Shown: one piece after another, positions 1 to 64,000 of the stretch
Position numbering within the stretch: position 1 is the first letter of the stretch
Layout: the number at the start of each line of letters is the position of its first letter
Assembly: GCF_009914755.1 (NCBI RefSeq)
Contig: NC_060925.1
Direction: 5' to 3' (one strand)
DNA from: the human T2T-CHM13v2.0 reference genome, Homo sapiens
Length of the DNA stretch: 64,000 bases
The notes under the pieces: model-generated
Seen by the model: only the letters and a program-made list of their open reading frames with translations
What the model was told of the DNA's origin: nothing
Databases searched by the model: none
Translations under genes and position numbers: made by a program

Positions 1-60
1 AGCTCTGCATCTTACTGAGGAGCCACTATGCCTGTGGAGGCCTAAAGACTGCAGTAATCA

Positions 61-1380
<1,320 letters not shown>

Positions 1381-1663
1381 CTCTGCCTGCCCTCTTTAAG
1401 GATTGAGAATTTGTCCTAAACGGGATATTTGTTTTGTTTTGTTTGACAGGCGGAAAAAGAAAGGCTTGAAGAAATCAAGCAACTTGCCCAAATCGTACTG
1501 CTAGGAAAAGACCAGCCTCTTTACACAGGCACACACCCCCTCCTTTTAATACCTTTGGAGATGAATATCTGGCATCTGAGAGGAAATGCTGCATTTTCTA
1601 CCCATGCGCCTCTTTTCTGTTGAATTTACCATCAGCTCCAAAGAACAGCGAGGGTCCCAGCGT

Positions 1664-2184
1664 TGTAGAAGCCCAGACTCAGGCTCGTGTACCCCATGTG
1701 TAGCTGATGCCAAACACTGACATATAGGTGCTTGGAGATAAAAGTTTATTCGATTTGGCCAAAGCGAGAAGGCGGGAGGGCAAGATCTCTCAAATCCGCC
1801 CTAACAAAAAGAAGAAGCAGAGAGTGTTTATGCGGCCAGCGAGTCAGGGAGGGGGAGTTTCAGGGAATCGAGGGAAAAAGTCTGTGTTTCTTCAGTCTCA
1901 GATAATTCCTTGAACAATCAGACTTCTGGGCGACAGAAGCTGGCCTCAAAGTACTTCAAAGGACTTATTCCTCCTGCAAACTTTTTCGTAACCCTGAAGT
2001 TATTATCTCCTCCTGCTTGATAAAGAAACAGTACATCAGCAGTTTATGATTATGTTGTAGGAACAAGGGATATTGGGCAAAAAGAGAGTTGTCAACATGT
2101 GCAAGCAAGGGCCTGATCAGAATTTTCATTATTTCAGTCACTAACAAATGCTGGGGTGCTGAAATCTCAAGGGGCCCACTTACA
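1664..2184 (-). mobile_element. Probable solo ERV LTR, family unassigned
   Basis: TG...CA termini and minus-strand AATAAA (tttatt 1745-1750) near the 3' end. No clean TSD. Confidence 0.55.
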
Positions 2185-2234
2185 CTAGTAGTAAAGTTAG
2201 GCAGAAGCCCGAAAGTTCAAGACCTTTAAAAAAC

Positions 2235-3072
2235 TTTTTATTTACTTATTTTAAAATTTTTAATTTTTGTGGGTACATAGTAGGTGTATACATTTATGGG
2301 GTACATGAGATATTTTGCTACAGGCATACAATGCATAATAGTCATATCAGGGTAAATGGGGTATCCATTGCCTCAAGCATTTATCCTTTGTGTTACAAAC
2401 AATCCAATTATACTTTTAGTTATTTTAAATGTACACTTAAATTATTATTGGCTATAGTCACCCTGTTGTGCTATGAAATACTAGGTCTTATTCTAACTAT
2501 TTTTTGTACCCATTAACCATCCCCACTCCTCCCCTGCAAGTCCCCCCACTACCCTTCCTGGCCTCTGGTAACCATCCCTCTACTCTCTGTCTCCATGAGT
2601 TCAATTGTTTCCATTTAGGCTCCCACAAATAAGTGAGGATGTGTGAAGTTTGTCTTTCTGTGCCTGGCTTATTTCACTTCACGTAATAACCTCCAGTTCC
2701 AACTATGTTGTTGCAAAGACAGACAGGATCCCATTCATTTTTTATGGCTGAATAGTACTCCATTGTGTATATATACCACATTTTCTTTATCCATTCATCT
2801 GATGATGGACACTTAGGTTGCTTCCAAATCTTAGCTGTTGTGAATAGTGCTGCAGTAAACACAGGAGTGCAGACATCTCTCAATATACTGATTTTCTTTC
2901 TTTTAGGGATATACCTAGCTGTGGGATTGCTGGATCATATGGTACCTCTATTTTTAATTTTTTGAGGAACTCCAAATTTTTTTCCAAAGCGGTTATTCTA
3001 ATTTACATTCCCACCAGCAGTGTACAAGGGTTTCCTTTTCCCCACATCCTCACCAACATTTGTTATTGCCCG
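2235..3072 (-). mobile_element. 5'-truncated L1MA-type LINE-1 3' end
   Basis: L1 3'UTR/ORF2 C-terminus (WKQPKCPS..WIKKMWYIYTMEYYSAIK, ORF 2674..2883). TSD tcaagaccttt at 2217-2227 and 3073-3083. Confidence 0.9.
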
Positions 3073-3745
3073 TCAAGACCTTTTAAACTACTGGCCCAGG
3101 AGTCCCTCATATAGACGCACAAAGGGATTGTTAGTCTACTATCAATATCCCATGTACAAATTTGAACTTACCAGTTCAGGACCTGTTAAGACATTAAGCT
3201 TGGGGTCGGCGGTTTCATGAATTTATTGCCCCCGCTGCCCTTCCCTGCTCCATGTAAGGGACATTCCTTTTGCTTCTTCTAAGATGGCCTGTCTCATTCT
3301 CTCACGGGTGCTCCTGATTCTGCTATTCTGGAAACTGGTCAATAAGCTCATAGCACCTGGCCTCCATTCTTTATGACTTTAAGCTTTGGTCACGTCTTTT
3401 TGGAGCAAGTCTTAATCTTTTTGGCCTGGCCTCAAATTTCCACTGTAATTGTTGTTATAAAGACTGTATGGTGGTGTTAGTGCAAGAGTTTGTCATCTTG
3501 TAAAGCTGGCTCTGGCAGACACCTGGCCCTGTGAGGCTGAGTTGTGTAACAGAGGTGAGGTAATTTCCCTCAGCTGCTGTTGGCCAGTCATGTGAGCAGC
3601 CGTGGGCAACAGGTGTGTGAGCCAAAGTCCCACCGCTACTTCCCTTCTCAAAACCAGCCTCCTAATATTCAGCCAACTTCTCAGGCTACACAGTAGGAAT
3701 TGTGTATCAGAAGAAGCAAGATCATCTACTCTGAACAGGAGACTT

Positions 3746-3764
3746 CAGTGCCCTCTGGTGGCCA
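3746..3764 (-). promoter_or_regulatory. CTCF binding motif
   Basis: Minus strand reads TGGCCACCAGAGGGCACTG versus consensus TGGCCACCAGGGGGCGCTA, in non-repeat DNA. Confidence 0.8.
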
Positions 3765-4009
3765 AATGATGTCACACACCCTGATTTCGACATTGGGGTA
3801 AGAAGGATCCTTAATCAAAGTTGGTTTGCTTTATAACAACTGAATTTGGAAGAACTTCAAAATAGATGGAAAACTAAGTGGGAGAAATTCAAAAGGAGGA
3901 AAATTGGGTTCATCATTTTAAAAACAAATGATTAATACAAATAGTTTGAGTACCTGCCAGTTATAAACATTTCATCCCTTACCTGTTAAGGAAAGAATAC
4001 TCTCACATT

Positions 4010-4145
4010 TGGAGTTCTAATCTCAGGTCTGCCACTATCGTGCCATGTGACCATGGGATTTTATCTTACCTTTGGGCCTCAATTTTCTCATCTAAAATGA
4101 GGAGTTGGATTAGATGATATTAATATCTGATGCCTCTTCCAGCCC
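4010..4145 (+). mobile_element. MIR fragment
   Basis: MIR core gggcctcaattttctcatctaaaatgagg. Confidence 0.7.
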
Positions 4146-4169
4146 TATATCTTCTTTTTCTTTGTGGTT

Positions 4170-4530
<361 letters not shown>

Positions 4531-4739
4531 TAAGTTTCACAATGTGAATTTTTTTGCAAAAAGATGAAAAAAATTTATTTATTGCTACATCATTTATTGC
4601 TGGCATACAAAATAGCAATAGACCCTATTACAGCTCCATTACAAAACAGGTGCCTAGAGCTTGGTCTCAGGCATCAGAGCAGGAGAATGAGGTCTACAAA
4701 CCCTCTGGCTTTAAGCACGCCACCTCAGTATCTATCTTT

Positions 4740-5100
4740 GTGTTTGCTGTTCCCTATGCTCAAAATGCTCTTCCCTCAGCTGCTGGCATGGCTACCTCAC
4801 TCCCATTGGGACCTCCACTTAGATGTCACTCCTCAGCAGTGACTCCTAGAGCACTCTTTCCGAGAGGCCTTCCCCAGTTACTCTCCCTCAGCCAACTCTA
4901 TTTCTTTCATAGCAATCATTAATTCATCACAACAAAAATAAATACTATAATAACAGTATTTATTTTTTTAGCTACGTGTTTATTGTCTCCACTGGTAGAA
5001 CGCGAGCTCCGGGAGAGCAGGAATGTTGTCTATCCTGTCCGCCTTCGTATTCCCAATGCTCAGAGTGGGCACTACATAAATATTTATTGAAAGACTACCT
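4740..5100. mobile_element. L2 fragment
   Basis: L2 3'-end-like motifs (cataaatatttattgaa). Confidence 0.55.
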
Positions 5101-5921
5101 GACAGTGAATAATATCTGGCAAAATTCTTTGCACATAGAGCTGTATAAAATGATTAAAAAGTGAGGATGAGTAAATCAGCATAAGCTAACAACCAGGCGC
5201 TCCAGCTTTTGTTTAGCAAATCCTCCTCATTGGGATATTAGGGGAAGCCCTTAGCCAGGAGTGGCTGAAATAATCATCCCAGATCCTGCTGCTTCTCATC
5301 CTGACTTTATGTTTTTATGTGAACAACCTACACTGCTCCCCATCCCCACAGGCCCACTGTGGAATAGTTATCTTTTCCTTATGTCTAGGTTTGATCCTTA
5401 TGAAGAACCCACCCTGCAAACTCCTTCTTTTACATGGTGTTGCCCTTGCTTATTTGTCTAGGTCACCACCGGTTCCTTCTAGGTTAGAAGCAGTGGCTTT
5501 GTCCTTTCCGTCTCCCAGCACCGAGCACAGATCCAGGCATCTAGCAGGTACCCATTACATGTTATTGACAAAAGAATTGTATCAGAACAGTCACACCAAG
5601 GGCAGAGGGTTCTCAGGCTGTCTGCCATAGCTCAGGCTTTAGTCTTTAAAGAATAGAAAACTTCTCTTTTGTGGTATGCATGCTTCAAATAGTAGATAGC
5701 TAGTGAAACAGTGAAGAGAGTTAGCTCTGGAGTTAGCCACTTAAGCATGAGCTTACATAGGATGATACTGAACCACAATTTCCCTGTCATTAAAATCATA
5801 GCTCCTCCTTCACTGGATTTTTATGGGGATTAAATGAGAGAATGCATTTAAAATATCCATTATAGTGCCTGGAACAGAATAGATGCTCAGTAGTTGTTAG
5901 CTATGTGTTAGTAATTGTTAG

Positions 5922-6231
<310 letters not shown>

Positions 6232-6818
6232 TTTTCCCACTATTTCTGTTCCCACTTTCTACTCTAAAAATCTGTAGATTGCTTCATTTAATTTCTCTAT
6301 AGATTTTTCACACTTTTCACTGTGGCCTCTGCAGGAAAAAAAAAAAGCCTCTTGAAAAAAATAACTTTATAAAATGTCTTGAAAGTCCCCAGGCAGCTAT
6401 TGAGGAAGTACTTTCATAGCCCACCCCAGCTTTGAGGGAGAAAATGCCGATGCCTATTATTTTTCATTAAGCAGATAGCCTTTCCCCATGGTTCTTCTCA
6501 CATCCCTTCACTTTAGTCAAATGTTCCGAATTTAAAAGGTAGCAATGAAAACCTGCCCTTTTGCTGACTGCCTTGAGTTTTACATGTTTCTCTTTCATGC
6601 ACGTTTACATTTGGATAACAATTATTTTCCAGACATTTGGGGAACAATTCTTGACTCCTTTCAATCTAGAGGACATGTTTTCCAAATGCCTAATAGTGCT
6701 TGCTACATAGAAAGACATGTTAATATGTATCTTTTGGATTGCATTTGTTTAATCAAAAACACATTAACTAAGCTTTAGAAGAGTAGTCATCCCAGTATTT
6801 CAATATATCTGTAAAATT

Positions 6819-7184
6819 TATTTTTTTAATTTTACTTTAAGTTCCGGGATACATATGCCGAATGTGCAGGTTTGTTACATAGGTATACATGGGCCATGGT
6901 GGTTTGCTGCACCTATCAACCTGCCATCTAGGTTTTAAGCTCCACATGCATTAGGTATTTGTTTTACGCTCTCCCTCCCCTTTACCCCCAACCCGCAACA
7001 GACTTTGGTGTGTGATGTTCCCCTCCCTGTGTCCATGTGTTCTCATTGTTCAACTCCTACTTACGAGTGATAACATGCAGTGTTTGGTTTTCTGTCCTGT
7101 GTTAGTTTGCTGAGACTGATGGCTTCCTGCTGCAAAGGACGTGAACTCATTCTTTTTTATGGCTACATATTATTCCATGGTGTA
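6819..7184 (-). mobile_element. L1PA8-like 3' end, 5'-truncated
   Basis: tctaggttttaagc..catgcattaggtattt motif. TSD tcaatatatc..aa.att at 6800-6818 and 7185-7203. Confidence 0.85.
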
Positions 7185-7932
7185 TCAATATATCAGCAAT
7201 ATTAAACAGGAGAAGAAAGTTACCTGCGAGTCAGAAGAAAATAATTAGATTAGAATTTGCACTAAAATAAGGCCAGCCTTTCACATCATCATCATAGTAA
7301 TTTTAAAAGCACAAATGAAAGAGTGCCTGTAACAAAATATCTGTCCTCTTTGCCTGCCAGATGCCCATAATTCCACTACTTATGCATTTGTACATTAGAT
7401 GTATGCATTTAACAAGTATGCATTGAGTGCCAAACAAGCCCTGGGTGCTGTGATGGGTGATGAGAATTAAAATTATTAATAGACATTGTCCTTAATTTTA
7501 AGAAAAATTTCTGCTTAATTAATTCACAAATAAGCAAAGAGACAAAGTATAATTCGATGTCATTAGTGCAACGTGGAGGGCTATCCACAGGCAAAGGTGC
7601 CAGGGAAGAAGGAGCATAGGCCTGTCTCGAGGGAAGGTTCATATCAGAGGTAATTCTTGAGTTGAAACTTGAAGAACAAATAGAAGCGTGGCAGACAGTG
7701 AGAAGGTGGGACTAGAGAGAAGGAGAGGAAGAGTTTTACACAGAGGAAATAGTAGGTACAGAGGCAAGAAGACATGATGTGTCAGAAAAAGCCATTTTAA
7801 GTTGAAAAGAATGTGAAGAACCAATGCAGGCAGATGAGCATGTTCAGCTGGGTAGGGGAAATATATCATGCCAAGAAGAGATTTTGATTTTGGGAAGCCA
7901 TAGAAAATTCATATGTTAGAAAGATCAATTCA

Positions 7933-8303
7933 GGCATGATGGCTCATGCCTGTAATCCCAGCACTGGGAGGCCAAGGCAGGTGTATCACTTGAGCTCAGG
8001 GGTTCAAGACCAGCCTAGACAAAATGGTGAAATCCCGTCTCTACCAAAAAATACAAAAAAAAATTAGCTGGGCATGGTGGTGCATGCCTGTAGTATCAGC
8101 TACTGGGGAGGCTGAGGTGGGAGGATCCCTTGAGCTCAGAAGGCGGAGGTTGCAGTGAGCCAAGATTGTACCACTGTACTCCAGCCTAGGTGACAGAGTT
8201 AGACCTTGTCTCAACAAAAAAGAAAAAGAAAGGAAGAAAGAAAGAAAAAGAAACAAAGAAAGAAAGAAAGACAGAAAAAGAGAAAGAAAGAGAAAGGAAG
8301 GAA

Positions 8304-8361
<58 letters not shown>

Positions 8362-8385
8362 AAAAGAAAGAAAGAAAGAAAGAAA
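7933..8385 (+). mobile_element. AluJ-like with tail expanded into a (GAAA)n microsatellite (~8220-8385)
   Basis: Alu body followed by ~165 nt of purine-rich repeat. Confidence 0.92.
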
Positions 8386-8876
8386 TATAATTTTATGAAG
8401 ATATCTGTTCTCCCCAAGTTATCCTATTAATTCAGTGACTTCCAACCAAAATCTCCACAGAATTTTTTAAGGGAAACTGATGAACTCATTTTGGAATTTA
8501 TTTGGAATTGTAATCCATGTGGGTAACTAAGATATTTTTGCAAAAGAAAAGCAGTAAGGGGGAAATTGCCCTATAAATATCAATCATACTGTAATCTCTC
8601 CAAGAAATGTGTATGTAACAGTATAACTTAAAGCTTTAAAGCATAATTTTAACAAACATATAACAATACCATTTATAGGATTTAGATTGATTTTTGCTAC
8701 CTTACAGTGTCATGAAAAACAAATATATATGTGTTCATTGACAAAAGCTCATAGGTTAAAACACACTGTACATGACAGTAATTGAGGCAGCTGTAGGAAC
8801 TATGGTAGGAATAGGCAAATTGTTACAGATTGGATTCCTCAGAAGCAGACACTGACAGAGTTTGGCCTGCAGAGCA

Positions 8877-9216
8877 CAGATGGTCCCTGACTTAACAATA
8901 CTTCGACTTAATGATTGCTTGACTTTAAGATGATGCAAAAGTGATGGGCATTCAGTAGAAACCATACTTTGATCACCCACACAACAATTCTGTTTTCACT
9001 TTCAGTACAGTATTCAATAAATTACATGAGATATTCAATCCTTTATTATAGTATTGGCTTTGTGTTAGATGGTTTTGCCCGACTGTAGACTAATGTAAGT
9101 GTTCTGAGCACGTTTAAGGTAGGCAAGTTTAAGTTAAATGCATTTTGACTTATAGTATTTCAAGCTTACGATGGTCTTGTTGGGACATAGCCCCCTCGTA
9201 AGTTGAGGAGCATCTG
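8877..9216 (-). mobile_element. Tigger3/MER7-like DNA transposon inserted in an LTR16-like fragment (~8821-9340)
   Basis: Inverted termini CAGATGGTCCCTGACTTA / TAAGTTGAGGAGCATCTG followed by TA; 340 bp. Confidence 0.8.
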
Positions 9217-9525
9217 TACTTATTAAGGATCAATATCTGTGGGGGAAAAAAAGGGTGGCAGCAGGATTGGGCAGAGAGAGAAGCGAACCTGCAGTGCAGG
9301 CCTGACAAAGCCCCTCTTCCTAAGGAGTTCTGGAGTGTATATGGTCCATCGGAAGTGGGGCAATGGCATGATGACTCATGAGATGCAGATTAAAATCGCA
9401 ATGTGATGTGACTACATACCCACCGGAATAGCTAAAATCCAAGTGTTGGTGAGAATGTGAAACAGTGGGGACTTTCACATACCGCTGGCAGAAATGTGAA
9501 CTGCTGCAGCCAGGTTGGAAACTGA

Positions 9526-9826
<301 letters not shown>

Positions 9827-9899
9827 AGCAGTGTCTATTAAACATATGGCCCAGAAATTCCACTCCCCAGTATATACCCAGCTGAAATACTTGTATATA

Positions 9900-10363
<464 letters not shown>

Positions 10364-12804
10364 TGAAGCAACATGGATGAATCACATAAAGATGATCTTG
10401 AGCAAGAGAAGCCAGCCACAAAACACATGTATGATTCTGCTTATATAAAATTCAAAAGTAGACAAATAATTCTAAGGTCTAAATATGAAAACAACAGTTC
10501 CTTTTGGGAGATAATGACTGGAAGAGAGCATGAGGGGAGCTTCGAGGCTGTTGGCAATGTTCGTTTCTGGAGCTGGGCAGTGCTTACAGAGGTGTGCTCA
10601 CCTTATGAAACAATCATTGAGCTCTACACTTGATTTTTATACTTTTATGTGTCTATGTTTGTGTTGCTCCTTAACAAATTATCCCTAAACTTAGTGACTT
10701 AAATAATGAATATGTATTATTCCATTATTTCTTTGGGTCAGGAATTGAGGTGTGGGTTGACTAAGTAGTTCTGGCTTAAGGTCTGTCATGATAGTCGCAG
10801 TCAAGCTGTTGACTGGAGCCGCAGTCATCTCAGGGCTCCACTGGAGTCTTACAATTTTTTCATAATCTCAGAATGACATTCCGTCATTCAAGGAGAGGAG
10901 ATTAACACAGGACATGATACCAGGGGGTGAGGAAGGCAAGCATATGGGATTGGTGCTGTTATACTACTCCAGTATTCAGAGAGGAGGGGGTAACAAAGAA
11001 GATGGAAGAACACCTACAACTTATATTTACCCTCCAGTCCAGCTTTATAACCTCCCCTGGTCTCATGCCTTAGTCTAGAAGTGGAACATGATGGATAGGG
11101 GAAGGAGGGGCTAAAAAAAACCTCAACAACATGAACTGAAAGTGCATATGTTGGCAGTAATGTTTGGCAATAGTGGAGGTCCAGTTTCGATGATGCCCGG
11201 TGGTTGTAGGCCAGTGCAGAGCTGCAGTATCCGGTGCAACAGTTCCCCATGAAAGTGGCTCATCTGAAGGCTGTGACAACAGAAGAAGGGCCCTGATGCA
11301 GCTGTGCAGGCAGAGGTGGCCCGAGCAGGCAAAGGAGGTTGAGCTCATAAGTGAGACGCCTCTGGTGATAGGAGCGACTTGGAGGAGAAGTAGAGGCCCC
11401 ACCATCATGAGTGGAGACAAGGGTCATCAATATAAAGAGCTACTGTGAATGTGACTCACTTTGTCTCCCAGGCAAACAGAAGCCACTTAAAGCTTTCATT
11501 GAAAGGAAGGAGAAATCATCAGCTAGATAGATAGTGACTATGCTGGAGGTGAGTGAGAAGTTGGCTTTGGTCCAGGTCTCAACTGGGCAGCTGCTGGACT
11601 GAATCCAGACTGGCTGGCCCTTACATTCTCCTTGTTGCTTGTCTACAACCTCCGAGAGTCTTGAGCTGGGTGTGAAAGTCTCCTTCTACCTAAAATGTGG
11701 ATGTGTGATGCAGGGAGGCGTCAGGAGATAGGGAATGCTGGGGCTGTTTTTCCTAAAAGCAAGAAGGAAAATGAAAGCTTAATAATGACAGGTAAGGTTG
11801 AATTGTCACGATAATATGTGGCTTGTATATTGGGAGCTTATGCCATTTACTTCTTGTTCCACATGCATCATTCCTTAAACAAGTGTTTGCTAAATATTTA
11901 ATGTGCATTTATATTTAATGGAAGGGGTTTTTTGTACAGTAGAAAAAGTCACACAACATCATATGCATTAAGACTGATAGTCACAGGTTTTTACATGTGG
12001 GGATGGCTTAATTTTGGAGGTGGTGACCCAAGGCACTGTTAGTGACCTAGATGACCACTAGAATACCAGATACAGTCACAAGAATGAATTCAGAGCCCTT
12101 TAAAAGCTATGCCTAGCAAATTCCATGAAGGGTGTGTGAAAAATAAAAGACCAGAAGGCACTATAGAAAACAATTCTCCTGCTCCTCAAGCAATGATAAA
12201 CGAGATTGCATCATGTCTTTGCTTAAACCCTCCAGTGGCTACTCCTTACACTTACTAGCTACACTGCTTGGCATGGCCTGCAGGGTCTGACCTGGTAGAG
12301 CGGGCCTCTGCATACCTCTCCAACCACACCTCCTGTTCTCAGTCCCCAGCTCCAGCCACATGCCTCTCCTGGCTGCTCCCCAAACATCTCCAATCCCTTC
12401 TGCCTCAGGGGCTTTACACTTGTTCCTCTTTCTGCTAAGAACTTTCTTCTCTGAGCTCTTCATGAGCCAGCTTCTTTCCAAACCCCTTCTCAACTGTTGA
12501 AGATAATTTCATAGAGACCTTCCCTGACTTACCCCATCCAAAATACCCACTTCCAGACACTCCCAGCTCCATTACCCAGTTTTGTTTTTTTCCTAGCACC
12601 CACCACGATTAATCATTATATTACTTAGTTATTTGTCCACCGTCTTCACTAGGATGGAAACTCCATGGGAGGAGAAACTTGTCTGTTTTGTTCAGCTCGG
12701 AATCCCCTGGGCATAGAACAGTGCCTGGGCCACACAGGTGCACAGGCACTGATTGTTAAATGAATTAATATGTGGATGATTAAATTATGAGCCATGTTTT
12801 AAAT

Positions 12805-13003
12805 CGGGGTGTCCACTTTTTTGGCTTCCCTAGGCTGCATTGGAAGAAAAATTGTCTTGGGCCGCTTGTAAAATACACTAATACTAATGATAGCTGATGA
12901 GCTAAAAAAAAAAATCGCAAAAAATTCTCATAATGTTTTAAGAAAGTTTACGAATTTGTGTTGGGCTGCATGCAGCCCACAGGCCACAGGTTGCACAAGC
13001 TTG
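12805..13003 (+). mobile_element. MER30 hAT DNA transposon
   Basis: MER30-like body (tgatagctgatgagctaaaaaa). Perfect 8-bp TSD ttttaaat at 12797-12804 and 13004-13011. Confidence 0.88.
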
Positions 13004-13585
13004 TTTTAAATGTTTTTAGCTATGTTTCCTTCCATAGTTTCTATAACTTGAAGTACAATTTAAGATGATATCACTCTACATTCTTTTACTTCTATCAAAA
13101 GAATATATTCTTTCTATCTATGTGCCCCAGTAAGAAGCCCAAGAATTCTGGGCTGCTCTTCAAGCCATGGGGTCAGTTACGATTGCCTTGTACAAAAATA
13201 AATCATTTGATAACTGGGAAACTGGAGTCTTCTGCAGAGAGGCTGCATTCAGAGCCTGTATGTGGAGCTGTTGAGGATGCACAGGATCTCTTCCAGAAAC
13301 AGGCAGCCTAGAGCCAGATGCAGGTATGGCTGGAAACTTGCCATTGCAAAGTTTTTCAGGGTGCAGGGATGAGAGGATACCCTCTCCCATGGTGTTGTCC
13401 TAAGCTGTGGTCCCTCTGTGCACCTGTGAGTCTGAACCCCAATGTGACAGCTCCTTGGTTACATAAAACTCTCAGCATAATCACCATGGCAAATATTTAT
13501 CAAGCTCTGTGTGCCCAGTACTATTCCAAATACTTTCATGTACTATCTCACTTCATTTTCACATCAACTCTACGACATAATACCA

Positions 13586-14355
13586 CAGGTCCTCAATTTC
13601 ACATCCTCATTTCCAAAATTCAAAAAGCTCTGAAAACAGTCATTTGCCAGCACACCTTCCCTCGGTGAGACTCTTCATGTTTTTTATCCATCCTGTGCTC
13701 CGCAGGTGTTCCTATGTTTCACTGCAGAACTATGAATGTTGTGGAGGAAAAGCAACCGGAACACCATGACCGTAGACTTTAATCCAGACTGCCAGGCAGA
13801 AGCAGTCCCTGAAAGGAGTGTTCTCAAATACCTTGGGGGAGGAGGGAGGGTTTTTGGGTTTGTTGTTTGTTGTTGTTGTTTTTATTGCTGTTATAGGGCC
13901 TTAGCAGGGGGGTCAGCCTTAATTCAGGAAGTTCAGGAATAGTAGGTGAGGGATGGATTTTAGAAGAGAGAGGAATTCTTGCACATCAGCCACCATTGTT
14001 CAGGCAATTTGGATTTCATTAAGAGGGATGAGGAGGAGCAGTTAGGGGCTAAGGTCACGTGTTAGAGTGGGTGGAAGAACAGCTGTGGAGGACGAGGACA
14101 TGCCACAGCCTCAGTGGAAACTTCTTGGTCCTTCGGTGTCTCTCAGTGTATTCGATTGCAGGTACTGCTCCAGACACCACTTTCTCTATTCTAGGAAGTT
14201 TCCCAGGCTGCCTCAAGAAATGTGAAATTCTTTTCTTTTCTGTGTAGTACATAAAATAGATACTTCTGGGCAGCTTCTTACCTTTCTCAGATCTGAAAAT
14301 CCTGAATTCTGAGACACGTTTGGCCCAAGGGTCTTGGGTAAGGGATTACGAGCTC
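13586..14355 (+). mobile_element. Old Tigger-type element (MamRep434-like) inside a MIR, interrupted by an LTR
   Basis: Ends caggtcc..aaaagctctgaaaac and gaattctgagacac..taagggatt. MIR halves on both sides. Confidence 0.55.
13740..14145 (-). mobile_element. Probable solo LTR, family unassigned
   Basis: TG...CA termini, flanks atgt/gtgt, minus-strand ATTAAA at 13778-13783. Confidence 0.5.
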
Positions 14356-16225
14356 TTTTTCTCAGCCCCATCTTACAGCTGAGGAAACTGAAGCCCCTGG
14401 GGGTTACAGACCTTGCTCAAGATCTAGCATTTAGTGAGTAGACTAACAGACATCCTGTTTTCCACAAGTCACTCCCAGGTGCCAGAGAGGCTGGGTCAGA
14501 AGGAATGCATAGCCCCAGGTAGGTGCTGTGCCCAGAGGTGCCCTCCTCACGACCACAGCATCCTGTCCTGGGTGGGAGGTAGAGTCACTGCCCCTCTCCA
14601 GACAGAGGTCAAGGATGAGTAAAAATTCGCCCTGATGTTGCCATGTTTCCTGCTTCTCCAAGAGTTGGTGAAAGAGCCTGTGGTTGTTTTTCTCTCCACT
14701 TTATTTCCTTCCTGATAGACTTTCTTGGCCATTCACAATAATTTGTTTTTATTTTTTCCTTAAGGATGACATAGAATGTTTTTAAAAGCCTGACCCCTTA
14801 TTGAAAGTAAAAAGAAAAATGCCTAAAGAGGGTAACATGCTCTGGCCAGGCCTTCAAGATCTGACAGGAAGACAAGGGCAGCCCCTTCCCACTGCAGGGC
14901 TTCTCTGGCCATGCAGCCATGAGGTCAACTCCCACTAATAAGCACTTTAACCCTCAATAAGCGCTCTCAATACTTCATGGGTAAAGATGGGCAAATGTTT
15001 TTAAAAGCAGACATGTTACAGAAATTTTTAGTAGGCCCCACCTCCAAAAAGCAAACAAAAAAAAAAACACTGCAGGAAGGGCTCCATAAAATGTTTATTT
15101 CACTGCAACCTCTTCGCAGAGCCTAGTTTTGTTCTACAAACAACGCAAACCACCTACATTCTTCACACATAAGCTTATTATGACCCTAAGTTTCATGTGG
15201 ATTTCAAAAATGTGATTTTCTCTTTGGGAGGAGGCAGGTAGAGGTAAATTAACCTCCTTTCTTATTGCTGGCTTAGCTGCCCTGGAGGGCTGTGGGTTAC
15301 GGAGTGACTTCATCAGGAGAACAGAGGGATGCTCGGGAAGAAAGGCTGGAGCAGCTCCTGTCTCAGCCGCACAGGGAAATGGATGCCTGACTTGCTGTAT
15401 TATAATAGCAACGTCTCTGCAGGGAACTCATTTCAATACTTTATATACTGAACTTGCTTAATAAGAGGCTAGCATTTCTCAAAGAAATCAGTTTCAACTA
15501 TGATTTTTTAAATGCTAACCAACTACAAAGTAACCCACAAATATCGGAGGGCTATACTAGTTATTTAAAACTTAGCAGCCTAGAGAGCCCCGTTTCCTTT
15601 AGTTTAGTTGTGTCACTTTTTCCTTTAACATTTAAATGGAAATATTTCATATGCTGGGCTTGGAAACTCAGCATTTCCCCACAGAATAACTGAGGATTCC
15701 CAGGGGTATATGCTGTTCACAATAGTTTTCTGCAAGATTTTTTATCTTGCTGGAAGCTTTCTCTGCTTCTTGTCCTGAATTAACCCAACAAACACTACTT
15801 TGCCTTAATTTCCCTGCAACAAACACTGCTCACCCAAAGCATAGCAGGTTTTTGTTGAAGATTTAGGGGAGGCGTTACATTGCCATGTACCACGGCAGAT
15901 TATTTAAAATTGAATGTTTCAGTCTCTATTCTAGAAAGCTTCCCAGGCTGCCTTAAGAAACTTGAAATTCTTTTCCCTTTAATATGTACAATAATTTTGC
16001 TCAATGTCTTCTCTTAGCACAGCCAACGAGGCATGGCAGTATTTTTCCACAATAAAATGGCTTTCTGAGCATTTTGTTAAATGAAATATATTTCTTCTTT
16101 TAAATAAATTCTAGGGCCCATTTTAAAACTCCCTCTTTCACATTTACAAAATTTCAAAGGGAAACTTTAAGTAGTTACTCAGTATATGCTGATCAAATAA
16201 ATTTCAAGCATACTGCTTAAATTCA

Positions 16226-16601
<376 letters not shown>

Positions 16602-17424
16602 ACATTTGTGTTTGTGTGTGTGGGAGGAACATCTGAGTGGGCATTTTGTGCCAAAGGTAATCATGTGTGCTATCTGTGGTAGGCATTATACTGTCCACCC
16701 AATATTTCTGGCTCTCTGCCTTCTGGGCACAAGGGGGGCCAACTTAGGGTTAGTGGGGCCATATGACTAGTTCTGGCCACTGAGATCTAAATGGAAATGA
16801 CATGTATCACTTCCATTCAGACCCTCCAGAAGGCTCTTTCCCTTACCCTAGGTTGCTGTGTTCCAGATTGTGGGTGCTCTGTCCACTTGTATCTTGGATC
16901 AGTGTAGAGTAGATCCCTCTCCCACCAAAGCTGGTCTGCAGGGACCACAGTAAACACGTATTATGAGTGGGAAATAAACAATAAACCTGTTATTTGAAGT
17001 CACTGAGATTTAAGGACTATTCGTTACCATAGTATAGCCTAGCCTACTTTGATATACTATCTAATTGTAATTCTTGCAATCACCCTCTGAAACAGGTATT
17101 ATTATCTCCATGTTATTGATGTGATTTTCTCAGGCCACAGAGCAAATACATGGTGGAGACTATTTTCAAATCCACCTCCATCTGACCCAGTGCCTGTGCT
17201 CACTACGCTGAATTTATACTTACATTTATGAACTTTACTTTTTGATGAATATTCTTACAAACAGGTTCATAGCTTTTTTGAATTTCCAATTTTGCTGAAT
17301 TGGAACTTCCAGTTTTGAAATTCCAATCCAATTCCAGTGATCCCAATAAAACAGCACCATAGAATTTTTACTCAGTGTAATTTCATGTGATCCCCACAAC
17401 ACTCCTGTTATGTCAGGCACATTC

Positions 17425-19820
17425 TTTTTTATTTGTTTGTTTTGGTTTTAATTGTTTATTTTACTTTAAGTTCCAGGATACATGTACAAAACATGCAGGT
17501 TTGTTACATAGGTATACATGTGCCATGATGGTTTGCTGCACCCATCAACCCGTTATCTAGGTTTTAAGCCCTGCGTGCATTATGTATTCGTCCTAATGCC
17601 CTCCCTCACCTTGCCCCCCATCCCCCCACAGGACCCAGTGTGTGATGTTCCCCTCTCTATGTCCATATGTTCTCACTGTTCAACTCCCACTTTGAGTGAT
17701 AACATGCGGTGTTTGGTTTTCTGTTCCTGTGTTAGTTTGCTGAGAATGATGGCTTCATCTATGTCCCTGCAAAGGACATGATCTCATTCTTTTTTATAGC
17801 TGCATAGTATTCCATGATGTATATGTGCCACATTTTCTTTATTGAGTCCCTCATTGATGGGCATTTGGCTTGGTTCCAAGTCTTTGCTGTTGTAAAAAGT
17901 GCTGCAATAAACATACGTGTGCATGTGTCTTTATAGTAGAATGATTTATAATTCTTTGGGTATATACCCAGTAATGGGAATGCTGGGTCAAATGGTATTT
18001 CTGGTTCTAGATCCTTGTAGCTTTTTTTTTTTATTTTGTATTTTACTTTAAGTTCTGGGATACATGTGCTGAACGTGCAGGTTTGTTACATAGGTGTACA
18101 TGTGCCACGGTGGTTTGCTGCACCTATCACTCGTCATCTAGGTTTTAAGCTCTGCATGCATTAGGTATTTGTCCTAATGCTCTCCCTCCCCTTGCCTCCC
18201 ATCCCCCGACAGGCCCCAGTGTGTGTTGTTCCCCTCCCTGTGTCCATGTGTTCCCATTGTTTAGCTCTCACTTATGAGGAAGAACATGCAGTGTTTGGTT
18301 TTCTGTTCCTGTGTTAGTTTGCTGAGGATGATGGTTTCCAGCTTCATCGATGTCCCGGCAAAGAACATGAACTCATTCTTTTTTATGGCTGCATAGTATT
18401 CCATGGTGTATATGTGCCACATTTTCTTTATACAGTCTATCATTGATGGGCATTTGGGTTGGTTCCAAGTCTTTGCTATCGTAAAAAGTGCTGCAATAAA
18501 CATACGTTTGCACGTGTCTTTACAACAGAATGATTTATAGTCCTTTGGGTATATACCCCAGTCATGGGATTGCTGGGTCAAATGGTATTTCTGGTTCTAT
18601 ATCCTTGAGGAATCACCATGCTGTCTTCCACAATGGTTGAACTAATTTACACTCCCACCAACAGTGTAAAAGTGTTCCTATTTCTCTGCACCCTCTGATT
18701 GCTGCCTGCTACTTCCTCTGGAATCTTTGTCCCAGAGGGCCACTGGCCTGATGCCTGCTGGAGCTCTCCTGTATAAGGTGTCTGTCAACCCCTGTTGGGA
18801 TGTCTCTCCCAGTCAGGAGTCACGGGGATCAGGGACCCTCTTGAGGTGGCAGCCTGCCTCTTAGCAGAGCTCAAGCTCTACTGCGCTGGTAGAACCCTCT
18901 TTGTCAGGATCCGCTGCTCTTTTCAGAGCTGGCAGGCAGAAACATTTAAATCTGCTGAAGCTACGCCCACAGCCGCCCCTTCCTCCAGATGCTCTGTCCC
19001 AGTGAGATGGGAGTTTTATCTATAAGCCCCTGACTAGGGCTGCTGCCTTTTTTTCAGAGATGCCCTGCCCAGGCAAGAGGAATCTAGGGAGGCAGTCTGG
19101 CCACAGCCAATTTGCCGCTCTGTGTTGAGTTCTGCCCGTTCCAAACCTCCAGGCTTTTTTAGCACGGTCAGGGGAAAACCGCCTACTCAAGCCTCAGTAA
19201 TGGCTGATGCCTTCCCCCCACCAAGCTCAATCATCCCAGATTGGCTTCAGACTGCTGTGCTGACAGCGAGAATTTCAAGCCAGTAGTTCTTAGCTTGCTG
19301 GACTGCGTGGGAGTGGGAACTGCTGAGCGAGACCACTTGGATCCCCGGTTTCAGCCCCTTTTCCAGGGGAGTGAATGGTTCTGTCTCACTGGGGTTCCAG
19401 GCGCCACTGGGGTATGAAAAGAAAAACTCCTGCAGCTAGCTCAGTGTCTGCCCAAACAGCCACCCAGTTTTGTCCTTGAAACCCAGGGCCCTGGTGGTGT
19501 AGGCACCTGAGGGAATCTCCTGGTCTGTGGGTTGCAAAAACTGTGGGAGAAGCATAGTATCTGGGCCAGATAGCACAGTCCCTTATGGCTTCCCTTGGCT
19601 GGGAAGAAGAGGCTCTCCCACTCCTTGCACTTCTTGGGTGAGGTGACACCCCACCCTGCTTCTGCTCACCCTCCGTGGGCTGCACCCACTGCCTAACCAG
19701 TCCCAGTGAGATGAACAGGGTACCTCAGTTGGAAATGCAGAAATCACCCGCCTTCTGTGCTGGTCTTGCTGGGAGCTGCAGACCGGAGCTGTTCCATTCG
19801 GCCATCTTGCCAGCAGCCTC
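17425..19820 (-). mobile_element. L1PA8-like composite: 5'UTR (18697-19820) fused to a 3' end (18021-18696), plus a second 3' end (17425-18017)
   Basis: YY1 site CAAGATGGCC (19800-19809), two T-tails, TSD ggca(c/g)attc at 17416-17424 and 19822-19830. Splits a MIR. Confidence 0.88.
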
Positions 19821-20220
19821 TGGCAGATTCCTAGTAGCCTCATTTTACAGACAATCCAAATAAAGTCCAGAGCCATTAACAGACATACCCTAAGTGAGAT
19901 TCATAATGTGTGACAGAGCTAGGTCTTAAACCTAAGTTTTCTGACTTCAAGTTCAGGGCACTTTCTATGTCCAGGGTGTCTTTCAAATAAACTATATTTT
20001 CTTCAATGAGTACCATTCGGCTCATGCTATATACACACAGTTGGTAGAGCATGAAACGATTTCATACATTCCTTCAGTCTTTCAACAAATACAATTTAAT
20101 AGCTCCTATGTGTCAAGTATGCTTCTTAAGCCAAATCTGTTGATACATTCTGGAGGAAGTAGATTTGAAGAAAAAAGTACAAGTGGTTTCCAGACAGAAG
20201 TTTGAAGGTAGGTGCAGAGG

Positions 20221-20429
20221 CAGCCGTGTGCTGGAGCCAGCATGTACCAGCTCTAAGTAGCCGATTCCACATGTAGCTTCCTATCTCCAAGTTCAGTTAC
20301 CTTACAGTGGCTTGAAATTGGCCATGTTGACAGCATTTACACCACAGATATTGGCAAATGCTGAAAATTAGGGCCCTTTTTTTTCTACCTGGAGAGCTGG
20401 CTGTTAAACACTTACTAGCACACCATTGA
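20221..20429 (+). mobile_element. MER63-like hAT element
   Basis: Termini cag..gtgtgctgg / ctagcacaccattg. Confidence 0.65.
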
Positions 20430-20668
20430 TTACTAGGGCTTTGTGTGAATGGTGGCCCTTGCCCTAGTACTAGAAAGTGGAAAATAATATTGAATGTGCT
20501 TCCTAGGCCACCATGCCCTTGCACCAGAGACAAATTTGCCTCAAACTTCTATGCACAATCTGGGAGGAGGGTCTGTTACCTGTTAAGAAGAGGGAGAGAC
20601 ATAGAGAAAGCCATCCAGGTGATAGAGGCAGGAGACAGCCAAATGCTGTCCAGGTCATTGTGCACAGG

Positions 20669-20688
20669 GAGCTTGCCTAAACATGCCT
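20669..20688 (+). promoter_or_regulatory. p53 response element (zero spacer) in MER61 5' LTR
   Basis: GAGCTTGCCT AAACATGCCT is a 20/20 match to RRRCWWGYYY x2. Confidence 0.85.
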
Positions 20689-21145
20689 ACAGTAGGAAAT
20701 TCCGTTCCTTAACACATGCACAGTAAGGGAAATAAATCAATGTGGAGTGGCTCAGAGTAAGGGCCCACATGTGCACTGGAAGAATGGGGTGGAGGCACCA
20801 GGAATTCACACCTTATGGAGGGCAGGAGGGGGCCTCTTCAGCTCGTGTGTGGTGGCCTGGTATTCAATTTTGTGAGGTGGAAAACCTGTGTGCAGGACCC
20901 CTCTTTTTGTTGACAGTTTTTCTTTTCACTTAATAAATTACAACCTCCTCACTTTTCAATGAGTCCACAGGCCTAATTTTTCTTGGTTGTGAGACAAGAT
21001 TTTAGCTGGATTTTAGCTGAACTAAGGAGCAAAATATCCTGCATTATTTTGGTGCCTGTATGGGGACCTGAAAAAGGGTGAGTAAAATGCAGACTCAAAA
21101 ATCTCTTTCCCTTTTGTTTCTGAGCCTTCTTGTCCTCAGACTTAA

Positions 21146-21806
<661 letters not shown>

Positions 21807-22789
21807 TAAAGAGCACTCAGCTTAATTAAAAGTGGATATCCAAGTTATAGGTGTATTTAAAAGGACTTTATGTTTTTCTCTTCTTGGATCTTGTTTTGCT
21901 AGAAAAAGTCAACTGAATTACTTTTCTCCATTTTGCGTTGCCACTCTTAATGCATGCATGAGAGACCCTAAGATAATTTCTGATGGCCTAGGACTCCTTG
22001 GGAAAAACAGAAAAGGTGCCACAGATTCCATTTGGGGAGAAACCTCTGTTTTCCTCATGGAACCCCAGGAATTAAAAACAGATAGGTCCCTCTCAAAATT
22101 TGTTTTTGTCTTCCAGCTATACCTGTTTGTCGGGCCCTGGAAACAGCATGCTTTCCTAGCCTTGCTCTTAAAGGGCCCCACCTGGAGGGCAATAATCCAA
22201 TTAGGAGATTGGCAAATAAAAAATCTTATAGCTATCAGATCTTCTTTCTCTGTTTAGTTATATATGTGTTGTGTGTGATGTCTATAAGAAAGCTCTAATT
22301 AATTGGCTTAAAGAAGGATAAGTGCTTGGATCAATATTCTAGTTCTGGGCAACTATCCTACAAATCCTTCCAGTTGATAAGAGTAAATAGGGTGCCCATC
22401 ACCCGAAGGTTTCCTTTTTTGAGAAAATAAGAGCAAGGGAGCTAACCAAAGCCAAGCCCTGTGCATCCAAATCTTAGCAAGCATAACTGTAGCCACCAGT
22501 TATCTGGGCATGTCAGCAGCCTCAGGATTTTTGAGCCATCCTTGCCCTCTTGTTTTGTTTTGATACATGTCTTCTAATAACCTGGTTTATCTCTTCTCAC
22601 CTTCAGGCCATTAAACTCCAAGTGGTCATGCAACTGGAGACTCGGATGATGGCCCCTTTTACCAGGACCCTTAGATAGGTCTCCAAGGGAGATCTGACTA
22701 CCATTTTCCCAAAACAGCATATCCTGTCAGCAGGAAGCAGTTAAGATTAGTCTTCATCCTTATATTTATCCTTATTCTAATAGCAGTTA

Positions 22790-23199
<410 letters not shown>

Positions 23200-24439
23200 A
23201 ACATGCCCACAGTGGAAAATTTCATCCCTTAACACACGCGCAGTAAGGAAACTAAATCAACGTGGAGTGGCTCAGACTAAGAGCCTGTATGCGCACTGAA
23301 AGAATGGGGTGGAGCCACCAGGAATTCGTGCCTTATGCAGGCGGGAGCCGGGTCTCTTCAACTCGTGCGTGGTGGCCTGGTATTCAATTTTTGAGGTGGA
23401 AAACCTGAGTGCAGGACCCCTCTTGTTGAGAGTTTTCCTTTCCACCCTCCTCACTTTTCAATGTGTCTGCATGCCTAATTTTTCTCGGTCATGAGATAAG
23501 GACCTGGATTTTAGCTGAACTAAGGAGCAAAAAATTGTGCATCACAGAGGAAAAATGAAGAATGAGGAATGAGCAGTGAGAAGTCAGAGGACAGAATCTA
23601 AGACAACCCTGCAGTGACCTGGAAGTCAAGAGGGTGAAGAAATAACAGTTCCCACTCTTTGACTTAATGACTCTGGCTTTCCTCCCCATCCTTCCATACA
23701 AAGGTGACAATTACTCCCATGTTACTAACGCCAGTGGACACTTCACTTCTCAGAAGCATTCAACATAACTGCCAACTTCATTCTTCTCAAAACATTCTCT
23801 TCCTTTGACCCCCTGATTTTCTTCTCCTGTTCTTCTGCTATTTTTTGGCACATCTTAATCTCCTCTGCCTCCTCCTCATTTTCTACTTAGCCATAAAATT
23901 TGCAGCTCCTTGAGGCTCTGTTGTAAGCCGTCTTTCCTTCTTATTCTACACTCTTTCCCTAAGCACTCTCATCCTCTCCTGTGGCTTCATTAGCCATCAG
24001 AAGGATAACAGCTCTTGACTCTGTATTTCCAGCTTCCTAATTAGCAGCTCCACTTGAATGTGTCACAGGACTCTCAACCTTAAGTCTAAAAATGAACTTC
24101 CCACCCAATCTTATTCTTGTATTTTTTAACTGAATAAAAGGGTACACTGCTGGTTTGTCACCTGAAAACCTGAGACATCTTTGACTCCTCCTTCATCTAA
24201 CCCTTAACCGTGTTGATTCTTCCTCCCATGCCTTCTCCCTATCCCCTTCTTGGCACCCTTTTCTCACTTGGATGGTTGTAGTAGCCTCCTGAGTGCCTCC
24301 TTGTCCCTAGTCTTTCCACCCTTGCCAAGAGTCCATTCTCCACAAAGGAGCTAAATGACTTTACAAATACAAGAACTTGGGGCATTCTCCTGCTTTTAAA
24401 CCTTTTTACTATGTCCCATTGCTTGTAGAATAAAGTTTT

Positions 24440-25530
24440 TTCTCAATGGAGGTGAAATTCACATAACATAAATCATTTAAAACAGAACAATTCAGTTGTA
24501 CAATCACATCTATCTAATCCCAAGACCTTTTAATCACTGCCAAATAAAACCCTGTACCCATTAAGCGGTTGTGCCCATTCCCTTTACTTTCATCCCCAGG
24601 AGACCACTCACCTGCTTTCTGTTTCCATGGATTTTCCTATTCTAAATACTTCATATAAATGAAACCATACAATATATATGTGCTGTTCTGTGATGGGCTT
24701 CTTTCATTGAGCATAAAGTTTTTGTGATTTATCTATGTCACAGCATGTGTCAGTACTTCATTCCTTTTTATCACTGAATAATATTCCATTGTATATCTAT
24801 ATAGATATATATAGATATATGGATAGATAGATATAGATATATAGATATATATAGATATATATATAATCACCATTTGTTCATCCACTCATCCAGTGATGCA
24901 GATTTGGGTTGTTTCCACCTTTTGGCTATTCTGAATAGTGCTACTGTGAACATTCATGTACAAGGATTTCAGTACCTGTATTCAATTCTTTTGAGTATAC
25001 ACCTAGGACTGGAATTGCTGGGTCAAATGAAAGTTCTATGTTTAACTCTTTGAGGTACTACCAAACTCTTTTGTACAGTGGATTCACCATTTTATGTTTC
25101 CATCAGCCACGAACAACGGTTCCAATTTCTCCACATCCTCGCCAGCACTTGTAATTGACTATTTTTTTGATTATTGCCATCCTAGTGGGTGTTAAGTGGT
25201 AGCTGGTTGAGGTTTTGCTTTGCATTTCCCTAATGACTAATGATGTTGAGTGCCTTTTCAGGTGCTTGATGGCTATTTGTGTATCTTTGGGAAAATGTCT
25301 ATTCAGGTCCTTTGCCCATTTTTAAAATTGGGTAGTCCTCTTCATGTTAGGCTAGGCTACAAGAGTTCTTTATATATTCTGGATATTAGACCCTTATCAG
25401 GTATATGATTTGCAAATATTTTCTTCCATTCTACACGTCTCCTTTTCACTTTCTTGATAATGTCCTTTGATGCACAAAAGTTTTTAACTTTGAGGAAGTC
25501 CAGTTTATCTAATTTTTTCTTTTGTTGTTC
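24440..25530 (-). mobile_element. L1MB-type 3' end containing a (TA/TAGA)n repeat (~24792-24864)
   Basis: L1 motifs gtttccaccttttggctatt and ttgcatttccctaatgactaatgatgttgag. Confidence 0.85.
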
Positions 25531-25879
25531 ATGCTGCCACTTCCTAACTGTGTAATCTCTCTGTACCTCAATCTCCTAATTTACCAAATGGCAATAATAG
25601 AATTGTTGTGAGGATTAAATACACAGATAAAGTTCTTAGAAAAGTACCTGGTGCAAAATCAGCACTTGATAAATGTTAGTATACTATACTACATTTACTT
25701 CTAGGCCAGTGTGCCCTGGATAACATTCTGTGACAAAAATGGATGTCAAAGGAAGAGCACAGATAAAAATTCTAGTGAACGTTAAGCAGGTTACATTCTT
25801 CTGGATTAGACCAGCATTGAAATCAAATACGTTATTTCCACAAGCCCAGATACGGTGCCAGCGTTTGGTACTTACTTAG

Positions 25880-26324
<445 letters not shown>

Positions 26325-26441
26325 TGAAAGAGCTTGAGATTTCCAATCATTCTGACCCTTCATTTCATCCCAAGCACAATTTCTTTCTTTTCTTTTTACC
26401 AGGGGTTCAGAGAAAGGGTGGCAATGCAATCCCCACTGAGT

Positions 26442-26890
26442 ATTATGGGTTGAATTGTGTGCTCTCCAAATTCATATTCTAAAGTTCTAACCTCCAGTAC
26501 CTCAGAATGTGACCTCATTTGGAAATAGGGCTCTTGCAGATGCAATTAGTTAAGATGAGGTCATGCTGGACTAGAGTGGGCCCCTAATCTGTCTGATGTC
26601 CTTTAAGATGGCCATGAGAACATGGCCTCCTTGTTCTCCCTCACCATGTGACAATGAGGGTAGAGTGGAGTCACACAGATGCAAGCCAAAAATCAAATCA
26701 TCACAGATTGCCAGCAAATCAGCAGAAGCTAGCAGTGAGGCTAGAAAGGATCCCCACAGCTTTCCGAGGCAGGTTGGCCCTGCCCACAGCTTGACTGCAG
26801 ACATCTAGCCTCCAGCACTGTGGAATGAGACATTTCTGTTAAGTACCCAGTTTGTGGTGCTTTGTTACAGCAGCCCTAGGAAACTGAGAC
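26442..26890 (+). mobile_element. MLT1 (MaLR) solo LTR
   Basis: tatgggttgaattgtg...cctcagaatgtgacc...ttgttacagcagccctaggaaact. Confidence 0.8.
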
Positions 26891-27127
26891 ACCGAGAAAG
26901 AGAAAAAAAAAATGCCTCTCAGGTGGGGTTTTCTTCCTCTGAGTCCTGTAGAAAGTGGAAATTAAAAATTGTTTTAATTCTTCCATGTCTGGGCACTTTC
27001 AGAGCAAAAATATGCTTTCCAGGTGCATTTAAAGCTCAAAATATAGACCTCTCCAGTCAGCTCATGACAGTTTTACAGCTAAGAATCTTCTCAACTTAGA
27101 TGGGGGTGGAGGAAAAGGGAGGCATCA

Positions 27128-27422
27128 GGGCTGGACCATGTTGTAGTCTCACGCCTGTAATCCCAGCACTTTGGGCAGGTGGATCACCTGAGGCTGGGAG
27201 TTCGAGACCAGCCTGACCAAAATGGAGAAACCCTGTCTCTACTAAAAATACAAAAATTAGCAGGGTGTGGTGGCACATGCATGTAATCTCAGCTACTCAG
27301 GAGGCTAAGGCAGGAGAATGACTTTAACCCAGGAGGGGGAGGTTGCGGTGAGCCGAGATTGCACCATTGCACTCCAGCCTGGGCAACAAGAGCAAAATTC
27401 CATCTCAAAAAAAAAAAAAAAA
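27128..27422 (+). mobile_element. AluS
   Basis: Alu body with a small left-arm deletion and A-tail. Confidence 0.9.
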
Positions 27423-28352
27423 GAAAGAGAGAGAGAGAGAGAACAAAGTGGTGTAATTAAGGTGTCTAAGGTGTCACTCTGGGACTGGACATAAACCCTG
27501 ATTCTCATTTCAAAGAACTGGAAAGGAAGAGAAAAGGAATAGAAGACTAAATGCCTTGAGGCTGACGACCCCACGGTCCTCCCTTCTGTGCCCAAAATAG
27601 CGGTGACAGGTCAGAATAGTTGGGACGTCCTGTCCACAAGACTGACAGCCATTCAGCACCCCCTGCCTGGCCAGCTGGTAGATCTGCCCACTGCTTGGCT
27701 TAGGTAGTTGATGAAAGGCTGTGGCTTGCTTCTTTTCATTCCTAGAAATCTCTCTCTCTCAGGTATATGATTCAAGCCCCAAACTTATGGAAACTTTGTA
27801 TTTATACATCTTTCAGATTGTGTAGTTTCCTTCCTCCCAGGTTCCCCCACTTCCCTTCCTCATAGGATTTTCAGTGACTCCTTCCTGGGCAGTGTTTCAG
27901 TGAAACCTCTGAGGCTCTGGGTATTAACTTTTGATTAGAGGTGCTCCCAAGGTCCAGGGAAAAGCCCATGGGCAGGCCAGTTCAAAGGCAGAGCATCTTC
28001 TGGTAGTGAATGTTGTGGATTCATTCTGTCCTGTCAGATTTCCCAGGAAGCAGATTCTAAAATATATATTCACATGCAATAAGGTTATTGGGAGAGACTC
28101 TTGGGAATCAACACCTGTCGGGGGTGGAGAAAGCCAGACTGGGCAGAAGGGGAATTGGGGTGTGACACGGTCGCACCAGTGGTCTCAGTCAATCTCATGG
28201 AAGACTCCAGATGAAGGATGGCCTTTCAGAATTGTCCTGATCCTCAAGGATTGGCCTGCCACTGGATGTGGGAACATGACCACGGAGGAGGCAGATGTTT
28301 TCAGCTGCTGTTTTCCCCCAGGATATGATATTGGTTTTGATTTACTTATCTT

Positions 28353-29092
28353 TGTTATCAAACTGAACTGGGGTCCACTTGCCTGGGGCAGCAAAGCCAC
28401 ATGCTGACATTGGCATAGCATCAAGAGAAAGTGAGGCATTTATTGCAGGGCACCAAGCAAGAAGAATCGGGCAGCTCATGCTTAAGACCGGAACTCCCAG
28501 ATGACTTACGGGTAACAGTTTCTAAAGGTGAAGAGGCAGAGGTTACAGGCAAAGTCATAAAGCAAAACACGGAGGCTATACATTGGTTTGACCTAAAAAA
28601 GTGGGCTATCTCAAAGCAGGAGCCCATAGGTTGGTGGCAGACTCAAAGATTTTCTCATTTGCAATTGGTTAAGGAGGCAAAGTTTTGTCTCTAAAAAAGA
28701 ACGTCAGCTCTGGCTCGTGGGTGTGACCTCCTCCAGGCCCCTTAGGAAGAAATTTAGAACAAAGAACAGCGGTCAGGGTTCAGTCCTCATTTCCTCCTTA
28801 TCTGGGCCTAAGTGCCAATGGATCCATTTGGTGGGGATCCGGGTTTTTGAAAAACAACTCAGTGACATATGTTAGGATGTTACCTTTAGTTTCTATAGGA
28901 AACAAATTATCTGCTGACTCTAACTTCCTTGGCTATTGTTTTAAGTTACTATTACCTTCTTGCTTATTAAGTTGTTCCCTTATTTAGGCTAGCTAGTTGC
29001 CTCAAATTTCCTTTGAAGGAAGATTTTCCTTTATTTTCATGCTCAGGGGAAGAAGGGTACAGGCTCCTAAAAGGGGTTCCTGTTCTGCCTTA
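28353..29092 (-). mobile_element. MER39-like ERV1 solo LTR
   Basis: Terminus ggctcctaaaaggggttcctgttctg. Perfect 4-bp TSD tctt at 28349-28352 and 29093-29096. Confidence 0.75.
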
Positions 29093-30674
29093 TCTTGCAT
29101 GGGCTAGAGGGATAGTTCAAGGTTTGCACTGAGCCTTCTCTACTGTGATACTTCTCATTCTGCAGGCCAATGAACCAATGTAAGGTTTCTGCCAACCCTC
29201 AAGTATGTCCATTTCAAATTACACATTTGGGGATTAGGACCATGATCACTGGGTGAGTCTGTGGACCCCAGGGGACCAAGTGTGAGCTCGACCTAGGCCT
29301 CGACCATTTATTACCTGGTGCCCATTCACCCCTCCTCTAATAGATGGCTCTCCTAATGTCTTAGGTTTCCAGGTACCAATATTAACTTGGGCTCTGTGTC
29401 CTCAAACTATATGGGTACCACGCTTTCCCAGTACATAATTACCTAAGTAAATAGTTCTTAGTATTTTGGGGGGAAGACTAGGGGAATCATTGCCATTTAT
29501 ACTTGCTATGGTTTTATAAGGCCTTCCCAGGGATTTAGATTCTCCTTCAATCAATGGGTGCTAGGTCAGAAAACTGGCTCAGGTCTGGAAACTAAAAAAG
29601 AGATTTTAAGTTTTTACTGTGGTGGCTACTTTTAGTCTCCTAATCATCTACTCTTGATTTCTTTTGCTTGTATAGATTGGGCAAGACCCTGTTGACTGTC
29701 TGTTTGTCTTACCTCCAGGGACATCACGTTCTAGTTGCTGCTTCAATAGCTCTCAGGTCAGGCCTCCTGGGCTTCCACTTCAGCTTTGCTTTTCATGACA
29801 ATAATTGCACCCACTTTTCTTCTGGTATTTAAGTGTCACCTGACTCTATTATTTTGGAATTCTGTCATTTCCTTCTACTATCAGAGAGCCCAGTTCTGCA
29901 ACAGGATCTCCCACCTTGCAGAAGACTATCACCAACCACTAAGCTTCTCAGAGATTCTGGTGCCTTCTTGTCAGTGCATTTCTTATTGATTTTATCAACA
30001 GTGTGTCCTCCAGGGCTTCCCACCAAACATAGTCATAGAGTGAGTTTCCCAGTTTTGCTAATTATATCCACTGTAGTAGGCCTACTGCTCAAGGTTTCTA
30101 TCCCTCTTCCACCATCTGCCACAGCAATTCTGGCACTTCTACTTCACTTTGTCCAAGCTTCTAAGGGCCATCCTAGAAATATGTTAGCTTCACCTCCTTA
30201 AATAGGGTATTAAATCTGTATTGCAGAAGAGTGCTGCCATATTGATAAACTGTCCCCTAACCAACTTTATGTCCCATGCCCCTTGATCCAGTACCCTTAG
30301 AATCTAGTCATTTATGTATTCTCCCAGCTCCTGCCAGCGCATATTGGAATGTATGCATATGCATATATGTCCGGTGGCTCCTGCTGGCTGTAATCCCTTT
30401 CCTCTCTTAGCAGGCCCAGCACAGTTGGGTTACGTTGTGACATATTTCTGATTATTGGTCAGGAGGGGAGTTGAGAACATATCCTTGAGGAGTGTGCATG
30501 CTGTCTCGCAAGGCAAAGGACTTTGCATTGGCTTAAACCAAGGGGTGTTCCTTGGGGGTGGTGGTGCACATCAGAGTACCATCTTTTAACAGGAAGGAGT
30601 GGGTTGCTTCTGCAGACCCAGAGGATACAGGAGAATCTGGGGATTCAAGAGTTTCTAATACATTAACACAGTTT

Positions 30675-31258
30675 TGATAGCGATAGGAGTCAGCCAAATG
30701 CTGAGGCAGATAGGGGTGGGTCCCTGGTGAAACCCCACCTTCAAGTCAAAAACAGCTTGAAGGCTGAAAAACTAGATTGCTGGTCCCAGATGAAACCGGT
30801 GACCCAGAATGAGAACTTCTGTTCCTGTTTGCTCACCCTTTCCCTATTGATTCTTTCTGAATAATACTTTTTAACCAATTGAGTGTTGCCTTTTCCAATA
30901 CTACCTATGGCCTGCCCCTCCCCATTCTGAGTCCATAAAAATCCCCAGACCCACCTACGCAAGGAGGAGAGAACCACCTGACTGTGGGGGTGAGGGACCA
31001 TCCCCTGTGTCCCCTCTCCACTGAGAGCTGTTCGGTCGCTCAGTAAAATTCTTCTCTGCCCTCCTCACCCTTCAATGTGCAGCATATCCTCAATCTTCTT
31101 GGGTGTGGTACAAGAGCTTGAGAATCACCAAATGTGGGTACAAGCTATAACACAGACAAGCTGAGGCACACCAGCATAGCCAAGCAAGCCCTGGGCGGAC
31201 ATCACTGGCTGGAGGTCCCAGGCTTGCAAAGTGACCAAGAAGAAAAAATCCTACATCA
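30675..31258 (+). mobile_element. LTR27-like ERV1 solo LTR
   Basis: tgatagcga..cagccaaatg..ggtgaaaccccaccttcaag ... catca; flanks gttt/gttg. Confidence 0.75.
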
Positions 31259-31786
31259 GTTGTCCACATCCCATGTATTGCAGTTCCATTCCTTCATAAT
31301 TAGGGCTCTGACCTTGGCAGAGCTGGTCTGTGGAACTCAGAACTCAACCTTCTCTGAAACTCTGTGCTTCCATAATTAAATCCTAAATTCATTCCTCAGG
31401 TTTTTCTGCACTCCAATGATAGGAGATGAGGGTATCTTTTTATGCTTCTGAGGATGTCCTCTGGAATTCTGACTTAGCCTGTAAGAGGTGATTAATTACC
31501 CTCAGCCTTTTACGGTCTTGCCCCAAAGAATAGATTATTTCCTAACAACAACTATCTAGTTCTATTGTCTTTATAATGACTATTGCCCTGTATCTCTCAA
31601 ATGCCTGATACACTACTTGCCAGTAAGTCCTATTCTACCAGCCATCCTTCCATGTACACCATGGTGGAGTTTTAATAGTTGCAGCAGTACAGCGGGCCTG
31701 AGGCCATTTGTGCACCCCCAACCACCAGCGGCTGGTCCTCACAGCTGGCTGGCCAGTGGATGATTCCACCCTCAAATCTCAATTTA

Positions 31787-32016
<230 letters not shown>

Positions 32017-32833
32017 TCAAAAAAAAAACAACAACAACAACAACAACAAAAAAGAGGTTTATCGGGGAGTGCTTTTAAAATTAACTCCCAGGGGAAGGGA
32101 AGGGAGCATGATGGGGCAACAGGAGAAGTTAAGCTGTGATGTAGTCACATCAAAAGCCTGAACCAATCCCACTGGTCCTGTGGAGCTGAGATGGCTCATA
32201 GCCATCCCACACTGGGGCAAGGGGGCTAGATATTTATACACCCTGTCTTTACTAGTTGTGTTCAACAGCTGAGGGCAATCTCCAGAGAGGGCCTCAGCTA
32301 CCAGCTGTGAGTTGTCAACACTCTGAGCGAATGAGGAAATAAGTGACCCAGTCCCGAAAGGGGTTGGAAGTGGGTATCTGAGGGGCACACCACAGCATCC
32401 TCTCTGAGAGAGTCATTCTTGACCTAAAGCAGGATCCAAGTGCAGACCCAAAGCAGAACTCATACCTTGAGTGTGTGGTTCAAATGCCACTCAGTAAACA
32501 TGTAGGATTCTTTCAAAACTCATGTATTGTTGGAGTTGGAAAGCCCTTAGAGGATATTCCGTTTCAGACCCCACTCGTCATGGATGAGAAATTTAGACAC
32601 AGTTTGACCCAAACAGAGCTTTTGACTTCCAGTATTGCTCTTTCTGCTATGGCTTTCTGGTTTTGACTTTATAAAATTCTGAAAATCTTTCTCTTTCTAT
32701 CTGCTGAAGGAGTCTAAATGGTGATACTTAATTTGGCAAAAAACCAATTACATCTTTGTTATTATCTCAGGATGCAAGAGATGGAATGGCGATTGAACAG
32801 TGATCACCTCCACAAAAGAAAGTTATCAGTGAT

Positions 32834-33125
32834 GGTCTGGGCAGGGTGGCTCACGCCTGTAATCCCAGCACTTTGGGAGGCCAAGGCGGGAGGATTGCCT
32901 GAGCTCAGGAGTTCGCGACCAGCCTGGGCAACACAGTGGAAACCCGTCTCTACTAAAATAAAAAAAATTAGCTGGGCATGGCGGCATGTGCCTGTAGTCT
33001 CAGCTACTTGAGAGACTGAGGCAGGATAATTGCTTGAACTCAGGAGGCGGAGGTTGCAGTGAGCCGAGATTGTGCCACTGCTCTCCAGCCTGGGTGACAG
33101 AGCAAGATGCCGTCTGAAAAAAAAG
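32834..33125 (+). mobile_element. AluS
   Basis: Long TSD aaaagaaagttatcagtgat. Confidence 0.93.
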
Positions 33126-33319
33126 AAAGTTATCAGTGATGGATATAAAGTATCATTTTATGTAATAGTCATAAAGCATTAAATTATTTATCCTCAATTG
33201 TTAAGCTGGGTGATATGTACATGGGACTTTAGGGCTTATTGTGTTATTTTACATGCAATTTTATATGTTTAAATTTTTCCTTAATAAAAACTTGACAAAA
33301 TTATTTAGCCCTTGTTTGT

Positions 33320-33443
33320 TTGTTTTAAAGAGATAGGGTCTCACTATGTTGCCCAGGCGGATCGTGAACTCCCGGGCTCAAGCAATCTCCTGCCTTGGCC
33401 TCCCAAAGTGTTGGGATTAGAGGCATGGGCCACTGTGCCCGGT
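33320..33443 (-). mobile_element. Alu left monomer (FLAM-like)
   Basis: Single antisense Alu left arm. Confidence 0.8.
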
Positions 33444-33797
33444 CTCCCTTGTTTTCCTATAAATACATGATGCCTAGTCTATACATTGAAAGAAATTTAT
33501 TTCCTCTAAATATAAATGATTTAACAGTCATTTATGTAGCACTTACTCTGGGCTTAAACACTGTGCTAAGTTCCAAAGAAAGAAACAAAGATGAATTCGA
33601 CAGGTTAATCAATTTTTTGCAAGTGAAATAAAACCTGACATTTGTAGTCCTAAATAATTGGGGTTTCATTTTCTTAAACTCTAAGAAGTCTGGAGAAATA
33701 TAGTCCAGAGATAGTGTAGTGCCTTAATGACATCATCAAAGACCTAGGTCCTCCTTTTCCCCCAGGTATTTCTGGGAGTCATTGGGAGTCATCAGAT

Positions 33798-34345
33798 AAG
33801 GTTGCCAGATAAAATACAGGACACACAGTTAAAATAAAATACAGGACACGCAGTTAAATTTGAGTTTCAGGTAAATAACAAATAATTCCTCTTAGCATGA
33901 CTATATCCCATGCAATATTTGGGATATATGTATACTAAACATTTTTTTTATATTCATCTGGAATTCAATATTAACTAAGTGTCCTGGGTTGTTTTGTTTT
34001 GTTTTGTTTTTTTGCTTTGTTTCTTTTTTTGAGATGGAATCTCACTCTGTTGCCTAGGCTGGAGTGCAGTAGTGGATCTCGACTCACTGAAACTTCTGCC
34101 TACTGGGTTCAAGCGGTACCCTTTCCTCACCCTCCCAAGTAGCTGGGACTACAGGTGTGCGCCACCATGCCCAGCTAATTTTTTTATATTTTCAGTAGAA
34201 ATGGGGTTTCACCATGTTAGCCAGGCTGGTCTTGAACTCCTGACGTCAGGTGATCCGCTCACCTCAACCTCCCAATGTGCTGGGATTACAGGCCTGAGCC
34301 ACCGTGCCTGGCCCTCTGTTTTTATTTGTTAAATCTTGCAATGCT
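33798..34345 (+). mobile_element. MER33 interrupted by an antisense Alu (33990-34313)
   Basis: ggttgccagataaaatacaggacac..cagttaaatttga with a local tandem duplication. Confidence 0.78.
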
Positions 34346-35379
34346 CCCTTTAGGGAGCAGCTCACATGTGTTCATGACAAATACTATCAGTTACTCCCTC
34401 AGCCCATGTTTTCTAGAAAAACAGAGCAGAGGCAAGCCTCACATGCTACAGCTCAATGTAAATCCCAGGGCGGGGGCAAGGCAGGGAAGGAAGGAAAGCA
34501 AATGCAAGGTGGCACTTGGATTAGCAGCCCACAGCTTCCAAGGAAAGAGAGCAGCTGCTCAGCTGTGCAGAATGTTGTCTAGACAGGCCCTGTAGAAACC
34601 CATGCCCTGGAAATGTCCCTCTTAGTGAAAAAGGAGAGGGCTATATCTGCCAGGTCTTTCACCTTCTGTCATTGTTAAGATTCACTATACAGGGTGTTGG
34701 TTCCCCTACTCTTCTGGTTGAGTTATGTGGCTACTCTATGCAGTTAATAGGGAGGCCAGATCCCATGTCCTCCAATGTGGTCTTCACCTGAGCCCAGAAG
34801 TGTGAGAGGAGCCACAGCAGCTGTGGGTCTAGTCAGGAAAAATTTGGACACCTGTGCTGTCCCCATAAGCATTATAGAAGCCATGTAGAAGCAGGCTGTC
34901 TCCAGGGGGAGGCTGAAGCTGCTGGCAGTATGAGGAGATGAAGTGATGATGACCACAGCAGCAAGCACACTGGCAGCCACAGCCCTGGGGCGAGGAGACT
35001 GGTGTACGCATCACATGGACCATGTTCTCACCTCCTCCTGCTAGAGCTTCCTCTGCTGGGGATCTCCTGCAGACACTACTGCCCTTGCAAGATATCACTA
35101 CTTCTTCTGGCCTCTTCACATGCATCTGAAGGGGCCACTGTGGCAGACCCCACAATTCCTGGCAGGGGGCTTCTGCCACCTTCTGTGCCACTGGAGCCCC
35201 TAAATGCTATGGTAGAAAAGGAAGATGGCCTCTCTTTTCCTGAATTTGTTTCATACTATTTTAGGTGGTTACCTTTGGGGACATTTTCCGAATCAAGTGT
35301 CAGCAAAATCACACTCAAACCGACCATGGCAAAAAATAAGTAAGCAACCAAAAGGAAGATACTATTTATGTTACTGAAG

Positions 35380-36622
<1,243 letters not shown>

Positions 36623-37411
36623 ATCCCAAGAGGAGCTTTACGTTCAGATGTGGCTGGGCTCAGAGCTCGAGTGTTGTCTTCTGGGTTCTTTCTAACTCTT
36701 TGCTCTGCCCTTCCCTGTGTTGCCAGCATTCTTAGGCTCTAGGCAGGGGCAAACCATCATAACCTAACGGCCTCCAAGGCAGTACAAGGAAAGCCTCTCT
36801 TCTGGGAGTTCTGCAGAGGAGTCTTGGGTTTCTTCTCATCAGACCAGCTCAGGCAAGGAGCCCACTCCTAAGCCAGGGAATGAACTATGCCCACTGCCCA
36901 AGGCTGAGTCATGTGTTGCACCCCAACAACATGACTAGGAGAGGGCGGGGAAGTCAGGGAGTGTTGCTGCACCAAGGGAGAGGATGCTGGGAGATAAACA
37001 AAGAAATATTGGCCGCAGATTGGCCACAAACAAAGAAGGACTGCTTGTGCCTCCACTCCTCAAAGAGTTTTAATGTACACCCCCCTTCTCTATAGGACCA
37101 AGCTGTAAGTTCCTGGGGACTGTTCCTGGGGCAGACTAACAGAAGAAAGCAATCTTAGTCAAAATCTTCCCTCTCCAACAACTAAGCCTGCTTACTGAGT
37201 CAGGCTCATGAGCTCCCCGCTACCAACCAAGCTGTCGACGTAGAATCAAGCAATGTACTTTCGGGTGCATTTGCTCCCAAAAGGTGTGGTCAGTATCTCA
37301 CGCAGAAAGATTGTTTGGCCTTGTGATCCAGGAGAAACCACTCTGATCTTTGCTGATCCCAGGCCCCTCTGTGATCAGGTACAGGAGATCAGAACCCTCA
37401 AATAACAGGCT

Positions 37412-38092
<681 letters not shown>

Positions 38093-38373
38093 AGGCTAAA
38101 GGTTTTCTACAATCAGATTTATCTTAAGTCTATCCTAAATATAAAGCTGATTCATAGTTAGGAGGACAATTCTCTATTCCCATAAATAATAGGTCAGTTT
38201 ATATAATAAACAGTTTATAAACTCCAGGTTGCTTTCATACGTGACAGATCTGGTTTTTTGGATCAATATTCCCTACCAGAAGCATGTGGGTTTTGAACCC
38301 AGCCCCAGTTCATGACTTATATGTGAAACACCTTGTGGGGAAGTCTGTAAGAATCAACATAAGAATGTGTCCT

Positions 38374-38676
38374 TGTCCGGGTGGAGTGGCTCATGCCTGT
38401 AATCCCAGCACTTTGGGAGGCCAAGACAGGCAGATTACCTGAGGTCAGGAATTCAAGACCAGGCTGGCCAACATGCTGAAACCCCATCTCTACTAAAAAT
38501 ACAAAAATTAGCCAGGTGTGGTGGCAGGTGCTGTAATAATCACTACTCAGGAGGCTGAGGTAGGAAAATTGCTTGAACCCGGGAAGCAGAGGTTGCAGTG
38601 AGCCGAGGTTGCGCCACTGCATTCCAGCCTGAGCAACAGAGTGAGTGTCCATCTCAAAAAAAAAAAAAAAAAAAAA
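38374..38676 (+). mobile_element. AluS
   Basis: Alu body and A-tail; TSD-like aaga(a)tgtgtcct. Confidence 0.92.
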
Positions 38677-38803
38677 GATGTGTCCTTTATTTAAAAATAT
38701 TTTTTCCTCAGCCTTTGCCTTTGAGCCTGTAGATAGGACAGGTTATCAGTCGGAGCTGTGCAGACTTAATCTTGATGCTTGGTCATTCAAAGCGCTGACA
38801 AAG

Positions 38804-39355
38804 CTCTTCCACAGGAGGCCTGCGCACTGCCACTCATGCTGCCACCGTGTCTTGAGTGATCACTGAGAAGTTCAAGCCATGTTTTGTGAGTACTCAACCC
38901 CAACATCAATGTGTAGCAGAAAATAGCCCTTGCCATCACTGCCATTAAGGGTGTGAGCTGAACTTATGCTCGTGTGGAGTTGAAAAAGCAGACATCGGCT
39001 TCCCCAAGAGGGCAGGAGAATTCACTGAGGATGAGGTGGAATGCCCTGAGGATCACCATGATGCAGAATCCACGCCAGTACAAGAACCCAGACTAGTTCC
39101 TGAACAGACAGAAGGATGTAAAGGATGGAAACTATAGCTAGGTCCTGGTCTGGAAAACAAGCTCTGTGAAGACCTGGAGCGACTGAAGAAGATTCAGGTC
39201 GATAGAAGGCTATGCCACTTCTGGGACCTTTGTGTCTGAGGCCAGCATGCCAAGACCACTGGCTGCCATGGCTGTACTGTGAGTGGATTCAGGAAAAAGT
39301 AAGTTTGTAGGCCTTGTCTGTATATATACTTAAAAAAATAAAAATAAAATAAAAT
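38804..39355 (+). pseudogene. RPS18P: Processed pseudogene of ribosomal protein S18 (uS13)
   Basis: Begins with the TOP tract ctcttccacaggaggcc. Decayed CDS 38847-39302 (KIALAITAIKGV; KRAGEFTEDEVE; MQNPRQYKNPD*FLNRQKDVKDG; EDLERLKKI). ATG>GTG, TGG>TAG at 39094, frameshifts, no introns, A-rich tail 39332-39355. Pseudogene number not known. Confidence 0.93.
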
Positions 39356-39556
39356 CCTGGTATCACCTTAAAGTTTAGGATAAGGTCACTATGAAAAGAT
39401 CCCAAGCCACACTATGAATTATACAAATGACAGCACTATTTATATACAGTAGATGGACAGAAATGACAAAGTCTGGCTAAACCAAATGTCAATAACGTAT
39501 TATACATGACTGTGGGAATGTAAATTGGTTTAGCCACTGTGAAAAACAATTTGTCG

Positions 39557-39873
<317 letters not shown>

Positions 39874-40188
39874 CAATTTGTCATTGTCTTCTATAGTTAG
39901 ACACATATCCTCCACCCGCCTCTCCATTCATCATGGACATAATACCCTAGAGAAACTGTTGCTCATGTATGCCCACCAAGAAACATGTTGAGGGCAGTAA
40001 TTTTTATATGACCAAAACAAAACAGAACAGAACCTACCCAAATTCCATCAACAGGAGAATAGATAAATAACTTGTGAAATGCTTACCCAGTGGAATATTA
40101 TACAACAATGAAAAACTATCTCTCTAGCTGGGCACAGTTGCATGTGCCTGTAGTCTCAGCAACTCAGGAGGCTGAGGTGGGAGGATCA

Positions 40189-40311
<123 letters not shown>

Positions 40312-41359
40312 TCACCAGCTACCTGTATCAACATGAATGCATCTTGGAAATATAATGTAGTGGGAAAAAGAAAGTCAAGTTGCAGAAGGCAATCCACCAT
40401 ATAATCCCTTTTTTGAAGCTCAAAAAAGAAGTAAGATTAATATATAGTTTGTACACATATACATCTGTAGTAAAACTATTTTTTAAAAGGCCAAATTAAT
40501 TAAAATGTAAAAGTAGGATAGTATGACTTCTCATGGGGAGGTGGAGGGCTGAAAGGAGAAGCACGCAGGTGGTTTAGATGGTACTGGACATAAATTGGTT
40601 TATAAACTGGGCGGTGGGTGCACAGATTTGATTATGTTATTATGCTTCATAAACATATAAGCTACACATTTGCTTTGCATCCATCAAACATTACAACATG
40701 AAGAAAATTCCTTAAGTCATGTGGGAAAAAAGCAAGTGTAGTCATATTTACATTCCAACATAAACCAAGGAATTATTTGTGAGAATGCTTTGTGATATCT
40801 CAAGCCCCTTTCACTTTTTAACGTTTGTAATCTTTGACCCCCACTGCATCCCTTCTTGCAATGACTGTAAAATGCCACACTAATATGGAACAAAGCAGAA
40901 TAGAAGTCAGGATAAGCATGGAGTCCTGATAGATTAGGTAACAATTTGGAGTAGGAGACATAAATCTTGTTTGGAAAGAAACACTCAAAATGTTAACCAA
41001 GGCAGCACTTGAGGTAGGATTGGAGGAAGGAGGCGTTTCAACAGGAGGACGCTTCACTTTTTACTCTTCTGTGCTGCTTGGGTTTGTTACAATAAGGGTA
41101 CGTTACACATGTAAAAATTTCATAACAGTAGAAATGGAAAAAAGCAGAGGGATTTTGACCCCACACCTTTTCAGTGTGTATCTCATGAATTGCTTTTGCT
41201 TTCAGGTAAGGAGGAAGCATGTGCATTTGTTATTGAAATCAGAAAGACTTTTTCTAAGAAAGGTGACATGGCTTTGACATTGCCAACTAAGTTTTATCAT
41301 AGTATCATGTCTAGCTTCAACAGACAATTGCTTTTGTCTCCTAATCTATGTCCACAAAT

Positions 41360-42175
<816 letters not shown>

Positions 42176-42338
42176 CTAATGGCTTTAGTTTACCTACTCT
42201 AAAGTCAAAAAATTTGGCAGACATCCTTTAACATAAATTAGCTTTAGCAGCAATTCTATACAGCAGGTCAAAACATTCATTTACTCAGGGACCGCAATTC
42301 CAAACTAATTTGTCCTAGAGGGTTTACCAGGAAACTAC

Positions 42339-42741
42339 TGTTAAAATAAAATCCTTAGGCAAATTAAATTTAACAGAGTTTAATTCAGCAAAGAACGATT
42401 TGTGAATCGGGCAGCCTCCCAAGCCAGAGTAGGCTCCGAGACTCCAGCACTGACATGTGATGGAAGATTTATAGACAGAAAAAGGAAAGTGCTCTATAAA
42501 AAACTGAAGTGAGGGACAAAACAGCCAGATGGGTTACAGCTCAGTGTTCGCCTTATTTGAACACGGTTGGAACTGTTGGCCACCTTTGACTGGCTAAAAC
42601 TTGGTGATTGGCACAAGAGTAAGCTACAGTCTGTTTACAAGTCCATTTAGGTTATAGTTCATGATATATAGAGAAACCTTTAGGTCGAACTTAAGATATT
42701 TATATGTAAGGAGGCAGCTTTAGGCTAAACTCATTTTAACT
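42339..42741 (-). mobile_element. MER57-type ERV1 solo LTR
   Basis: Minus strand gtttagcctaaagctgcctccttacat..., TATAAAT (42473-42467), ATTAAA (42384-42379); flanks ctac/ctat. Confidence 0.85.
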
Positions 42742-43965
42742 CTATATTTTAAAATTAAGTTAAGGTGTTTTACTGAGAGATGTTTGTCCAAGTGAGCAAT
42801 CTTGAGCATCTGCTTTGAATTTTTTCCCCAGCTAGAGTTATCATAGACCTGCTTAAGGTAGTGTCCTGTCCCAGTTGTTTCTTGAGTAATTGTTTAAAAT
42901 GCAGATTCATTGGCCTACTCTAGAACACTAGAATCAAAAATCCATAGAGAGATTCCTGGGACTCTGCATTTTTAACAAATATCCTAGTACAGCCTATGCA
43001 CTATAACATTCGAGAATTTTTAGATGCCTCTCTCTTTCTCTCATAAGCTAAAGGAGCCAAACTGTTCTTCGAAAGAGACTTTGGCTTCTGTTTTTGGGGT
43101 ACCCACTTAATCTACCTTCTGCTGCTTCTTTTGAGATGTTACAACTTCACACTCTGCCATGTTCAGTTTTATCAAATGCCCAGTTAGGAGAAATAATATC
43201 TGTGGTGGATTTCCTAAGAACATGCAGTCCATTCATATTGGGGTTTTTTTTTAAGCTATTCTAAATTGTACCCTTGAAATGCATCTGAGTATCAAAGAAT
43301 TGCCTACTGGAATTGTACTATTTGTCCTTTTGTTTGGTTTTGTTTTTATTGAATTGTACCCCAGAGTTACAATATCAGCTTACTTCAAACACAGTTATAA
43401 GAAAGAACAGGAGGAAATGTGTTACTATCGCTCTTGTAGGGCTATGTTGAGATGTCTCCCTCTATAAAACAGTACTTTCCTTATGAGCACCCATAAGAGA
43501 ATGTGTCAAGTCTCAATATCAGAAAGCATAATACTTCCAAAGAGCAACTGGTTTCTTTTAATCTAATGGAGATGATAAAAACAATTATTAATTATTTTTC
43601 CCTTTCGCTTTGGTTTCTGAGAGTTTTCACAATGAAATGTCTTGTGACCTACCTTGAGCAAATATACAGGACTCTATGTTATACATTACTTTTTATTATT
43701 TTCCTTCATCATATCCCTTAAGAGTATATTGTATGATTATTTACTGTATGTGTTTTAATGAATGATTGCTAATTCTTTGTGGAGAGAGCAGGGAGGGGAG
43801 GATAGATGGAGAGGAACCTAGATCTTTTAAATCCAAGTCTGGTTTTCTCTTGGTTATATCATAGCGCTTCAATCTCTGCACATCTACACTCACCCCAACA
43901 CACACTCAAAAAAGAAGAGGCAAAATTTTAAAACCACATAAATGAGCAAAATAAAAATGCCATGA

Positions 43966-44290
<325 letters not shown>

Positions 44291-44610
44291 AACATAACTA
44301 TTTCTAAAAGTTGATAGGAAGCGTAGAGAGAGGAAGGGAAAAAAGCAAATGAAGGGAAAATAATAAAAGACATGGAAAAGAAAGTATAAAAGAAAAAACA
44401 AACATGGTAAAGAAGTAAGGACCATTTTCTGATTATTATTGTTATTACATATATTTTCCTCATCATATCCCTTGAAACAAAATTTCTAGACTTTCCAGGC
44501 TAGCACAGGACATCAGCTCCCCTCAGCATGCATGAGAGTATAGTCATCCCTGGGTATCCATGGGGGATTGATTCCAGGATTCCCAGCAGATACCAAAATC
44601 CATGGATGCC

Positions 44611-46884
44611 TGTATTAGTCCGATTCCACTCTGCTGATAAAGACATACTTGAGACTGGGAAGAAAAAGATGTTTAATTGGACTTACAGTTCCACATGGCT
44701 GGGAGGTTGAAATCATGGCGGAGGGTGAAAGACATTTCTTACATGATGGCGGCAAGAGAGGAGAGGAAGAAGCAAAAGCAGAAACCGCTGATAAACCCAT
44801 CAGATCCATGAGACTTATTCACTATCACGAGAACAGCAAGGGAAAGACCAGCCTCCACGATTCAATTACCTCCCCCTGGTTCCCTCCCACAACATGGGGG
44901 AATTCTGGGAGACACAATTCAAATTGAGATTTGGGTGGGGACACAGCCAAACCATATCATTCTGCACCTGGCCCCTCCAAATCTCATGTCCTCACATTTC
45001 AAAACCAATCATGCCTTCCCAACAGTCTCCGAAAGTCTTAACTCCTTTCAGCATTAACCCAAAATTCCACAGTCGAAAGTATCATTTGAGACAAGGCAAG
45101 TCCCTTCCACCTATGAGCCTGTAAAATCAAAAGCAAGCTAGTTACTTCCTAGATACAATCGGGGTACAGGTATTAGGTAAATACAGCCATTCCAAATGGG
45201 AGAAATTGGGCAAAACAAAGGGGTTACAGGGCCCATGCAAGTCTGAAACCCAGTGGGGCAGTCAAATTCTAAAGCTCCAAAATGCTCTGCTTTGACTCCA
45301 CGTCTCACAACCAGGTCATGCTGATGCAAGAGGTGGGTTCCCATGGTCTTGGGCAGCTTTGCCTCTGTAACAGCCTCCCTTCTGGCTGCTTTCACAGGCT
45401 GGCGTTGAGTATCTGCAGTTTTTCCACACACATGGTGCAAGCTGTCAGTGATCTACCATTCTGGGGTCTGGAGGACAGTGGCCCTCTTCTCACAGCTCCA
45501 CTAAGCAGTGCCCCAGTAGGGACTCTATTTGGGGGCTCCAGCCCCACATTTCCCTTCTGCGCTGCTCTAGCAGAGGCTCTCCATGAGGGCCCTGCCCCTG
45601 CAGCAAACTTTTTCCTGGGCATCCAGGCATTTCCGTACATCTTCTGAAATCTAGGCGAAGGTTCCCAAACCTCAATTCTTGACTTCTGTGTACCTGCAAA
45701 CTCAATACCACATGGAAGCTGCCAAGGCTTAGGGCTTTCACCCTCTGAAGCCACAGCCTGAACTCTATGTTGGTCCCTTTCAGCCATGGCTGGAGCAGCT
45801 GGGACACAGGGAACCAAGTCCCTAGGCTGCACACAGCACGGGGACCCTGGGCTTGGCCCACAAAACCACTTTCTCTCCTGGGCCTCCGGACCTGTGATGG
45901 GAGGGGCTGCAGTGAAGACCTCTGACATGCCTTGGAGACATTTTCCCCATGGTCGTGGGGATTAACGTTAGGCTCTTGCTACTTATGCAAATTTCTGCAG
46001 CTGGCTTAAATTTCTCCTCAGAAAATGGGTTTTTCTTTTCTATTCCATAGTCAGGCTCCAAATTTTCTGAACTTTTATGCTCTGTTTCCCTTTTAAAACT
46101 GAATGCCTTTAACAGCACCCAAGTCACCTCTTAAATGCTTTGCTGCTTAGAAATTTCTTCCACCAGATACCCTAAATCATCTCTCTCAAGTTCAAAGTTC
46201 CACAAATCTCTAGGGCAGAGGCAAAATGCCACCAGTCTGTTTGCTAAGACATACAAGAGTCACCTTTGCTCCAGTTCCCAAAAAGTTCCTCATCTCCATC
46301 TGAGGCCACCTCAGCCTGGATTTTATTTTTCATATTGCTATCAGTATTTTGGGCAAAGCCATTCAACAAGTCTCCAGGAAGTTTCAAGCCTTCCCACATT
46401 TTCCTGGCTTCTTCTGAGCCCTCCAAACTGTTTCAACCTCTGCCTGTTACCCAGTTCCAAAGTTGCTTCCACATTTTCCACATTTGCTGAGTATCTTTTC
46501 AGCAACGCCCCACTCTACTGGTACCAATTTACTGTATTAGTCCATTTTCATGCTGCTGATGAAGACATACCCAAAACTAGGAAGAAAAAGAGGTTTAATG
46601 GATTTACAGTTCCACATGGCTGGGGAGGCCTCAGAATCATGGCAGAGGGCAAAAGTCGCCTTTTACATGGCGGCAGCAAGAGAGAAGAAGAAGAAGCAAA
46701 AGCAGAAACCCCTAATAAACCCATCAGATCTTGTGAAACTTATTCACTATCACGAGAATAGCATGAGAAAGACCAGCCCCCATGATTCAATTACCTCCTC
46801 CTGGTTCCCTCCCACAACATGTAGGAATTCTGGGAGATAGAATTCAAGTTGAGATTTGGGTGGGGACACAGCCAAACCGTATCA
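44611..46884 (-). mobile_element. Two-LTR THE1 MaLR (LTRs 44611-44959 and 46533-46884) inserted in a MER2-like element (~44540-47440)
   Basis: Paired LTRs tgtattagtcc...aaacc.tatca around THE1-int. Perfect 5-bp TSD atgcc. Confidence 0.93.
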
Positions 46885-46914
46885 ATGCCCAAGTCCCTTA
46901 TATAAAATGGCATC

Positions 46915-47265
<351 letters not shown>

Positions 47266-48053
47266 TCACATCTGGACTACCTAATGCAATGCTTACACAT
47301 CACTTCATTTGCCTGGATTCAATGTAGTACTCAGTGCATGCAAATTCAAGTTTTGCTTTTTGAAACTTTGTGGAATTTTTTTCTCACACAATTTTGATCC
47401 GCAGTTGGTTGAATCCACAGATGCACAATTCATAGAATACCAACTATTCCAAGATTACTTCCCTTTAGTTTCTCCTGCAGGTCCTGGTACTTAGTAATTT
47501 GCCTCTGGGTGGAGTTCTGCAGATTTAGCAATTTTTCATCATTTCTTCCCAGCATGCTTCAAAGACATAGAAAGCAAAAGCGAAAACAAACAAAAGAAGC
47601 AAAAACAAAAGTGTTTCATAGTTTTAAGATTGTTTAAAATGTGCCTTTCTCCAGAGTTCAAAGGTGCGTTGTGCTCCTGACACATGAGGGCACTATTTCT
47701 GTAGTTTGTAATATTCATGGTACAGAAAGAATATTCATGTGGGAAGCTAGGTCTGCAGAACCGTGGCTAGGAACATGCAGAGAAAAATGGTTTGCTATGT
47801 GTTCTAGGCTCGCCAGGTTTTCCAAGTGTGACATGTCCTAATGTACCCTATGAACAATGCCAGGACTCTCGGGGCTGCAACCTGGCCTTCTGACCACAGG
47901 GTTGCTAGCTGGAACTTCCTTGAAATGAGGATGACCTCATCTCATTTAGCTCTGCAGGGATAGAACTAGTGTATTAAAACACCAGCTTTGGAGACTGACT
48001 GAGAATGAAAGATGAATGACCTAGAGCAAGCTGCTTAACCTTTTCTTGCTCTA

Positions 48054-48407
<354 letters not shown>

Positions 48408-49412
48408 TTAAGTGGGGGTAATCTATCTAAAGCGCCTGACACTTAGTTGGAACTCAATAAGGAGACACTAATAGTGTTTGTTACTTAGCAGTGCTGATGT
48501 ATAGTGATGCTCAGGACAAGTTTAAGCAAGCGAATGAATGAATAGGATGTGTAGAATCACACAGATTTTACCAAACTGAAGAAAACTAACACTTTCGAGC
48601 TTTTTTAGTGTTGAATCACTTCAGGGCAAAGTGATCAGCCAGTGTGCGGTAAGCCCTCTAAACTTCTGTTAGCCTTCTTGATTCCTTAACTGAACCGGTG
48701 AGAATGCTGAGGTCAGAGGAAAAAAGTGATGTGCCCCAGGCTTCAGAGCTGTTTAGGGGATCGGGATGAGACCCAAGGTCTCCTGAGGCCTAGCACAAAG
48801 CTTAACCCATAGGGACCTGCCTGGCTGGGCTGGGAGTTGAGGGGTTAACAGACTGATCCTAGAAAACAAATAGGCTTTTGGCTTGGTTTACCTGTGCTTG
48901 CTAGGCATATTGTTACCCAGCAGTGACCCCGTCTGAGTGTGGAAAGAGCTGAACCACAAGAGCATCCCAGCTTGCCCCAGGGCAGCCACCCAGGGTTGAC
49001 CTCTAATCTGAAGACATCTTTGGGGAGAGCTCTCACACACTTCCCCAAATATACTTCTATGTGCTTCTGTGTGTGTCACAAGAGGCCTTGGGTCACCTCC
49101 TTCCTTTGCGCAATGAGATCAAAAGAGCAGTTTCTGCTTCTGCTGTTGCTTCTTTCCTGTTACCACTTTCTTGGACTTTTCGGGGACTGTTGAATTCTTA
49201 GGACACAGCCCTGCTCTGGCCCTGGTGGGCTTCCTCTATTAGAAGGCTCCCCAGGGCTTCCTGACTGGAGCAGATGGCCCTCCCTTTCCCGGGTGAAACA
49301 GGCTGACCTGGGCAGGCCGGCCCCTCTGCCTTTGATCTGCAGGTGGGAGGCAATAAAAGGCACTTTCCACGTGCCTGCTATAACCATATTTTCCAAATTC
49401 AAAAGCAGGACT

Positions 49413-49478
49413 CAGGAGTCTCTCTGAGCCTACTCTGGTTTGAGAGGCTGCCTGTAAAAATAAATAAATTAAATAACT
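49413..49478 (+). mobile_element. Tiny retrocopy: 42-nt ERV1-LTR R-region fragment plus A-rich tail
   Basis: TSD aaaagcaggact (49401-49412) and aagagcaggact (49479-49490). Body is homologous to the minus strand of 42408-42447. Confidence 0.8.
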
Positions 49479-49625
49479 AAGAGCAGGACTTTACCCACCC
49501 CATACATATGTCCTTCTAAGGACTTTGAGACAAAAGATGGGAAATTGGACCATGCCAGGAAACCCAGGATGGCTGGCTGCCATACACAGGCCTCATGGAA
49601 AATTCTCTCCTCTGGGGGATGTCTG

Positions 49626-49792
49626 CCGGAAGTGCCATCTGCTTTTGCCACAGATTCATGGCTGTGAGTGTGGCTCAGGCAATAACCACAGTAGACCCTT
49701 GGTTAACTCCTGCTGTGGTTCCGCCAGGAAGCCTGGCATGAACAGTTGTGTCCAGGAAATCTTTTCCCTGATTTCACTAGCTTGTTTTATCT
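49626..49792. promoter_or_regulatory. Candidate haematopoietic enhancer core
   Basis: ETS CCGGAAGTG, E-box CATCTG, RUNX AACCACA and TGTGGTT, MYB CAGTTG, two more GGAA cores, GATA TTATCT. Confidence 0.5.
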
Positions 49793-51067
49793 GCCTGACA
49801 ACCTTACTCCCAGGAAGGCTTTGCAAGGCACTTTCACCTTCAGCTCTTGGAATGAATAAATACAGCTATGATTTTTTAAAAAATATCAGTCCAACAATTT
49901 CGGTATGTCCAATAAATATCATAATGACCTGTTTCACGTATCAGGAACTGTGCTGTGCACTGTCAGAGATAAAATGGTGAAAAATGCCATTCTCTTTAAT
50001 CCTTTTGAGGCCCTGCTGGCATGAAATCGTGTTAGTGCTCAAGGGAAGGTACAATGGCTGAACACATAGTTTCCACCTTTTCACACTCAACTACAGTACA
50101 GATTAATCACGGTGTCATAGGAGGGAGCCAGACTTGGCATCAGATCCTGGATTCAAATCTTGCCACCTTCACTTGATGACTGTCTGGTACTGAACAAGGT
50201 ACTCTTTCAACCTCTTACTCCTCATCTACCAAGAAGGAGGTCATAATTCCTCCTGGCAGTGAGGTTGGGTGAGGAATAAATGCTGGCACATTGTTTATGA
50301 GCCTAAGGCATAATAGATGCTGAGAAAAGGTTTATTTCCTTCTTTCCTTAAGGAGCTTAGAGGCTAATAGATAACAACTGGTCCTGCTGTAACTAACACA
50401 CACTGCTGACTGTCATACAATCTCAACTAGGGGTGTGAAAGCATGCCGAGGTGGCCTTTTGAGGTTTGTTGCATATGCTTGGGGAAAAACGCTCAGATTA
50501 GCATTGCCGGGGGCCGTTTCCTGGGCTCCTTCCTGCAGGGCCTGTTTCGGGGCCCTCCACCCAAATCCACTCCGGGAGGAGTAAGTTTCGGGGCCTTTAT
50601 TACCCACTTGTGATTAGGGATCAGAAGTGGCCAGTCGGGGTGGGTTGGCAGTGACTTGCACCCAAGGGAAGGATGGGAGCCCACAAGAGTGGCAGGGCTC
50701 TGGGGAGAGAGGCAGGCTAACCAGTAGAAGTGAATAGGATGTGCTAAAGTATTCCCTTGAGAGTGGAAATACCATACAGAAGACTTGGATATGTGGTTTT
50801 CACCCTAAACCAAGCTGAGGAACCAGCACCAAATGCTTAACAAACACACAAACAAAAACAAAAACCCCCCTCTGGGTGGCCCAATGCTGTAGCACTTCAC
50901 TTTTCATGGGACCTTGCAGCTTACATGCAGCATTCAAAGACATGAGTTTATTTGGGCCTTCCAATATCCGAGCTTGGTAGGTAGGCTAATTTCATCACTT
51001 CATTGTACAGAGGAAAAATCTGAGATTCAGAGAAGTTACACAACTTGCCAAGATCACATCTAAGTAG

Positions 51068-51515
<448 letters not shown>

Positions 51516-53780
51516 TAGCAACAGAAGTTTTTTTACTGTGTACATGGAAACTCAGATAAAGACTCTATTTCCCAACTTCCCTTGCAGCTACAATTGTTCA
51601 TGTCATTGTTTGGGACAACATGAGATATAAGTAGAGGTGATATGTGCAATCCTCAAGGCCAGACTCTTAAAAAGAAGTTGCATGTTCTCCTCCATCTTGA
51701 TGGTAGGGATGCAAGATGTGATGATAGGAGCTGAGCAAGACATTTTGTGGTGTACCAGCTCTGAACCACTCACCTGGAATTTTATGTGAGAGAGATAAAC
51801 TTAAGTTTAAGCCATTATATTTTGGGTTTATTTGTTACAGAAGCCTAACATTTACTCTAACTAACATGGGTATATGGATCTGATAATAGTCCTTAGGAAA
51901 GAAGACTGTGGAACAATCATGAAAAAAGAATAGGAGTTAAAGCCTGCAGGACATGTTACCAGTATGTTCTGCCCTTGCAGAGTCTCCTGAATTCTGTTCC
52001 CTGTGTTGGGCCTCATCCTTAGGCACACAGAGGGTGTCCCCTCAAATTCTTATTTCATCAAAATTGAGCCAACAATTGCCCTTTCTCTCAAATTGATTTC
52101 AGGTGGCATGACTCAAAGAGCACCAGACTTAAGGTCAGAAGATCTGAAGTCTAATTCCGGCTCGGTTTTTTCTGCCGTTCACAGTTATTTAATCTCTCTG
52201 AGCTTAGCTTTCCTCATCTATAAACTGAAGATGATGGTATCTGCCTCCAGGATTATTGTGACAATTGGCTTAGCTCAATGCTTGGCACAAAACAGACACT
52301 TCATACTCTCCCTCCTTCCCAGCCCCTCTGCCTTGCCGCATGCAGAACAGCCATGTGTCACATTAGTACAGTAAAGACCCCCATCGTCTCTTGTCTCACC
52401 GGCCCACCAAGGAAAAACACACTGGGAAATGTATCCAAGGACTTATCGGCCCTAAGGCCACAGGGCTTAGGCTTTGGTGAGCAGAGAGTGGAGGCCTAGA
52501 GTAATGTTGGCAGAATCCAAGAGTCTTTTTAAAAGGAGGGGCGGATCAGTGAAACCCGGAGCAAAAGAGCCTTGCAGCATTTGGGAAACACAACAGTGGG
52601 CTCCTTTATGTGGATGAAGTGCTGAGATCATGATCAGAGCCTCTGGGCTCTTGGCATGACCTTTCGGGTCAGAGGTACCTGACAAGACTGGCTGGTTGGT
52701 TCAAGTTCAGGGTGTCACAGTTCTGGTGGCTCCAGTCTCCACTGAGAAACCTGGGAAAATCTTTCTGCTGGACAGCCCAGGGGCTGACATCAACCTGAAC
52801 TGCTACCAAGTATCAGGAGAAGCTTTCTTAACAAGTCAGGAACAATGAGACATTGTGCAGGCAGGTAGATCACAGTCTGTGTCCAAATCCCACAAGAAGA
52901 ATTCTTAAGTATCTGCTTTCAGCCCCTGGAGACAGGAGTTTTTCATCTGGGGTCCTAAACTCCTCAACCACAACCTCTGGCCACGTTCTTGGCCCTCACC
53001 GGTCCCCATGTATCTCCTCTCTGGTAGTGGGACCCCAAATACATATATGGCTCCACTACCAGGGGGCCTGCAGGATTCCTGGAGGCTGAACTCCAATTCC
53101 CACTTTTCCATCCTTATCAGAAGCCTGACTGTCCTGTCCCTCTCATCCTAATCTAATCCAGTCAAGTTCAGGGTTTGCCAGCACACCAGGGCCTTCTCCT
53201 CTCCAACCAGACAGTGATTGAGGCTCCGGGATGGTAGAGTATGAGTCAGATCAGACCAGCGCCAGCACAGCTCTCCTTCCTCTATTGGTATTTCCCAGAG
53301 TGTACGTGCAAGTTTTAGATAACATAGGAATAAAAATTTATTGTAGCCCTGTGTTTATTGTAATAGGTATAAAAAATCAGTAGCTCATTGGAGTGGTGAT
53401 TTCATGGATATCATTACTTAGTGTAATGCAAAATTTAAAAAGTAAATTAATTTAATATAGATCTCAAACTTACTGAAAAAAGTCATGGTATGGATGGCCC
53501 ATGACACCAAAAAAAAAATGGTGCTGGGAAAATGCTCTTCACTATGCTGATTCTCTGGTCAAAAATGAGAAATATGATTTTTCAATTGACCCAAATACTC
53601 CTTCCAGCTGATAAATACAGTCTCTTTTGAGGAAGATTATTTACCTGTGAAGTCACATTAAGATAGCAATAGATTAAACAGATCAGATTTGCATTTTAGA
53701 GAGGTGATTCTGAAATAGAGTTGCCAGATAAAATACAGAATACCCAATTCAATTTGAACTTCAGATTGATTATTGCATGG

Positions 53781-56464
53781 TGATATGGTTTGAATCTGTC
53801 CCCACTCAAATCTCATGTTGAATTGTAATCCCCAGTGTTGAAAGTGGGGCCTGGCCGGGCGCGGTGGCTCACGCCTGTAATCCCAGCACTTTGGAAGGCT
53901 GAGGCAAGGTCAGGAGATCGAGACCATCCTGGCCAACACGGTGAAACCCTGTCTCTACTAAAGATACAAAAAAAAAAAAAAAAAAAAATTAGCCAGGCAT
54001 GGTGGCAGGTGCCTGTAGTCCCAGCTACTTGGGAGGCTGAGGCAGGAGAATGGTGTGAACCCAGGAGGTGGAGCTTGCAGTGAGCCGAGATCGACACTGC
54101 ACTCCAGCCTGGGTGACAGAGCAAGACTCCGTCTCAAAAAAAAAAAAAGAAAGAAAGAAAGTGGGGCCTGATAGGAGGTGATTGGATCATGGGGTCAGGG
54201 TTTTCATGAATGGTTTAGCGCCATCCACTTGGTGCTGTCCTCATGCTAGTGATTGAGTTCTCACAAGATCTTGTTGCTTACATGTGTTTGGCACCAGCCA
54301 CTGCCCTTGGTCCTGTTCCTGCCATGTAAGATGTCTGCTCTGGCTTTGCCTTTTGCCATGAGTAAAAGCTCCCTGAGGCGTCCCCAGAAGCAGATGCTGT
54401 TATGCTTCCTGGACAGCCTGTGGAACTGTGAGCAAATTAAACCTCTTTTCCTTATAAATGACCCAGTCTCAGGTATTTATTTACAGCAATACCAGAATGA
54501 ACTAATACAGAAAATTGGTACTGAGAAGTAGGGCATTGCTATAAGAATACCTGAAAATGGAAGTGACTTTGGAATTGGGTAGCAGGCAGAGGTTGGAGGA
54601 GTATGGAGGGCTCAGAAGATTGGAAGATGGGGGAAAATTTGGAACTTCCTAGAGACTGCTTGAATTGTGACCAAAACGCTGATGGTGATATGAACAATGA
54701 AGGCCAGGCTGAGGAGGTCTCAGATGGAGATGGGGAACTTACTGGGAACTGGAGCAAAGGTCACTTTTGTCATGCATTAGCAAAGAACTCATAGGCATTA
54801 TGCCCCTGCCCTAAGTATCTGTGGAACTTTGAACTTGAGAATGATGATTTTAGGGTACCTGGTGAAAGAAATTTCTAAGCAGTAAAGCATTCAAGATGTG
54901 ACCTGGCTGCTTCTAGTAACCTATGCTCATATGATGAGCAAAGAAATGATCTGAAACTGTAACTTATATTTAAAAGGGAAGCAGAGCATAAAAGCTTGGA
55001 AAATTTGAAGGCTGGCCATGTGGGAGAAAAGAAAAGCCCATTTTCAGGGGAGCAACTCAAGCCAACTACAGAAATTTGCATAACTAAAAGGAAAGCAAGT
55101 GCTGATAGCCAAGATAATGGGGAAAAGGCTGAACCTTTGTGGCACTCCTCTCATCAGAGGCCTGGAGGCCTAGGAGGGAAGAGTAGTTTCATGGGCCAGG
55201 CCTAGGGCCCCCCTGCCCTTTGCAGCCTGGGGACACTCCTCCCTGCATCCTAAGCCACTCTGGCTCCAGTTGTGGCCCAAAGAGGCCCAGGTACAACTCA
55301 GGACACTGCTTCAGAGGGTACAAACCATGAACCTTGGCAGCTTACACATTGTGTTAAGCCGGCTAATGTGCAGAGTGCAAGAGTTGAAGCTTGGGAGCCT
55401 CCACCTAAATTTCAGAGAATGAAAAGCCTGGACGTCCAAGCAGAAGTGTGCTACAGAAGTGTGGGGCCCTCATGAAGAACCTTTACTAGGGAAGTCCAAA
55501 GAGGAAATGTGGGGTTGGAACTTCCATACAGAGTCCCCCCTGGAGCACTGCCTAAAGGAGCTATGAGAAGGGGGTTACCATCTTCCAGATCCCAAAATTG
55601 TAGATCCACCAACAGCTTGCACCCTGCACCTGGAAAAGCTGCAGACACTCAATGCCAGCTCTTGAGGGGGCTGAATCCTGGAAAGCCACTGGGTGGAGCT
55701 GCTCAAGGCTTTGGGAGCCTACCCCTCATACTAGTGTGCCCTGGATGTGAGACATGGAAGCAAAGGAGATTGTTTTGGAGCTGTAAGATTTAGACTGTCC
55801 TGTTGGGTTTCAGACTTGCATGGGGCCTGTAGTCCCTTCCTTTTGGCTGATTTCTCCCTTTTGGAAAGGGGGTTTTTACCCAATCCCTATGCCTCCATTG
55901 TATCTTGGGAGTAACTAACTTGATTTTGATTTTACAGGCTCTGGACTTTTGAGTTAATGCCAAAATGAGTTAAGATTTGGGGGATTATTGGGATGTCACG
56001 ATTGTACTTTTGCAACATGAGAAGGACATGAAATTTGGAGGGGCCAAGGGTGGAATGATATGGTTTGGATCCCCACCCAAATCTTATGTTAAATTGTAAT
56101 TCCCAGTGTTGGAGGTGGGGCCTGATGGGAGGTGATTGGATCATGAGGGCAGAGTTCTCACGAATGATTTAGCACTATCCCCTCAGTGCTATTGTCATGA
56201 GAGTGATGGAGTTCTCACAAAATCTGGTTGTTTAAAAGTCCATGGCACCTCCTCCTGTCTGTCAGTCCTGTTCCTGCCATGTAAGACACCTGCTCCTGTT
56301 TTGCTTTCCACCATAAGTAAAAGCTCCCCAAGGACTCCCCAGAAGCAGATGTCATTATGCTTCCTATACAGCCTGCAGAACTGTGAGCCAATTAAACCTC
56401 TTTTCCTTATAAATTACTCAGTCTCAGTTATTTCTTTATAGCAATGTGAGAACAGACTAATACA
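53781..56464 (+). mobile_element. Two-LTR MST MaLR (LTRs 53781-54509 and 56056-56464) inserted in MER33; Alu 53853-54156 in the 5' LTR
   Basis: Paired tgatatggttt...actaataca LTRs around MST-int. Perfect TSD catgg. Alu TSD gaaagtggggcct. Confidence 0.92.
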
Positions 56465-59400
56465 CATGGGAGATATTTATACTAAAAATTACTTATCAAT
56501 AGTTTGATGTTCAAATTTAACCGGATGGCTTGTATTTTTATTTGATAAACCTGACAGCCTTACTCTGAAAGTTTAAGTTAATCTCGGCTCCTCCTACTTA
56601 CTCCCACATCCTAATATGTACTTAATCCCTGGAAAATCAAACTTGTAGTGTCTTTCAACCCTCTTTTTTCCTCTCCAGCTTAGGTCTTCAACTCTCCTGA
56701 CTTGTTTTCCTGTCTGCAAAATTGCCTCTGATTCCTTCTGCTGTCGGAATCATCTTCCTAAAATGTAAATCTGACCCCTGCAAAACAGCTCTTAAGATGT
56801 TGCCCTTTCTCCTACTGACAAAGTCCAAATTCCTTTGCATGTCCAATTCCAGCCCCTGTTCCTCTCTGTCATCCCCGCCACAATGGACTTTGCTTTTCCC
56901 TCTGTACAGTGCACCCCTTTGTGTATCCTCCAGTTTGCTCCTGATAGCTTCACAGCCTTGAAAAATCTGACTTGGGTCTTCGTTATTAACCCCAGTGCTC
57001 AGTCCTCAGTGACACCTCCTCAGCACCTTAGCTCTCACTGCTGTCGCATCTCTGCCCCAGGCTAAGAGCACTGGCTACATCTAAGACTCTATCTCAGGTT
57101 TGTAGTGGAGTACTTGAGGTGAGGTGCCAGAGTGCGGTATTGACCATAGCAGGAGGGCCTGAGGTCCTTTGAGGCACCAGGAGGTAAGAGGAAAAGAAAA
57201 GGAACTAGTACAAAGATGAAAAGAAAAAACTGGAAAATGTTGGTTCCTCCTACTTCTTTTCTATTTAAGTCTCTGTTGATTGTGCGACTGTGTGCACATG
57301 ATCTGATTTAATCCTCACGATATCCCTGCAATTTCATCACCCTGAATTTTTATAGGAAGAACTGATGACAAGAGAAGTTGGCATGATTTGCCCCCAAACA
57401 CATTCAAGAAATAGCTATATTTAGAACCCAAGTCTTTTAGTAGGAAGACCAGCCTAGTACCATTTACTGAACTCCACCACCCTACCCCACCTCATCCTAC
57501 CCCATATCCCCTTCTGCCTCAGACCTTGTACCCCAGGAAGAGGTCCTGGGAAACAAACCATTTCTTCTTTGCAGGCTGCATGCTCATTATTCTGTACATG
57601 ACAACTTCCTTTGGCTTAATGTGTTGAACTGGTGATTATTAGGATTTTCTCATGAATGTTTTCAGAAAAAAAAACAAAATATAAAAAAAGACTGGATTCT
57701 TTCATTGCTACTGGGGCAAAGAGCTGACTAAACAGGGCTGATGCATTTTGCAAAAGGGAAAAGGCAGGATAGAAGTCTGGAATAGAACTGGAACCCTTTC
57801 CCTGACCCCTGGATTATAGAACATTCCAGACAACATTTTCCTAGCATAAGACTTTAGCTTTCTGAGTCAGGAACTCAATTTTCTTTAGACCCTAAAAATA
57901 TTGTCTTAAATTTTTCTACCATTAGATTTCTTTTGGAAATTCAAAACATTTCCAGGTTTTTTTTCTTTTCCTTTTTTATTGTTTATTCATTATGATTACT
58001 ATTTTTGAGTTATAATACAAATAGCATAGAGTGCACAAGGGCACTGATCTTAAATGTCCTGCTTAATGAGTTCTTGCATTTGTATACACCAGCACCTGGA
58101 CCAAGATGTAAAACATTTCCATCACCTCAGAAGGGTCCCTCATGCACCTTCCCAGTCAATATCCCAGCTCAGGGGTAGCTATTATTCTAACATCTATCAC
58201 CCTGAATTAGTTGTGCCTATTCTTGAGCGTCATAGCACATACTCTTCTGTGTCTGTCTTCTGCTCAGCATTATGTTTTTGAAATTCACCTCTGTCACGTG
58301 TGTCAGTATTTTGTTTCTTTTTATTGCCGAGTGTGGTAATATTTTATTGCATTAATATTCCACAATTTGTTGATCTGTTCTTGGACATTTGGATTGTTCG
58401 TAGTTTTGTACTATCATGGATAAAACTGATTTGTACCAATATGATAGGCTTGTATGTGTCTTTTGATAGGTATATCTACCTATTTCTCTTGGGAGCATGC
58501 CTAAGTTTGAAATTCCTGGTTCATGGAGCAGAGTCACAAATTTTTCAGGAAATGAATAAACTAAACTTTTCCAACAGCCATATGAAGAATGCTGCCCTTA
58601 AGCAAACCTTTAAAGTAGATAAAGATGTATTTACTGATCTCAAAGTTTTCAGTGACCTTTCTCTCTCCATCACCAAGAGCCTATCCTGGGTATCCGATCA
58701 CCCTGAGTCTACTCACTGTTTTTGTTCTTGTTGTTGTTATTATTTTTGTTGTTATTTTGGAAATTTATGAGGGTATACAAGTCCAGAGAGAATAGTGCTA
58801 TGAATTCCCACATGCGTGCACCCAGTTTCAACAACTATCAATGCATTCCCAATTCTGCCTCATCTATCTCTTTAACGATTTTTCACCCCTGGAAGATTTT
58901 AAAGAAAATCTCACACCTCATGTAACTTTAGCCATGGTACTTCAGTATGTATCTCTGGCAGATAAAATCTTTTATTTTTAACACAATCACTATATCACAT
59001 TCACACCTAGGAAAAGTAACATGGATTTCTTGACATCATCTAATACCATCTGTGTTCAAATTTTCCCAATTGTCTCAAAATTATTGGTGTGTTTGAATCA
59101 GGACCCAATGAAGGTACACACATTGCATTTTGCTGATACTTCTCTTAAGTCTCTTTAAATATATAACAATTCTTTCTCCCTCTTTCTTTTTTTAAAATGT
59201 TGTTTATTTGTTAAAGAAACCAGTTCATTTGATCTATAGAAATTTCCCACATTCTAGTTTTTGCTGATTAAATCCTCATGGGATGTACATGGGCCATCTG
59301 CCATGTTTCCTGTAAACTGAAAGTTAGAGCTGGAGGCTTGATTAGTCTCTGGTTTCATTTTATATTTTTTTACTTTTGCAAATATCCCATCATCATAGGT

Positions 59401-60850
59401 GGCACTTACTGCATCATATCAGGATGGGCATAATGTCTTCTTGCCTCATTTTGAAAGATGCTGCCCACCTTTCACCTGCCCTCCTCCCTTTCACTCCCCC
59501 AGGGCTTTGCTTGTTTTCTGCTCTATTCCTGCCCATCTCTCAATGCCCACATACCATATTGCCACCCCCGGCCAATCCACCAGACACACATTGTCATAGC
59601 TGTCCTACATTTCATCCACTCAAGTGTGATGTTAGTTTGTGGCTTCAACAGTTAATATCATGACTAATCACAGAAAGAGAGATAATGCACAAAGCCAAAG
59701 GGCCTTCTACCTGTCCTATCACCACTTCTCAGCCCAAATGTATGGTTTCCAACCTCAGAATCCCCACATTGGAAACTACTTTGAAAGTCAAGTCATTAGA
59801 CTCTATCAGAACATGGACATAACAAACCAAAAGTGATTGTCTGAGATTGGTTTGTGATGTTCAGTGCTGGAGAACACACATCTTTAGAAAAGAGACCACA
59901 GCTAGAAGGCTTATAAAAGTGTTGTCTTTATTGATGCCAAATCTGCTTTCTTAGAATTTTTACCCAGTTAGTCATATACCTGGACTTAGAAGTTAACCCA
60001 GAGGAGTGACACTGATGGTGGCAATTTATGGTCAGGCATATTCAGGTGTTTATTGTTTTATTCTTAAAAATTTTTTAATTGTGGTAAAAAAATCACATAT
60101 TATAAAATTTACCCTCTCAATCATTTTTTACAGTTCAGTAATGTACAGTGTACAGTTCAGTAATGTTAACCGTATTTACATTGTTGTGTAACAGATCTCT
60201 AGAACTTCTTCATCTTGCAAAACTGAAACTTTATATCTATCAAGCAATTCCTCTTTTCCTCCTTCCCCAAGTCTCTGACAACCAGTATTCTTTTGTTTCC
60301 CATGATTTTGACTACTCTAGACATATCACATAAGTAGAACCATGCAGTCCTTTGTGCCTGGCTTATTTCATTCAGCATAATGTCATCCACAAGGTTTATT
60401 CATGTTATAGCATGTGACAAAATTCTCTTTTTTTAAAGGCTGCATAATATCCCATTGAATGCATATAACACATTTTCTTTTTTGTTCTTTTTCTTTTCTT
60501 TTTTTCTGAGACAGGGTCTTGTTTGTCACCCAGACTGGAGTGCAGTGGTGCAATCATGGGCTGGCTAATTTTTGTATTTTTTTGTAAAGATGGGGTCTCA
60601 CTATATTGCCCAGGCTGGTCTCAAACTCCTAGGCTCAAGCAGTCTGCCCAACTTGGCCTCCCAGAGGGCTGGGATTACAGGCATAAGCCACCGCACCCAG
60701 CCAAACACATTTTCTTTATCCATTCATCTGTCAATGGACATGTAAGTTGCTTCCACCTCCAGGCTATTGTGAATAATGCTTCCATGAACATGGGTGTGCA
60801 AATAATCTCTTCAAGATCTTGCTTTCAATTCTTTTGAATATATACCCTAA

Positions 60851-61337
<487 letters not shown>

Positions 61338-61548
61338 TAAAAAATTAGAGAATTCTGGGTTTTTTTTCAGATAGTGGCCACCCTAATGAGTATGGGGTAC
61401 ACTCAACTATCTCATTGTGGTTTTGATTTGCATTTCTCCAGTGATTAGTGATGTTGAGCATCCTTTCATATGCTTGTTGGTTATTCATGTAACTTCTTTG
61501 CAGAAATGTCCTTTGAAGTCCTTTGCCTATTTTTTGTTATTTTTTTAA

Positions 61549-61776
<228 letters not shown>

Positions 61777-63087
61777 TGATCCTCCCACCTCAGCCTCCTG
61801 AGTAGCTAGGACTACAGGTACATGCCACCATGCCTGGCTAATTTTTTTATTTTTATTTTTTTTAGAGACAGGGTCCTGCTATGCTGCCCAGGCTGATCTC
61901 GAACTCCTAGGCTCAAGCTGTTCTCCTGCCTTGGCCTCCCAAAGTGTTGGGATAACAGGCATGAGCCACCATGCCTGGCCAGTTACTTGTTTTTCTACTG
62001 TTGAATTGTAGGAGTTCTTTATATTCTAGATATTAACCCCTTATGAGATATGTGATTTGCAATTATTTTCTCCTATTACATAGATTGTATTTTCACTGTT
62101 GGTTCCTTTAATGTGGAGGAATTTTTAAGTTTGATATAGTCTCATTTGTCCATTTTTGCTTTTGTTTCCTACACTGTCAGTGTCATATTCAAGAAATTAT
62201 TGTCAAATCCAATGTCATAAAGCTTTCCTCCTATGTTTTCTTCTAGGAGTTTTATAGTTTCAGGTCTTAGGTTTAGGTCTTTAATCCGTTTTGTGTTAAT
62301 TTTTGTATATAGTGTAAGGTAAGGGTCCAACTTCATTCTTTCACATGTGGATATCCCAGCTTTCCCAACACCATTTGTTGAAGAGATTGTCCTTTCCCCA
62401 TCATGTGGTCTTGGTAACCTTTTTGAAGATCATTTGTCCATATGCATGAGGGTTTATTTCTGGGCTCTCTATTCTGTTTCATTGGTCTATATGTCTGTCA
62501 TTATGCTCATGCCACATTGTTTTGATTATTGTAGCTTTATATTATGTTTTGAATTCAGGAAGTGTGAAGCCTCCAATTTTGTTCTTTTTCAAGATTGTTT
62601 TGGAAATTTGGGGTCCCTTGAGATTCCATACGAATTTTGAATTTTTTTTCTATTTCTGCAAAAAAAAAGCTATTGAAATTTTGATAGGTATTACATTGAA
62701 TTTGTAGATAGCTTTGGGGGTATGGCCATTTTAACAACATTAAGTCTTCTGATCCATGAACATAGAGTGTGTTTTTGTTTATTTGTGTCTTTAATTTCTT
62801 TCAGGAATGATTTGTAGTTTTCAGTGTATAGGTGTAGTTTTCAGCTTACCTCCTTGATTAAGTTTACTCCTAAGTATTTTACTATTTTTGTTGCTATTGT
62901 AAATGGGATTGTTTTCTTAATTTTTTCTTGGATTGTTCATTGTTAGTACATAAAAGCACAACTTTTTTCATGCTAATTTTGTATCATATAACTTTGCTGA
63001 ATTCATGTAATAACTCTAACTGTGTTTTGGTGTACAATTTTCAGGGCTTTCTACATATAAGATCATGTCATTTGTGAACAGAGATCA

Positions 63088-63849
<762 letters not shown>

Positions 63850-64000
63850 TGATCTGCCCTCCTCAACCTCCCAAAGTGCTGGGATTACAGGCGTGAGCCA
63901 CCATGCCAGGCCCACTTATAGTTTTACTTTTTAAAATATAGGGCTTTGAGACTGGTTTTAAAATATTAAATTTGGTTGAAACTAGTCACACATTAGAAAT

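What the first reader, a model, noticed from the sequence alone, without database searches (positions are those of the whole stretch)
49401..49490. Retrocopy of a 42-nt TAR-like hairpin RNA from an ERV1 LTR transcription start
Seen: CAGGAGTCTCTCTGAGCCTACTCTGGTTTGAGAGGCTGCCTG (49413-49454) plus an A-rich tail lies between 12-bp direct repeats (11/12 identical) at a ttc|aaaa site. Established knowledge: these are hallmarks of L1 target-primed reverse transcription. Seen: the whole body folds as one hairpin. CAGG pairs with CCTG (G bulge), AGUCUCUC with GAGAGGCU (8 bp), then a 5'-side U bulge, GAGCC with GGUUU (5 bp) and a 6-nt loop UACUCU. Seen: the MER57-type LTR in this window carries the homologue (minus 42447-42408, CTGGAGTCTCGGAGCCTACTCTGGCTTGGGAGGCTGCCCG). 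There it starts ~26-30 nt after the first T of TATAAAT and ends ~23 nt before the ATTAAA signal. The copied RNA therefore spans roughly the predicted TSS to +42 and is not a normal cleaved and polyadenylated LTR 3' end. Inference: a fossil of a short promoter-proximal (paused or attenuated) hairpin RNA, analogous to HIV TAR short transcripts. This would imply an elongation-control element or small-RNA class in MER57/MER4-group ERVs.
Basis: partly seen in the sequence, partly recalled or inferred. Interest (0 to 1): 0.85.

Follow-up and report, generated by a model that had tools for sequence, protein, structure and literature searches.

The report
Fossil copies of aborted retroviral transcripts
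The human genome holds at least 98 tiny pasted-in DNA copies of the first ~42 letters of an ancient retrovirus-like element, and they likely record a short capped hairpin RNA made when transcription stopped early, much as HIV makes its short TAR RNAs today.

Summary
Searches of the window's own genome gave 98 distinct short, A-tailed copies of the start of an ERV1 LTR R region (MER57/MER51-type, names recalled). 93 of 98 begin at one base, 31 nt behind the TATA box. 66 of those 93 carry a G at -1, where 0 of 37 LTR copies have one; this is the known sign of a reverse-transcribed cap. 76 of 98 end at +40 to +43, 2-5 nt past a hairpin (+1 to +38) and about 21 nt before the ATTAAA signal, often with an untemplated T before the tail. 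Only 3-4 start-anchored copies run on to the poly(A) site. Three LTR sequence types contributed, and two upper-stem pairs change compensatorily between them. Best reading: L1 retrocopies of a capped, likely prematurely terminated Pol II hairpin RNA, with the geometry of HIV short TAR RNA. Termination versus later trimming is not resolved, and no regulatory role is shown. Closest known: tarsier TINEs, which end at the poly(A) signal. Ten literature searches found no description; Dfam and Repbase could not be checked.

The parts
49401..49412 (+). 5' target-site duplication, starting at a TC|AAAA L1-type nick site
   Evidence: scored above all shuffled-flank pairings
49413..49414 (+). two junction bases beyond the TSD, not templated by the LTR; the family usually has a G at the second position
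49415..49454 (+). retrocopied body, +1 to +40 of the LTR R region; hairpin at 49415-49452 (10-pair lower stem with a G bulge, U bulge, 5-pair upper stem, 6-nt loop)
49455..49478 (+). untemplated T followed by a decayed A-rich tail
49479..49490 (+). 3' target-site duplication (11/12 identical)
42339..42741 (-). solo ERV1 LTR of the source family (MER57-type by recall); a relative of the source, not shown to be the parent of the insertion
42467..42473 (-). TATA box; first base at -28 in this copy, at -31 in 18 of the 27 LTR copies with a recognisable box
42410..42445 (-). inferred start site (42445) and hairpin homologue in the LTR (2 nt shorter 5' arm)
42379..42384 (-). ATTAAA poly(A) signal, +64 in 17 of 21 LTR copies with a recognisable signal; absent from the short copies

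Best explanation
This is one of at least 98 short, A-tailed copies of the first ~42 nt of an ERV1 LTR R region, inserted with the hallmarks of L1, and they likely record a capped hairpin RNA released by premature RNA polymerase II termination just past the hairpin. Steps: (1) Pol II starts at a G 31 nt behind the TATA box (position shown by the copies; capping inferred from the extra G). (2) The first 38 nt fold into a hairpin (predicted; the upper stem is backed by covariation). (3) Polymerase pauses and is released at about +40 to +50, perhaps by Integrator, and the end may be trimmed back towards the stem base (inferred). (4) The hairpin protects the RNA, which gains one or two U and then an A tail from non-canonical tailing enzymes (untemplated T shown; enzymes inferred). 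(5) L1 ORF2p copies it by target-primed reverse transcription, including the cap (hallmarks shown). The copies carry no promoter and are likely inert.
For: 5' ends: first templated base at +1 in 76, by +4 in 90 and by +8 in all 98. None of the 73 tail-bearing hits among the 100 listed rows of the 3'-anchored search has U3 upstream. Base at -1 is G in 66 of 93 (57 of 83 after dropping ten copies found with a G-anchored pattern) against 17% G in flanks and 0 of 37 LTR copies. It lies beyond the TSD in 25 and is shared with the target in 12 of 37 testable copies. It is seen in all three sequence types (51/76, 8/8, 7/9). PMC2912911 (passage) reads such a G as a reverse-transcribed cap and gives 12.4% extra bases for full-length Alu. 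3' ends: 76 of 98 at +40 to +43. Of all 27 G(-1) hits of a search blind to the 3' end, 24 are short copies. At +44, T:C is 16:7 in short copies against 5:22 in LTRs, p 4.5e-4. The ATTAAA works, since 3-4 start-anchored copies end 12-13 nt past it, but these are far fewer. HIV short TAR RNA has the same geometry: hairpin +1 to +57, pause at +62, ends at +61 (PMC4872094, passages). Uridylated Pol II start-site RNAs peak at about +50 (PMC5069555, passages), and such products can be A-tailed and exported (PMC11609308, passages).
Against: No RNA data were available, so the RNA itself was not observed. A hairpin ending at +38 cannot be fully outside a polymerase paused at +42 (general knowledge), so trimming after release probably contributes and pure pausing cannot be told from processing. 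Only two pairs covary, perhaps two or three events in all. The lower stem shows no compensatory change, its conservation is partly imposed by my search patterns, and RNAalifold preferred a different local pairing for +1 to +11. Only 54 of 98 copies have a TSD above the 95th percentile of the null, and 27 of those 54 show a YY|A[AG] nick. Three LTR-like loci with G at -1 exist (L138, L146, L150). The short versus R-length counts come from different patterns with unequal sensitivity, and only 16 of 83 poly(A)-site hits were fetched. In PMC11609308 short substrates are mostly U-tailed and A-tailed ones tend to be longer.
Confidence: 0.62

Rival explanations
1. The short RNA was real but made after transcription: R-length or longer capped LTR RNA was cut or degraded from the 3' end until the nuclease stopped at the 5' hairpin, then tailed and retroposed. 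No promoter-proximal termination is involved.
For: Ends cluster 2-5 nt past the predicted stem base with a thin spread out to +50 (10 of 98 reach +44 or more). R-length polyadenylated RNA existed. Untemplated U fits decay of structured RNA (PMC5069555, passages).
Against: Polyadenylated R-length RNA is the better L1 substrate, yet it left 3-4 start-anchored copies against 82 short ones in comparable tail-anchored searches. Type-3 copies, with a weaker hairpin (median -15.8 vs -19.9 kcal/mol), end at the same place.
Confidence: 0.2
2. No short RNA existed. L1 reverse transcriptase started on a poly(A) tail (its own or the LTR RNA's) and jumped onto a longer capped LTR RNA at the linker behind the hairpin, as in 3'-truncated U5/L1 chimeras and tailless retropseudogenes.
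For: Internal template switching and truncation hot spots in single-stranded regions are described (PMC4476161, PMC5322556, passages). This route would also give the cap G and an A tail. One locus joins LTR +40 directly to L1 coding sequence (L064).
Against: None of the 24 short G(-1) copies found blind to the 3' end is an L1 chimera. PMC4476161 uses the same lack of chimeras to argue for prior polyadenylation of U1. Tailless copies lack tails, whereas 89 of 98 here have at least 60% A at +44 to +58. L064 carries U3 and may be an LTR cut by an L1 insertion.
Confidence: 0.12
3. A single master locus became a small SINE-like gene, transcribed by Pol III from the TATA box, and seeded the family.
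For: A G start about 31 nt behind a TATA box and U-rich 3' ends resemble U6-type genes (recalled).
Against: Copies come in three sequence types plus a 2-nt-shorter variant, each also found in LTRs. The two CpG sites decayed independently (Fisher p 0.35). The template has only two T at the end point, and the extra 5' G points to a cap.
Confidence: 0.04
4. The copies are eroded LTR remnants, or 5'-truncated copies of long transcripts polyadenylated at +42 from the TATA box acting as an upstream poly(A) signal, as in HML4 or HTLV-1.
For: A stem-loop can bring a distant signal close to the cleavage site (PMC2664473, passage).
Against: 0 of 73 tail-bearing hits carry U3. The 5' ends are sharp and have an extra G. 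Host-repeat paralogues are continuous across two insertion sites.
Confidence: 0.02

Closest known systems
Tarsier TINE1/2/3 (PMC5059674, PMC5322556; passages and the legend of Supplementary Fig. 3)
   Same: Short L1-mobilised, A-tailed copies of RNA started at the TATA promoter of an ERV LTR. The TINE3 source is given as MER83B in the main text (MER82B in the supplement legend); PMC4724089 places MER83 with MER57 in the MER50-like supergroup.
   Different: TINEs end by CPSF cleavage at the LTR poly(A) signal, number about 30,000 and are tarsier-specific. These copies stop about 21 nt before the signal, number in the low hundreds at most and are in the human lineage. The 3-4 R-length copies found here are the real TINE equivalents.
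HIV-1 short TAR RNA (PMC4872094, passages)
   Same: Capped RNA from the LTR start site, folded as one hairpin from +1, ending 4-5 nt past the stem and before the poly(A) signal.
   Different: 38-nt rather than 57-nt hairpin. Single-U bulge and a loop that varies between types, not the 3-nt bulge and CUGGGA loop. No transactivator known or tested. Known here only from DNA copies.
Gammaretroviral R-region stem-loop of MLV and gamma-like HERV LTRs (PMC2664473, passages)
   Same: A stem-loop just behind the start site is described as a conserved LTR feature, so the hairpin itself is expected.
   Different: The passages read describe it as an element of the long RNA, not as a free short RNA or a retroposed family.
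TSS-associated short RNAs, uridylated 5' mRNA fragments, capped pre-miR-320/484 (PMC5069555, PMC11609308, passages)
   Same: Promoter-proximal Pol II products of about 50 nt, structured, U- or A-tailed, reaching the cytoplasm.
   Different: Described from host promoters in living cells; my searches found no retrocopy family of them. The 15-pair stem is short for Dicer (inference).
Poly(A)-extended snRNA pseudogenes and tailless retropseudogenes (PMC4476161, PMC5322556, passages)
   Same: L1 copies of small RNAs that lack a canonical poly(A) signal, with TSDs.
   Different: The source is a retroviral promoter product, not a housekeeping RNA, and the copies have tails.

Membership tests
L1-mobilised retrocopy | Target-site duplication of about 7-20 bp | tested here: met
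   12 bp in the window; 54 of 98 above the 95th percentile of shuffled flanks; lengths 6-22 in the first 44
L1-mobilised retrocopy | Untemplated A-rich 3' tail | tested here: met
   89 of 98 with at least 60% A at +44 to +58; LTR median 27%. Most copies were found with tail-anchored patterns, but 24 of 27 hits of a tail-blind search are also short copies
L1-mobilised retrocopy | Nick at an L1 endonuclease site (TT|AAAA-like) | tested here: inconclusive
   TC|AAAA in the window; YY|A[AG] in 27 of 54, TT|A in 11 of 54 by a rough automatic edge call
L1-mobilised retrocopy | Empty site before insertion | tested here: met
   Paralogous host repeats are continuous across L007 and L072; not testable for the window copy
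TINE (tarsier LTR-derived retropseudogenes) | Starts at the LTR's TATA-directed start site | tested here: met
   93 of 98 anchored at +1; TATA at -31 in 18 of 27
TINE (tarsier LTR-derived retropseudogenes) | 3' end made by CPSF behind the LTR poly(A) signal | tested here: not met
   Short copies end at +40 to +50, the signal is at +64
HIV-type TAR element | Hairpin from +1 with short RNA ending a few nt past it | tested here: met
   Hairpin +1 to +38, ends +40 to +43 in 76 of 98; shown in DNA copies only
HIV-type TAR element | 3-nt bulge and CUGGGA loop that bind Tat and cyclin T1 | tested here: not met
   Single-U bulge; loop differs between the three types. No Rfam family reached its gathering score in 49000-49900
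HIV-type TAR element | Release of pausing by a viral transactivator | not testable with these tools
   No RNA or functional data
Gammaretroviral R-region stem-loop | Conserved hairpin at the start of R | tested here: met
   Median z -2.65 to -2.96 for +1 to +42 in 37 LTR copies against +0.24 and +0.46 for the neighbouring windows; pairs 14:25 and 15:24 change on both sides
Tailless retropseudogene | 3'-truncated copy without an A tail | tested here: not met
   Tails present; L143 has only a 2-nt tail
Capped pre-miRNA (miR-320 type) | Dicer cleavage and Argonaute loading of the 3' arm | not testable with these tools
   No small-RNA data; no Rfam miRNA match
MER57 / MER51 LTR families | Match to the Dfam or Repbase model | not testable with these tools

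The most novel reading that the evidence does not exclude
These ERV1 groups used a TAR-like switch tens of millions of years before lentiviruses reached humans: a selected 5' hairpin at which Pol II was released by default, giving an abundant stable capped 42-nt RNA in the germline, with read-through allowed by a viral or host factor. The retrocopies would be the first genomic fossil record of promoter-proximal termination at nucleotide resolution, including cap and U tail, and the same search could map attenuation sites for other extinct promoters.
Probability: 0.22. Interest if true: 0.88.

Novelty: new variant of a known kind. Interest (0 to 1): 0.7.

Why it matters
The copies fix the start site, the cap and the 3' end of an RNA from retroviral promoters that were active in an ancestral primate germline. 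They suggest that short, poly(A)-signal-independent hairpin RNAs from LTRs are not special to HIV, and that L1 can copy capped Pol II products as short as 40 nt. They give a direct test of whether gamma-like LTR hairpins are termination sites, and a general method: search for TSD-flanked, G-capped, A-tailed copies of the first 40-60 nt of any old promoter. They also warn that some 45-bp 'LTR fragments' in repeat annotations are probably independent insertions, usable as presence/absence markers.

Tried and rejected
Rfam scan of 49000-49900: three chance-level matches, none near its gathering score. The first automatic TSD caller was too permissive and was replaced by a log-odds version with a shuffled-flank null. 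A divergence comparison of short copies with LTRs (15.6% vs 7.9% pairwise) is not usable, because the LTR set was selected for fewer mismatches. The second hairpin (+39 to +52) pairs in 75% of cells, but its two-sided changes sit mostly at CpG sites, and RNAalifold did not predict it, so I do not count it as support. L028 was dropped from the 99 candidates because it has a T-run, not an A tail, behind the body; four gapped or truncated LTR copies and L064 were left out of the 32-row alignment. An empty-site search for the window copy found no paralogue of its flanks. In one search the spanning alignments for L070, L084, L103 and L115 were not inspected and are not counted. Drosha cleavage was rejected by reasoning: the hairpin has no 5' basal segment and the ends lie beyond the stem. 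Ten literature searches found no description of this family; (MER57 + target site duplication + retrotransposed) returned 0 papers. The library lacks most subscription papers, Repbase Reports and Dfam notes; bioRxiv supplements are closed, and the TINE sequence figure was not readable, so TINE2 could not be compared by sequence.

Full report
Observation. The insertion is as described: direct repeats at 49401-49412 and 49479-49490, a body to 49454, an A-rich tail and a TC|AAAA site. The 42-mer folds with z -4.44. Its homologue lies in a 403-bp solo LTR at 42741-42339, minus strand. Rfam has no matching family.

It is a family. A DNA search of the window's own genome gave 34 hits. Further pattern searches and region fetches gave 98 distinct short copies and 37 LTR copies after duplicates and one ambiguous locus (L028) were removed. 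In the 3'-anchored search, 73 of the 100 listed rows (103 in all) are short copies, 10 fetched rows are LTRs and 17 rows were judged LTR from the printed sequence only. Of 28 short copies with G or A at -1 in the independent 5'-anchored search, 17 were also. That gives roughly 120 copies of types 1 and 2, a lower bound because both searches favour little-diverged copies. In a search neutral to class, 9 of 53 perfect hits were short copies (read from the printed rows).

5' ends mark a capped start site. The first templated base is +1 in 76, by +4 in 90 and by +8 in all 98. The 3'-anchored pattern begins at +14, so shorter copies could not be seen, but none of its 73 hits starts later than +8 or carries U3. 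+1 lies 31 nt behind the first base of the TATA box in 18 of 27 LTR copies with a recognisable box, in two types whose sequence upstream of +1 differs. The base at -1 is G in 66 of 93 anchored copies, or 57 of 83 without the ten found by a G-anchored pattern, against 17% G in the flanks and 0 of 37 LTR copies. Three further LTR-like loci found by the G-anchored pattern do have G there. In 37 copies with a significant TSD the G is beyond the TSD in 25 and shared with the target in 12. PMC2912911 (passages) reads a leading G on SVA and L1 as a reverse-transcribed cap and reports extra bases in 12.4% of full-length Alu. The window copy has CA here, so its true body starts at 49415.

3' ends stop before the poly(A) signal. 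Ends fall at +40/41 in 15, +42 in 20, +43 in 12, +43 plus extra T in 16, T directly behind +40 in 13 (some of these could be one-base deletions), +44 or later in 10, and other in 12. The ATTAAA is at +64. To avoid circularity I inspected all 27 G(-1) hits of a search blind to the 3' end: 24 are short copies and 3 are LTR-like. The base at +44 is T in 16 and C in 7 short copies, against 5 and 22 in LTRs (p 4.5e-4); in those LTRs the T is followed by G, as expected from CpG decay. I read this as untemplated U before the A tail (inference). The signal itself was used: of 83 hits for an A-run behind it, 16 were fetched. L124, L127 and L128 (and perhaps L126) are start-anchored R-length copies; L121-L123 carry U3. 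Short copies thus outnumber start-anchored R-length ones by roughly twenty to one, with unequal search sensitivity.

L1 hallmarks. 89 of 98 have at least 60% A at +44 to +58. 54 of 98 have a TSD above the 95th percentile of a shuffled-flank null, and 27 of those have a YY|A[AG] edge. L007 sits in an L1-type repeat whose paralogues match both flanks with a 12-14 nt overlap and no insert. L072 sits in the middle linker of an Alu, and dozens of other Alus are continuous there. These are insertions, not eroded LTRs. The window copy's flanks have no paralogue.

Several sources. Copies fall into three types (81, 8 and 9) that match three LTR types, and a 2-nt-shorter 5' arm occurs in 32 short and 7 LTR copies. 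The two CpG sites decayed independently (p 0.35). Only 3 of 81 type-1 copies keep CG at +27/28, and they differ pairwise by 15.6% outside CpG. One copy lies inside an Alu and at least 4 have an Alu head behind the tail. At a recalled neutral rate near 2e-9 per site and year this suggests 30-50 million years (inference, not calibrated).

The hairpin. +1 to +42 folds with median z -2.65 to -2.96 in LTR copies of all types, and the windows on either side do not (+0.24, +0.46). On 32 LTR copies, pairs 14:25 (G-C/A-U) and 15:24 (C-G/U-A) change on both sides while the loop changes too; 0 of 500 shuffles reach the covariation score, and slid registers fall to 32-54% pairing against 87%. These shuffles ignore relatedness, and the changes may be only two or three events. 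RNAalifold recovers the upper stem but not the lower one. The lower stem forms in single-sequence folds, shows no compensatory change, and was partly fixed by my patterns.

Mechanism. Most likely Pol II started at +1, paused and was released at about +40 to +50; the hairpin protected the capped RNA; tailing enzymes added U and A; and L1 copied it. HIV short TAR RNA has the same layout (hairpin to +57, pause +62, ends +61; PMC4872094, passages). Uridylated start-site RNAs peak at +50 and reach the cytoplasm (PMC5069555, passages), and premature termination products can be A-tailed and exported (PMC11609308, passages). Integrator is a candidate for start-proximal termination (PMC7471841, passages). 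The rivals are trimming of longer RNA back to the hairpin (0.2), a template switch by L1 with no short RNA (0.12), and a master SINE gene (0.04). DNA alone cannot separate the first from the best reading.

Comparison and novelty. It works like short TAR RNA but fails TAR membership on bulge and loop. A hairpin at the start of R is a described LTR feature (PMC2664473, passages). Tarsier TINEs are the closest retroposed relatives but end by CPSF cleavage (PMC5059674, passages, supplement search and Supplementary Fig. 3 legend; PMC5322556, passages); their MER83-type source is grouped with MER57 in PMC4724089 (passages). PMC4476161 and 10.1101/2025.02.02.635956 (passages) treat small-RNA pseudogenes and L1 chimeras; the latter has no MER57, MER4 or ERV mention in its main text. 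Ten searches found no account of this family, but Dfam, Repbase and most subscription papers were out of reach. Verdict: a new variant of LTR-derived L1 retropseudogene, interest 0.7; a regulated TAR-like switch remains possible (0.22) but is not shown.

Noticed in passing
L124, L127, L128, L126 (whole loci, 271 bp): Start-anchored, R-length, A-tailed copies ending 12-13 nt past the ATTAAA, with plausible TSDs: human counterparts of tarsier TINEs.
   Followed up: partly
L121, L122, L123, L012: LTR copies with U3 that turn into an A-rich run about 12-15 nt past the poly(A) signal; likely 3' ends of L1-copied LTR-terminated transcripts, though an insertion into an LTR is not excluded.
   Followed up: partly
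L064 1488-1800: An LTR with U3 breaks off at exactly +40 and continues as L1 coding sequence; the rest of the LTR was not found downstream within the locus.
   Followed up: partly
L007 and L088 (G000:C6:34324118, G000:C1:28492753): Two short copies inserted at nearly the same A-rich position of homologous L1-type repeats.
   Followed up: no
LTR +39 to +52 (window 42409-42396, minus): A CpG-rich palindrome directly behind the main hairpin could form a second small hairpin; the short copies end in its 5' arm.
   Followed up: partly
all short copies: Short copies lie in more Alu-rich DNA than the LTRs (1.92 vs 0.77 Alu motifs per 3 kb; 38 and 13 loci), and T is enriched at -3 (40 of 93 against 28% in flanks).
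   Followed up: no
The share of short copies seems lower for type 3 (9 of 100 listed rows of a tail-favouring search) than for type 1 (73 of 100); type 3 has the weaker hairpin, but age and search bias differ too.
   Followed up: no
L029 and L136, just 3' of the LTR end: A TGG-starting primer-binding-site-like stretch follows the LTR; by recall it matches a leucine tRNA.
   Followed up: no
window 49073-49222: A RefSeq enhancer ends about 180 bp upstream of the insertion and does not include it.
   Followed up: no
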